A DNA stretch of 64,000 bases from NCBI GenBank assembly GCA_030390025.1, contig CM059432.1, positions 22,570,001 to 22,634,000 of the forward strand, written 5' to 3'. Positions 1 through 64,000 of the stretch are shown here, one piece after another (position 1 is the first letter of the stretch; every line of letters starts with the position of its first letter). This DNA comes from Squalus acanthias. Lineage: Eukaryota. Both the position numbers and the translations under genes were made by a program. The notes below the pieces were generated by a model. It ran no database searches, was not told where the DNA came from, and saw nothing but the letters and a program-made list of their open reading frames with translations.

Positions 1-933
1 CACTTGTCCAAAGCTACACCCGAGGTTATGAACAATTGCAGCAATGAGCTGACCATGGAAAATCACGTGCAAATTACACGTCAAGTGAGATTTACACTCG
101 CTTCTAGTCATTTGGGAGTAAACTGTGCCCATACCAAAAAACATCGACTAAGAACTCCAACCAAAGCATTTTGAGCAGATCTCTGTGTTGGGGCGTAAAT
201 TTTCACCTGGTTGGAGTGTATAGAGGAAATTGTGCAGGTTGGATTCCAGTCCTATAACGGGGTAATGGATAAAAATTCAGGGAGGCTCTGTTATGAGAGA
301 GTGATGCTCTCCAGCTTGATTTTCCTGCATGCATTCTGCCCGTACAATTATTTACCCAAGCACAAAAGCGAAAATATCCACCCCACTGGTCTTTACTGTT
401 TACAGATGCTGAAAGACCTGCTGTGTATTCCCAGAGTGTTCTGTTTCTATTTCAGTGTCCCTCCTTCTTTATTTTGCATATTAAATAGTGATTCGAGGGT
501 TCTCCTTTATCTCAGTACTGTTAGGAACGATCTGAAGAAAGAACATGATAGGATCACTGGGAGTCAGATTTTACTGCCTGAAAATAAATTAAACGTAATA
601 TTAAATATTCATGCTGCTAAATGAATAAAAATACCATGTAAATATAATGTAAAATACTTGTCTGAAAAGCACTGGTCCCAGTGCTCATTGAAAGCTATAA
701 AGCAGGCAGCAACCAATTAAATACATAACTTAACGTAAACTGACTCTGACATTGTGAGGTTTGTGACTATTTTCTTTCTTTCCCGCCCCATAACCCTGTT
801 GTTGTGCAATCTCATTCAATCAAATTTCAAAATGGCACTAAATTGTGTTTTGTGCTCAGTAAAGATGAGGTAGGAGAGTGCTACAGAAAAGAACAGTGTC
901 TACTCTGCATTTCTTAGCACCCAGAGGTGAGAT

Positions 934-1236
934 CTTTTTCTTAGGCAGTCCCTCAGAACCGAGGATGACTTGCTTCCACACTAAAAATGAGTTCTCAGGT
1001 GACTGATGAGTCCAATGCGGGACCTAGAGTCTCTGTCACAGGTGGGGCAGACGGTGGTTGAAGGGGCGGGTGGGTGGGGTGCTTGGGTTGACGTGCGCTC
1101 CTTGCGCTGCTTGTCTTCCGCTTGCTCCCGGCGAAGAGACTCGAGGTGTTCAGCGCCTTCCCGGATGCTTCTCCTCCACTTTGTGCGGTCTTGGGCCAGG
1201 GATTCCCAGGTGTCGGTGGGGATGTTGCACTTCTTG
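934..1236 (-). mobile_element. RTE-clade LINE, 5'-truncated 3' fragment with a 52-bp target-site duplication
   Basis: Minus-strand ORF end WESLAQDRTKWR...CPTCDRDSRSRIGLISHLRTH is typical of RTE C-termini. Short 3' UTR with an AAG-rich tail. Direct repeats at 882-933 and 1237-1288. Confidence 0.9.
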
Positions 1237-2199
1237 TACAGAAAAGAACAGTGTCTACTCTGCATTCCTTAGCACCCAGAGGTGAGATGAGCCAGCTAGA
1301 ATAGTCAACATTTTTGATCCCATTTCCTCCCCTTTCTCACCTGTAGATATTGGCTCATTCAGAGATACAGGGGTAGAAATTCATTGTGGCCCGTTTTCAG
1401 GCACATCCTGACTGCTCTACCAGCACGCTCGAACCAGGAGGCCCAAGGCTCGTTAGAATTGAACCTGGGGCCTCATTGCAATAATAGCGCCGAGCTGCCA
1501 GCGCCAGTAGGGATCCCGAAACAGGTAGCAGACCCCCCCTCACTTACATTTGCAATTTTCAGGAGGGCACCACAGGCACCTGGGCAGCTGCCTGTTCCAG
1601 TATGGTAGCACCTGCAACCTGGGCACAGATCGCACCCTTCAATTGGTCCCATTTTACAACTATCTGCCTCGTAGGACCCCGACTTTAACATATTCATGAG
1701 ACCCACGCCTTCTTGTGGTGGGTGCCTCCAATGCTTCCAAAAACTCAGATGTTAAAATTGGAGGCAGACAGGAGACATCCTGCCTGACATCCCTTTGTTG
1801 GTCGTATCCTTCTTCTTGCAAACACCTCAGATGAGGGGGTTTCCATTGGGAAACCCATTGGGGCTAGGTGTGGTGTTGATGGTGAAACAAATTTGAACAA
1901 TTGATACAAAGGCTTTTGCAAAGCTAAGTAGCAGAAAAATACGTTAAAAAATGAAGAAAAAAAATGAGGGAATGATTGAAATTCACTTCCCCTCATTATT
2001 GTGTACAGCTAACACTAGTGATTAAGGCTGGGCCCTTATTCTCCCACATTCCTCAGATGCATACTGGATAGTGCCTCTACCCCTCTATTATGGAAGCTAT
2101 AACCTACAGTTTTAGTTGCAGAAGAAATATGATTTGGGCTGAAGTGTCTCTCACAAGCGATTAGTTACAACAACGTACGTGACTGATCTGACTATGTTG

Positions 2200-4048
2200 G
2201 CTGCTCAATCATGTTCAGGGATGCTTTATGGTGTTGCTGTGAGGTGTTGCCAACCTGGCGAAGCATGTGGCAGCCATATGGGTGTACTGCGTAAAGTTAA
2301 GTAAATCTGGCCATGATGAGGCATTCCCTGGCCTCCTGGGCAACAATGTGCTCGAGTGCTGGTGCCATCTGCACCGCAGGTTCCTCCAGCTCCTGCTCCT
2401 CCTGCTCCTCCTCCTCTGAAGAGGCTGTGCGCTCTGCGCCTTGTTCCTCATGCTGTGCTATGTTGTGCAGGGCGCAGCAGACCACAACAATTCTGGAGAC
2501 CCTGGCTGGTGCATACTGAAGGGCTCCTCCAGATCTGTCACGGCATCTGAAGCGCATTTTGAGCATGCCTATTGTCTGCTTGATGACACATTTGGTGGCG
2601 ATGTGGCTTTCATTATATTTCTCCTCAGCCTCAGTACTTGGCCTCCTCAAGGGTGTCATGAGCCATGTCTGCAGTCGGTAGCCCTTGTCTCCAAGTAGCC
2701 AGCCGGAAAGTCTGTTTGGAGGTGCAAAGAGCTGAGAGAGGGTAGACTGGCAAAGGATGAACGAGTCATGGCAGCTGCCAGGGAAGTTGACACACACATG
2801 CATGATGATCTTCCTATGGTTGCAGACGAGCTTCACATTGAGGGAGTGGAAGCCCTTGCGGTTGACAAAGACTCCTGGGTTATGATGGGGTGCCCTGATG
2901 GCCACATGTGTGCAGTCAATGATGCCCTGCACCCATGGGAAGCCAGCCAGAGTGGCAAAGCCGAGCAGCTGCTCAGTAACACTGGCTTCATCAGTGGCAA
3001 AGTTGATATAATTGGCTGACTTGTCAAAGAGGGCATCAGTGACATGTGTGATGCATCTGTGGGTGGCCAACTGCGAGATGCCACAAATGTCTGCTGCAGA
3101 TCCCTGGAAGGAGCCTGAGGCGAAGAAGTTGAGGGCGCTGGTGACTTTGACAGCCACTGGTAAGGCATGTCCATCCGCTCCTCTGAGCTGCAGGTCTTGC
3201 TCCAGCAATGTGCAAATGTCTGCGATGACCTGGCGCGATAGCCTGAGCCTCCTTTGGCACTGCTGCTCAGTCATGTTGAGGAAGCTCATCCTCTGCCAGT
3301 ATACCCGGTGTTGGGGGTATCGGCTCCGGCGCAGTGCAGCCCTGCGCTGATGTCCTCTGTCCTGTGCAGCATCAAATGGTTGAGGAGAAGGTTGGTGGTG
3401 TTATTGTTGGTGTTACTGGTGTGCCTGGTGCTGCTGGTGTTGGGGCTCATCATGGTCAGAATCTGAGGACCAAGGTGAGACAGTATCAACGGTACCCATG
3501 CTGATGGAATAGATGGCAGGTCAAGTAGAGTTGACAGAAGCAATCGGTCAATGGTGAGAGAGGTTCTTCCAGTGAGGTGACACTGGATGGAGACTTTTCT
3601 GGAAAGACTTGCAGCTTGCCCAAAGCTCAGTCTGTGCTGGGAATGCAGTCAGCAACAGCTTCTGCCTGAGGAAAGTGATCAGCTGTGAGGTGGGAGCATT
3701 TAAACTAAATTTGATGCTGTCAACGAATCAGCTGGAGCAATGGCCACTCAACTCACGCCTCAAGTTGACAGTCGTGGTTGCCGAGCTGCGTGAATCGCGT
3801 GGCCATGCAGGGAAATTTGAAATGTAGGGGGAAAAAGGTTCTTAAGTGTCTGAAAACAAGATTATAATGATTTCAATCAGGTTGCGTGCCTCTGCCGGTC
3901 GGGTCGCTGCCGCACCGACAAACGCACCCGAGGGAAGGGCACGTGGGGGCGGGATGACAGCGGGTTCCCAACCCGCTCCAGCCTTTTTCAAATTTCCCAC
4001 CCGACCCGCCTCCGATCGCGCCCACAGGACCCCAGAAAATTCCAGCCT
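2200..4048 (-). mobile_element. Harbinger element A, truncated on the left, one terminal inverted repeat (TIR) left
   Basis: Right end GAAAATTCCAGCC followed by TTA at 4049-4051. Homologous to the right half of element 55273-56986. Left boundary is approximate. Confidence 0.75.
2297..3499 (-). pseudogene. PIF/Harbinger DDE transposase (HARBI1-like), element A, inactivated
   Basis: Motifs [50 protein letters not shown]. The frame extends upstream to ATG 3499 (MGTVDTVSPW...) through two TAA stops in a Q/H-rich stretch. The third catalytic Glu reads Lys (VIKQTIG). Confidence 0.92.
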
Positions 4049-4308
4049 TAGTGTGTGACCTGACCAACTGAGAGGTGGGGCAAGCTCCCTTTTTTGAAGG
4101 ACATTAGTGAAGCAGTTACATTTTTATGACAATCCAACACCATTTAAAATCATGCGTTGGTGTTAGATTTATTGAATTTAATTGCACAGCTTGCTATGGG
4201 GTGGGCAGGATTTGAACTCACATTCTCAGAGTTATTAGTCGAGTACTATATCCACTAGGCTACCATACCATTATACAAGAGTTCATCTGGTTAATCACAT
4301 AAGAATAT

Positions 4309-4894
4309 GGGGTTAAAATTCCTTTAGGCCACTTTTTGAGTCTAAAATGGGCACCACGCATAGTGTGTGCACCCCAACCGGAAGACTCAAGGTCGGCCCG
4401 AGATTGGGCCTCAGGCTATTATTATTATTTGGGCGTGCTGCTGCTGTTTTCCCTCCATGGGTAGCTCACCCATTTAAAGATGAATGTCAAGCCTCTTGCC
4501 TCGCCAGCAATGACCCGAAGGTAAGTTCTGAGATGGGAGTGGCAACAGAGATGGTGGGGCGGGGGGGTGGGGGGGCAGCAATCAAGATTACTATGGAGTC
4601 ACAGGAGCACTCCTGCTCCTCCTGACTCCACAGAAACAATTTTTGAACTAAATAAACAATGTACTGAAGAATACTGAGCGGAGCAGGCCCAACCTTCTGC
4701 TCCGCTCATCGATATCCAATTTCTCAGAGAGACTAAAACAGGCGTACACCCCTCACTTATATATGTGAGTGACTAACCCCTGTTTTAGGTGGCTGCCGGA
4801 GATGCCTGAAAAATGACCCAACACAATATTGGGTCAGACGTCCTTCAGGCCCACTTTGGGCACCCGGTGGCTATTTTGCGCCTGTTTCTATCCC
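4309..4894. mobile_element. Degenerate Harbinger-type MITE
   Basis: Imperfect termini GGGGTTAAAA / TTTCTATCCC with TAT on both sides. GC-richer than its flanks. Confidence 0.5.
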
Positions 4895-6070
4895 TATATA
4901 TTTCATTAAATCATATTTAAATCTTCCAAACATTTTCAAAATTTGAAAATAAGTGCCAACATTTATGAGCACTTTTACGATGCAGCTAAAAAGCCATATT
5001 TATTCCACTGAAGGCCTGACCTACACAAAGACCAATCCGAAGTATTCCACAGACTGTGTCGTGTGCATTCTCCCGTAAAATTTTCAACCAAGCATAAAAT
5101 GCCTTAATACATTAATGAGGTGATATTTAAGGGACCCAGTTGTTGAATGAGTCACCGTGTGCTTATTCATTAGGGCTTTGGTGCCAGGAGTGGGACATAT
5201 GAGACAGATAGCACCATAGCTCTGTATTTATGTCTGCACCTGATTGTCCTGGCTTGTCTCTGTGTGCAAGGCTTTGCCTAAATGAGACAAGCACAATTTA
5301 TTTGCTCCATCAGGCCAAGTCTGCAAATGTAGCAACAATTGTAAAGATGCCAGTTTTTCAAGGAATGAAAAATGTACACTTGTTTGTAGCTCCCATTTGT
5401 ACTTGAGAATATTACATTAAAGTAAGCCAGAAGAGCAGGATCAGAGGGTTTCAATTTAAATAGATTGAAAATAGCTGTTAGGAAGATCTTCTTCACTCAA
5501 AGAGTGATAAATATTTAGAATAATTTAGCAGGCAGGGTAGTAGAAGCAAAACCATTAGGAACAGTCAAATTGCAGCTGGATGCTCTAATGGGAGAGTTAG
5601 GGCGCGAAATTCGGCTGCTTTGCACCTGCCGTTAGCGCCTCCATGGGGCACTAACGGGGCGCAAATGGGTTTTCGCCCGGGCGCAACCATATTAGCACCC
5701 TACGCTAATTGGGCAGGGTTTTTGTGGAGGCGCTAAGAGTTAGTGCCCCGTTCCTGTAGGAACTGCCCCGCTCGGCTGCGCCCACCAAGGGTGATGACAT
5801 CATCGCCATGCGCAGCACCCCGTATGCAGAATTTGGTCATGCCCCCTCACTTACCGCCTGGCGCTAACAACTACAGCATCTGCTGTCGAGTTGCAGTCCG
5901 CGCGCACTATTTAAAGGCGCCATTTTGGGGAAACTTTTTTGTCGGCCATAACTCTGCTGAGACATTGTCAGACAAGCTGCTGAACATATCGCTGCGATTT
6001 TATCTCCAAGACCTGTGTTAACAATTGCTGTATTTAACTCAGTGAATATTTGTGAAAACTATACACTTTA

Positions 6071-7668
6071 ATGTGGACTCTGTTGGCAGCCGACGACCTG
6101 CTCCATCGTGAACGTCGGAGGCTTCTTAGGAGGAGAGCACTGCAGGGACAAAGGCCTGGAGATATGCAGGGTCAAAGGCCTGGAGATGTGCAGGGACAAA
6201 GGCCTGGAGATGTGCAGGGATAAAGGCCTGGAGATGTGCAGGGACAAAGGCCTGGAGATGTGCAGGGATAAAGGCCTGGAGATGTGCAGGCACAAAGGCC
6301 TGGAGATGTGCAGGGACAAAGGCCTGGAGATATGCAGGACAAAGGCCTGGAGATGTGCAGGCACAAAGGCCTGGAGATATGCAGGGACAAAGGCCAGGAG
6401 ATGTGCAGGGACAAAGGCCTGGAGATGTGCAGGGACAAAGGCCTGGAGATGTGCAGGGACAAAGGCCTGGAGATATGCAGGACAAAGGCCTGGAGATGTG
6501 CAGGGACAAAGGCCTGGAGATATGCAGCGAGAGAGGCATGGAGAAAGACAGCAACATGTGGCCAGAGGGAGAAGGCATAACAGGGCTGGCAACAGGAGAC
6601 CTTACTCTCCCAGGGTATTGTGGCAGCTGTTCTCGTACCTCCATTTCACTGAGGAGCAGCGTCTGCGAAGGCTGCACTTCAGCAAGGAGGTGGTAACAGA
6701 GCTCTGCCACCTCCTCCAGCCAGACCTCGAGCCTCAGACTAGGGTGAGGACGGCTCTCTCAGTGGCAGCGAAGGTGACCATCACGTTCAACTTCTATGCC
6801 AACGGTTCATTCCAACGTGCAACAGGAGACATCTCCAATGTGTCCCAGTATGCCATGAACCGCTCCATCCGAGATGTCATGGATGCACTGTATCGAAGGA
6901 GAAGGGAGTACATTTCCTTCCCTATGACCAGAGAGAAGCAGCACGAGCATGCATGTGGATTTGTCAGGATAGCGGGCTTCCCAATGGTGCAGGGCACCAT
7001 TGACTGCACCCACATTGCCTTGCAGGCACCTCAGAACAATCCTGAGGTATTCCGCAACCGAAAAGACTACCACTCGCTGAATGTTCAGCTGGTGTGCGAC
7101 CACACACACAGATTCCTAACTGTCAATGCCCAATATCCTGCAAGTAGCCACAATGCTTTTATCCTATGCCAGACCAGTGTGCCAGATCTTTTCCAGCCAC
7201 CACATCAAGCTTGTGGGTGGCTGCTCAGTGACAAGGGCTATCTGCTCTCCACCTGGCTGATGACTCCCCTACGCAACTCAAACACTCCTGCCCAGCACTC
7301 CTACAATGACAGTCATGCCACCACCAGGAGCGTGATTGAGCAGGCGATAGGAGTGCTGAAACAACGGTTCCGCTGCCTTGACCGCTTGGGAGGAGTCCTC
7401 CTGTACTCTCCTCATCGGTTCTCCCTATTTGTTGTCGTCTGCTGCATGCTACACAACTTCGCTATTACCACCAGGCATAGACGCACCACCTCAGGAGGAG
7501 GAGGAGGAGGAAGAGGAGGAGGAGGAGGACCAAGAGCAGGAGGAGAACATGGAGTAGGACAAGGAGCAGCAGCAGCAGCAGCAACAGCAGCGACGGAGGA
7601 GGCATCCAGTCAATAGGGATTCTGCAAGGACAGTCCGTGACCGTCTCATAGCAGCTCGGTTCAACTGA
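6071..7668 (+). pseudogene. Harbinger DDE transposase of element B
   Basis: FNFYANGSFQ, GTIDCTH, NRKDYHSLNVQ, LLSDKGY, RSVIEQAIG (D-D-E present), CCMLHN. Probable native start ATG 6071. Frameshift near 7465; the native C-terminus ...RDRLIAARFN* ends at 7668. Confidence 0.9.
6141..6527 (+). repeat. 24-bp minisatellite (TGCAGGGACAAAGGCCTGGAGATG), about 16 copies, in the transposase 5' coding region
   Basis: Directly visible. Two units are 23 bp (near 6333 and 6477). Confidence 0.95.
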
Positions 7669-7832
7669 ATGCCATCCCACTACCATGTTCCTTTGGACTT
7701 CCCCAAGACCACAGCAATATGGCCTTCCATAACCAAGCCCCATAAGTTACATGAAACACAACAGTAAATATTTAGCTTTCCAATTTAAATTTATGTTAGA
7801 ACATTTGATTGCATAATAAACAAAAAATGTAT

Positions 7833-8882
7833 TTAAGAATCACCCTTGTGCATTTCCTTATATCCCCTCTTTGGCTCAACTATTCTACTGCTCCTCTGCT
7901 GTGTGTCCCCTGAGGCTGCAGCACGGCTGGTGGAAGGCTGCTGTGTGTGAGAGCTAGAGACTTCAGATGACCTTGCAGGATGCCCTCGACCAGCTCTGTG
8001 CCTGGCAGGCACAGCTGTAGACTGCACCACCTCAGGTTGGGCAGTGGCAGTCTGGGCTGGCTGGATGACAGGCAGCGACAAGTGCAATGGCGGAGTGGCA
8101 GTGGTGGGATCAGGAATGCTGTCATCCTGAGAGAGGACAGCAGGTTCCTGCTCCACTGACCCACTCCCACTCCCCGGGGCAGCACCTCAGCATCCCTACC
8201 AATCTGCTGCAGCACAGATTTGTGGGCTGCTGGGACACCGTGAGATCCCCGGTGGACTGTGGTGGTCCCAGCGGCGATGGCAGCAGTCAGAGCACACATG
8301 GCATCCAGCCGAGACTGCATGGCAGCACCAAGACGTTGTGTGGCATGCAGCCAAGACTGGATGAGAGCAGTCTGGGCTTCGATGCCACCAACCATTGTCT
8401 GCATTACAGCAACAAGACGTTGCGTTGCTTCCGCCTGTGCTGCAATGGAAGCTGCCGTGAGGTCTGGCTCCACACGGTTTCTCTGGGAGTCCACCATCGT
8501 CTGCAGACTGGCAATGATGGGCTCCATGGTGTGTGCAAGCTCCGTGCAATGCTGGAGGCGGCCTCCTCCATGCTCCTTACCACTGCCGAGAGGCTCTCGG
8601 GCACCCGTGCCATTGCACCTATCATCTCGGAGTGCATGACCGTCACTGTTCTTCTAAAGGCCTCCCTATCGAGGTCCTCATCTGAGTCCTGTGCAGCAGA
8701 ACTTGCGCGCAAACTCTCCCTCCCGAGTTACCCTTGTCCCTTGACCTTGCTGGAGCCCGCTGGGCCCCGGTGCATCACCCAGTGTAGAGCCCTGTGCTCA
8801 GCTAACCTCTAAGGAACGCGTAGTGCCAGTCTCTGAGCTGGTGCCTGCAGGTGAGAAATGCAGTAATGCAGTGCCTGGCTCC

Positions 8883-8914
<32 letters not shown>

Positions 8915-9767
8915 TTCCTCTCCCTCCTGAGTGTGTTGCTGGGGGCTCAGGTACAGGCTCCACATCTGCTGGGAGATTATCAAAAAGCATAAATGGCACA
9001 AGATTCGCGTTAAGGCGAGGGCAGGGGGGCAGGTATGGAGCAAGGAAGGCAGACAGTATCAGGAAGTGGAAAGTGATAAATGCTTCTGCTTTGACGGGGA
9101 AGTGGGATGAGAAAAGGAGAGGGGATAAAGATACCGTTGTTGTCTCCAGTTAGGGTCGACGTCTCCGCCGGCCACAGCGCCCACCACCTGCGGGCCAATG
9201 AGCCTCAGCACTCGCTCCTCAAGGTCAGAGAGGTCTCGCAGTTGAGCTTCCCCCCTCCAGTCCGCTGTTGCTCCCTCGTATTATGTGCCATCTTGGCCTA
9301 CAAAAGAAAGGAACTTGTGTGAGTGACAGGCCAGCTATGTCTGTGGAAGATATGCCTGCTGCGGTTGAATAGCTTTGAATGTAGGCAAGGTGTGAGATGA
9401 GGATGTGAGTTTGAGTAGATGCAGATGCTTGGTGGTTGAGTGGTGGGGAAGTGGTGGTTTGCACAGTGCGCACAGACAGAGGTTCAGAGGCTGGTATGTA
9501 GGAGGTCTGCAAGCATGTACTCACCTTCACCACCCAACTGAGGTAGTTGAATTTCTTCCGGCCCTGTGTAAGGGTTCGGTGTATGACATTGCTGGCCAAC
9601 ACCTCCTCGGCCACTTCTCGTCAGATGGCCCTGAATATCTGTGGCAATGGCCTCCTGCCAGATGAAAGGAACAGCGATTCCCTCCTTCTCTCCACTGCCC
9701 CCAACAATGTCTCCAATTCCACATCGCTGAATCGAGTAGCCCTCCCCCTCTTCCTTGCAGCAGCCAT
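7833..9767 (-). pseudogene. Harbinger Myb/SANT-like DNA-binding protein gene, three exons, disrupted
   Basis: Exon 1 9767-9525: MAAARKRGRATRFSDVELETLLGAVERRRESLF...RAI*REVAEEV...RTLTQGRKKFNYL, then donor GTGAGT. Exon 2 about 9297-9135 after TTTTGTAG: AKMAHNTREQQRTGGG...LSDLEERVLRLIG. Exon 3 about 8968-7833, acidic then coiled-coil-like, with frameshifts. Confidence 0.85.
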
Positions 9768-11482
9768 GGCACAAAGCTGTCTCAGTAGCTGAGAGGTTGC
9801 ACTTAAGTGCAGCAATGCTGATAATGAGCAGCTGCAGCTTGAAATTACCTCCTGTTTAAGAGCTGGAATAAGCTCGAGTCAAGGCTTGAAGGCTGACTGC
9901 TGAACGCAAGTCTGCTGAAATTGGGCAGCGCTCTGGCAATAGTGCCCCTGCAGCGCTCCACTGAGACCATTAGTGCCTTATTTACCACCCACTTCACTCC
10001 TGGGGCGAAAATGCCCAATTTTGCAACATTTTTCAATGGATTTCCCCGGGCACTAACGTTTCAAAAAGTTAAAAGTTAGCGCCCCAAATACAGAATTTTG
10101 CGCCTTTAATGTATTAGAGGGGTGAGCTTCGGTGAGCTGAATTGCCTTTTCTCATTCTTGGCTTTTTTTTAAACGCATGATGTACTTTCTCTTTTAAAGG
10201 GGCATTGGCAGTTTGGTAAATTGGGTCTGAGACCCATGTTTGTGAACAGTTATGTTGTAGAGGACTGGATAGTGCAATGTGTTGGAACACTCTCCTTTCC
10301 CCTTCTGAGACTCAGCTTTGAATTTAGTCCAGCCTTTTGGAGTAGAAGTCTGAACCCACTTCCTGTTGGCATAAAACTAGCCCTAATCGGTGTTAAATTG
10401 GCATTCTTGGCCACTGCTTGGCGCTTCCCTAGGAAAAGGAAGTCAGCGATGTGGGGATCACAGGTGCAAAGCCTGCATCTCACCCACTAATATGTGCTGG
10501 GGCTTCAATGCACGATGGCATTGCAGCAACCAGTGAGTCCCAGTTTCATTTTGTTTCCACAACCAATGATTTGTCTCAAGAAGGTTACATCCAGTGTACA
10601 ATTTCTAACATGATAACATCCAAAGATGTCACTGCTGTCATAGCATTGAACACTGACTTTCACCATCTTTTTCTTTTTGCTTGCTACTATTTAGTTCAGG
10701 TATTTGCTTCTGCAGAGAAAGAGCAGCACCTGACACGTGATCTGGTCAGATGTCCATCATTGTTGATTCTGCTATCCGCATGTGGTGTTATATCACAGCA
10801 GTCGAAAGGCTCATTGTATAATTTTTCCCCCCCACTATCACGTATCTGTGGCTTATTGTACTGACCCAACGATTCTGTAGAACATGTAAGGTTAATTTTG
10901 CAGTGAGGTGTGACATTTTCCATCACAACCTAATAATTATTAATGGGAGCCAACTGGCAGCAAGTGTTCTACTAGCTTGTGCCATATTAAATGCTTAGTT
11001 GGGTTTGCTGACAGTGTATGGTCCCAATAAAGGATACACAGAACAAGTGTAATGTGTTTGAACTTTAGAAGCAATCAGTTACAATAATGTTGGCTAGCTG
11101 CCCATCGTCAAAACCAAAAGCTCATCTTGTTTACATGAATTATCTCTCTTTTAACACATTTTCCTTCTTTCTACATAACCCATTGCTATATCTCTTCAAT
11201 TCTCCAATCATAAATAAATGGTATACTGGCCCATGCCCAGTCATTGATTGTTAGGGATCACTGGTACATGGTGAAGACTCTTATGATAGTTTAGTGGTAA
11301 ATGATTTCTTCTGGTTTACTGCTGAGCAATACAAGCCAAGAAGATACAAAAACAGAAAATGCTGGAAATACTCAGCAGGTCAGGCAGCATCTGTGGAGAG
11401 AGAAACAGAGTTAAGGTTTCAGGTCGATGACCTTTTGTCAGTACTGGCAAAAGTTAGAGAGGAAACAATTTTTAAGCAAGTA

Positions 11483-12093
11483 TCTTCTTCTCTTCTTAGG
11501 CAGTCCCTCGGAATCGAAGATGACTTGCTTCCACATTAAAAATGAGTTCTCAGGTGACTGATGAGTCCAATGCGGGACCTACAGTCTCTGTCACAGGTGG
11601 GGCAGACGGTGGTTGAAGGGGCGGGTGGGTGGGGTGCTTGGGTTGACGTGCGCTCCTTCCGCTGTTTGCGCTTGGCTTCCGCTTGCTCCCGGCGAAGAGA
11701 CTCGAGGTATTCCGTGCCTTCCCAGATGCTTCTCCTCCACTTTGTACAGTCTTGGGCCAGGGATTCCCAGGTGTCGGTGGGGATGTTGCACTTTTTCAAG
11801 GAGGCTTTGAGCGTGTCCTTGAAGCATTTCCTCTGCCCACCTGGGGTTCTCTTGCCGTGTCGGAGCTCTGAGTAGAGCGCTTGTTTTGGGAGTCTCGTAT
11901 TAGGCATGCGGACGATGTGACCCATCCATCGGAGCTGATCGAGCGTGGTCAAAGCTTCGATGCTGGGGATGTTGACCTGAGTGAGAACACTGACGTTGGT
12001 GCGCCTATCCTGCCAATGGATTTGCAGGATCTTGCGGAGGCAGCGTTGGTGTTACCTCTCCAGTGCTTTGAGGTGCCTGCTGTATATGGTCCA
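11483..12093 (-). mobile_element. RTE LINE 3' fragment
   Basis: QLRWMGHIVRMPNTRLPKQALYSEL...GLISHLRTH. AAG-rich tail. TSD TTAAGCAAGTA / TTAAGGAAGTA. Confidence 0.92.
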
Positions 12094-12430
12094 TTAAGGA
12101 AGTACAGAGGCAGGGAAAGGTGGTGTGGGAAGGGAGGTAAGAACAGAAGGGTAAGTCTGTGATAGGGTGGAAGGCAGGAGGGGTTAAATGAAGAAAGGGA
12201 TGATGGTGCAAGGCAAAAGGGGGTGGTAATGGAACAAGTAAAGAAACAAAAGATGGGTCTAGAGTAGCTGTAAATGGCAACAGCAGAACCATTACCAGCA
12301 CCTGCTGTCCAAAATAAAGGGAGCAATGGTTATGACATTGCTGAGCCAAATCTGATGACAGATAAAAGCTGTGGAAGGTATAGCCAGATGGAAAGGTTTT
12401 GGTGAGAGAGAAGGAATCACCACTGTAAAC

Positions 12431-12930
12431 TTGCCTGGATGAGTACAGCTCCAACAACACTCAAGAAGCTCGACACCATCCAGGACAAAGCAGCCCGCTT
12501 GATTGGCATCCATCCTCCACCTTAAACATTGACTCCCTCACCACCAGCGTACTGTGGCTGCAGTGTGTACCATCTACAAGATGCACTACAGCAACTCGCC
12601 AAGGCTCCTTCAGCAGCACCTCCCAAACCCGCGACCTTTTCCACCTAGAAGGACAAGGGCAGCAGGCGCATGGGAACACCACCACCTCCAAGTTCCCCTG
12701 CAAGTCACACACCACCCTGACTTAGAAGTATATCGCCGATCCTTCATCGTCGCTGGGTCAAAATCCTGGAACTCCCTCCCTAACAGCACTGTGGTAGTAC
12801 CTTCACCACATGGACTGCAGCGGTTCAAGAAGGCGGCCCACCACCACCTTCTCAAGGGCAATTAGGGATGGGCAATAAATGCTGGCCTTGCCAGCGACGC
12901 CCACATCCCATAAAAATGAATTAAAAAAAT
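12431..12930 (+). mobile_element. Non-LTR retrotransposon 3' fragment (CR1/L2 supergroup)
   Basis: RT C-terminal peptides ...RRSFIVAGSKSWNSLPNS...FKKAAHHHLLKG*. 3' UTR with AATAAA and an A-rich end. Confidence 0.75.
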
Positions 12931-13949
12931 TAAAATACTGGACCTTACATGCTCCACAGAATCGTTGGGGTTAGTACACCGATATTCATTCACAATGTAT
13001 AGCTACCATAGTTGAACTAAAAGCAGATCTTATTAACTGAAGTAAGGCACATTCTGAGCAGACCTGATGTCCAAAAAAAATGGGAGCAGTGGCTATGATC
13101 TGAAATTGTTGAACGCAATGTTTAGACTGGAAGATTGTAAAGTACCTAATCAAAAGATGAAGTACTGTTCCTCATGCTTCATTGGAACAGTGTAGGAGGC
13201 CGAGGTCAGAGTGGGACGCAGAGTTAAAATGGCAAGCAACCGGAAGCTCAGGGTTATGCTTGTGGACAGAACGGAAGTGTTCAGCAAAGCGATCACCCAA
13301 TCTGCGTTTGATCTTCCCAATGTAGAGGAGACTGCATCATGAGCAACGAATACAATATACTAAATTGAAAGAAGTACAAGTAAATCGCCGGTTCACCTGG
13401 AAGGAGTATTTGGGGCCCTGCATGGTGGAAAGGGAGGAGGTGAAAGGGCAGGTGTTGCATGAAGATCTCAGATTTGATGCTATGTTAGCCAATATCAGCT
13501 AGGGCAGTAGCAAGTGTGCTCCAAGTAACATTAGCATACAGACCTAGTGAGTACAAATATCAGGCAGGCTCCTTGGCTGATTGCTAACCAGTGACCTTTG
13601 CTCAAAAGTACAGTCATGTGACCTCAGGATTACCCCTAGGTGTGATGTCACTCAACATTAAAACTGGTTGGCAACACTCATTGGCCAAGCTTGCATGTCA
13701 AGAATGACCATATGGGCAAAGTAGATGATTCTAGTTGAACCAATCCCTGGAGATGGACATAGACGATTTCAGAAAGGGAAATGAATCAGTGGCTTTGTGG
13801 AAGTTTGTTCTAATTAAGAAAGGAGACCAAAAGAATAACACTAAGGCTGAAAATAGCAGGAAAGAAAGCTGTGATCATTGAAGAAAGACAAAACTAGATA
13901 ACACCAAGGTTGGATTTTAAAAGCATGTAGATTGTGGAGGAAGGGAAAT

Positions 13950-14465
13950 CTATTTGACCCCAAAATGAGCCTCCGACCACATATCCACGCCATCACCAAG
14001 ACCGCCTACTTCCACCTCCATAATATCGCCCGACTCTGCCCCGCCTCAGCTCATCTGCTGCTGAAACCCTCATCCATGGCTTTGTTACCTCTAGACGTGA
14101 CTATTCCAACACTCTCCTGGCTGGCCTCCTATCTTCCAACCACCATATATTTGATGCTCATCAAAAACTCAGCTGCCTGTATCCTAATTCGTACCAAGTC
14201 CCATTCACCCATCACCCCTGTGCTCGCTGACTTACATTGGCTCCCGGTCCAGTAACGCCTCAATTTTAAAATTCTCATCTTTGTTTTCCAATTCCTCCAT
14301 GGCCTCGCAATTCCCTATCTCTGCAACCTCCTCCAGTCCTACTACCCTCCGAGATTGCTACGCTTCTCCAATTCTGGCCTCTTGCGCATCTCCTATTTTA
14401 ATCGCTCCACCATTGGTGGCCATGATTTCTGCTGCCTAGGACCTAAACTCTGGAATTCCCTCCCA
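13950..14465 (+). mobile_element. L2-clade LINE ORF2 3' fragment
   Basis: ITKTAYFHLHNIARL, SPITPVLADLHWLPV, GPKLWNSLP motifs. Confidence 0.85.
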
Positions 14466-15472
14466 ATTGCCAGTCATCCCCCCTTCTGCCCTGCAATCTC
14501 TCCTGGTTTTTCACCCCCCCCACTCACAATTGCCGGTCTGACACCCCCCTCTTCTGCCATGTGATCTCTCTCGGTTCCCCCTCCCTCCTGATTGGCGGTC
14601 TGACCCCCATATTCTGCCCTGTGATCTCCCCCTGTCCCTGCACCTTCCCAATTACTGGTCCAGCCTCCCCACTCCCCCAACAACCCCCGATCTTTGCCGA
14701 TTGCCGAGGACCCTCAACGTCCCCGGCTGCGGTCTTCTACCACTTGCTTTCCCACGCGGCAGCCAGTCAGTCTGTCAATCTGGCCAGCTGTCGGGCGGGA
14801 ATTGGAGTAACAAAATGATAATGAGGTCCTGCTGCCAAATTCGGCAAAACTTCCACCTTCCCGGGACGTCCAGGTTCCCCCCCTCCCCGCAACTCACCGC
14901 CCCCACCGCAAACACGCTCCCCCGCGCCTGCCCTGTAAATGCTTCAGAAGCCTGGACAGGTTTGGTGGATTCCTCCAATACATCCCGCAGATAATGTCAT
15001 AGGTAATTAGTAGGCTATTTAGCCTCTCGAGCCTGTTCCACCATTCATTTAGATTATGACTGATCTCTACCTCAACTCTATTTACCCCCTTTTACTCCAT
15101 ATTCCTTGATACCCTTACCTAACAGAAGTCTGTCAATCTCCTCAATTAACCCAACATCCACAGCATTTTGGTGGAGAGAGTTCCCATTTCCATGAATCTT
15201 TGTCACTAATTATAAAACCTTGGATTTCTCTTGTCATTTTATTTAAGTTACAATATAACAAAATAGTATGAACATGGAAAATTGATGCTCCTGATTATAA
15301 AGATAGTCAATTAGATAGCCAATGTGATCCAATATTCTTAACAGACAATGAACTGACCGGAACCACATTGTGACTGGTCTGTACTGTGGCTCCAAGCTTC
15401 CTCCAAGCCACGTACAGCCTTCTGTTATATCCTCTTCCTTTCCATTCTAATAAAAAATGCTTATGCTCCATG

Positions 15473-15942
15473 GAACATAAGAACATAAGAAATAGGAGCA
15501 GGAGTAGGCCATTTGGCCCTTCGAGCCTGCTCCGTCATTCAGTAAGATCATGGCTGATCTTCTACCTCATCTCCACTTTCCTGCACTATCCCCATATCCC
15601 TTGATTCCCTTAATCTTCAAAAATCTATCGACCTCTGTCTTGAATATACTCAATGACTGAGCCTCCACAGCCCTCTGGGGTAGAGAATTCCAAAATTTCA
15701 CCACCCTCTGAGTGAAGAAATTTCTCCTCATCTCAGTCCTAAATGGCTGACCCCTTATTCTGAGACTGTGACCCCATGTTCTAGACTCCCCAGCCAGGGG
15801 AAACATCCTCTCTGTATCTATCCTGTCAAGCCCTGTAAGAATTTTATATGTTTCAATGAGATCACCTCTCATTCTTCTAAACTCTAGAGAATATAGGCCT
15901 AGTCTAATCAATCTGTCTTCATAGGACAATCCCCCCATCCCA
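15473..15942 (-). mobile_element. CR1 LINE 3' fragment
   Basis: LSYEDRLIRLGLYSLEFRRMRGDLIETYK...FFTQRVV; (TTCTTATG)n tail. Confidence 0.92.
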
Positions 15943-16257
15943 GTAGGAACAGTAGGAGAGAGAATGCAGAGACAATTCTGCTCAGTGATTCTTCACTTTG
16001 AGAATGTGCAAAATCTGTACTGAGCTTTTAGAATCCAGTCAGAGGAAAAGCAAAGTCTATTCCAGCAGGGCCAGAAATAATATTCTAACATTATGTTTGA
16101 ATTCATTCGAAAAGAATGTTAATACATAAAGGAGCCTGCCTGGACAGATAATTTTGTGGGCATGCAATCCTCCCTGCCTGAATTTCCTCTATGTGCCCTT
16201 CCTAGATGCAATAACAGGAAAATCTGCCTCACTGTGATTTCATTTATTACATATCAG

Positions 16258-16612
16258 GGACGGTAGCATAGTGGTTATGTTACTGGTCTAATAATCCAGA
16301 GGCCTATACTAATGGTCTACAGAGATATGAGTTCAAATCCCACCAGTGAATTTAAATTCAGTTAATTAAATAAATCTGGAATAAAAAAGCTAGTATCAGT
16401 AATGGTGATCATGGAACTATCAGATTGTTATAAAAACCTATCTGTTTCACTAATGTTCTTTAGGGAAGGAAACCTGCTGTCCATAGCCAGTCTGGCCTAT
16501 ATGTGACTCCAGACAAATAGCAATGTAGTTGACTCTTAAGTGCCCTCTGAAATGGTAGCTCACCACCACCTTCTCAAGGGTGACTAGGGATGGGCAATAA
16601 AGACTGGCCATT
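16258..16612 (+). mobile_element. tRNA-derived SINE whose 3' tail matches the LINE at 12431-12930
   Basis: A-box-like TAGCATAGTGG and B-box-like GTTCAAATCCC. Tail CACCACCACCTTCTCAAGGG...TAGGGATGGGCAATAAA. Confidence 0.7.
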
Positions 16613-16979
16613 TGAAATAACACCATAACTCACTGGCATCTGCAGTGCTCATGACTTATGGGTCTTTCACATCCATTAAACAAAAATCATGACTCACCAT
16701 GAGGATGAAAGGTTGTCTCTCTCTATACATTCCTCTGGTTTTATTTTTAACTTTTTTCTTTAATATTTCTTTCAAATCCAAAACAGTGTTTTTTTTTAAC
16801 ATGACCTATACATTCTCACAATGCACACCGCCAACGCTGCCATTATTTTAAATAGTGGAGCCCACACCATTGTGAATAATGGAAATTGGCAGATAAATTG
16901 GAGCCCCTTAAATTTGGTCTTACAACTATGGAACAACAATACTTTCTAGGCATGGGAATGAGGACAAATACAATATAAA

Positions 16980-18225
16980 TAATAACAACGTGTGTTTATA
17001 TAGCGCCTGTAACATAGAAAAATGTTCCAAGGCGCATTACAGAGGCATTATCAGAAATAAATGGATGTCAAGATAAAGCATGAAATATTGAGAGAGGTGA
17101 GTAAAAGCTTGGTCAAAGAGGTGAGTTTTAAAGAGTGTCTTAAAGGACAAGAGGGAGGTGGAGAGGCAGAGGGGTTTAGCACGGAATTCCAGACGATGGG
17201 GCCTAAGCATCTGAAGGCATTGTACAGGGCCTTGGTGAGACCACACCTGGAGTACTGTGCACAGTGTTGGTCTCCTTATCTAAGGAAGGATATACTTGCC
17301 TTGGAGGCGGTGCAACGAAGGTTCACTAGATTGATTCCTGGGATGAGAGTGCTGTCCTATGATGAGAGATTGTGTAGAATGGGCCTATACTCTCTGGAGT
17401 TTAGAAGAATGAGAGGTGATCTCATTGAAACATACAAGATTCTGAAGGGGATAGACAGGGTAGATGCTGAGAGGTTGTTTCCCCTGGTTGGAGTGTCTAG
17501 AACTAGGGGGCATAGTCTCAGGATAAGGGGTAGGCATTTAAGACTGAGATGAGGAGGAATTTCTTCACTCAGAGGGTTGTGAATCTTTGGAATTCTCTGC
17601 CCCAGAAGGCTGTGAATGCTGAGTCTTTGAGGCTGAGACAGATAGATTTTTGGACTCTAGGGGAATCAAGGGATATGGAGATCGGGCGGGAAAGTGGAGT
17701 TGAGGTCGATGATCAGCCAATGATCTTATTGAATGGTGGAGCAGGCTCGAGGGGCCATATGGCCTACTCCTGCTCTTATTTCTTATGTTCTTATGTTCAA
17801 TGATGTGGCAAGGGAAGGGGGGCTGCACAAAGTGCCAGCGTCAGAGGAACAGAGAGTTTGGGAGAGGGTTGTAGGGCTATTGAAAATAGAGGGCCATTGC
17901 CACAAAGGGATTTAAATACAAGGATGAGAATTTTAAATTGGAGGCATTGGGGGACTGAATTAGAAAGGGCAGAGGGAGTAGGTGAGTAGGACCTGATGTG
18001 GGAGAGGATATGGACAGCAAAGTTTTTGGATGAGCTGAAGTTAGCAGAATATGAAGGATTGGCGACTGGCCAGGAGAGAATTAGAATAATCAAGTTTGGA
18101 GGTGACAAGGGCATGGATGAGAGTTTCGGTAGCAGATAGACTAAAGTGGGACAGAGGCAGGTGATGTTATAGAGGTAGAAGTAGGTGATGGAGAGGATAT
18201 GGGGTTGAAAACTCAACTCAGGGTC
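16980..18225 (-). mobile_element. L2 LINE 3' fragment interrupted by a CR1 insertion
   Basis: SFKTLFKTHLFDQAF and FKILILVFKSL motifs. L2-type tail GCGCTATATAAA on the minus strand. Confidence 0.75.
17215..17798 (+). mobile_element. CR1 LINE 3' fragment
   Basis: [19 protein letters not shown]...RMRGDLIETYK; (TTCTTATG)n tail. Confidence 0.9.
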
Positions 18226-18624
18226 GATGCTGAAATAACGGGAACATTTGTTTTATTTACCAAGGGATGCTGTTCAAATAACAAGAGAAGCTGTGTGAGT
18301 TCTGTGAAAATTCTGGTAGCTAATTGGCACAGCAGATAATTAGTGTATGGATAATGGAGAATCCACTGTGTATATGTAACCCGGCAGGTCCAGGGACTTT
18401 CAGTTTCCCTGGGCTAACTGCTTTTATTTGTTTTCAGCTATCCACCATGACACTGAAAATAATTGTTCACATTACAGTAATGGTTACACAAAGATCAGGA
18501 GTAGCTTTATTGCTATTACGGTGCTATCAACACTTGCAAAACTCCTAATTGTTTTTCTACTGACAATTCATGGGAAAGGCTAAAAATGTACAAAGCTGTA
18601 TCTTAATTTCTTTGTATGAATCAT

Positions 18625-19517
18625 GGGGGAAAAATTCAGTTGGTTGCGCCTCCCGTTAGCGCCTTAAGAGGGCGCTAATGGGGCGCAAAGCATCTAGTGC
18701 CCGGGCGCGGCGAAGTTTGCGCCGCTCGCTAAATTAACTAGATATTTTGCGGCGGCGCCAAACACTACCGCCACGATCTCCTGCGCCGGCAGATCGTGAC
18801 GTCAGTCGAGTGTGCAATGCCCCGGTATCGCCCCGGTGCGGATATTGAGTGGCGCCCCCTGCCTTACCGCCTGACGCTAGCAACGACAGGTTGAGGGGAG
18901 CGTTCTGCAGTCATGAAGGGAAAGGGGGAGCGCTATTTAAAGGTGACCGCTTCCTGCCTTTTATTGTTGGTGCCATTTTTGAACTACGCATTCTGAGAGA
19001 GAGAGGGAGAGACTTCTGGAGAGATTCAACGTTGTGTGAAGGAGTTTTGGGTACTGAGCAGCACTTTGCAGGTTCATTTTGATTTTCCATTCCTTGTATT
19101 GATTTAGCAGAGTCTGTGGGGGCTGCACTCTGAGCTCTTTGCCTGGTACTCTCAATTGTTCTTTCCAGCACATTTGATATGCAAGTCTCTCCAGGCCGAG
19201 ATTCAAGGCTGCAATGAGTAGGATGTGGATGGAAAGCAAGATTAACCATCCCCTTTAAGAACTGGCCCGTGCCATTGTGTGTGTGTTCCATTGCTGACTG
19301 ACATTACATGAGCTTCGCCAGCGCTCTGAGTTAGCGCCTCACTCCTCGGCCTTTGCGCCTTAAGACAGGTGTGCAGCGCCTGATTTAGCGCTCCACTCAC
19401 CTCCCGGGGCGTTAAAAGTCAAGTTTGCAGTCGGTGCCGATAATTAGCGCCAGGCGCTAATCTTTGTGCCCGACCGATAATTGCGCCCCAAACGGGGCGA
19501 TACTGAATTTCTCCCGC
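18625..19517. mobile_element. Non-autonomous Harbinger element related to element B
   Basis: Termini GGGGGAAAAATTCAGT / ACTGAATTTCTCCCGC. Subterminal CCGTTAGCGCC...CTAATGGGGCGCAAA...GCCCGGGCGC is shared with 5620-5690. Confidence 0.75.
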
Positions 19518-22500
19518 CATGAATGTTAAAATCTTCTGAAAATTAAAGGACTCATGAGAAAATTGTAAGCAGTGGAGATCTAAAGTTAACCATAAGCAGT
19601 ACAAACACAATTGTAATCACTTTAAAGTGCCATTGGATGATAACTGGGAGTAAGTGGCGAGGCAGCTCTGGATCAGGGCAGGGAATGGTTCATGTTTCAG
19701 TGGTAATGAATAAAAAAGCAGGCGAAAACAAAATTGCAGGGAGGGAGCAAACTTTGTTTAAAATAACTCACACAAAATATTTAAATGCATTAGGGATGGA
19801 CGAAAAATTCAGCACCACTTCCAAAATGCATATTACATAAATTAGTAATGGTACCAAAAGACTGGCATGAGAACAGTAATATTCAATTTCTGTATTTATT
19901 GATATGAATAGTTGAAATCACTGTCATTCATCAGGCCATTTTCAATATCACCAACACATCTCCCAGTTTAGACACAATACAAATCGTTGCTCATTTTCAG
20001 TATTCAAATCAGCTTTCAGCTTGTAGTGACTAAAGGAATACTTACATTTATAGAGCACTTTATCATGTCAAAATGTCTCATAGGTAGATGACTGAGAGAA
20101 ATGTCTTTCAGACACTAAGGAAATCAAGGGATATGGGGATAGGGCAGGAAAGTGGAGTTGAGGTAGAAGATCAGCCATGATCTTATTGAATGGAGCAGTC
20201 TCGAGGGGCTATAAGGCCTACGCCTGATCTTTTTTCTTATGTTCTTTTAGTGCTTCACAAAGTGAATTCCCTTATGCAATGACTGTTGGCAAATGCAGCA
20301 GCCATTCTACACTAGCAATGTCCCACAAAGAGCAATGAGGTGAATCATCAGTTAATCTGTTTTTTGGTTGTATTAGTTAAGAGGCAAATGTTGGTCAAGA
20401 CATGGGAAAATTATGCTTAGCATGCTCTAAAAATTCAATTGACGAGCGATCCAACAATGGGCCAAGGAGGTAAAAGCATCATCTGGTGCGAAATAGTACA
20501 GAACTTTCTCAGATTCAATCCATCTGCTGATTTCCTGCTCCTGTTTACCATCCAATAATTTTTGTTAGATAATTCATATTAGGCATATCGAGTGAGGTCA
20601 GGATCAGGCTCTGATACAGGTTCTACCCACCCCTCCGGCCTCCCTGCCTGTCACGTTGCCGGTCGGGGTCAAGGGCGAGAGCAGGCAAATCATCCACTGG
20701 TGGCCAGAACAAAGATTGTGCTCCGCTTCTTTATAATTGCCATTTTACAGAGGCAGGAAGAACAATTCCTCCATCTTCCCTTACCGAGTGGAGGCGTGTC
20801 TGAGGGAATTCCCAGCTACCTGGAGAATTTTGTTCTTTACACTCCTATAAGGCCTCAAAAAAACTCTTGTCAACTAAGAGATGGCATGAGTACTGTTGAT
20901 GCCTTTGGAAAGGTGCCAGTCACCGTTAACTATAAGCTGCGCGGCCACGTCCGGGACCGGCTTTTCAATGTGCACGAAACTGTGAATGGGCAGCACAGCC
21001 CCTTAAAAAAAAAGAGAGAACATTGGTCCCAGACCTTACCCAGAGGGGATTGGTTAACTTTATCCTGCCAGCAAATGGCTTCCTCTGAAGATTTTTATCT
21101 TTGGCCCAGGAAGGGCCTCAGTGACCTTAGGCAGAGTGGCCACAGGTTGCTCCACCTTATAAGGGTTCATTCCACTGGAGCATCCTTGGAGGTGCCAGAG
21201 GTTTGTCCCAACAATGCTAATGACCCCATGCCCACAAATTGGCATCTTTAGGGTTAGACAGTCGGGAGTTCCATTTCACCGGAAGAGCAGGACTCCCAGA
21301 ATCTTGGACATTCATTATCAGTAATATTCAACACCTTCAGGAGAATAAGGGGAAAACAACACTGGGAGATATAAAATGCATATGTGATAAATTATCCCAG
21401 CAGTGGTTGATACCAGAAACGTGCTATTTAGATTTCACCATTTTAATCTCTGATTTTGACCATGAGACTGCATAACTGTTACAAATGTTTAATTACATTT
21501 CATTCAAAACATTTGCATAATTGTGAGTGCTTTGCAATTGCATTGAACTCAACCAATTTGTGTGGGTACAGTAATTACACCATGTTCTTTTGTTTACAGA
21601 CTGCTGCCCTCTAATGATATGCAGTGCTGCATCAATAAGGTCTATAGAGCAGCATTCAATTTGAAAGTCTCAACAATCGGTGAAAATTAGGCTGAAGTAG
21701 TACAATCCAGAGGCCCCTGTAGGTAGATGTATCACCTGGTGTGCGACTGTGCCAAACAGGCCAAGAAGGTCGCAGGTTTGATCGCAATCTCTGGCGAATT
21801 ACCTGATATCAGCTGGAGAAGCAGTTTAAAATATTTCTGGTACTATGGCCCTGCAGCCAAAGAAACTCTTTTGTTTTGCAGGCCTAGCTTCCTTATCTTT
21901 GCGACTGTCAGCATTATTTCTTCTTATCAGTTACTTCAGAAGGCTCCATTTCATCCTGCTGACACATCTCTCCAAGCATCCTGGACAATATTTTTCTGTG
22001 ATTCTATCAGAGCGGGAATATGGTATTGAGATAGAGGATCAGCCATGATCATATTGAATGGCGGAGCAGGCTCGAAGGGCCGAATGGTCTACTCCTGCTC
22101 CTATTTTTCTATGTTTTCTATGTTAAGCAAAGACCATCATGCATCCTGATTTTTGGTCAAGCTGACAGTTCTCTTTTCTTTAACCAAGAAATTGAGGGTT
22201 TCCAAGTCCATTATTTTGGTCTTCTTTGAAACAAGTATCAAAAGTTCAGAATGAAAAGTCCAAAATCCTTCATCAGGGAGGAGAAAAATGAACTTGTGTT
22301 CCAGTTCCCATTGACTATCCAGTAACCCGTGTTGGAAAGTTTGTGTGTGGATGCTGGATAGGGATAGGATCAGGCTGAGCTTTGACATTCTCCAAGGTCA
22401 AATGAGGTCAAACGGTCTCATTGTCAAGAGCTGCGCGAACCTGTGTTAGCGGCAGTGACATGCAGCCAGCGACAGGAGAACTTTGCATCAGGAGCTAGTG

Positions 22501-23519
22501 TCACCAGCAGGGTTTATGGTGCCACATAAAAACAGCTTGGGCCGAAACATGAAGAACAGCACTCTGAGTGAGGTACTGGAAAGTATCTGATATCCGTGAA
22601 ACCATACTGCAACATGAATCAGTGCCATCAAGAGAGATGGGGAAAAAACTGGAGGAGGAAGAAACAGATTATATTTCAACAGAACCCCCCGACGTTAAAG
22701 AAAAACAAATCTTCTGATGAGAAATTCTGAAGCAGAACTGAAATAGTAAGTGCCAGGAGTACTGTGGTTCTTTTTGACTGCACTCCATGGGATCACAAGC
22801 TGTGAGTAATGAAGGGTAATGAGGCTTTTTAATACAAAAGCTTATAAAATTGCAGAAGTTCTTGACGTATGGCAAACTGCAATAAAGTTACTCTCCAGCA
22901 CAAGATTTTCATTGAAAAATTGTTTCCATCCCAATCAAAAGCTAATAAAATATGTTGGATATGATACTCAGTGCAGTAAAGACTTGACCTAGCTCCTAGG
23001 CTTTAAGTTGCAGGTAAGAATCAACAATTCAGAAGTTTTGTTGGGGGGTGGGGGGCAGTGGGTGCCTGTTGAATCTAATATCCAGTGGTGCACTTTGCTT
23101 GCCAATTTCTTTCTCTCCCTTGATTTCTTTGATATCCATCTTCTATCCATTTTTCTCACTAGGGGCCTTCATTTCCATACATTTGTATTCAGCTGAATAT
23201 ACTGAGCTGAGACTTCCTAGATTACGTTAAGGCCGGGCACATTTGTACTTTGAGAGCATGAATTGCACTGTGTGCAATTTGTCTTGTCAAACAAACCTAG
23301 AGGCAACATATATGTGTCAGCTCTGGCTCAGTTCATAGCATTCTTGCCTCTGAGTCAGAAGGTTGTGGGTTTAAGTCCTGCTCCAGAGACTAGAAAATAG
23401 AAGTCCAGGCTGACACTCAAAAAGGAACGGTGAAAATGAGCTATTGTTTGCCTCTCTTTTTTGAGAATCAGAATTATATTTCATTGCCCTTTGTGGTGCA
23501 TTATACAAATATTTATGTA

Positions 23520-24154
23520 GGCCCAGAAATTCCGTTCCCTACGGGTGTGTACGCGCTGTGTACTCACCAGTAGGGCCAACGGAAGTGCCGGTTTTAGGCA
23601 TGCACTGCGCATGCACTGGAAACCGGAACTTCCGTTCTGTGAAGAAATGGCTTGACTGGTCAAACGCCTGCGCCGGATAGGCAGCGCGTACGGCTGAAAC
23701 TTCCGTTTTTTTCACAGTTGCTTCAGTCCAGGTAAGTCTTTAACAGCTGCGCCTAGAAAAGCAGGCGCAAGGCTTGCTTTTACCAGGCTAATAGTTGAAG
23801 AAAGTTAAAAAAAAAAAATTTCCACTGATTTATCATTTTAAAATAATTTAAAGAAAGGTAAGTTTATTTTTAGCCCCATTAAAAACTTTAATTACTTTTT
23901 TCAAAAATTTAAATTTTTGTTTAAAATAGTTGAATGGAGATTCCCTGCTCTGATTGGCTCCCCATGGCCCACGTGATCCCAGGGACGCTGCGAACTACCT
24001 GCACCCCTGGGATACGCGTGCCCTGCACACCGGCAGTTTGAAGAGGCACAGCGACGGAATTCTGTGCCTCCCGGGAGCCCTCCGGTCCAGGCGCAGATTT
24101 TTCCAAATCGCAGCCCTCCACCCGCGGGAGGGCTGCGAACGGAATTTCTGGGCC
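23520..24154. mobile_element. Harbinger-type MITE
   Basis: Perfect 18-bp TIR GGCCCAGAAATTCCGTTC and 3-bp TSD GTA. Confidence 0.9.
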
Positions 24155-24259
24155 GTAGTGTTTAAATTAAGTTAAATTAAAGAGAATAGGATGTTATGGT
24201 GTACAGCTAAGACAACAAAATAAGAATATGGGATCTTTGGCTTTATAAACAGAGGCATA

Positions 24260-24544
24260 GGGCTGGATTTTGTCTTGGGGTCGGGTTGGGGTCGTGTAAT
24301 CCACATTTCGTGTTTCCCCCCCGACTCCAGATTAATGTGGGTGCCTGATGCAATTTTCAGTTAATTGGGCAATTGAGTTGGAGCATGTGGGAACCCATGA
24401 ACTAATTAGTGTTTTCAGTCTGAAAGTCGCCTCTGATGATGTCATCATTACTGACTGCCTAGTCTCAGAGACTGTTGGTGAGAGAGGACTTACCTGGCTT
24501 TTGATGTGAGTGGACCTGGATGCAAAAATGGGGGGGGGGGAGGG

Positions 24545-24599
<55 letters not shown>

Positions 24600-25019
24600 T
24601 CCTCCCAGGCAGGCAGTCTCTGAAGACATTCAATGCAGCGGCATCAGAGGCAATGTTCAGACCTAATACTACTACCTTCATCACATCTCCGTTGTAATAG
24701 TGGACTTGCAGCCGATACTCAGCTATCCACTTGTGCTCCCGCCAGGTTTCACTGGAGTGTTTCACACCAGGCATGCTTCACGTCAGAAGAGGGTTAAACT
24801 AGCTACAGCGTTTCAAAGCCAATTTAGAGCTTGTTAAGGGCTTTAATGGCCTCTCCCGCCTCTTGGAGGCGGGACGGAATCGGGAACCCCGCGACTGATT
24901 ATGTCAAAATTGCGTGGAGGCGGGATGGAGTCGGGATAGGGTCGGAAACCCCGACCCCGCAAATTTAACCCCCCACACGCCTCCAAACTCGACTCCATGG
25001 GTCATTCAAAATCCAGCCC
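24260..25019. mobile_element. Harbinger-type MITE inserted in a CR1 fragment
   Basis: 13-bp TIR GGGCTGGATTTTG, TSD ATA. Removing it restores CR1 AGAGGCATAGAGTACAAAAGC. Internal (GA)n at about 24545-24599. Confidence 0.9.
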
Positions 25020-25432
25020 ATAGAGTACAAAAGCAAGGAAGTTATGCTAAACCTTTATAAATCACTGGTTAGGCCCCAGCTGGAGTATTGTATCCAGTTC
25101 TGGGCACCACACTTTAGGAAGGATGTGTAAGACATGTGGAAATCGCCCCATCCAACAGTTTGCAAAGTTCAGACCCGTCGAACTACAACACAAAACCCAA
25201 TGAATCTGTGAAAAACTTCTTTTACTTAAAAATCAGCAAGACATTACAAGTAAGCATCCGACAGTTATGTAGCGTATAACAATTCCTGATTATACTTTAG
25301 CATACACAGAGCTATCCCTTTACTTTAAGCTCAGGTGATAATAAGCAAAACACCACATAGGTGCTAACACCAGCGATTGGTCAATTCGGCGATGACTAGC
25401 TGTATGATTTCTGACAACTGACCAGGTTGCCC

Positions 25433-28400
25433 GGCTGCAGCAGCAGGTTTTAAAGTAAACCCCAAGAAGGCACAGAAAGGACAAAGGGAGGTTCAGTTTC
25501 TTGGGTTAACTCTTCAACCAGGAGAGCGCGCTATAGATGATGTGAAGCGTAAAACGGTCCAGGAACTGCCCCGCCCGGGGTCGATAACTGCCCTCCGATC
25601 ATTCCTGGGTCTGACGGGGTACTGTAGAGAATTCTTTGAGAATTATGAGGTAACGGTGGCTCCTCTACTGAGATTGCTTAGAAAAGGAGTAGATTAGGAA
25701 TGGGATGAGCCCTGTGAGGAGGCTTTTGTACAGTTGAAACGGGACCTGCAAATGGCCCCGGCCCTGGGGGCAATAGACCATACAAAGGTTTCTTTCTTGA
25801 GGTAGCAGCAACAGATGCTAGTCTGGGCGCTGTTTTAATGCAGGAAGTAAATGGGCAGCTGAGACCGTTAGCCTATGCCTCCAGAGTAATAACCGAGGTA
25901 GAAAAAGGAAAGAGGCACTTGCTTGCCACGTTTTGGACGGGAAGACATTTTGCCATATTCACGGGAACCCAGCCCATCACACTCCTCACCCATCACATGC
26001 CAACCCATCTCCTGTTAAAAGGCCGAATTAAAGAGGGAACATTGTCAAGCACTCGGGTAGCTGCGTGGACCCTACAGTTAGAAGGAATGGATCTGAGAGT
26101 AAGAGCACTAAGCGAGCCAAAGTTAGCAGCGAACCTTAATCATCAGGGTGGATCTCATACCTGTACAGTAGAGAGGGTGTGGGAGACAGAGGGTGGATTT
26201 AAATCCGCTATCCACCCTGAGGGGAGAGATGTATACGTGGATGGGTCCAGTTTTGTGGAGAAGGGGGAACGTAAAACAGGGTGTGGAATTTATGACCCAA
26301 AAAAAGGGATGGGAGTGGCGATTAAGTTGCCCACCACGCTTAGTGCTCAACAGTAGGAATTGGCAGCCGTAACTTATGTAGTAACGCATCCCACCGAGTT
26401 TCCCCCACCGTATACGATCTGTTCTGACTCCACGTTCACCTGTAATGCCTGTATGGAATATTTGGCGATTTGGGCTAGAAGAGGTTTTACCTCCGCGGAT
26501 TGCAAACTGTTAGTTACCGCACCAATGCTGGCGACTATCGTGGAAGCCATAGGAAAGGGAGGGAAGGACTATTACATGCATAAAGTAAAAGCGCATTCTA
26601 AAACCGAGCCCAGATGGCGGAATGAGGTGTCCCATGGGACCCGTATCAATCTGGAATGGTGGCAACCGTAACCCCGGTAGCCAATACTGTCCCGCTCCCT
26701 CCGGATCTTAAAACGGTACAGTTAGATGATATAGTATTAAAGGCTGTCCTTAGAGAAAAGAGACAGGGCAGACTGTGGAAGGACCCTACGGCGCCAGTGA
26801 TGTGCAGGTTAGGGAAGGCATGTTGTTCAAAGGGACAGTGCCCGAGGGATATCGGTAGGAATTTATGCAACTTGCCCATGGGGGACCAGGGACCGGACAC
26901 CCCGGACCCGAGACGACCTGGAAGCGGGTCGAGGAGGTGGGGTGGTGGCCTCATCTGAGGGAAAATGTAGAGGATTACTGTAAAAACTGTTTAGTGTGTG
27001 CTGCTAACAATCCTGACCCACATAAAAGGAAGGCCCCCCCCCCTCGGACATACCCGTCGACCAGAGGCACCATGGCAGTGTATCCAGATAGATTTTATCG
27101 GACCCTTGCCCACCACTAAGAAAGGCAATAAATACTGTTTAGTTTGGTGGATAATTTCACAAAGTGGGTAGAAGCTTTCCCGTGCAAGTCAGCATTGTGA
27201 ACAGCCAAGACCCTAGTTAGAGAGGTATTCTCCAGATGGGGACTTTCTCGCGTGATAGAGTCAGGCCAGGGCAGTTAATTTTCAGGTCAGTTAATGCAAG
27301 CCACTTTGAAATTGCTTGGAATTGAAGGGAAATGGCATGTGACCCACAACCCACAATCATCGGGGATTGTGGAAAGAATGAACCGTACGTTGAAGTTGGC
27401 CCTACGAAAGGAATTAAACAAACAGCACACTAAGTGAGATGAGGGACTTCCCCTAATCCTTATGGTGATACATAGTAACAGATCCAAAGGAACGGGTCAC
27501 TCCCCTCATGAATTAGTAACGGGGAGACCCATGCGAACCCCCACACACCTGTTGGTCCCCACTCTGACTGATAAACAAATTAAGGAGGTGACTCGGGACA
27601 AGTTCCTGAGCGACCTGTGGGGAACTTTAAAGGAATTGAACTTGAGGGCCGCCCACAACATTGGGAAGATACACCAAATGCAACCGACTACACTTGGCTC
27701 CGAGTAAACTCCAGGAATGGGAAGTAGGGAGCCAGGTAATGGTACGAAACTATGCGAGGATGGGTGTCTTTACAAGGGACCGTGTAGTATTGTTGACAAA
27801 GCTAGTCCTATGGTGTTTGCAGTTCAGTTACCTAAGAAAATTAAGTGGTTTCATATTAACCAAATGAAGCTTTTTCAGCTCAGCAGTGCCAGGAGACAAC
27901 AAGCCACGATCATGAGCATGGTGAGCCGGATTTATCCTCTCCAGTGGGATGATGAAGAAGGAGTGCCTAATGGGACATCCCCACTCAGTGAGGTGCCCTT
28001 ACCTGAAGTGGCGCCTCCACAGGTACAGTATGATCCAAATGAAGGTGGACAGGACACGGGAGCTGTGGAAACCTCCTCGCCCCAGGTCTGGAACCACCTC
28101 CTGACCGCAGATGAGTTCAACAGAACCCTCCTACCACACGGCACCCTTGAAGTATCATCAGTGTAGGGGGTGGTGGTGTGTGTGTCAGCTTCACCTCTGA
28201 CTTCTGAGCGGTTCGAATCGCTCCCACTCCCTTGGTTCTAGACCTTGGACTTATTTGGGGGTTGTGACAAAAGTGCAGCAGACAACTGGTTTGGTGCAAG
28301 AACTTTTGATCTTTATTCAAGAGAGTAAATATAACACAACAATCTTAACACTCTAATAAAATGGGGAACACTTCGGTACATACGAGGGAAATCACATTAG

Positions 28401-29586
28401 AAGAATACCTCACCCCTCCCAATCCCACTTTACTAGCTAAGTTGGGCTGTAGAGGACCAGGGATAATGCTCACCAAACGAATCCTTGACAGTTGAGCTGG
28501 TTCGCGGTTTCGGGGTTCGCTGGATTGGATTTATCGGGTGAGTACCCACTTTTCTTTGGTTAGAGCTAGGGTTTAGAGTCTTTTTAAGTAAAAAGTTTTG
28601 TAAGGCCCTTGTTGCCGCGAGGTGTCCGATGGTCACTGAGGCGGTCGCTCTGGTCTCTTCTTGCATGTCGGCCTACTTCTGGAGCTGTTGGCCTCCTTTG
28701 TTGAACGGTCTTGTTTTCGAGCTGTCGACCTCCTGGCTGGACACGTAACGGCTGAACGGTTGTACTGGAGAGCTGCTTCCTTGCTGCTTGCTGAACTCCT
28801 TGCTGTTTGCTTGTTGAACTTGTTTCTGTTGAACTGTGTACGGTTGTACTCGAGAACTCCTTTCTGTTGTAACTGTGTAACTGCTCCACCCTTGAACTTG
28901 TAGAGAACTTGTTGTAACTGCTGAACTGACTTCTTGAGAAAACAGGCCCTCAATTATACTAATTGGGGCCTCCCAATCAGTCCCGGTTTATTGTAAGATT
29001 TTGGCGGGCTCGTTAACAGTAACTTGTTTGTTAATGTGTGAAGTGGTTTCAGGATGGCTCCATCCTGTCGATCTGCTTGCTTGATTGTAGCTGATTGTTC
29101 TCACGTTGTGAGTTTCTTGACTGGGCCTGGGATTTCTAAAGAGTGGGTCAAAGTGATCTGCTTTATGCATGATTTGATGGGTCCTGTAATTTGGGTGGGG
29201 ACTGCTCTTCCTCAGGTCTATTGTTAGGATGTTAATGTCTGATAGGGGCCGATTTAACTCCAAGTGAGGTCATGCGGTTCCCCAGACAGTTTGATTAACT
29301 CCAATATCCAAACTGTCTTTTACAGAGGTTGAACCCAACTCCCTTTGCAGCCTTTTCTCCTTTACAAGTCCAGACAAGTCTTTCGAAATACCAAATCTTG
29401 TTTTTTTTGCTCTAAATGTCCTTCGGTTAGGCCCAATGCATTTCATCACCCTGAAGTAGTTAGAAAAGAGTCCAAAGCCCTTCTCCTTAGGGTATGTCTC
29501 TGAGTTTTGGGGGATCTGTGAATTTTGAAAATCTTACATCAGTGGTAGGAGTGAGAAAATTGCCCAAAGCAGGAAAAGAAAAGTAG
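25433..29586 (+). pseudogene. pol: Retrovirus-like pol: RT C-terminus/thumb, tether (degenerate RNase H), RNase H, integrase; interrupted by a solo LTR
   Basis: GFKVNPKKAQ...VQFLG, LRSFLGLTGYCR, RPLAYASR. Second RNase H: YVDGSS...SAQQ*EL...ICSDS...KVKAH. Integrase: HHCC (AHGGPGTGH...CKNCLVC), IQIDFIGPLP, PQSSGIVERMNRTLK. Several stops and frameshifts. The RT catalytic core and gag are missing. Confidence 0.9.
28162..29538 (-). mobile_element. Solo LTR (1377 bp) inserted near the end of pol
   Basis: TGTAGG...CTTACA termini with 4-bp TSD TCAG (28158-28161, 29539-29542). Removing it restores the pol frame ...EVSSVVGVRKLPKAGKEK*. Strand inferred from a minus-strand AATAAA near 28312. Confidence 0.85.
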
Positions 29587-29720
29587 GAAGCCCCGTTTTG
29601 TTTCGTTAAAGAAAAACATCAGTAATGAGAGCCTGAACTAATGGGGTGGACATAGGGTGCAAGGGCGGGAGTAACACTCTGTTTTTGTCCCTTATCCCCA
29701 CAGGCAAGAAGATATATAAA

Positions 29721-31880
29721 ATGAAGGAATTATTCTGGCCAATGATCGGGATTCTGCTCTATCTTGAAGATTCCACAACAGCCTATTTGGCATACTGGAC
29801 CACCACTAACTATTTTCCCTACAACAGTTCGATTGTAGTTGCCCTGGAGACACTACCCCTGGGACGCCACTCGAAACATTACCCTCCAGTACATCAAGGG
29901 TGATGGCGAAACCGCGTGTTCAGGAACAGTGTGGGTTACCACGTATGAGGTCCAGGAAGGTAGGGGGTGTATGCATAAAATGCAAAGATCGCCCCACCGG
30001 GGCCACGGGTGCGGTTCTTTCAAGCAGAACCAGGTGACCATTCAAGGTACTATCAAATAGGGAACCCTCGAGGGAATGTAGGAAGCCCGGCCCAATCCCG
30101 AGCAGCGGAAGACACTCTATTGTGTTGGCCCCGATGGTGGAAAAATCATGAGGGAATTTACGGATGTGTATAACCCAAGTGGGGTAACAGATGGGTTCCA
30201 CGGATGAGACCAGTTGTACGATGTTATCCCATGATAGAGCTAAGGAACTCTATCAATGGAATAACAACGATACCGGTATTAGCACCTATCACGTAAGGGG
30301 TTGTGGTGATGGAAGTACGGTTATACATGCAGTAGAATTAAAAGTTCGACCGAAAATTCCCCTCCCTATGAATAAAACACAATCACGGAAGGACAACATA
30401 CAACCCAGGTAACTTGCCCTAAACACACTCCAGGACCATCAAATGGGTTAGTGGTAATCCCAACTTGGATGATATTGTACATGATGTGCATCACGAGGTG
30501 GTGCCTGTAATATTGAATCTGACCGAGGTGGGACTACCGAACTGGTGCAAGCCAGAGACAGCGCGGTTATATGGGAGGATGATGCAGGAATTAATCGAGG
30601 GATTTTGGGAGAGGGCCAGCACAACACTGGCGGAATCGGAATTAGAGCTGTTATATCGCAAGGGCACTAAGGAGGGTAATGGATTTAACGATACCTTTGG
30701 GAAAAATAGTACCGAGATCATTGAAGAAAACAATGTTGGTTATGGGATTAAAGAGAACTATATCAGAAGGCGACGGGGTCTGATAAATGATGCTGCGACT
30801 ATTTTTAACACTGGAACCTCCCTCGTTAATAGCTTAGATTTGGTCAGCCTGGATCAATCTGTAAAGGCAGTTAGAAATCATCTAAGGGAAATTTTGAATA
30901 AAATAAATAGTCTGGAACAAGAGGAATTGAAGGTGAACCAAATTATGACCATTCATCTGCAGGAAGTGGTTAAATATTTATAATCCCATGCTAAAAAGAT
31001 AAATCAAATTTTAATGGAGGATCGGAATGCCTCTAGTGAGGTCACGCGAAATGATGTGTGTGTAATGTATGGATCTTGGTTAGTGGAACAAGCTCGAGAA
31101 AACCTGTGGCGCATTGCTGAGGGGAAGCTTCCCTCGGTGGTGACTGATCACACCTGAGGGCAATGTCCACTTACCAATTTATCATGAATATGTGTAAAGT
31201 CAGGGGGTTGGTACAGGTGTACCCGGTGAAACATGAATGCCATTTGCAGGAACAGAACAACATCACTCTGTTAGGGATGGTATTGTATTATCCCATTTTG
31301 CCCAAAAGGGCGACCCCAAATCCTCTATTCCGCATGGAGAATATAGGAGTACATCAGGGAGACCACTTAATAAGGTATGACAAACCCCTGAAGTATGTGA
31401 CCCGGGTGGATGGGACCACATGGGTGACCCCAGATCTTCTGGGTGTGCTCAAGCTCGGGACGCATTTATCTGCCCTTATGATGTGGTAGAACACGCAGCC
31501 CCTGCGTGCAGGTTTGATTGGGATGGGATAGAATGGAACTGCACCATGAAAGTGATTGCGGGGCAGCATTTCCCCGTAAGGTCTGCGTATCGAGAGAAGA
31601 GTGAATATTGTGTCACCACAATGCACCGGGAGTACCAGTACGGTAACGACCTGACTTGTCCTATTGCGGCGGGAACTTTTTGTTTTACCCCAGTCCAACC
31701 TGTGAGACGTGGGGCGCAGGTTTTATTAAACATTTATTTGCACAGGCAAGTAGATATCGTCGTAGAAGATGAGTTAAAGGAACACTTACACCAGTACATG
31801 ACTCAATTCAGCTATGACATTCCACCTCTGCCAGAACACTTGGTAGAGTTAATGAGACACGTTAGTCAGTCCCAAAAGCC
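29721..31880 (+). pseudogene. env: env-like fusion glycoprotein gene (F-protein-like), disrupted and 3'-truncated
   Basis: Directly downstream of pol. Furin site RRRR (30765-30776), then GLINDAATIFNTGTSLVNSLDL, heptad-like helices and a Cys-rich domain (PDLLGC...FICPYD...CRF...NCTM...YCVTT...TCP...FCF). N-glycosylation sequons (NSS, NLT, NDT, NIT). Confidence 0.8.
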
Positions 31881-31899
31881 CAGAAAAATCGTGACTTAT

Positions 31900-32345
31900 T
31901 TCTGTTTTTCCCTGATGTCACCTTAGTCCCTGATGCCTTATTACCTTTGTTACTCTCTCTGTCCCTTCCTGACCCACTCTGCTTATTTTTACCCAAAACT
32001 CTACTCTGCTCTTGAGTCTTGACATTTCTCTCACTGCTTTTAAATTTACTCTTTCCTGAATCCTCCCATGCCCCCCCCCCCCTTCATTAGTTTAAAGCCC
32101 TGTCTCCTGCCCTAGTTATTCAGTTTGCCAGGACACTGGTCCATCCCGGTTTAAGTGGAGCCCGTCCCAATGGAACATTTCCCTCTTTCCCCAGTACTGG
32201 TGTCATTGCCCCATGAACTGAAACCCCTTCCTCCCACACCACTCTTTGAGCCACGCATTTAAACCTCTAATCTGTTTGTCCCTATGCCAATTTGTGCGTG
32301 GCTCAGGTAACAATCCAGAGATTATTGCCTTTGAGGTTCTGCTTT
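31900..32345 (-). mobile_element. CR1 fragment (ORF1 esterase end and ORF1/ORF2 junction) that truncates env
   Basis: The minus strand reads ...LNAWLKEWCGRKGFQFMGQ*HQYWGKREMFHWDGLHLNRDGT..., homologous to the ORF1 end at 49130-49303. Confidence 0.75.
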
Positions 32346-33035
32346 TTCAATGAGCTGGCACAGACACGGTGGGCTGAATGGCCTCCTTCTGTGCTGTATC
32401 ATTCCATGATTCGATAGAACAAGAAGTAGAATTCTTACCTGGTATAAGACCTTGGTTCAGCTACATCCATAATACTGTGCCCAGCTTTGTTTCCTCCACA
32501 TGGCAGTAGATATCTAGGTCCTGGAAAAGGTCCAGAGGAGGGCACTCGATCGATACCTAATTTAAGGCTCGTTTAGTTATCAGGACAGGCTTATGGAAAT
32601 GGGACTTTTTACTCTGGAAAAGCATAACCTTCAAAGGAATACAATTAAGGTCTTTAAAGTAATGAAGGGATTAGAATCTATCCAAGTGGATAGATTAGTT
32701 GAGCGAGTTAGATGAGTTAGATTAGATCCGGGTAGTATTTCATTGACCTTTGAAATAGATTACTAGTGGTGGGTTTGGATTCACTGTAAGCCTTTGAAAG
32801 GAAGCTAGACAAGTTGCTGTGAGTGGAAAACTCTCAAGTTATAGAAGGTAGAAGGGTTAACTGGGACTAGTGATATCAGTCATTGTGGTCTCCTGAAACT
32901 TGCTTGATTGCCGTTAGGGGTCAGAGAACAATTTCCCAGAGCCTTTTCCTAAAGGGGATTAAGATTTTTTTCTTTCTCTGTATATTTTTTGCTTTTCCCA
33001 GGTGATTGCATAACTGAGTTGGGGAGCTGGTTAAT

Positions 33036-33538
33036 AAACATAGAAACATAGAAGATAGGAGCAGAGTAGGCCATTCTGCCCCTCGAGCCTGCTCCGCCAT
33101 TTAATGAGATCATGGCTGATCATCCAAGTTCAGTACCCTGTCCCTGCTTTCTCCCCATATCCCTTGATCCCTTTAGCCTTAAGAAATATATCTAACTCCT
33201 TCTTGAATATATTTAATGAATTGGCCTCAACTGCCTTGTGTGGTAGAGAATTCCACAGGTTCACCACTCTCTGGGTGAAGAAATTCCTCCTCATCTCAGT
33301 CCTAAATGGCTTACCCCTTATCCTTAGACTGTGACCCCTGGTTCTGGACTCCCCCGCCATCGGGAACATCCTTCCTGCATCTAGTCTGTCAAGTCCTGTT
33401 AGAATTTTATAAGTTTCAATGAGATCCCCTCTCATTCTTCTAAGCTCTAGCGAATACAAGCCCAATCGTCCCAATCTCTCTTCATACGTCATTCCTGCCA
33501 TCCCAGGTATCAGTCTGGTGAATCTTCGCTGCACTCCC
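33036..33538 (-). mobile_element. CR1 LINE 3' fragment
   Basis: ORF 33130-33534 [11 protein letters not shown]...; (TTTCTATG)n tail; flanking TTAAT repeats. Confidence 0.92.
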
Positions 33539-35495
33539 TTAATGGTACACGTAGGTTGGACCTTGTTGGGTTGAGGTAGGCTTGATGGACAAGTTGGTCT
33601 TTTCCTGATCTTCTTGTATGTTTGTGCATTTGTATGTAAATAAGTTATGTCTGTTAAATTAATTTTGTTTTATTGAAAGGGGCGCAGAAGCTGCTTTGAT
33701 ACTCACTGTTATGTTAAAGATGAAATAGTGAAATGGTATAAACGGAATAAGTAATGGCAGAATGACTGTAGCCAAACAGTTATGGCGAGTTGATGGAAAA
33801 GAAAGCATGATGGTGAGGCCTTGTGGTATCTGGCCAAACTGAATATGATGACTGATTGATTATGTCTTCTTGCTGTTGACCCTGTGGCCATCTTGAATGT
33901 TAAGACTAAAGACCCAAATTAGTGAAACTCCTTTCTTAGAACACAGTCTACTTAACAGAAGCGCAATCATAGAATTGAATATGAAGGTAAATGTGCCTGA
34001 TACACGGCGCATCTAGCTATTAAAATAAATAATAAGCACAGTATGTTGGGCCTGCTGGCTTCCATGCCCAATTCTCCAATTTTCACTCTTGTCGAGCAAC
34101 ACTCCACATAAAGAGCAGAATCTTGCAGTTTCAGGATGCCATTCATATGTAAGGAGGCTGATACCAAAAGTTTTTATTTAAATTCACTATATTTGGGGCT
34201 CCAGGCTGCTTCTCTGATCTGGACTATCTCCCACCACCAGTGGGACGAACGTCTGGAAACTGTACGCCTCATCTCATTAGGCGTACTGGCCTCCAGATTT
34301 ATGTCGGATCCCCAGTCCCGGCCTTGGCCCTGCCTTCTCTGAGTCTGTGGCTCCGCCCCTTACAAAGCCAAGTGGAAATTCCCAGATCAGGCCAGGACTC
34401 GGCGTATCTGGATCTGGCTGATTACCCTGCCTCGTTTGGTGGGAGTACAGCAAAGCTGCCAAGTACGTTCCGCCCTGTTGTCATTTTGCACATTTTAGAC
34501 TGCCACTGCCACCCCTAGCCGATCCGATGGGGTAGGTTACATGGATGGCCTATGTGCTTCCCACATTGTTTCCATTTACTTCAATGGGAGCTGACCCTTC
34601 AAAGTGTCCTGAAGGCTGATGTAGAACCAGCCAAACTGAGATTATAGGTGATTTGTTTAAACAGAAAGGGGGAAAAAAAAATGCCATTTATTTCCTCTCA
34701 TTATTTTGTAAGACAAATACTCGAATTATTATGCTAATTGTCTTAATGTTCCACACTGAATCATATGATAATCAATAACCTTACAAATCCAAGGCAGCAG
34801 TATACGGATTAATGTGAAATCCTCTCATGAAGACAGATAAAATGACTTGGCTAGGCAAACACACTCTTAGGCAGATTCATAAGATAGAGACAGCTTGTCC
34901 AACTATGAAATCACACTTGAACCGTAACAGCCGAGTTATGGCTGAAATCAGTCTTAAACCTGGGGCATCCAGTCTATGCCGTATATTTCATCTAACCTTA
35001 AGAGCGATAGATTCACTGAATGTCGTGAAAGTACATTAGTCTGAAAGGGGCCTGGCATTTTGCTGGTAACCCGCTAGGGCAGGTCCAGTTCATGTACTCA
35101 TACATGTCAAACTAGAAAACTAGCAAAAGCTAACCAATTGCTTCAACAAGGCTGACACAGATCAAAAAAATCTGACAGGACAAAAATAGCCTGGACTGAC
35201 TATATGACAGGTGTATTTTTGGGACAACTCTAATGCTGCTTTCCCAGCGAAATGTTTTTTTTTTCTGTAATAATTGCAAACATTTTAAATTTCAGAATAT
35301 ATTTGTTATAGGGACTTCAATAAAATTTTACAGGGGTCAGTTCACGAGGAATCTAACCCCAGGCACATCATGTGAATTTGCTAACTGAAACTTTTCACGG
35401 TGCGCACCTACAATAATCCCAATGTACATTCTACATTGACAATCCAAAACTGCCTCATTATTGCATCTGTCCCTGTCTTGGGCCCTATAGCACAC

Positions 35496-36078
35496 TTCTT
35501 CTTCTCCTTCTCTTCTTAGACAGTCCCTCGGAACCGAGGATGACTTGCTTCCACATTAAAAATGAGTTCTCAGGTGACTGACGAGTCCATTGCGGGACCT
35601 ACAGTCTCTGTCACAGGTGGGGCAGACGGTGGTTGAAGGGGCGGGTGGGTGGGGTGCTTGTGTTGACGTGCGCTCCTTGCGCTGCTTGCGCTTGGCTTCC
35701 GCTTGCTCCCGGCGAAGAGACTCGAGGTGTTCGGCGCCTTCCCGGATGCTTCTCCTACACTGTGTCGGTGGGGATGTTGCACTTTTTCAAGGAGGCTTTG
35801 AGGGTGTCCTCTGCCACCTGGGGCTCTCTTGCCGTGTCGGAGCTCCGAGTAGAGCGCTTGTTTTGGGAGTCTTGTATTGGGCATGTGGACGATGTGACCC
35901 GTCCATCGGAGCTGATCGAGCGTGGTCAAAGCCTCGATGCTGGGGATGTTGGCTTGAGCGAGAACACTGACGTTGGTGCGCCTATCCTGCCAATGGATTT
36001 GCAGGATTTTGTGGAGGCAGCGTTGGTGGTACCTCTCCAGTGCATTGAGGTACCTGCAGTACATGGTCCATGCTGTAC
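35496..36078 (-). mobile_element. RTE LINE 3' fragment
   Basis: LERYHQRCLHKILQIHWQD...QLRWTGHIVHMPNTRLPKQALYSEL. AAG-rich tail. TSD ATAGCACAC (35487-35495, 36079-36087). Confidence 0.92.
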
Positions 36079-37266
36079 ATAGCACACAGGCAGATGGCGA
36101 AAACCTGGATTGAGGGTGTGGCTGATTTAACCATTTTAAATAAACGTTTTAAATTTTTAAATAGCTGTCTAAAATCCAATAATATTAACAGATGAAAAGT
36201 TTAGAATGGTGCACCCCTGATTTCCTTTTATATATATGGTTGGCGGGCAATGTCCCGCGCCAGGAGAACACATTAGGAAAATCAACCTTTTTGTGCGAGC
36301 TCTGATGAAGGGTTACACCCAAGTATTAACCTGTCTATTTCACTTATAGATGCTGACCAACATGCTGCGCATTTCTATTTTAAAACCTTGAAATGCTTGA
36401 AACCAGAAGTTACTGTTAATGATAATAGCAGACAAATATAACAGGCTTTTAACAATAAGCTGTCAGCCTTGGCTCAGTGGTAGCAGCCTTGCCTTTGAGT
36501 CTGAGAGATGTTAAAGGCACCATATCAATGCAAGTTGTTGTTGTTGGTAAGATGAATTTTAAATAGGAAAGGAAGGCATGTACATTTATATAGTGCCTTT
36601 CACAACCTCAGCATGTCCCAAAGCACTTTACAGCCAATGAAGTACTTTTGAAGTGTAGTTACCATTGTAATGTAGGGAAATACGCTTACTCTTCATCTCA
36701 AAAGATGGAGCTGTAACCAGTTTAGAAGAAAATAAATGTCATTTAAGACAAGAACTTGGCGCACCCCAGGCTCCTCCTTTGATTTAGCAGCTTATTTCTT
36801 TGGGGAGAAATACTAAATGACCACACATATAGATGCAAAATTATCAGCTCATCTTAAAACATTTCCCTGCCTTAACCAATAGTGGAAGAACATAACATCT
36901 AATCTGATTGGTTCTAAAAGGCTCCATTCCTACTGTCCAATTGGTTTTGATAACTCTAGTCCCACCTTCTAACTCATCTGATTAATATTGATGACCTCCA
37001 ATCCCAGTGAAGAAAGCTGATTTATTTTTTGTGACACACTAGCAAGCTGACACGAGTTGAAATTTTGACTGTCAGTTTGATCACAGTTGACATATGTGCA
37101 TAATTACACTGTGACATTCTGGTACATATTGGATAGTGAGGCTTCTGCTTGTTGGAATAGAGCTAGCAGGCTTCTGCCATCTTCTTTGTAGGTCTTGCTT
37201 ATAGTACCTGGTATCAATGCTGCAGTGTATTTTATTTGTTTTTACACATTCTCTCCCCATTATAGT

Positions 37267-37722
37267 GTCAGCTGGCTCAGTTGTTAGTCCACTCGCCTCT
37301 GAGTCAGAAGGTTGTGGGTTCAAGTCCCACTCCAGGAACTTGAGCACATGAAGCTCGGCTGACACTCCAGTGCAGTGCTGAGGAAGTGCTGCACTGTCGG
37401 AGGTGCCGTCTTTCGGAGGAGACGTTAAACCGAGGCCCCGTCTGCCCTCTCAGGTGGGCATATAAGATTCCATGGCACTATTTAGAATAAGAGTAGGGGA
37501 GTTATCCCCGGTGTCCTGGCCAATATTTATAGCTCAACCAACATAACAAAAACAGATTATCTGGTCATTATCTGTTTGTGGGAGCTTGCTGTGTGTAAAT
37601 TGGCTGCCACGTTTCCCACATTACAACAGTGACTCCACTTCAAAAGTACTTTGTTGACTGTAAAGCGCTTTGAGATGTCCAGTGGTCGTGAAAGGCGCTA
37701 TATAAATGCAAGTCTTTCTTTT
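37267..37722 (+). mobile_element. Full-length DeuSINE (SacSINE1/AmnSINE1-like)
   Basis: tRNA head TGGCTCAGTTG...GGTTCAAGTCCC. Deu-like core [44 protein letters not shown]2-type tail GCGCTATATAAATGCAAG. Confidence 0.85.
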
Positions 37723-39772
37723 TTTATTTCTCCTGAAAAATCATACTGGTCTACAGTACTATGGTGCCACTGACAAGGCTCACACATGAAGAATGATCAC
37801 CAAAATGCTCATTTTCATTTATGAGCTTTAACAGTCAGCGTTGGCAGCCTCTCCTACCACAGGGGAGCATCACAGTCTAATTTAGTCCTCACCGGACAAC
37901 ATATACACACTCTTTCCACTCAGGTCTCTGGATAGTGATCAGAAACTTGGCTGATTTAGTCCCCCTGTCTCGAAGCCAACGGCACTGAGGCCAATTGTAG
38001 CACTACCAATGAATCCCTAGCTAGGATCAACTAGCTCAACATGGCTCAGTATCACACCACATGAACCAATAGGGCAGTTCAATCAATTGTTTGCCATTGA
38101 ATAAATCCAGAAACTCTCTTTAAGAAGGTGCTAATTCTGTGGCTAACTGCTGTCAATGTCAAACGTTTACCTATAGGACTCCTCATTGATTTAATTCTCT
38201 TTAAAGTTTCAGTTTTTAACACATGAGCCCAGAAATTAGACTGTGCTGTACTATTGTACGGACACTAAAAGCATTCATATCAAATTGCTCTTTCTTCTAT
38301 TACAACAGAGGCAATAGCCAATTTCAAATAAAGAGGTTCACAGCTCTGTTAAAGTAGCAAAGTAATTTCACGCAAATGGACGAACCACTTGTAGGGTCGT
38401 CTCTCCCAGCGTCATTCCTCGTATTTATTGGACTTTTCTGTGGATTGGTCGAAGCACTTCAGCAACATAATGAAGTGACTTTCCAAAACTTAGCCATTGT
38501 GTTCTGTTGTGAAGTGAGAAGGTGATCTGTCTATTGAGCACTATGTGAACACTTAGTGAAGTAGTAGGCTTTAGAGTAGGCGCATACAGTCTGTTACAAG
38601 GATATATGGTGCTATTAGGAACAGCCACCACTTCTATATATATCCACCAATATTTTCCTGCCCTACACTGCCACTCTGTGGTAACTGTTAGTATTAAGAT
38701 CCACAGTGGGTCCCTTGAGCAGATATGTGCACTCCATTATTATTGTATAAATATATCAGTTCGTAAATGATAAGCAGCTCTAATTTGTCCTGGGAAACCT
38801 GCCAGATTTACTTCCACAATGCTTTATAGACTACAAAGTTCTAGATAATGAAGCATATTTTTTTTTAAATAACACAGAATCACACATCGACTTGCTGGCT
38901 GGCGGTAATGATGAAGTAACTGCCTAATAGTCTATAATTTGGACCAGTAAAAGCAAAATGGCTCCTTTGTTGTTGATACGTTTCCAAGATAGAACACAAG
39001 TGAGGGTTTTAGGTGGATTATAAATTGCTGGCTTCTGAGAGTTTTATAAATGCAGCTGATTAGAGTCACTGGTTTTTGCTTTTAAAAGAAAGTCAATTAT
39101 TCTCAAAATCTCAATAGCCTGGAAATGAGTGTGATTGATGCTATTGTGCAAATGTTTAATACGTGCGTATCAAATTCCTCTCTGTGCTATTTTAATGTAG
39201 CCATTACACTGTCTAATTCCATCCATTCAAATAGTGGAGAGAAGAAATTTATATGAATGCACTTAGGCATTTCTATGATCACATCGCTCACTGTAATCTT
39301 CAGATTAATAGAAGTAGCTAAATAGATTTTATAAACATACATAATAAGCTATCAATTGAAAGCATTCTGAACTTAAAAACTGTAAATTGTAGAAATACAC
39401 AGCATCAATCAGCATCTGAAAAGAGAAAAAATATGTTTTGGGTAGAAAGCCTTTGTCGGAATACAGGGTTTTCCCTTTTGATTGTGACACAGTGATCATT
39501 GCTGGAAAGTATACTTATATGGACGTTGGAGGGACCGGAGGGGGTGGGGGGGGTGCACGGGGAGTGGGAAGTGGGGAGAGTTTACTCTATGTGCTCTGTG
39601 TAACAAGATCCCTTTACAAGGAATGTGTTTATGAGCGTCCCTCAGGTGTGGACAAGATCAAGTTCCAGATGTCAAATAGCCTGACAGCATTTAGGAATAA
39701 ACTCCCCAAGTTTGAGCCAGCCACAAAGGGAGAGTGGGGTTAGAGATAGGGCTGCAACATTATAGCACTGAT

Positions 39773-42700
39773 TAGAATCATAGGATCATAGAATGGTTAC
39801 AGCACAGTAGGAGGCCATTCAGCCCATCGAGCCCGTGCCGGCTCTCTGCAAGAGCACTTCAGCTAGTCCCTCTCCCCCGCCCTTTCCCCGTAGCCCTGCA
39901 ATTTTTTTTCTTTCAGGTACTTATCTAATTCCCTTTTGAAAGCCTCGATTGAAACTGCCTCCACCACCCTTTCAGGCAGTGCATTCCAGCTCATAACCAC
40001 TCGCTGCGTAAAAAAGTTTTTCCTCATGTCGCCTTTGGTTCTTTTGCCAATCACTTTAAATCTGTGTCCTCTGGTTCTCGACCCTTCCGCCAATGGGAAC
40101 AGTTTCTCTCTATCTACTCTGTCTAGACCCCTCATGATTTTGAACACCTCTATCAAACCTCCTCTCAATCTTCTCTGCTCTAAGGAGAACAACCCCAGTT
40201 TCTCCAGTCTATCCCCGTAACTGAAGTCCCTCAACTCTGGAACCATTCTTGTAATTCTTTTCTGCACCCTCTCTAAAGCCATCACATCCTTCCTAAAGTG
40301 CGGTGCCCAGAATTGGACACAATACTACAGTTGTGGCCAAACCAGTGTTTTATAAAGGTTCATCATAACTTCCTTGCTTTTGCACTCTATGCCTGTATTT
40401 GTAAAGCCCAGGATCCCTTATGCTTTTTTAACCGCTTTCTCAACCTGCCCTGCCACCTTCAATGATTTGTGCACATATACCCCCAGGTCTCTCTGTTCCT
40501 GCACCCTCTTTAGAATTATATCCTTTAGTTTATATTGCCTCTCCTCATTCTTCCTACCAAAATGTGTCACTTCACAATTTTCTGCATTAAATTTCATCTG
40601 CCACGTGTCCGCCCATTTCACCAGCCTGTCTAAGTCTTCTTGATGTCTATCACTATCCTCCTCACTGTTCACTATACTTCCAAGTTTTGTGTAATCTGCA
40701 AATTTTGAAATAGTGCCCTGTACACCTAAGTCCAAATCATTAATATATATCAAGAAAAGCAGTGATCCTAGAACCGACCCTTGGGGAACACCACTTACCT
40801 GCCTTCAGTCCGAAAAACAACCGTTCAGCACTATTCTCTGTTTCCTGTCACTTAGCCAATTTTGTATCCATGCTGCCACTGTCTCTTCTATTCCATGGGT
40901 TTCAACTCTGCTGGCAAGCCTATTATGTAGCACTTTATCAAATGCCTTTTGGAAGTCCATGTACACCACACCAAACGCATTGTCCTCATCAACCCTCTCT
41001 GTTACCTCATCAAAAAATTCAATCAAGTTGGTTAAACAGGATTTGCCTTTAACAAATCTGTGCTGGCTTCCCTTAATTAATCCACACTTTTCCAAGTGAC
41101 AGTTAATATTGTTCCTGATTATCATTTCTAAAAGGTTCCCCACCACTGAGGTTAAACTGACTGGCCTGTAGTTGCTGGGTTTATCCTTACACCATTTTTT
41201 GAACAAGGGTGTAACATTTGTAATTCTCCAGTCCTCTGGCACCACCCCCGTATCCAAGGAGGATTGGAAAATTATGGCCAATACCTCTGCAATCTCCATC
41301 TTTACTTCCCTCAGCCTCCTAGGATGCATCCTTTCCAGTCCTGGTGACTTATCTACTTTAAGTACAGCCAGCCTTTCCAGTACCTCCTCTTTATCAATTT
41401 TTATCCCATCCAATGTCTCAACTACCTCCTCTTTCACTATGACTTTGGCAGCATCTTCTTCCTTGGCAAAGACAGATGAAAAGTAGTCATTCAGTACCAC
41501 AGCCATGCCCTCTGCCTCCATGCGTAGGTCTTCCTTTTGGTCCCTAATCGGTCCCACCCCTCCTCTTACTACCCATTTACTATTTATATGCCTATCGAAG
41601 GCTTTTGGATTTCTGTTTATGTTAGCTGCCAGTCTATTCTCATACTCCCTCTGTAAGCTTTTTATTTCGACTGGCATTAAATTGACAGCAAGACCAATTC
41701 TTTTGAAACAATTTGGAGTAAGTTTATTAAACACACTCACATGCACATAGCCTATTGGACAAAACAACAGTCTACTGGTATCCTATGGACTCTACTTGAT
41801 TACAACAGGTAAGGTCATGGGTTACAGATTTAAACAGACTTTTCCTTCCCTCTCAGCCAGGCAGTGCACGTGGTCGTCTTCCTTGCTTCTTGGTCTGGTC
41901 TGTAGAGTGGGGCTTCCTGCTTTTCCGTGTGGTCATCCAGAGAGAGAGAGAACGAGAGAGAGAGAGAGCGAGCTTTTGGGTTCCTTCTTTCATTTCTTTT
42001 TAAGTCCATTGTCTCTAGTATAAATTGCTAAAAACCCCAGGATTGGGTCTTAGTTTCATGGCAGTTCTTGATTGGCTTTCCTTACTCATGTGTCTGTCTG
42101 CAGAGGCTGGTGCCATTTCTTGATTAAGTTAATCGTTTTGTTAACACCTTTTAATGGCTCTGAGTTTCGATGGTGAGTTTCGATGGGTTTGTTTACCCTG
42201 AAAGTCCTGCTGTCTCTGTGGGGGTTACCTTGTTATGCAGGTTTCTTTTGTTAAGTTTTGCGCCGTTGCCTTGAGCTCCGCCCGCCCAGGGGAGATCCTT
42301 ACACGTTAAATTCATCTTTATTACATACATCTTACATTAATAGTCTCGAGTCCATGACACATCATAATTTTAACAAAACATACATTTTTATTCTTATACC
42401 TCTTTGCCCCTCTTATTTCCTTTTTCACTTCCCCGCTGAACTTTCTGTATTCAGCCTGGTTCTCACTTGTATTCTCAACCTGACATCTGTCTCATGCCCC
42501 TTTTTTACTGCTTTATCTTACTCTCTATCTTTTTCATCATCCAGGGAGCTCTGGCTTTGGTTGCCCTACCTTTCCCCCTCGTGGGAATATACCTCGACTG
42601 TACCCGAACCATCTCCTCTTTAAAGGCAGCCCATTGTTCGATGACAGTTTTGCCTGCCAATCTTTGATTCCAATTTACCCGGGCCAGATCCGTTCTCAAC

Positions 42701-43140
42701 CCACTGAAATTGGCCTTCCTCCAATTAAGTATTTTGACTCTAGACTGCTCTTTGTCCTTTTCCATAGCTAACCTAAACCTTATGATACTATGATCATGCT
42801 TCCCTAAATGTTCCCTTACTGACACTTGCTCCACTTGACCCACCTCATTCCCCAGAACCAGATCCAGCAATGCCTCCTTCCTCATTAGGCTGGAAACGTA
42901 CTAATCAAGAAAGTTCTCCTGAACACACTTCAGAAATTCTTTCCCCTCTCTACCCTTTGCACTATTACTATCCCAGTCTATATTAGGATAATTGAAATCC
43001 CCCATTATCACTACTCTATAGTTCTTGCACCTCTCTGTAATTGCCCTGCAAATTTGCTCCTCTTTCTCCTTCCCATTAATAGGTGGACTATAGAACACAC
43101 CCAGTAGTGTAATAGCACCTCTATTGTTTCTTAACTCTAA
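39773..43140 (-). mobile_element. 5'-truncated CR1 LINE (part of endonuclease plus RT), with a solo LTR insertion
   Basis: Minus-strand VIMGDFNYPNIDW, NYRPVSLTS, YMDFQKAFDKV, SKFADYTKL, FFTQRVV; microsatellite tail. Confidence 0.92.
41652..42398. mobile_element. Solo LTR (747 bp) inserted in CR1
   Basis: TGTAAG...CTTATA termini (terminal CA mutated), 4-bp TSD CCTC. CR1 ORF2 resumes on both sides. Confidence 0.8.
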
Positions 43141-43227
43141 CCAATTCTCTAACCTGTGGTTTTCTTGTGTGCATCTCAAGAGCAGTATCAATGAATTTAT
43201 ATTTTACTGTCTAGATTGCTTTACATG

Positions 43228-43640
43228 GGCACAGTAGTGTAGTGGTTATATTCCTGGACTAGCAATCCAGAGGCCTAGACTAATAATCCAGAGGACTTTA
43301 ATTCTAATCCCACCATGGCAGTTTGAGAATTTGAATTCAGTTTTAAGTAATCTGGAAATTAAAAAAACTGGCATCAGTAAAAGTGAGCATGAAGCTGTTG
43401 GATTGCTGTAAAAACTCAACTGGTTCAGTAATCTGCCATCTTTACCTGGATTGGCCTATATGTGACTCCAGTCCCACACCAACGTGGTTGCCTCTTAAAT
43501 GCCCTCTGAAGTTCTATCAAACCATTACACTGCGGAGGTTCAAGCAGAAGGACCACCACCAGCTTCTCAGGGCAACTAGGGATGGGCAATAAATGCCAAC
43601 CTTGCCAGTGACGCAACCATCCCGAGAATGAATAAAAAAA
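43228..43640 (+). mobile_element. tRNA-derived SINE, same family as 16258-16612
   Basis: Shared head and body, and tail GGGCAACTAGGGATGGGCAATAAATG...AATGAATAAAAAAA. Confidence 0.75.
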
Positions 43641-44112
43641 ACACATGAACTCCCAGACTAGAATACTTCCGCTACTAGTATGTTCTCCCCTCTCCCATTT
43701 TTTCCCCACCTCACCTGAAGGCACTGATTCATCCTGTGGCAGGGTTCACAGGTGCTGGTATTTCATCCAAGTAGTCATCCTTCTTGTGAGCCTTGACAGT
43801 GATACACTGACATTCCACAGGTCATGATCCTGGTGATTGTAACAGTTTGCGGGACTGGTAGGAGGGCACCTAATTTATGTGGCACAATCACCACTGTGGG
43901 CACATCTTAATCACTTGCCTGCCCCATGCAACAGAAAACTTAGCATTTGACCATCTTTGGAAGATGAGTTTGCACAGAGCGCTCAGACCAACTCCATGCA
44001 GACTTCTATTGGCCCTTGGGTGAGGGAGATGATCTTGATTTAAAATAATTCAGGGTGTTTTGGGGGGTCCAGGCCACTTTTCCTAGCCTAGATCCCCCAT
44101 TTCTCAATATAA

Positions 44113-44800
44113 GAAGATAGGAACAAAGGAAAAGGAATAGACCAAGCAGCCCCTCGAGCCCATTCCTCCCTTCAGTTAGATTATGGCTGATGTGTACCTC
44201 AAATCCAATTACCTGCCTTTGCTCCATATTCCTTGATATCCTTACCTAATAAAAATCTATCGATCTCAATCTTGAAACTGTCAATGTCCCAATGTCTACA
44301 GCCTTTAGAGGGAGGGAATTCCAGATTTTCACTACCCTCAGTGTGAAAAACAGCTTTCTGATTTCGCTCCTAAATAGCCGAGCTTTAATTTTAAGATTGT
44401 GCATCTTGTACTGAATTCCCCACCAGAGGAAATCGTTTCTTTGTATTTATCCTCTCAAAACCTTTTATCATTTTAAACACCTCAATTAGATCACCCCTCA
44501 ACCTTTGAAACTCAAGGGAGCACAAGCCAAGTTTATGCAACCTGTCCTCATAATTTAACCCTTTAAGACCTGGTGGATAATTCTGGTGAATCTGCACTGT
44601 GTATCCTTCCTGATGTGCATTGAACACAGTGCTCCAGATGGAGACTGGCCAAGGCTTTGTACAACTGAAGCATAACTTCCTCCCCATTGTATTCCAGCCA
44701 TCTTAAGATAAAGGCCAACATTCCATTAGCCCTTTGATTACTTTATGAACGGTGCACAAACTTCTAGTGATTTATGTACATGTTCACCTTAATCCCATTT
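44113..44800 (-). mobile_element. Degraded CR1 3' fragment
   Basis: LNYEDRLHKLGLCSLEFQRLRGDLIEVFK. Confidence 0.8.
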
Positions 44801-45337
44801 GCTCCTACACATGTAGCCAGAGCTTCTCTGTTTATCTGAAATCAGTCCAGAATAATAACTTCATTCTGTTGAACACTGGGAAGACAAATCATTGTCTTCG
44901 ACTCCCACCACCACCTCTTCTCCCTTGCTCCTGATGTAACCTTGGCATCTTATTCAACCCTGAAAAGAGTTCCAGAATCCATATTCTTTCCATCACTAAG
45001 ACTTCAGACTTCCACATCATTGCTTGCTTCTGTCCCTAAGTCAGCCCACTGAAACACTTATACATTCAAAAGCTCTCTTGGTTGTCCCGCACCCTCTGAA
45101 AACTCCAGCTTGTCCAAAGCTCTGCTGCACGTGTCCTGCACTAAGATCTACATTGGCCTCCATCCACCAACGCTTTAAATTTCCCCTCACCATTGGTGGC
45201 AATGCCTTCAGCCACCTGTGTCCTACTTGCTGCCTATTCCCTGCCTAAACCTTTCCACTTCTTCACCTGTCTCTTCTTCCCTAAAAACCTCTTCAAAAGC
45301 TATCTTTTCAATGAAGCTTCTCGTCACCTGACCGAAT

Positions 45338-46183
45338 GGGCTGGATTTTCTCAATGGAGACGAGTTGGAGGCAGGACTGCTACTTGTCGTGTCAATGTCC
45401 CGCCTCCATCATCGTCTGACCAACCAGAGGGATTTTCCCCTGATTGACCTTGTTAAGCCCGCCCGGCGGGCTCAGCAGGCCAATTAGGGAGGAAGTCACT
45501 GACAGAGCACGTCAACGTCTGACGTGCTATCTGTCAAGGCTTCTTGAAAGAAGAAATGTCAATGTTTTACAGCTCTGTGAAGCTGTCAAACACTGACATT
45601 CTGTGTAGTTTGATGACTCCTTGTGTTCAGGACTCATCAAACCTTTCAACTTTGTCGAGTTCAGATGGCTGTTGGTTCGGAGGATCCAACAGCCAGTCTG
45701 TGAAATCGACAAGGAGGATGTCGGGTCTCCCGATCCAGGGTGGATGAAGGCTGTAGGAAGAAAACAAGGTAACTGAACATTTTTAAACACTTATCACTCA
45801 CCTTACATACTTACCACTCCACACTTGCACCCATCACTCACCTCTACGTCTTACTTCCAGGTGCTTCCGACCCCCGCAGACCTCCTTCACGTCTCCTCCA
45901 ACCCGGCGGGGTTCTCCGAGGTCGGGAAGCCTTCACCTGAGAAGGTAAAATGGCACTAATCCTTTTTTCTGCCTGTTAACTACTTGTTAACAGGCAGTTA
46001 AAAGGATTTAATCCCTTTCCCGCCTCCAGGAGACGGGGCCCGAAGCAGCACATCTTCCCGCCTCCTGGCAAAAGGGCACGGAGGTGGGATGGGGGCGGGT
46101 TTGCCATCCGCCCCCATTTTCTGCTACTTTACCGACTGTCCCGCCTCCATGCCCGCCTCCTCGGGGCTTGGAAAATCCAGCCC
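45338..46183. mobile_element. Harbinger-type MITE inserted in a degraded L2 3' end
   Basis: 13-bp TIR GGGCTGGATTTTC, TSD AAT. Confidence 0.88.
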
Positions 46184-46996
46184 AATGTCTCTTTTCCTGA
46201 CTGGGCATCGTTTCCATATGCCTATTCTGTGAAGTACCTTGAAATGTTTTTTATGTTAAAGGCAGCATTTAAATTCAATTTGTTTCCATGAAATATATGC
46301 TGTAACAGTTTTTCTTATGGGATTCAATAGCAAAATATGGAGTAAAATTATTTTTTATATGGACCTCTTCAAAATCCTTGAGAGCAAAGTGGATATATTA
46401 TAAGAAAAGTATAGAGAAGCTTAATGTTTACACTCTACAGAGATAAATAAACTATCATCCTCAACCCATAAAGAAAGAACTTGCAATTATATAGCACCTT
46501 TCACAACCTCAGGACATCCCAAAGCGCTTCACAGCCAATTAAGTACTTTTGATGTGCAGTCGCTGTTGAAATACAGGAAAGCTATATATTACTTGAAGGT
46601 AAGTCAAGCCAGTAAGACAAGAAACATAAATTTGAATTAGTGAAAAGTAAATTTTAAGCCGATGTTATCCATAGGGTGACAAATGTTTGGAACAATCTGC
46701 CAGGTTAGGTAATGGAGCCAAAGACTTCAAAATGCAGTTGGATGCTAGGCTGGAGGGTTGAGCTCAAAATTGCCCCTTCATCCTTGTCTTTATCTAATGT
46801 TCTCTTCTTATGTTGTGAAATGCATAACAACAAACTTACTGTTTGCAGAGAGTTCTGGAACACCAGTTATCTATTGATTGACAGCCATATGTGGAAGAAA
46901 GTCATTTCTGCATTTCATCTAGTTTTTAATCCTGTACAGTAATAAGGTAATAATATGACTATAATCTAAGATAAAGCCATTACACAAAAACACATG

Positions 46997-47191
46997 ATGT
47001 GGAGATGCCGGTGTTGGACTGGGGTGGACAAAAGTGAGAAGTCGCACAACACCAGGTTATAGTCCAACAGTTTTATTTGAAATCACAAGCTTTCGGAGCG
47101 CTGCTCCTTCGTCAGGTGAGGAGCAGCAGCTCTGAAAGCTTGTGATTTCAAATAAAACTGTTGGACTATAACCTGGTGTTGTGCGACTTCT
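46997..47191. mobile_element. Short fold-back Penelope terminal-repeat (pLTR) insertion
   Basis: About 66-bp inverted arms (47034-47099, 47129-47194) and 14-bp TSD CACAAAAACACATG. The same sequence occurs at 54715-54843. Confidence 0.8.
47084..47118 (-). ncRNA. Minimal type-I hammerhead ribozyme motif (Penelope-associated)
   Basis: Minus strand: CAC-CTGACGA-A-GGAGC-AGC-GCTCC-GAAA-GC-TT-GTG. Confidence 0.7.
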
Positions 47192-47549
47192 CACAAAAAC
47201 ACATGTTGAGGCACTTGCACACGTCCCTGCTAACAAGGAACCTCTGGCTGAAGAACAAGAACGAAAGGTGAAAATAAATAAGCAAGAGAATTTTTGCTTG
47301 AATTATTTGAAGCATAAATTTCCTTCATGATGAACAAATATATTAAAGCATACCATGCTGGAACAGGTAACAAAATGTATTGTACAACCACGTACAATGA
47401 ATTATACAATATGGATTAATCATTGATCAGTGACAAAACAACGAACCGTAATCTTTTTGATACATCTGTGATCAGGCCCAGTCAAAACATAGGAATTGGA
47501 TCACGTGACTGATGGGTGGCAAAACGAGTTATAATATTGCCCTTACTCC

Positions 47550-48123
47550 TGCTCCAGAGACCAGGTAAGGCCTCAGAGCGTCGGCGGGAGTTTCAGCGGT
47601 GGCAGTGGGCCTATAAAAGGCTCCAGAGATCAGGTAAGGTCTCAGAGCGTCGGCGGGAGTTTCAGCGGCGGCAGTGGGCCTATAAAAGGCTCCAGAGACC
47701 AGGTAAGGCCTCAGAGCGTCGGCAGGAGTGTCAGCGGCGGCAGTGGGCCTATAAAAGGCTCCAGAGACCAGGTAAGGCCTCAGGGCGTCGGCGGGAGTGT
47801 CAGCAGCGGCAGTGGGCCTATAAAAGGCTCCAGAGACCAGGTAAGGCCTCAGAGCGTCGGCGAGAGTGTCAGCAGCGGCAGTGGGCCTATAAAAGGCTCC
47901 AGAGACCAGGTAAGGCCTCAGAGCGTCGGCGGGAGTTTCAGCGGCGGTAGCGGGCCTATAAAAGGCTCCAGAGACCAGGTAAGGCCTCAGAGCGTCAGTG
48001 GGAGTTTCAGCGGCGGCAGTGGGCCTATAAAAGGCTCCAGAGACCAGGTAAGGCCTCAGAGCGTCAGTGGGAGTTTCAGCGGCGGCAGTGGGCCTATAAA
48101 AGGCTCCAGAGACCAGGTAAGGC
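47550..48123 (+). repeat. 69-bp tandem monomer array (8 units plus a partial) forming the CR1 5' end
   Basis: Units start near 47550, 47619, 47688, 47757, 47826, 47895, 47964, 48033, 48102. Each full unit has CAGGTAAG and CTATAAAAG. Confidence 0.95.
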
Positions 48124-48352
48124 GTACCAGTCTCTGAACTCGGAGGGAAAAATAATCGAAGTGTGACGTCACCAAAAAACAGGTAAGTGATTGGTTGGTG
48201 AGTATTTCTCTCTTTTTAAGCTTAAATTCTGTGATGTTAAATTTCTAGGGTCTCTGTGGTATAGTGGGGACAGTTGGTAAATAAAGCGCCCTAGAGTATA
48301 TCTGTAACTGGGGTATTGAATACATTTTTTAATTTAATTAAGGGAGTAGGTC

Positions 48353-49303
48353 ATGACAGGTGAGATCAGCCCCATGTTATGCTCCTCTTGCTCCATGTGG
48401 GAATTCAGGGACGCTGCCAGTGTCCCTGGGGACCACGTGTGCGAGAAATGCATCCAGCTGCAGCTACTTGTAGATCGCATTGCGGCGCTCGAGCTGCGGG
48501 TGGATGAGTTTTGGAGCATACGCGATGCTGAGAGGGTCGTGGATAGCACGTTTAACGAGTTGGTCACGCCGCAGGGTAGGGCTGCACAGGCAGAAGGGAA
48601 ATGGGTGGCCATCAGGCGGAGCAGCAGAGGCAGGCAGGGAGTACAGGGAACCCCTGCGGTCATCTCCCTTTCAAACAGGTATACCGATTTGGATACTGTT
48701 GAGGGGGATGACTCACCAGGGGAGGGCGGCAGCAGCCAACTTCCTGGCACCAGGGTTGCTTCTGCTGCTCAGAAAGGGAGGAAAAAGAGTGGGAGAGCAA
48801 TAGTGGTAGGGGATTCTATCGTAAGGGGAACAGATAGGCGTTTCTGTGGCCGTAAAAGTGACTCCAGGATGGTTTGTTGCCTCCCTGGGGCCAGGGCCAT
48901 GGATGTCACTGAGCGGCTACAGGGCATTCTTAAGGGGGAGGGTGAGCAGGCAGAGGTCGTGGTTCACATTGGGACCAACGACATAGGTAGGAAGGGGGAT
49001 GAGGTCCTGCATCAAGAATTTAGGGAGCTAGGCAGCAGATTAAAGAGCAGGACCTCAAAGGTTGTAATCTCTGGATTACTCCCAGTACCACGTGCTAGTG
49101 AGTATAGGAATAGAAGGATAGAACAGATGAATGCGTGGCTAAAGAGTTGGTGCAGGAGGGAGGGTTTTAGTTTCCTGGATCACTGGGCCTGCTTCTGGGG
49201 AAGGTGGGACTTGTACAAGTCGGACGGTTTGCACCTGAACCAGAGCGGGACAAATATCCTTGCGGGGAGGTTTGCTAGCACTGTTGGGGGGGGTTTAAAC
49301 TAA
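48353..49303 (+). CDS. CR1 ORF1p (Cys-rich zinc finger/leucine zipper plus SGNH esterase domain), intact
   Basis: CSSCSMW...CEKC...LELRV; GDSIVRG, CLPGA, HIGTND, DGLHLN. Confidence 0.9.
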   Translation: MTGEISPMLCSSCSMWEFRDAASVPGDHVCEKCIQLQLLVDRIAALELRVDEFWSIRDAERVVDSTFNELVTPQGRAAQAEGKWVAIRRSSRGRQGVQGTPAVISLSNRYTDLDTVEGDDSPGEGGSSQLPGTRVASAAQKGRKKSGRAIVVGDSIVRGTDRRFCGRKSDSRMVCCLPGARAMDVTERLQGILKGEGEQAEVVVHIGTNDIGRKGDEVLHQEFRELGSRLKSRTSKVVISGLLPVPRASEYRNRRIEQMNAWLKSWCRREGFSFLDHWACFWGRWDLYKSDGLHLNQSGTNILAGRFASTVGGGLN

Positions 49304-49419
49304 CTTGGCAGGGGGATGGGATTCAGAGTGGAGCTACAATAGGGGGTGATGTACAGTCAAATATAGAGAAAAAAACAAGTCAGCTTGGAAGACAGGGCAA
49401 ACATGTAAGAGCAAGGCTG

Positions 49420-52182
49420 GAAGGCATCTATTTTAATGCAAGGAGTCTAGCGAATAAGGTGGATGAACTGAAGGTGTTGATAAACACATGGGAGTATGAT
49501 ATTGTTGCTATCACGGAGACATGGTTGAGGGAGGGGCAAGACTGGCAGCTCAATATTCCGGGGTACAGAATCTTCAGGCGAGACAGAGGGGGAGGTATAA
49601 GAGGAGGGGGTGTCGCAATATTAATTAAGGAATCAATTACTGCCATAAGGAGGGATGATATATTAGCAGGTTCCTCCAATGAGGCTATATGGGTGGAACT
49701 TAAAAACAAAAAGGGGGCAAGCACTTTGCTGGGAGCGTACTAGAGGCCCCCAAACAGTCAGGGGGCGATAGAGGAACAGATATGTAGGCAAATCTCAGAG
49801 AAATGTGCAAATAATAGGGTAATAATAATGGGGGATTTCAACTTCCCCAATATTAACTGGGATAGTCAGAGTGTGAAAGGCTTAGAGGGTTCAAAATTCT
49901 TAAAGTGCATCCAGGAGAGCTTTTTGAGCCAGCATGTAGAAAGTCCTACAAGAGAGGGGGCGGTACTGGACCTAATTCTAGGGAATGTGGCCGGCCAAGT
50001 GGAAGAAGTGCTAGTAGGTGAGCACTTTGGTGACAGTGACCATAATACGGTGAGATTTAAGGTGGTCATGGAAAAGGACAGGGATGGGCCGGAAATAAAG
50101 GTTCTAAATTGGGGGAAGGCCGATTTTAATAGGATAAGGCAGGATCTGGCCAAAATGGACTGGGATCAGCTGCTTGTAGGAAAATCCGCATCAGAGCAAT
50201 GGGATTCTTTCAGAAGGGAGATTGAGATCATACAATGGCAGCATGCTCCCGTAAAGGTCAAGGGTGGTTCCAAAAACCGCAGGGAACCTTGGATGTCAGG
50301 GGATATACGAGAATGGATCAGGAAAAAAAGGAGGGCTTTTGGCAGATACAAAATGCTAAAGACGGAGGAAGCACTAGAGGAGTACAAAAAGTGCAGGGGG
50401 ATACTTAAAAAAGAAATTAGGAGATCAAAGAGGGGCCATAAAATAACACTGGCGAGCAAAATAAAGGAAAATCCTAAGATGTTTTATAAGTATATTAAGG
50501 GTAAGAGGATAACTAGGGAAAAAATAGGGCCCATTAGGGACAAAAGTGGCAATCTGTGTGTGGAGCCGGAAGATGTAGGTGGGGTTCTAAATGAATTTTT
50601 TGCATCTGTTTTCACTATGGAGAAGGACGATACAGACATAAAATTAGGGTAGGGGGACTGTGATATACTCGAACATTTTAACATCGAGAGGGAGGAGGTA
50701 TTGGCGGTTTTAGCAGGTCTAAAAATGGATAAATCCCCAGGTCCGGACGAAATGTATCCCAGGCTGCTGTGTGAGGCAAAGGAGGAGATTGCGGGGGCTC
50801 TAACACATATATTCAGAACCTCTCTGGCCACAGGGGATGTGCCAGAGGACTGGAGAACCGCTAATGTAGTACCATTATTCAAGAAAGGGAGTAGGGAAAA
50901 ACCGGGGAACTACAGGCCAGTGAGCCTAACATCAGTAGTAGGAAAATTATTGGAAAAATTTCTGAGGGACAAAATCAGTCTCCACTTGGAGAGGCAAGGA
51001 TCATGTCTGATTAATTTGATTGAATTTTTTGAGGGGGTGACTAGGTGTGTGGATGAGGGTAACGCAGTGGATGTGGTATACATGGATTTCAGTAAGGCCT
51101 TCGATAAAGTCCCGCACAGGAGACTGGTCAAGAAGGTAAGAGCCCATGGAATCCAGGGTGCCTTGGCACATTGGATACAAAACTGGCTCAGTGGCAGAAG
51201 GCAGAGGGTGATGGTCGAAGGTTGTTTTTGTGACTGGAAGCCTGTGGCCAGTGGGGTACCACAGGGATCGGTGCTGGGTCCCTTGCTGTTTGTGGTCTAC
51301 ATTAACGACTTGGATATGAATGTAAAAGGTATGATCAGTAAGTTCGCGGATGATACAAAAATTGGTAGGGTGGTAAATAGCGAGGAGGGTAGCCTCAGTC
51401 TGCAGGACGATATAGATGGGTTGGTCAGATGGGCGGAACAGTGGCAAATGGAATTTAATCCGGAAAAGTGCGAGGTGATGCACTTTGGAGGGACTAACAA
51501 GGCAAGGGAATACACAATGAATGGTAAGACCCTAGGCAAGACGGAGGGTCAGAGGGATCTTGGTGTGCAAGTACACAGATCCCTGAAGGCGGCGGAACAG
51601 GTAGATAAGGTGGTAAAAAAGGCATATGGGATACTTGCATTCATTAGCCGAGGCATAGAATATAAGAGCAAGGAGGTTATGATGGAGTTGTATAAAACAC
51701 TGATTAGGCCACATCTGGAATACTGTGTGCAGTTCTGGTCGCCACACTACAGGAAGGATGTGATCACTTTGGAGAGGGTGCAGAGGAGATTCACCAGAAT
51801 GTTACCCGGGCTGGAGTGCTTCAGCTATGAAGAGAGACTGGGCAGATTGGGTTTGTTTTCCTTGGAGCAGAGGAGGCTGAGGGGGGACATGATTGAGGTG
51901 TACAAAATTATGAGGGGCATAGATAGGATGGATACTAAGGAGCTTTTTCCCTTAGTAGAGGGGTCTATAACAAGGGGGCATAGATTCAAGGTAAAGGGCG
52001 GGAGGTTTAGAAGGGATTTGAGAAAGAACTTTTTCACCCAGAGGGTGGTTGGAGTCTGGAACTCACTGCCTGAAAGGGTTGTGGAGGCAGGAACCCTCAC
52101 AACATTCAAGAAGCATTTGGATGAGCACTTGAAATGCCATAGCATACAAGGCTACGGACCAAATGCTGGAATATGGGATTAG
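49420..52182 (+). pseudogene. CR1 ORF2 (APE endonuclease plus RT), disrupted
   Basis: FNARSL, ITETWL, GDFNFP, SDHN, GVPQGSVLGP, FADD. TAG stops at 49741 and 50650. In-frame deletion of about 13 codons near 51000 relative to the copy at 57638. Confidence 0.92.
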
Positions 52183-52454
52183 ATTAGACAGGGCTTGATG
52201 GCCGGCGCGGACACGATGGGCCGAAGGGCCCCTATCCGTGCTGTATAACGCTATGACTCTATGACTCTATGACTCTACCACAGAGGTCATGTAAGACTGC
52301 AAGGTGAGTACACACCAAGTACTTCATCAGTCATAAATTTACTCTACTAGTATCTAATTGCTGGGTCGTGCATCCACTATTTCTGGGGCTGGCCTGAAAT
52401 TGCAAAGGTTTTTAATAAAATGTTCATTAATCTTCCCTAATGGTTTATGGGTAA

Positions 52455-53600
52455 ATTCACAGCAGGCTGTTAGCAAAATTAAAGCCCATGGGATTAAAGG
52501 GACAGTGGCAGTTTGGATACAAATTGGCTAAGGGGAAGAAAGCAAAGAATAGTGGTGAACAGTTGTTTTTCAGACTGGAGGGAGTATACAGTGGTGTTCC
52601 CCAGGGGTCGGTATTAGGGTCACTGCTCTTTTTGATATATATTAATGACCTGGATTTGGGTATACAGTGCATAATTTCAAAGTTTGCAGATGACACGAAA
52701 CACAGAAATGTAGTAAACAATGAGGAAGATAGCAACAGACATCAGGAGGACATAGACAAACTGGTGAAATGGGCAGACATTGGCAGATGAAACTTACGGT
52801 AGAGAAGTGTGAAGTGATACATTTTGGCAGGAAGAATGAGGAGAGGCAATATAAACTAAAGGGTACAATTATAAAGGGGGTGCAGGAACAGAGAAATATG
52901 GGAGTATATGTACACAAATCTTTGAAAGTGGCAGGACAAGTTGAGAAGGCTGTTAAAAAAGCATATGGGATCCTTAGCTTTATTAATAGAGGCATAGAGT
53001 ACAAAAGCAAGGAAGTTATGCTAAACCTTTATAAAAGACTGGATAGGCCTCAGCTGGAGTATTGTGTCCAATTCTGGGCACCACACTTTAGGAAGCATGT
53101 CAAGGCCTTAGAGAGGGTGCAGAGCAAATTTACTAGAATGGTACTAGTGATGAGGGACTTCAGTTATGTGGAGAGACTGCAGAAACTGGGGTTGTTCTCT
53201 TTAAAGCAGGGAAGGTTAAGAGGAGATGAGATAGAGGTGTTCAAAATCAATTTTAATAGAGTAAATAAGAAGAAATTGTTTCCTGTGGCAGAAGGGTCGG
53301 TAACCAGAGGACACAGATTTAAGGAGATTGGCAAAAGAACCAGAGGTGACATGAAGAAATATATTTTTTTAGAGCGAGCTGTTGTGATCTGAAATGCACC
53401 TCCTGAATGGATGGTGGAAGCAGATTCAATAGTAACTTTCAAAAGGGAATTGGATAAATACTTGAAGAGAAAAAAATACAGGGGTATGGAGAAAGAGCAG
53501 GGAGTGAGACTTATTGGACAGCTCTACCAAAGAGCCGGCACAGGCACAATGGGCCGATTAGACTCCTTCTGTGCTGTATCATTCTATAATTCTATGATTC
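52455..53600 (+). mobile_element. CR1 3' fragment
   Basis: GVPQGSVLG, FADDTK, RPQLEYCVQFW; ATTCTATG-type tail. Confidence 0.9.
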
Positions 53601-54714
53601 TAGGTTGTTGCATTGAGTTATGCACGGTAAGAAACACTTGGTTCAAGCTGTGCAGTATGTTGAGGCAGGAAAAAAGGGGGAGGGAGAATGCATGGCAGCA
53701 CAATTGATTTTGATGTCAATGGGCTAGTGAGGGGAATGGGGCAAAGTGAGCCAGGGCTGCTGCTCCTCATCACTGTGCAGGGGTCTGTGCAGCATAGTGA
53801 GCATAGATGGACATAAGATGTGATGTGCTTCCACGGTCAAATAGTCTGCTGACATTCACTGAATAGACTTGCACATGTAGAATGGTTACTTGGGCAAAGT
53901 CTCAGAGGCTGGCATGGCACATATATAGCTGTACCCGAGTATGAGATGAAGGAAGAAATTGGAGACAACAAAAAATGCTTATAAAAAAGATCAAGAATGG
54001 GCATCAACATTTACATACTTTTCTCAAATAAAAGAACACATGTATTAAAGCTAGATTTGCAAAATGTCTCAACAGAGAGCCATTCCTGTCCTGAACAGTT
54101 TGATGCATGTAATGGCAATGAACCACATACAACATGACTGCACACCAGAGCCACTGATGGAATTCACACTCTTCAGGACTGAAAGCCAGTCTTGTGAGAA
54201 ACTTTGTCCATGGCTGACATTAAAAGTTGTCTTTTACTCATTTTTTTTCTTTTATGCATGAAAAACATAAACATTATTAATGATAAGTGACAGAAACTGC
54301 AAATGAAAATATATCTGCAGAGAAACTCTTTCATGTAAAGAAACAAAATTATTCACATCATTAAAATTAAATCATATTCACTGGATGAGAAAACATATTT
54401 TTTCAGGTTTTATCTCAGTAGAGCACTTTGATTAACCCTTGGACTGCAGGCAAGTTCAGGAAATGCACATTCCCCGAGCTCACATACCATGGCGCTAAAG
54501 CAAAAAGACTTGTGACTCATCACATCTCAAAACATCTCGAAGCATGCAATACATTGTTTGATGTAGGCAAACACAATGGCCGTTGTGTGCATGGCAAGCT
54601 CCCACCGTCACAAGTTCTCTTAGTTCCCTGGCCAAAAGTGGTCTGCAATTGTAAGGTACACATGCTTTGTTTTCTATCTATATATGCTTTGGCGATTCTG
54701 TATCTAATTTACTT

Positions 54715-54754
54715 CACCTGAGGAAGGAGCAATCGATAGCTCCGAAAGCTTGTG
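54715..54754 (+). ncRNA. Minimal hammerhead ribozyme motif in a Penelope pLTR fragment (54715-54843)
   Basis: CAC-CTGAGGA-A-GGAGC-AATCGATA-GCTCC-GAAA-GC-TT-GTG. Confidence 0.7.
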
Positions 54755-55064
54755 ATTTCAAATAAAACTGTTGGACTATAACCTGGTGTTGTGCGACCTC
54801 TCAATTTTGTCCACCCCAGTCCAACACCGGCATCTCCGCATCAAAAATAAATAGCCATGATAACTTGTGTTAACTTGTGTTTTCGTGGTATTGGTTGAGA
54901 GGGACCATTGGCCAGAACATCAGGACAATTTCTGCTCTTGCGTAAATGGTGTTGTGGGATCTTTAATATCCATCTGAACAGGAAGATAGGACATTAGTTT
55001 TGTAAGTGTCAGCCTTGGCTCAGTAGTAGCACACTCGCCTCTGAGTCAGGAGGCTGTGGGTTCA

Positions 55065-55270
55065 GAAATGCACTGCCAGAAAGGGTGGTGGAGGCAGATT
55101 CAATCATGGCTTACAAAAGGGAATTGGATAAGTACCTGAAGGAAAAAAATTTGCAGGGCTACGGAGAAAGGGCAGGGGAGTGGGACTAGCTGAAGTGCTC
55201 TTGCAGAGAGCCGGCACGGGCTCGATGGGTCGAATGGCCTCCTTATGTGCTGTAACCATTCTCTGATACA
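55065..55270 (+). mobile_element. CR1 3' tail fragment
   Basis: Encodes ...KRELDKYLKEKNLQGYGERAG. Its microsatellite tail resumes at about 56987 (TATGATTCTAT). Confidence 0.8.
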
Positions 55271-55272
55271 AA

Positions 55273-56986
55273 GGCCGGGATTTTACTAACCTCGGCAGGT
55301 CTGTGGTGGGCGACGTCGGTGGCGGGTCCCAACCCCGCTGTTGTCTCTATCCTGACCTCTGAAATGAATTTCCCCAGATTGGGCTTGTTAAGTCCACCCA
55401 GCGCATTTGCCGGCCAATTAGAGGAAGCGGGTCTGGTGACGCCATTTGATGATGCGTCATCAGCTGGTTTCCTTAATGGGATCATGGCCAACTTTATTTT
55501 GACATTTGTGCTGTCAGTGTTCTGCAGCATTGAAGTGCTGCAAACACTGACAAGCACTGCAGAAAGGCACAGGGCTGCACCCAGGCTCTCCCATCACAGC
55601 ACGCAGGGAGGTCCTCTTCCTTTCCTGTGGGCGGAAGAGACTGCCCCAGGAGATCAACACAGCCTGGTTGCACATTGCAGAGGAGAGCACAAACAGGGAT
55701 GTGGTCAGGAGGACCTGGGTGAAGTGCTGCAAACGTTTCAATGCTGTCACTGGATCACGAGAAGTTAGTACAAAGCCACACTCAACCTCATCCTGCTGTG
55801 CCACTCATCACATCCCCATCACGTCCTTCTCACACCAACTTACCTTCTCACTCCACCCATCCCTCTCTCTTTATCTATATTATCACATCCCCATCTCACT
55901 AGCCATCCCACACACTCACCCTCATCCTAGTCCAATCATACCAACTAACAACACACAAGGGTAGACACTTGGGTGTTTTATGCAATGTTCATGTAAAGTT
56001 TCTGTTAATATGGCGTCAAACATTGAAACCTTTATTTTCAACACTTTGCGTTCTTGGACAGATTTGTGTGCACCTTTGGAAGTGGCTCAGTGAGTTGCAG
56101 TGAATGGTGAGACATAGCTGTACACCCCGCAATGGTGATGAGTGTGAAAGGAATGGCTTGGGCATTGTAGGGATGCTTTATGGTATTGGTGTAGGGTGGT
56201 GCCAACCTGGCGCATCATGTGGAAGCCAGGGTGTACAGCGTCAAGTGAAGTAAATCTGGCCATGGTGAGCCCATCCCTGGCCTCCCAGGCACCAATGTGG
56301 TCGGGTGCTGATGCACTGTGTCCTGTGCAGCATCAGCTGATTGCGGAGAAGGTTGGTGTCGTTGTTGGTGCTGCTGGTGTGCCTGGTGCTGCTAGTGTTG
56401 GGGTTGAGCATGGTGGGATTCTGAGGACCAAGGTGAGAGAGTATAAAGGGCACCCATGCTGATGGAATAGATGGCAGGTGAAGTACAGATGAAAGAAGCG
56501 ATCTGTCAATGGTGAGAGAGGTAATGAGGTCAGACTGGATGGAGACTTGTGTAAAGACTTGCAGGTGAATATGTTGTGGAAATGCAGTGAGGAAGAGCTT
56601 GTGGCTGAGGGAAGATATCTCTGTAAGGTGGGAGCTTTTACTTTACATTTGAAGTTGTCAACTCAACAGCTGATTCAATGGCCACTGAACTCCCACCTCA
56701 GCTTGACAGACATGATCCACGACCAGCATGGACCCCATGGGCAAGCACGTAAAATCAAAAGGTGAGCTCAAATGTATTCTTAATGATCTCTAAACAAGGT
56801 CATAATTATCTGAATTGGGCCCCCCGCCACCTCGTGTTGGGTCTGCTCAGCGCTGACAGACCGGACATTGGGAAAGGCGAGTGGCGGCGGGTTCAAATCA
56901 GGGTCCCGACCCGCTGGGAAAAAAAAACACTTTCCCACCCGACCCGCCACCGATCGTGTCCGCTGACTCCCCGGAAAATCTCGACT
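55273..56986. mobile_element. Internally deleted Harbinger element (family of element A)
   Basis: Termini GGCCGGGATTTT / AAAATCTCGAC. Myb exon-1 relic on + (RAAPRLS...AWLHIAEE...RRTWVKCCKRFN, donor GTTAGT). Transposase N- and C-termini are fused on the minus strand. Confidence 0.8.
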
Positions 56987-57158
56987 TATGATTCTATGTC
57001 CCACTCTAGAGACTTGAGCGCATAATTTAGGCTGGCACTTCAGTGCAGTACTGAGGGAGTGCTGCAGTGACGAAGGTATCGTGTTTCGAATGAGACATTA
57101 AACCAAAAGGGCTCCATCTTCCCTCTCAAGTGGATGTAAAAGATTTCATGGCACTATT

Positions 57159-60100
57159 AGGGAGCTAGGTTGGAAGCTGAGAGCCAGTACAAACCATGTT
57201 GTAATTTCTGGTTTGTTGCCGGTGCCACGTGCTAGCGAGTTGAGGAACAGGGAGAGAGTGCAGATAAACACGTGGCTGCAGGGATGGTGTAGCGGGGAGG
57301 GTTTCAGTTATGTGGATATTTGGAGCACATTCTGGGGAAGGTGGGACCTGTACAAACAGGACGGTTTGCACCTGAACCAGAGGGGCACCAATATCCTGGG
57401 AGGGAAATTTGCTACGGCTCTTCGGGGGGGTTTAAACTAATTTGTCAGGGGGATGGGAAAAAGGGCTGTAGTCCAGGAGCCAGTGGTGAGTGTAGGGAGG
57501 TACTGAAGAGGGTATCAAGGTCGCAGGAATGTACCGGCAGACAGGAAGATGGCTTGAAGTGTGTCTACTTCAATGCAAGGAGCTTCCGGAATAAGGTAGG
57601 AGAACTTGGAGCGTGGATTGGTACTTGGGACTAAGATGTGGTGGCCATTACGGAGACATGGTTAGAGCAGGGACAGGAATGGTTGTTGGAAGTTCCGGGG
57701 TATAGATGTTTCAGTAAGAGTAGGGAAGTTGGTAAGAAAGGTGGAGGAGTAGCATTGTTAATCAAGGATAGTTTAACAGCGGCAGAAAGGCAGTTCGAGG
57801 GGGATCTGCCGTCTGAGGTAATATGGGCTGAAGTTAGAAATAGGAAAGGAGCGGTCACGTTGTTAGGAGTTTTCTACAGGCCCCCAAATAGTAATAGAGA
57901 TGTGGAGGAAGAAATTGCAAAGCAGATTATGAATAGGTGTGGAGGTCACAGAGTAGTTGTCATGGGTGACTTCAACTTTCCAAATATTGATTGGAACCTT
58001 TATAGGTCAAACAGTTCGGATGGGATAGTTTTTGCACAGTGTGTGCAGGAGGGTTTCCTGACACAATATGTGGATAGGCCGACAAGAGCTGGGGCCACGT
58101 TGGATTTGGTACTGGGCAATGAACCGGGCCAAGTGTTTGATTTGTATGTGGGAGAGCACTTTGGAGATAGTGACCACAATTCGGTAACTTTCACTATTGC
58201 AATGGAGAGGGATAGGGCCATACGGCAGGGCAGGGTTTATAATTGGGGGAGGGGTAATTATGATGCGATTAGGCAAGAATTAGGGAGTATAAGATGGGAA
58301 CAGAAACTATCAGGGAAAGGCACAAACGAAAAGTGGAGCTTTTTCATGGAGCAATTACTGCGTGTCCTTGATAGGTATGTCCCTGTCAGGCAGGGAGGAA
58401 ATGGCCGAGTGAGAGAACCATGGTTCACAAAAGAGGTTGAATGTCTAGTCAAGAGGAAAAAGGAAGCGTATGTAAGGATGAGAAAACAAGGTTCAGTTGG
58501 GTCGATTGAGGAGTACAAGGTAGCAAGGAATGAGCTAAAAAAAGAGCTTAGGAGAGCTAGGAGGGGGCATGAGAAGTCCTTGGCGGGTCGGATCAAGAAA
58601 AACCCCAAGGCCTTTTACTCTTATGTGAGAAATAAAAGAATGACCAGGGTGAGGGTAGGGCCGGTCAAGGACAGTAGTGGGAACTTGTGCATGGAGTCAG
58701 AAGAGATAGGAGAGGTGATGAATGAATACTTTTCGTCAGTGTTCACCGAGGAGAGGGGCCATGTTCTTGAGGATGAGAGTGTGATAAAGGTGGATAGGCT
58801 GGAGGTGGTAGATGTTCTGAGGGAAGATGTTTTAGCAATTTTGAAGAACCTGAGGGTCGATAAGTCCCCTGGGCCAGATGGGATATATCCTAGGATTCTT
58901 TGGGAGGCAAGGGAGGAGATTGCAGAGCCTCTGGCTTTGATCTTTGGGTCCTCACTGTCCACGGGAATGGTGCCAGAGGACTGGAGAGTGGCGAATGTTG
59001 TTCCTCTCTTCAAGAAAGGAAATAGGAATGACCCTGGTAATTATAGGCCGGTTAGTCTTACTTCAGTGGTTGGTAAGATAATGGAAAAGGTCCTGAGGGA
59101 TAGGATTTATGACCATTTGGAAAGGGGCAACTTAATCAGGGATAGTCAACACGGATTCGTGAAGGGTAAGTCTTGCCTAACAAATTTGATTGAATTCTTT
59201 GAGGAGGTAACTAAGTGTGTGGATGAAGGTAGAGCGGTTGATGTCGTATACATGGATTTTAGTAAGGCATTTGATAAGGTTCCCCATGGTCGGCTCATGA
59301 AGAAAGTAAGGAGTTGTGGGATAGAGGGAAATTTGGCCGATTGGATAAGTAACTGGCTATCTCATAGAAGGCAGAGGGTGGTGGTGGATGGAACATTTTC
59401 GGACTGGAGACCAGTTACCAGCGGTGTGCCACAGGGGTCGGTGCTGGGTCCTCTGCTGTTTGTGATTTTTATCAATGACTTGGAGGAGGGGACTGAAGGG
59501 TGGATCAGTAAATTTGCTGATGACACCAAGATTGGTGGAGCTGTGGATGAGGTGGAGGGCTGTTGTAGGCTGCAAAGAGACATTGATAGGATGCAGAGCT
59601 GGGCCGAAAAATGGCAGATGGAATTTAACCCTGATAAGTGCGAGGTGATTCATTTTGGCAGGGCAAATTTGAATAAGGATTACAGGGTCAACGGCAGGGT
59701 TCTGAGGAACGTGGAGGAACAGAGGGATCTGGGGGTTCATATCCACAGATCTCTGAAGGTTGCCACTCAAGTGGATAGAGCAGTAAAGAAGGCCTATGGT
59801 GTGTTGGCGTTTATTAACAGAGGGTTTGAGTTTAAGAACCGTGAGGTTATGCTGCAACTGTACAGAACCTTGGTGAGACCACATTTGGAATATTGTGTGC
59901 AGTTCTGGTCACCTCACTATAGGAAGGACGTGGAAGCATTGGAAAGAGTGCAAAGGAGATTTACCAGGATGCTGCCTGGTTTGGGGGGGAGGTCTTATGA
60001 GGAAAGATTGAGGGAGTTGGGGCTTTTCTCTTTAGAGCAGAGGAGGATGAGAGGCGACTTAATAGAGGTTTATAAGATGATGAGGGGGATAGATAGAGTG

Positions 60101-60424
60101 GATGTTCAGAGACTATTTCCTCGGGTAGAGGCAGCTGTTACAAGGGGGCATAACTATAAGGTGCATGGGGGGAGATATAGAAGGGATGTCCGAGGTAGAT
60201 TCTTTACTCAGAGAGTGGTTGGGGTGTGGAATGGACTGCCTGCTGTGATAGTGGAGTCTGACACTTTAGGAACTTTCAAGCGGTTATTGGATAAGCACAT
60301 GGAGCACACCAGAGTGATAGGGAGTGTGATAGCTTGATCTTGGTCTCGGACAATGCTCGGCACAACATCGAGGGCCGAAGGGCCTGTACTGTGCTGTACT
60401 GTTCTATGTTCTATGTTCTATGTT
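57159..60424 (+). mobile_element. 5'-truncated CR1 with ORF1 end and nearly intact ORF2
   Basis: ORF1 end DGLHLN...GGLN*. ORF2 is open 57638-60337 after a single TAA at 57632. (GTTCTAT)n tail; CTATT at both junctions. Confidence 0.95.
57638..60337 (+). pseudogene. CR1 ORF2 endonuclease-reverse transcriptase (899 open codons downstream of one nonsense codon)
   Basis: ITETWL, GDFNFP, SDHN, QHGF, GVPQGSVLGP, FADD. Confidence 0.92.
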
Positions 60425-61837
60425 CTATTCAAAGAAGAGCAGGGGAATTTTCACAGTGTTCTGGTCAATATTTATCCCTCAAAAAACACCACCAAAATTA
60501 TTTATTTCATTGCTGTTTGTGTGACCTTGCTGTGTGCAAATTGTCTGCTGCATTCCTTACATTACAACAGTGACTACACTTCAAGAGTACTTCATTGGCT
60601 GTAAAGCGCTTTGGGAAGTCCTGGAGTGGTGAAAGGTGCTATAAGTTTTTCTTTAGTTGAATCTCTTATCTGAAATACGGCATCTCCAAAATGCAGCTTT
60701 CTCTCAGCACTGTAGTGGCAGCCTAGATTTTGTATTCAAATCTGGAGTGAGATAAACTTTTTGAGACATGACATGTGGTAAGTGCAGCACACTTGGGAGG
60801 AACAGGTTGAATCTATAATTCCCTAAACTTTCCAACACTGGGGGTTTTCTTCACCTCATGTCTTGGTCTGTTGTAGACTGAGTGATAGCGATTTATTGCT
60901 ATGATTAGCCAACAACTCCATTATCATTTTATCATGCGACTACCAGAATGGTAGAAGGCGAACTAGATGGACCTTAGTCTTTTGTCATCCACCAATTCCT
61001 TTGTTCCTGATTTAGAGACAAGAGTGCTGCCAACTGAACACACTCAACTGGCAGAAACAGCTTCATTATTGTAACATTAACCATGCATAACTAAAACACT
61101 GAAAGACTATTTCAGATTTTAAAATAAGCACTCTTTCTAGGAAATTCCTGATCAGCTGCCATAACTTCAATTAGTGGAAACCCCGTTTACGCACTTTTCT
61201 TTCCACCGAAGTTACAGCGGCCAATCAGGAGAACCCTGAGGAAATTCCCGGCCTTTATGTCCGCGAGACCTATCTTCCCTTCCCCCCTTTCACATGTCTT
61301 CATTTCTTATTTTTATCATTTTAACATTTTCCTCCTTTTCCCCTATCTATTCCTAATCTTTCATCTCTGTTTCTAAATTTCCTATTATACATTTCCCTTA
61401 TGATACCACTATGGACTCTCCAATCTCTTGGGCAATAAATGTGTGTGTTTTTTTTAATGAGCTTGTTACTTGTTAATATACTAAGTATAAAGGCCAATTT
61501 GTTGCAGTTTTTTTACAACCCTCTTGAAAATAATAGTTGCCTCAAGCCATTGTTATATTGTATCCCCTGAATCTTAAAACCATGCCCACTTGTTCCACTT
61601 CTTACATTTTACTCGGATCAATTTTTATTGATTCCTTTCATGATTCGAATTATTTGTATCCAATGGACTCTTTGTTCAGTGAATGCTCTAAATCATTTTA
61701 AAGCTTCATCATCATAACTACATTTCAGAATCATCTTAATTTCTCTTCTCTGCTTTTTTTTATCTGAAGCATGTGTGCCTTTCAGAGACCAGAAGTGCAG
61801 ACAATAACAATGCTTTCCCCCAACTCGGTCCTCTCAA

Positions 61838-62425
61838 CACAAGAACATAAGAAATAGGAGGAGGAGTAGGCCGTACAGCCCCCTCGAGGCTGCTCCACCA
61901 TTCAATAAGATCATGGCTGATCTTTGACCTCCACTCCACTTTCTCGCCTGATCCCAATATCCCTTGATTCCCCTGGAGTCCAAATATCTATCTATCTCAG
62001 CCTTGAATATACTCAACGATTCAGCATGCACAGCCCTTTGGGGTAGAGAATTCCAAAGATTCACAACCCTCTGAGTGAAGAAATTCCTCCTCATCTCAGT
62101 CTTAAATGGCTGACCCCTTATCCTGAGACTATGCCCCCTAGTTCTAGACACTCCAGACAGGGGAAACAACCTCTCAACATCTACCCTGTCAATCACCTTC
62201 AGTATCTTATATGTTTCAATGAGATCACATCTCATTCTTCTAAACTCCAGAGAGTATAGGCCCAATCTACTCAATCTCTCCTCATAGGACAACCCTCTCA
62301 TCCCAGGGATCAATCTCGTGAACCTTCATTGCATGCCTCTAAAGCAAGTATGTCCTTTCTCAGATAAGGAGACCAAAACTGTGCACAGTACTCCAGGTGT
62401 GGTCTCACCAAAGCCCTGTACAATT
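61838..62425 (-). mobile_element. CR1 3' fragment
   Basis: ORF 61834-62313 encodes the CR1 RT C-terminus. Confidence 0.9.
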
Positions 62426-62676
62426 GTATTAAGACTTCCTCCAGTCCTAGCATCCATATTCATCTTAATTAACTTATCCATATGGACTGAATCCAAGCCC
62501 TTCATTTTATTGAAAACAACAACAACAACTTACATTTATATAGCACCTTTAATGTAGTAAAATATCCCAAGGCGCAAACCTCAGTCATATACCCTCTGAC
62601 CTTATATTCCTCTGAAGTAAATACTCCAACTCTTAAAATATGCCCTAATAATAAGCCCTTAATACATAGATACTTA

Positions 62677-64000
62677 GATACATAGAAGATAGGAGCAGGA
62701 GTAGGCCATCCGGCCCTTCGAGCCTGCTCCGCCATTTAATGAGATCATGGCTGATCCTCCAATTCAGTATCCCGTCCCCGCCTTCTCTCCGTAACCCTTA
62801 ACCCCTTTTGCCTGTAGAAATATATCTAATTCCCTCTTAAATATATTTAATGAGCTGGCGTACACTGCCCTCTGCGGCAATGAGTTCCACAGGTTCACCA
62901 CCCTCTGAGTGAAGAATTTCCCCCTCATTTCTGTCCTAAATGGTTTAGCCCTTATCCTTAAATTATGTCCTCTAGTTCTGTTCTCACCCGCCAAGGGAAA
63001 CATTCCTTCTGCATCTAGTCTGTCTAGACCTGTCAGAATTTTATACACTTCTATGAGGTCCCCTCTCAATCTTCTAAACTCCAGTGTGTACATCCCTAAA
63101 CTACACAGTCTCTCCTCATAGGTCAATCCCGCCATTCCTGGTATCAGCCTGGTGAATCGCCGCTGCACCCCCTCCATGGCAAGAACATCTTTCCTCAGAT
63201 GAGGCGACCAAAACTGTACACAGTACTCGAGGTGTGGTCTCACCAGTGCCCTGTACAGCTGCAGCAAGGTATCCCTGTTCCTGTATTCCAACCCTTTTGC
63301 TATGAAGGCCAGCATACTGTTTGCCTTCTTGACCGCCTGTTGCACCTGCATGCTCGCCTTCAGTGACTGGTGTACAAGAACACCCAGGTCTCTCTGTACT
63401 TCCCCCTCTCCCAATTTATTGCCATTTAAATAATAATTTGCCCTCCTGTTCCTGCACCCAAGGTGGATAACTTCGCACTTGTCCACATTATAGTGCATCT
63501 GCCATTTATCCGCCCAATCACCCAGTCTGTCCAAATCGCTCTGGAGCTTCCTGGTCTCCTCCTCTGAGCCCACCCCCCCTCCTAGTTTAGTGTCGTCTGC
63601 AAATTTGGAAATGCTGCATCCGACTCCCTGATCCAGGTCATTAATGTAAATTGTGAACAGCTGGGGACCCAGGACAGATCCCTGTGGTACCCCACTTGTT
63701 ACTGCCTGCCATTCAGAAAATGAGCCGTTTATTCCAACTCTCTGTTTTCTATCTGACAGCCAGTTCTCTATCCACGTCAATACTTTCCCCTTTATCCCAT
63801 GAGCTTCAATTTTCCATGCTAATCTTTTATGCGGGACCTTATCGAAGGCCTTTTGGAAGTCCAGGTACACCACATCTACTGGCTCTCCCCCATCTATTTT
63901 ACCAGTTACTCCCTCAAAAAATTCCAATAGATTAGTCAAGCACGATTTACCCTTTGTAAATCCATGTTGACTCTGTCCTATCCTGTCCCCATTTGCTAAG
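62677..64000 (-). mobile_element. CR1 LINE RT region, runs off the window end
   Basis: Open frame 62764-63939 with YLDFQKAFDKV, GVPQGSVLGP, FADD. Confidence 0.95.

Follow-up and report, generated by a model that had tools for sequence, protein, structure and literature searches.

A shark endogenous retrovirus family with a canonical reverse transcriptase, probably of the class III grade, and a likely F-type envelope

The 64,000-nucleotide window of Squalus acanthias DNA analyzed here (contig CM059432.1, positions 22,570,001 to 22,634,000) holds a decayed retrovirus-like element with two RNase H domains and an env-like gene, and raises the question of the lineage to which this element belongs. 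An earlier note on this DNA had taken the dual RNase H, together with an F-like Env, as the mark of a lokiretrovirus, which would extend the host range of that group to sharks. Two of its premises held: the host is a shark, its Sox2 being identical to Heterodontus and Scyliorhinus records, and the published survey of lokiretroviruses found them in none of six chondrichthyan genomes (PMC7947760, supplement Fig. S1).

The element begins at 25126, to the left of the start of pol, and ends at 31879. Its first part (25126..25441) comes from the family's own LTR, of which it is the 3' half, and runs opposite to pol: it matches LTR positions 436-751 of another copy on the minus strand at 89%, carries an end motif common to other copies, abuts host repeat DNA at 25125 with its CA end, and shares a short overlap with the reverse transcriptase (RT) at their junction. 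On the plus strand follow the RT thumb and connection (25436..25790; tail of RVT_1, E 0.049, and a tblastn match to residues 360-480 of Pol P0001), a tether, or degenerate Ty3-type RNase H (25790..26083; RT_RNaseH, PF17917, E 3.7e-12), a second RNase H (26231..26602; RNase_H, PF00075, E 6.2e-13) and an integrase with HHCC zinc domain, core and SH3-like C-terminal domain, crossed by stops and frameshifts (26760..27880). This copy, which covers only 32% of the RT columns, lacks the RT fingers and palm as well as protease and gag; the upstream part is present in other copies. The second RNase H, previously described as complete, lacks its C-terminal end, with profile positions 6-124 of 141 matched, one internal stop read as X, and P0001 residues 756-772 unmatched. 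Of the HHCC-DDE integrase, the zinc domain stands (Integrase_H2C2, PF17921, at 26862-27014, E 1.1e-15), but the catalytic triad is broken in this copy; the rve match at 27144-27353 is under cut-off (E 5.2e-5), and PF24626/PF22938 match the integrase region at E 0.03.

The order of pol and env is as first described, except that the two are split by a solo LTR of another element (28162..29538, 1377 bp, TG...CA ends), which is assigned to the minus strand by TATA- and AATAAA-like motifs, is flanked by a 4-bp target duplication (28158-28161 / 29539-29542), and is missing in the other aligned copies (three at the left junction, two at the right). A pyrimidine tract followed by AG (29683..29703, plus strand), whose matching stretch in another copy is 96% identical, is the likely env splice acceptor. 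The env itself (29721..31879, plus strand), which likely encoded an F-type class I fusogen, contains stops and frameshifts and ends before the membrane anchor, found in another copy. Its translation shows a furin-type cleavage site, RRRR/G (30765..30779, plus strand), then a likely fusion peptide and heptad region; the motif recurs in two further copies and, in variant form, in one. The window copy, cut short at either end, is dead and has no present coding function. A search of sequencing runs listed no RNA run that contains it.

Fuller copies were found in the genome, with gag, RT core and both LTRs recovered. We identified at least 39 further copies of pol at 77-89% (40 of 443 candidates scored) and 39 of env at 86-90% (40 of 394 candidates scored); thus, the anatomy of the window copy is not due to chance. 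The other copies have TG...CA LTRs of about 700-750 bp, a primer-binding site a few bases past the 5' LTR, and the order gag (with one CCHC knuckle), protease, RT, tether, RNase H, integrase and env, the latter of about 700 codons with a furin site, a membrane anchor and a short basic tail; the full element measures about 10 kb, and in the copy examined env lies too close to the LTR for accessory genes to fit. The knuckle was seen in 5 of 10 copies and the primer site in 8 of 10. An in-frame TGA lies 36 codons ahead of the protease motif at five of seven loci, the knuckle being in frame with the protease at only two of the seven. Both LTRs are present at two loci, where the 4-bp flanks agree at 3/4 bases each. 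The other copies show the canonical LTR-PBS-gag-pro-pol-env-LTR layout with a short target duplication. LTR dating gives ages spread over 18-211 My, depending on the rate used. It may be that this shark family has already been catalogued.

From this layout, the ancestor would have used tRNA-primed reverse transcription, with a primer that we take to be tRNA-Lys(UUU), made Gag-Pol by read-through of the in-frame TGA, expressed env from a spliced mRNA, and integrated with 4-bp duplications; furin cleavage would have freed a fusion peptide and heptad repeat, which could refold as in paramyxovirus F. The window copy may first have landed, on the minus strand, in host repeat DNA and then been inverted between one breakpoint in the 3' LTR and another in the RT thumb; it would also have lost everything past 31879 and received the foreign solo LTR. 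Autointegration was considered as the cause of the inversion and rejected, the internal junction being mid-LTR and not at an LTR end.

The RT is the defining character of lokiretroviruses, and here their resemblance to the family fails. Family copies carry the motifs LDISNGFW, LPQGFHNS and QYVDD, which agree with the snakehead retrovirus (SnRV) row and with none of 23 lokiretrovirus rows taken from Dataset S3, where [RT]xPFGY/L and [IF]YVDD-type motifs are found (PMC7947760). A 70-row RT tree (P0161 and P0087 dropped as short) placed the family within canonical Retroviridae (100/99) and lokiretroviruses outside (100/100). A 50-row mixture-model tree gave the same placement (100/99 and 100/99); to limit run time, the window thumb was left out of it along with 14 additional references and 10 Gypsy rows, and L075, L085, L087 and L089 (short) and L084 (7 stops) were excluded too. 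The RT of L088 fell within Gypsy in the latter tree, and this locus is probably a nested element. Forcing the family and lokiretroviruses into one clade was rejected by AU tests (p-AU 0.0089 and 0.0179). Both RT trees leave the family outside the gamma/epsilon clade (100/100) and exclude it from Gypsy (100/99), in keeping with the earlier view that it is neither epsilon nor Gypsy. The trees were built without rows from foamy, Odin, HERV-L, alpha/beta/lenti or CmiERV elements. An Odin retrotransposon, which has a dual RNase H, no env and an RT sister to that of lokiretroviruses, was rejected on the presence of env and the canonical RT, the trees holding no Odin rows.

In the tether tree, which includes the window's own tether, lokiretroviruses fall together with Gypsy RNase H (97/97), and the window's tether lies on the opposite side, grouped with canonical retroviral tethers. 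In the second-RNase H tree, built without foamy rows, this domain does not group with that of lokiretroviruses and the backbone lacks resolution. When the genome was searched with a lokiretrovirus RT, nothing exceeded 48% identity (150 of 13,717 candidates scored), as compared to 60-65% between lokiretroviruses over the same stretch, and 9 of the top 10 loci carried the canonical PQGFHN motif. A lokiretrovirus Pol was the best reference at none of the 16 Pol-bearing loci that lie beside F-type env homologues.

Within canonical Retroviridae, SnRV gave the best RT score among non-ERV references (165 bits), and the closest database relatives over the RT-tether query were P0001 (64%) and frog ERV Pols (41-44%). 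SnRV was unplaced in the 70-row tree and joined gamma/epsilon at 90/85 in the 50-row tree. Since neither tree recovered a supported clade of SnRV and the family, the label 'SnRV-related' rests on motifs and on the literature.

The integrase tells a different story. In the integrase tree (nine references dropped as short; CGIN1 absent) the family is weakly sister to lokiretroviruses (81/88), in disagreement with the RT tree. Four of five lokiretrovirus integrases scored 140-167 bits, versus 72 for SnRV, and the tether likewise scores higher to lokiretroviruses than to SnRV; in addition, the NCBI label 'NYNRIN-like' covers lokiretrovirus Pol and the frog relatives of the family alike. Together with the two RNase H domains, the R-x-R-R site and an Env that is likely F-type, features that make up the published lokiretrovirus layout (PMC7947760), these are the points in favor of a first lokiretrovirus from a cartilaginous fish. 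Weighed against the RT motifs, both RT trees, both AU tests and the tether tree, they leave membership scarcely credible, and the proposed extension of the lokiretrovirus host range to sharks fails with it, the family RT being canonical.

The Env that the earlier note called F-like is indeed likely to be so. None of the six window env pieces matched Pfam Fusion_gly, and the F-type reading comes from a homologue at another place in the genome: the family env profile matches a second family's env at E 1e-51. Pfam showed no Ig-like N-terminal Env domain at 29839-30204. The top Atlas cluster for that second protein was Fusion_gly F0 (0.95, 213 of 256 features), with a low 'recognition' value (1368) and with Baculo_F/Gypsy clusters also listed (0.94); Pfam Fusion_gly matched homologous env under cut-off (E 0.086). 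Searching the PDB with its model by Foldseek gave six matches at E<=0.001, all of them foamy Env, RSV F or hPIV3 F, headed by post-fusion foamy Env (E 1.6e-4), and in BFVD feline foamy Env ranked fourth. The predicted structure of a walleye epsilonretrovirus Env matches the F type too. The homologue model is poor (pLDDT 48, pTM 0.28, TM-scores about 0.15-0.2) and the modelled protein is about 24-33% identical to the window-family env pieces; for the family's own env piece, single-sequence folding reached pLDDT 39.9 and Atlas gave a weak, mixed assignment (0.92).

Sequence searches with Env returned only sub-threshold F proteins in the PDB (best F match E 0.88), no relatives among 1398 protein database candidates, and none among viral contigs and stored proteins; a wide VIA-align search returned coiled coils only (best Z 5.8). 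A strict first look through the genome with PF00523 gave three sub-threshold matches, one to an ERV env (L041) and two unrelated. Family env had no TLV_coat match, and the gamma-type marks ISD and CX6CC were not seen in the anchor-proximal piece of another copy. Divergent env homologues are numerous in the genome, with at least 102 matches at 33-89% identity to the query (88 of 10,497 candidates scored), and F-type env adjoins at least two separate class III-like Pol lineages. Taken as modelled, the family Env likely belongs to the fusion class of measles and foamy viruses.

F-type Env is also found in errantiviruses, and the Baculo_F/Gypsy clusters could be read as a sign of an env-bearing, errantivirus-like Ty3/Gypsy element. 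With the RT excluded from Gypsy in both trees, and with a dual rather than single RNase H, the chance of this is negligible.

The structural matches to foamy Env, and the foamy integrase as best integrase chain match for P0001, could instead point to a foamy-like (clade Tu) endogenous retrovirus with an Env already known to be F-like. Such elements have reportedly been found in cartilaginous fish, which counts in favor of this reading. Foamy Gag, to our knowledge, has no CCHC knuckle, however, and the family has one; the family RT-tether scores 159 bits to gammaretroviral RT versus 121 to foamy; its Env is far shorter than the 981 aa of foamy Env; the env pieces scanned had no foamy Env Pfam match, and in the copy examined the space for accessory genes is lacking. 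We thus consider a foamy affiliation very unlikely.

We conclude, with good confidence, that the family has an RT of canonical Retroviridae, likely of the class III or snakehead-retrovirus-related grade, and an Env that is, by prediction, a class I fusogen of the F type. The conflict between RT and integrase trees could reflect recombination, in which a canonical class III RT would have gained its integrase and F-type env from a donor resembling lokiretroviruses instead of sharing their descent. Gamma-type Env occurs on the same Pol grade in CmiERV lineage I (by eye) and in other class III ERVs, and Env swapping is therefore common. The lokiretrovirus-like integrase is nevertheless shared with frog and coelacanth relatives, and F-type env lies beside more than one Pol lineage, both of which fit old shared ancestry equally well. 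We regard such recombination as possible but doubtful; it concerns the origin of the family, not its identity, and is compatible with the assignment to a canonical, class III-like retrovirus.

The inference that dual RNase H and F-like Env make a lokiretrovirus fails, since canonical retroviruses all have a dual RNase H, and foamy Env (published; PMC11468914) and walleye epsilonretrovirus Env (predicted) are F-like as well. The two traits are insufficient for such a call, and F-type Env in particular is not diagnostic. The pairing of a class III/SnRV-grade Pol with an F-type Env was not found in the literature searched, and an anamniote Env survey, in the part consulted, describes gamma- and beta-type Env only. 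Interest now centers on the shark families, several in number, that combine a class III-like Pol with a likely F-type Env; their env fossils are naturally diverse enough to build a phylogeny of Env that could address whether the F type is ancestral. How retroviral env arose is not yet settled (PMC7947760, PMC9040795). We tentatively raise the idea, for now the less probable one, that sharks keep several basal canonical retrovirus lineages with lokiretrovirus-like integrase and F-type Env. Were it true, then together with the foamy and walleye Envs the F-type fusogen would be the ancestral envelope of retroviruses and lokiretroviruses, later displaced by gamma- and beta-type Env, which would help to choose among the four env-origin scenarios of Wang and Han (PMC7947760).

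Among known systems, lokiretroviruses (PMC7947760; P0096 from Labeo rohita) have in common with the family two RNase H domains, a furin site, a likely F-type Env and, with weak support, the integrase type, but differ in RT and tether lineage, and their smc-like ORF was not noticed here. The Env of foamy viruses and the F of paramyxo- and pneumoviruses (PMC11468914) have the same predicted fold class as the family's Env homologue, while the Gag type, Env length and RT of foamy viruses are unlike those of the family. SnRV (Pol P0006, with motifs identical to those of the SnRV row) has the same RT motifs, but its integrase, with an MLVIN_C-type C-terminus, is far from that of the family; its Env tail runs to 136 residues, against a short one in the family, and it carries accessory ORFs. 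Frog and coelacanth ERV Pols labelled 'NYNRIN-like' or 'Gypsy integrase-like' (P0002, P0003, P0031, P0033, P0005) carry the lokiretrovirus-like integrase, as do P0001 and P0143, among the closest database relatives. The clade Huo, or class III SnRV-related, ERVs (PMC6001957), which include CmiERV lineage I, have a CCHC Gag like the family, and this grade was already known from cartilaginous fish (PMC4422223). CmiERV lineage I of the elephant shark, published as clustering with SnRV (PMC4422223), has motifs in RT, tether, RNase H and integrase that by eye are almost the same, and shares with the family an in-frame TGA at the gag-pol junction and a cartilaginous-fish host; it differs in its primer site and in its Env, which is gamma-type (ISD, CX6CC; by eye) where that of the family is likely F-type.

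Translation and Pfam searches of 25436–31879 (+ strand) revealed an RT thumb, a tether (a degenerate Ty3-type RNase H), a second RNase H, an integrase and an env-like gene, confirming the order that an earlier note had read from the sequence. The second RNase H, described there as complete, matches only profile positions 6–124 of 141 and lacks the last positions; the integrase catalytic triad is broken, and the copy is riddled with stops and frameshifts along its whole length. Its rearrangements were read from comparison with ten other copies of the family. At 25126–25441, the 3' half of an LTR of this same family lies inverted relative to pol, with its CA end abutting host repeat DNA and its other side meeting the RT thumb via a short overlap. 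A foreign solo LTR of 1377 bp (28162–29538), which begins TG, ends CA and is flanked by a 4-bp duplication, is missing from the other family copies aligned at that site, and a full-length match is absent from the 10 other loci; its first bases, TGTAAG, are those of the family's own LTR. The match to family copies ends at 31879, short of the Env anchor. In the simplest history, a minus-strand insertion would have been followed by an inversion, then a deletion, and last by insertion of the foreign solo LTR.

Much of the window consists of LINE/SINE fragments, which we take to be CR1- and RTE-like (for example 25019–25125, 33037–33669 and 35570–36148, with many dispersed repeats), and the left end of the ERV sits inside one such fragment. 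Tandem arrays at 6074–6624 and 47482–48240 have periods of 24 bp and 69 bp.

Copies of the window family are numerous in the 3.71-Gb genome: scoring covered 40 of 443 candidates for pol (77–100%) and 40 of 394 for env (86–100%), the window being included in both. The host is a shark, as had been supposed; its Sox2 is identical to the Heterodontus francisci and Scyliorhinus canicula records, and all named members of the Sox2 cluster (10 of 12) are chondrichthyan. Fuller copies, which the earlier note had proposed to seek, were found with RT motifs, a single CCHC knuckle (5 of 10) and a primer-binding site (8 of 10), presumably of the tRNA-Lys(UUU) type. A TGA lies 36 codons ahead of the protease motif in 5/7 loci and the knuckle shares a frame with the protease in 2/7; read-through at this TGA is likely, judging from sequence. 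LTRs in these other copies measure approximately 700–750 bp. Two loci, 10.1 and 11.3 kb long, keep both LTRs; their 4-bp flanks agree at 3/4 bases, and LTR-LTR K2P distances of 0.093 and 0.080 give ages of 18–21 My at a mammalian rate or 181–211 My at the rate taken by Han 2015 (PMC4422223), which is ten times slower. A 5'-truncated copy (L002 and L001; G000:C1:123953000-123969999) runs from RT to mid-env and then LTR, and is bounded by 185-bp direct repeats of 97% identity, far above the length of an integrase target duplication. Several family copies also harbor an element of approximately 900 bp (96–99% identity; L013:5117-6014, three copies in L017-L018, and L001), apparently a young mobile element.

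The element had been proposed to be a lokiretrovirus (Loki). Reference Pols comprised snakehead retrovirus (SnRV), five Loki, a walleye epsilonretrovirus, gamma-like, bird ERV and Gypsy sequences; foamy, Odin, HERV-L and alpha/beta/lenti sequences were outside the tree set. RT motifs of family copies agree with SnRV and disagree with the Loki rows; our SnRV Pol (P0006) carries the motifs of the SnRV row in Dataset S3 of PMC7947760, and the Labeo rohita Pol (P0096) equals the Loki-Lro row over the compared stretch. In a 70-row RT tree, whose bootstrap had not fully settled, the window family falls within canonical Retroviridae (100/99), Loki stands apart (100/100), and a gamma/epsilon clade (100/100) excludes the family, in line with the earlier view that it is not epsilon. 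A 50-row mixture-model RT tree gave the same placement, and a forced clade of the window family with Loki was rejected (p-AU 0.0089 and 0.0179). In a tether tree that includes the window's own tether, Loki groups with Gypsy RNase H (97/97); the window falls with canonical retroviruses. The integrase tree, also among the phylogenies that had been suggested, complicates this picture: there the family and its relatives from frogs and coelacanth form a weakly supported sister group of Loki (81/88), distant from SnRV. None of the trees recovered SnRV as a supported sister of the family. RT motifs, both RT trees, p-AU values and the tether tree rule out membership, and on these sequence comparisons the window ERV is not a lokiretrovirus.

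When the genome was queried with a Loki RT, 150 of 13,717 candidates were scored and none exceeded 48% identity, where Loki vs Loki reaches 60–65% and Loki vs class III-like 35–42%; the canonical RT motif is present in 9/10 top loci. This search sets a floor, and Loki may occur elsewhere in the genome. Many loci from this query (L090-L099 and others) hold class III-like RTs with long stop-free frames, and these related families would therefore be younger than the window copy.

The family Env combines a furin site with a heptad region, a beta region rich in cysteines, an anchor (KD19 2.8) and a tail that is short and basic; the gamma-type motifs ISD and CX6CC were not seen in the anchor-proximal piece of the copy examined, and no family locus examined has a whole-env stop-free piece. 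The N-terminal Env segment of the window (29839–30204) is abundant in Cys, Trp and Tyr, and Pfam shows no Ig-like domain there; a Pfam scan of the window env pieces gave zero Env-family matches. A genome search with Fusion_gly yielded three sub-threshold matches, one of them an env gene from a second ERV family (L041, G000:C6:89050000-89059999), which the window family's Env profile matches at E 1e-51. The top Atlas cluster for L041 Env was Fusion glycoprotein F0 (0.95). Modeling it from 72 natural pieces gave a low-confidence structure (pLDDT 48); with this model, all 6 PDB Foldseek matches at E<=0.001 were foamy Env, RSV F or hPIV3 F, and the 18 BFVD matches at E<=0.001 were chiefly negative-strand virus glycoproteins, the others including feline foamy Env, walleye dermal sarcoma and epidermal hyperplasia virus Envs and a baculovirus F. 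VIA-align of the model contributed nothing further. Since its homologue gave these Fusion_gly, Atlas and Foldseek matches, the window family's Env is likely F-type, as the earlier note had held; as a mark of Loki it fails, because foamy and walleye Envs match too, and F-type Env is not exclusive to Loki. For walleye dermal sarcoma virus and walleye epidermal hyperplasia virus 1, the predicted Envs match the F-type model at E 2e-5 and 3e-5, which suggests that epsilonretrovirus Env may be F-like too.

The second group (L041, L074-L089), whose env is homologous to that of the window family and likewise probably F-type, has a Pol closest to that of a Xenopus tropicalis ERV (P0033). Env homologues in the genome are diverse, with a lowest identity of 33%; Pol matches were present at 16 of the 17 such loci examined, and at none of them was a Loki reference the closest. 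Five RTs from such loci form a clade with P0033 (100/99), apart from the window family.

The window ERV is a dead copy of a canonical shark ERV family, likely of class III/clade Huo and with a likely F-type Env. That this Env type is ancestral across retroviruses and was kept by these shark families is conceivable, if rather doubtful. Neither the pairing of a class III/SnRV-grade Pol with F-type Env nor a shark Loki came up in our literature search; either may be described in subscription papers, Repbase or supplements outside that search. In PMC7947760, Loki occur in 0/6 chondrichthyan genomes, in keeping with the host range given in the earlier note, and four scenarios of env origin are left unsettled. 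Clade Huo is SnRV-related, takes in class III ERVs and is present in all major vertebrate lineages (PMC6001957), foamy Env is similar to paramyxo-/pneumovirus F (PMC11468914), and an Env survey (bioRxiv 2021.11.23.469661) covers gamma- and beta-type Env, noting class III Pol with gamma-type Env. Lineage I of the elephant-shark ERVs (CmiERV; PMC4422223) groups with SnRV and, by eye, has Pol motifs in common with the window family, but its Env appears gamma-type by eye, compared with the likely F-type Env of the window family.

Follow-up and report, generated by a model that had tools for sequence, protein, structure and literature searches.

A dead, 3'-truncated env in Squalus acanthias from a likely SnRV-like endogenous retrovirus family with a predicted F-type fusogen and a probable immunoglobulin-like head

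Endogenous retroviruses (ERVs) of clade III, the group that resembles snakehead retrovirus (SnRV), are common in cartilaginous fish according to the accessible portions of two surveys (PMC4422223; PMC11089739, which gives 2843 loci in 6 genomes). The parts available to us of the literature on SnRV-like ERVs from fish and amphibians (PMC4977317, PMC4422223, PMC11089739, PMC12193657) do not describe a fold for the SnRV-type Env. F-like Env proteins have been published for lokiretroviruses (PMC7947760) and foamy viruses (PMC11468914), as seen in the accessible text of both papers, and occur in errantiviruses too. An N-terminal IgV-like domain with variable loops is described, in the portion available of a preprint, for gamma-type Env (MLV/FeLV RBD-C; Hotzel, 10.1101/2024.03.17.585361). 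F-like retroviral Env and SnRV-like shark ERVs are therefore known separately; their combination, an Ig head on such an Env, a homology of such an Env to that of SnRV and any account of the SnRV-type Env as F-like or Ig-headed were not found in literature that was available partly in excerpt and that left subscription journals mostly uncovered.

We analysed a window of 64,000 nucleotides from the Squalus acanthias assembly (contig CM059432.1). It holds a retroelement remnant on the plus strand, from 25436 to about 31894, in which the end of the reverse transcriptase (RT), the tether, RNase H, the integrase, an inserted repeat and env follow one another. The env stretch is very probably the broken, 3'-truncated env of a dead, high-copy ERV, likely SnRV-like, with a predicted F-type fusogen and a likely Ig head. 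The features are as follows.

25436..25717, plus strand: C-terminal remnant of the reverse transcriptase (RVT_1, E 0.049)
25718..26229, plus strand: tether, the degenerate first RNase H of pol (PF17917, E 1.2e-12; PF17919, E 1.2e-8)
26230..26671, plus strand: second RNase H, of catalytic type, with a YVDGS motif and a stop inside (PF00075, E 2e-5; translation)
26640..28143, plus strand: integrase and end of pol, with several stops and frameshifts (Integrase_H2C2, E 1.1e-15)
28144..29536, no strand given: younger high-copy repeat inserted between pol and env, absent from siblings
29680..29703, plus strand: pyrimidine tract and CAG directly before env, from its sequence a likely env splice acceptor
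29721..29783, plus strand: start ATG of env and signal-peptide-like stretch, read by eye in the translation and in the same place in sibling L002
29930..30350, plus strand: candidate Ig V-type domain, broken by frameshifts and a stop (tblastn to sibling L002)
30180..30320, plus strand: variable segment within the Ig domain, form B (blastn against sibling copies)
30415..30764, plus strand: F2-like part of the fusogen core, with a frameshift near 30481 (comparison with sibling L007; model)
30765..30776, plus strand: furin site RRRR (sequence)
30777..31000, plus strand: fusion-peptide-like segment and first heptad helix, with a stop at 30981-30983 (translation; model)
31001..31894, plus strand: central helix and Cys-rich beta domains, F1-like (81% identity to L007 residues 376-525)
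31892..32347, minus strand: antisense CR1 LINE fragment, end of ORF1 and start of ORF2, joined to env with a 3-nt overlap

Sibling copies of the family share 83-89% DNA identity with the window element, and blastn alignments to them begin at 25436-25441, the 5' boundary of the element. The RT remnant is 89% identical over 84 columns to the RT of sibling L038, and the integrase and pol end aligns in tblastn with the pol of a younger sister family (49.5% over 432 amino acids). The repeat between pol and env is missing in all five sibling copies compared across the insertion point and has 46 matches, mostly at 93-97% identity. The CR1 piece is 94% identical to L079-L081, the three copies fetched of 39 other scored matches, and their reading frames show CR1 ORF1 and the start of the endonuclease. 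An earlier proposal that the membrane anchor was lost at the CR1 junction agrees with these boundaries: env ends at about 31894, CR1 sequence runs from 31892, and L007 keeps its anchor. A deletion that joined env to the antisense CR1 would be the best account of this 3' junction. Neither gag nor an LTR nor the 3' end of env turned up in the window or within 10 kb of it on each side, and the element, cut 5' of the RT remnant, has no protease. An LTR pair was found in none of seven stretches of the old family, and LTRs were present in both stretches of the young family (99.3 and 97.8% alike).

The reading frame of the window env was reconstructed against L007, a natural sibling with an open frame of 586 codons that is about 81% identical to the window pieces and has a furin site (cleavage at residue 157), a fusion segment, HR1, HR2 and an anchor at about residues 561-585. 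Relative to this unbroken copy, the window env shifts frame near 30389, 30481, 31150 and 31439 and carries a stop codon at 30981-30983; a small deletion lies at 31880, and the gene breaks off short of the HR2 end and the anchor. The window core is 71-81% identical to L007 residues 29-281. The preliminary description, made from the letters of the window, placed the protein at 30423-31880, a stretch that is not one open frame. The start of the F-like core lies near 30415 (CPKHTPGP), in a frame that differs from the 30423 reading, and the siblings place the first 19 codons of that reading, 30423 to about 30480, out of frame. The N-terminus of Env, with its signal peptide and an Ig-like domain upstream of 30415, had been omitted altogether. 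The furin site is where it was said to be, RRRR at 30765-30776 followed by GLINDAATIFNTGTSLVNSLDL, and an R-x-K/R-R site is found in 5/5 Env proteins tested; it is not early in the gene, as had been supposed, but lies behind a start at 29721, about 700 nt upstream of the supposed one, a signal-peptide-like stretch, about 230 further codons and the first part of the core. Downstream, a heptad-type helical stretch extends to about 31000, as described, and the long Cys-rich ectodomain is also present, continuing to 31879 here; in L007 about 400 residues separate the furin site from the anchor, which is not the short TM ectodomain of the gamma type. The claim of a fusion-peptide-like segment survives in part: such a segment does follow RRRR, but it is rather polar, and pLDDT in the model is below 50 for residues 113-186. 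Regular expressions detected neither CX6CC nor ISD in any of five proteins, again as described, and CX6CC, CXXC and ISD-like motifs are all absent from L007.

To examine the fold, the 586-residue natural frame of L007 was modelled with AF2 as a monomer, using 37 relatives, so that all scores below describe a sibling and not the window copy. The mean pLDDT is 66.7, with blocks of the beta core at 80-96 and the cleavage loop and fusion segment below 50. All 36 of the Foldseek matches listed against PDB are paramyxovirus or pneumovirus F proteins (best E 5.3e-11), with whole-model TM-scores of only 0.29-0.36 and large rmsd for this monomer model. VIA, which is independent of Foldseek and searched 48161 chains, placed class Ib fusogens in all of its top 16 rows (Z 5.9-10.6), followed by a coronavirus spike at 5.3 and unrelated rows at 5.2 or less. 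Newcastle disease F scored Z 10.6, hPIV3 F Z 10.5 (rmsd 6.3, 337 aligned) and foamy virus Env Z 9.6 (rmsd 5.1, 292 aligned; PDB 8rm0). In a search of predicted viral structures the top places go to lispivirus G, paramyxovirus F and baculovirus F (E 1e-14 to 1e-12), walleye and foamy Env coming lower (E 7e-9 to 2e-5), and the best ESM Atlas match is PF00523 (0.93, 204/256 features). No class Ia retroviral TM was among the best 50 fold matches listed. These comparisons, with the absence of gamma-type motifs, uphold as a prediction the view that this Env is of F type rather than a gamma-type SU/TM, and the intact family Env is accordingly modelled as a class Ib, paramyxovirus-F-type fusogen.

Sequence searches did not reach the same proteins. 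No family sequence matched Pfam Fusion_gly (PF00523) or Baculo_F (PF12259) above the cut-off (Baculo_F appeared below it, at E 0.0011, in 1/19 homologues), and the PDB sequence search with Env returned no viral fusogen above the cut-off. Neither Pfam nor PDB sequence searches matched TLV_coat or gp41; a weak HERV-K row (E 0.027) spans only HR2 and the anchor. The preliminary description had proposed profile and structure comparisons; the structural searches made here, Foldseek and VIA, pointed to F type, and the Pfam and PDB sequence searches gave no fusogen match. Because no link to the F proteins of Mononegavirales or baculoviruses rose above the cut-off in sequence searches, no donor can be named.

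The N-terminal module of Env, about 230 codons, is with good probability an Ig domain. A B-strand Cys, a C-strand Trp and a D/E-x-G-x-Y-x-C motif are present, and a profile of 13 family sequences searched against PDB with E up to 10 matched Ig domains in 19/19 cases (best E 0.0021). The model of this region is poor (mean pLDDT 36.2, 44-65 within the domain), with its strands in V topology. Of the structural matches listed for it, 50/50 are of IgV type (Z 8.3-9.3, rmsd about 3, about 100 residues), the best, for this low-confidence model, at Z 9.3, rmsd 2.9 and 96 aligned residues. The best Foldseek E is 1.1e-3, and ESM Atlas gives Ig scores of 0.79-0.81, which we treat as a lead only. The N-terminus of the SnRV Env also matches Ig domains, those of contactin and perlecan (E 0.05); the family Ig profile gave no alignment to this Ig-like stretch of SnRV (probability 0.2).

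A variable segment of 50-60 residues, set between the F and G strands as predicted, occurs in two unrelated DNA forms. Over 44 loci, a count that includes 2 duplicates and 29 loci fetched with a form-A query, form A was found in 30, form B in 7 and both in none; among 12 loci fetched with the F core, 6 carry A, 5 carry B and 1 carries neither. The window segment, 30180..30320, has a blastn match in 0/13 form-A and 6/6 form-B copies. Its flanks are 82-88% identical to copies of both forms, and the window F core matches A copies at 85-87% identity and B copies at 86-88%. The segment looks like an exchanged or fast-evolving loop that would contact a receptor.

Several lines of evidence connect the family with SnRV. 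An HHalign comparison of the family profile with SnRV Env residues 514-832 gave probability 94.6 and E 6.6e-8 over 284 columns, and in the alignment the CP-x5-GP start, the RRGL cleavage site and the later cysteines are in register. Of 63 control proteins, 62 had a probability of 1.1 or less, and the exception was a lungfish ERV-L-like model that itself has an env-like piece. BLASTP of L007 against SnRV Env was not significant (E 0.15). The RT of a near relative, L036, is 44.7% identical to that of SnRV over 262 amino acids, and the hits of the pol search include SnRV itself (P0075, matched to the SnRV row of the PMC7947760 alignment) as well as proteins corresponding to the Loki rows of that alignment. 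Other features can be read in the younger sister family only, the window copy having no 5' part. There the primer site is complementary to tRNA-Arg(TCG), and Gag has a coiled coil, one zinc knuckle (zf-CCHC, E 0.0015) and an in-frame gag stop; the SnRV Gag likewise has a coiled coil, one zinc knuckle and an in-frame stop. The primer site of SnRV is also reportedly that of tRNA-Arg.

Two RT trees were built, one of 54 rows (LG+C20) and one of 48 rows (LG+G4) that includes the 88-residue piece of the window; 68 of 122 RT pieces, mostly gypsy, were left out of the 54-row tree, with 15 gypsy kept as outgroup. The family falls among the canonical retroviruses (100/99), outside gamma and epsilon; a position within Metaviridae was not recovered in these trees. 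The trees, which contain no foamy RT, support no particular placement in the basal grade made up of SnRV, ERV-L-like, Ovex1-like, frog and coelacanth elements, and the family is not a supported sister of SnRV. Taken with the Env alignment, the element likely belongs to the SnRV-like (class III) grade.

The family is like SnRV in its basal-grade RT, homologous Env core and Ig-like Env start, and its sister family shares the Gag type and in-frame gag stop. It differs in the length of Env (about 780 amino acids, with a short tail, against about 1130 in SnRV), and we also count as a difference that the env exon encodes the family signal peptide. Foamy virus Env, assigned to class Ib in the accessible text of PMC11468914, has the same F-type core, but its leader is an N-terminal membrane-spanning one and its RBD is inserted between the subunits, whereas the family's addition is N-terminal and Ig-like; foamy Gag is without a zinc finger, whereas the sister-family Gag has a zinc knuckle. 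With paramyxovirus and pneumovirus F, baculovirus F and errantivirus Env (PF00523, PF12259; PMC13524379, seen in part) the family shares the predicted fold, a furin site followed by a fusion segment, a long Cys-rich ectodomain and a C-terminal anchor. Identity to these proteins is only 9-15%, however, and the family Env has an N-terminal domain of its own and sits in a vertebrate retrovirus with a canonical RT. Like the gamma-type Ig-bearing Env proteins in the portion of Hotzel's preprint (10.1101/2024.03.17.585361) available to us, it would carry an IgV-like domain with variable loops at its N-terminus; there, receptor binding has been shown and the domain is mounted on a class Ia SU/TM that has CXXC, ISD and CX6CC, whereas here binding is proposed and the core beneath is of F type.

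Most likely the F-type Env was inherited within retroviruses and not captured by this element. It is paired with RTs of several branches: those of the family, of two further families in the genome, of SnRV and of the lungfish ERV-L-like model. The Env of the walleye epsilonretrovirus is also among the fold matches of L007, though its F-core evidence is weaker. An F core across several retroviral branches makes inheritance from an early retrovirus the simpler reading. The preliminary description had favoured a fusogen shared with or captured from another virus group, and capture is not established by the data: no sequence donor was found, and the fold also occurs in foamy, Loki, walleye and, by profile alignment, SnRV Env.

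Such a capture, of an F gene from a Mononegavirales, lispivirus or baculovirus donor and separately from any in Loki and foamy viruses, is nonetheless the alternative that survives best, and we regard it as unlikely but worth serious weight. The non-retroviral F and G structures outrank walleye and foamy Env in the structural searches (E 1e-14 to 1e-12 against 7e-9 to 2e-5), and the parts available to us of Wang and Han 2022 (PMC9040795) and of the Viro3D study (PMC12583693) favour, respectively, independent gains of env and many transfers. The ranking may be distorted, however, by large inserts in the foamy and walleye Env proteins, which would depress whole-chain scores, and foamy Env trails paramyxovirus F by no more than about 1 Z. 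Against capture also stand the occurrence of F-type Env with RTs of several retroviral branches and the fact that sequence-level homology reaches retroviral Envs only.

Inheritance within retroviruses can be carried further, to the proposal that the F-type Env is ancestral to all retroviruses, that the gamma and beta types replaced it later, and that the SnRV-like branch added an Ig V head with an exchanged CDR3-like receptor cassette. We put this forward tentatively, at somewhat less than an even chance. Loki, foamy, SnRV-like, some ERV-L-like and walleye epsilon viruses would on that history be keepers of the F type. If it is true, the orphan Env of a live virus, SnRV, would be given a fold and a mechanism of entry that can be tested. 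The family puts an F-type fusogen on the canonical-retrovirus side, beside SnRV, where the type of Env is unclassified. Together with the Envs of Loki, foamy and walleye viruses, this bears on the origin of retroviral env, and one scenario in the accessible portions of PMC7947760 and PMC9040795 becomes testable. With its Ig head, the family would show a third way of fitting the F scaffold with a receptor module, after the coronavirus S1 and the foamy RBD (PMC11468914, seen in part). The window locus itself is a dead fragment, and this significance rests with the family.

Identity of the element as a lokiretrovirus (lokiortervirus), which would extend that lineage to cartilaginous fish, was rejected on the RT trees, the AU test and the RT motifs, and we consider it very improbable. 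A dual RNase H and an F-like Env are Loki hallmarks in the accessible text of PMC7947760, and both are present here. The two Envs also share a GP-x-x-G core start, seen by eye; the best pol matches are named 'NYNRIN-like', and the same text places the Loki integrase near CGIN1/NYNRIN. But the RT lies outside the Loki clade, which is separate in the trees at 100/100 (its rows are database proteins that we identified as Loki by visual comparison with the PMC7947760 alignment), and a constraint joining family and Loki is rejected by the AU test (p 0.024). The RT motifs LPQGFHNSP and APTVA are, by eye, those of the SnRV row and not those of the Loki rows (CPFGY, LSRWP). The family Env has an extra N-terminal Ig-like module, whereas Loki-Xtr Env is without an N-terminal extension, and the family has no PF00523 sequence match. 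Its host class is one in which Loki was not detected, with 0/6 Chondrichthyes genomes positive in the accessible part of PMC7947760. A peptide search of the partly available supplement of that paper gave no matches, owing to line breaks in its text and because the frog proteins are not Loki. Dual RNase H and F-like Env are common to other lineages, so the pair is not diagnostic of Loki.

How the SnRV-like family would have used this Env can be outlined from the layout and the models. A spliced mRNA would give a precursor with a signal peptide, which furin would cut at RRRR, leaving the N-terminal part (the Ig domain and F2-like strands) on the C-terminal part. The Ig head would bind a cell receptor, with the variable loop differing between sibling lineages, so that a single protein may cover the jobs that paramyxoviruses divide between H/HN/G and F. 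The fusion segment would then enter the target membrane, and HR1 and HR2 would fold back into a six-helix bundle. We infer cleavage, receptor binding by the head and six-helix-bundle fusion from these features. The family would have spread by reinfection with env under purifying selection; the window copy would later have decayed, with a repeat landing between pol and env, both ends going missing and a deletion fusing its env to the antisense CR1.

Copy numbers and substitution patterns bear on that history. Of 6588 env candidates, 150 were scored and gave 151 matches, too many to be chance; the copy numbers of env and pol, at least 150 matches each, are lower bounds. Counting differences from the commonest codon in each column, pN/pS is 0.30 over 40 env copies and 0.30 for the window copy, with 72 stops; the frameshift tally of 180 in the 40 copies is an overcount, single in-frame indels sometimes being split in two. 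The ratio of 0.30 across copies indicates that env was under purifying selection during the spread of the family, which fits spread by reinfection with decay afterwards.

The window locus is dead and not domesticated, and the suggestion that it or a sibling serves as a host fusogen has next to no probability: L007 keeps its 586-codon frame, another family has an env of 784 codons, and single unbroken homologues are annotated in bamboo shark and frog, but the window copy has at least four frameshifts, one stop and no anchor, L007 has no intact N-terminus (there are stops upstream) and its pN and pS resemble those of other copies, the counterpart of the bamboo shark protein in this genome is a family of many dispersed copies (83 matches) and not one orthologue, and the 784-codon env sits behind a decayed pol. 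A 1849-codon 'open frame' in C100 was rejected as a tandem repeat running out of env. In eight sequencing runs that we guessed to be RNA, 30-45% of words were found, and contigs cover env but also the adjoining repeats, a pattern that bears neither way on expression.

Neither the window piece nor L007 gave any matches in word-based protein searches. An exhaustive protein search with env returned 44 relatives, and of ten env homologues that were looked up, five are from sharks and rays and three from frogs.

The F-type Env is carried by more than one retroviral lineage. Further, more distant families in the dogfish genome (L096-L101) have the same Env type and different RTs, and one of them clusters with a Xenopus tropicalis pol. 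In a lungfish gene model, P0109, an ERV-L-like pol precedes an F-type env-like piece (residues ~768-946), which aligned with the family profile at an HHalign probability of 43.5 (E = 2.4e-4). In the BFVD search of predicted viral structures, the F-type model was also matched by the Envs of the walleye epsilonretroviruses WEHV1 and WDSV (E = 6.7e-9 and 1.8e-5; rows 25 and 42 among the matches listed); PMC9967133 treats these Envs as a separate type that has yet to be classified. Four bird and turtle pol proteins (P0070, P0076, P0077 and P0072), which have a degenerate RT active site and resemble Ovex1 (PMC2717909), were placed in the same basal grade of the RT tree as the window family.

Two pairs of loci, L032/L033 and L034/L035, represent a much younger sister family, with pol ~61-73% identical to that of the window family. 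The 1.6-kb LTRs are 97.8-99.3% alike, a tRNA-Arg(TCG) primer site is present, gag has a TGA read-through context, and pol yielded numerous near-identical matches.

Genes for tRNA-Arg(TCG) and tRNA-Ser lie in long tandem arrays with 1.62-kb spacing at ~39.0-42.2 Mb of contig C26 (L086); across the whole genome (G000), pattern matches number 429. Host gene models P0012, P0015 and P0018 (Niban, a cadherin and fbxo15) contain spliced-in pieces of the window-family env; these probably reflect either errors of annotation or ERV segments that have become exons.

One inserted element separates pol from env in the window:

28144-29536, 1.4-kb repeat, inserted element between pol and env

This repeat has at least 40 copies, at ~95% identity. 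Tandem arrays of 24-nt and 69-nt units occupy window positions 6074-6624 and 47482-48240.
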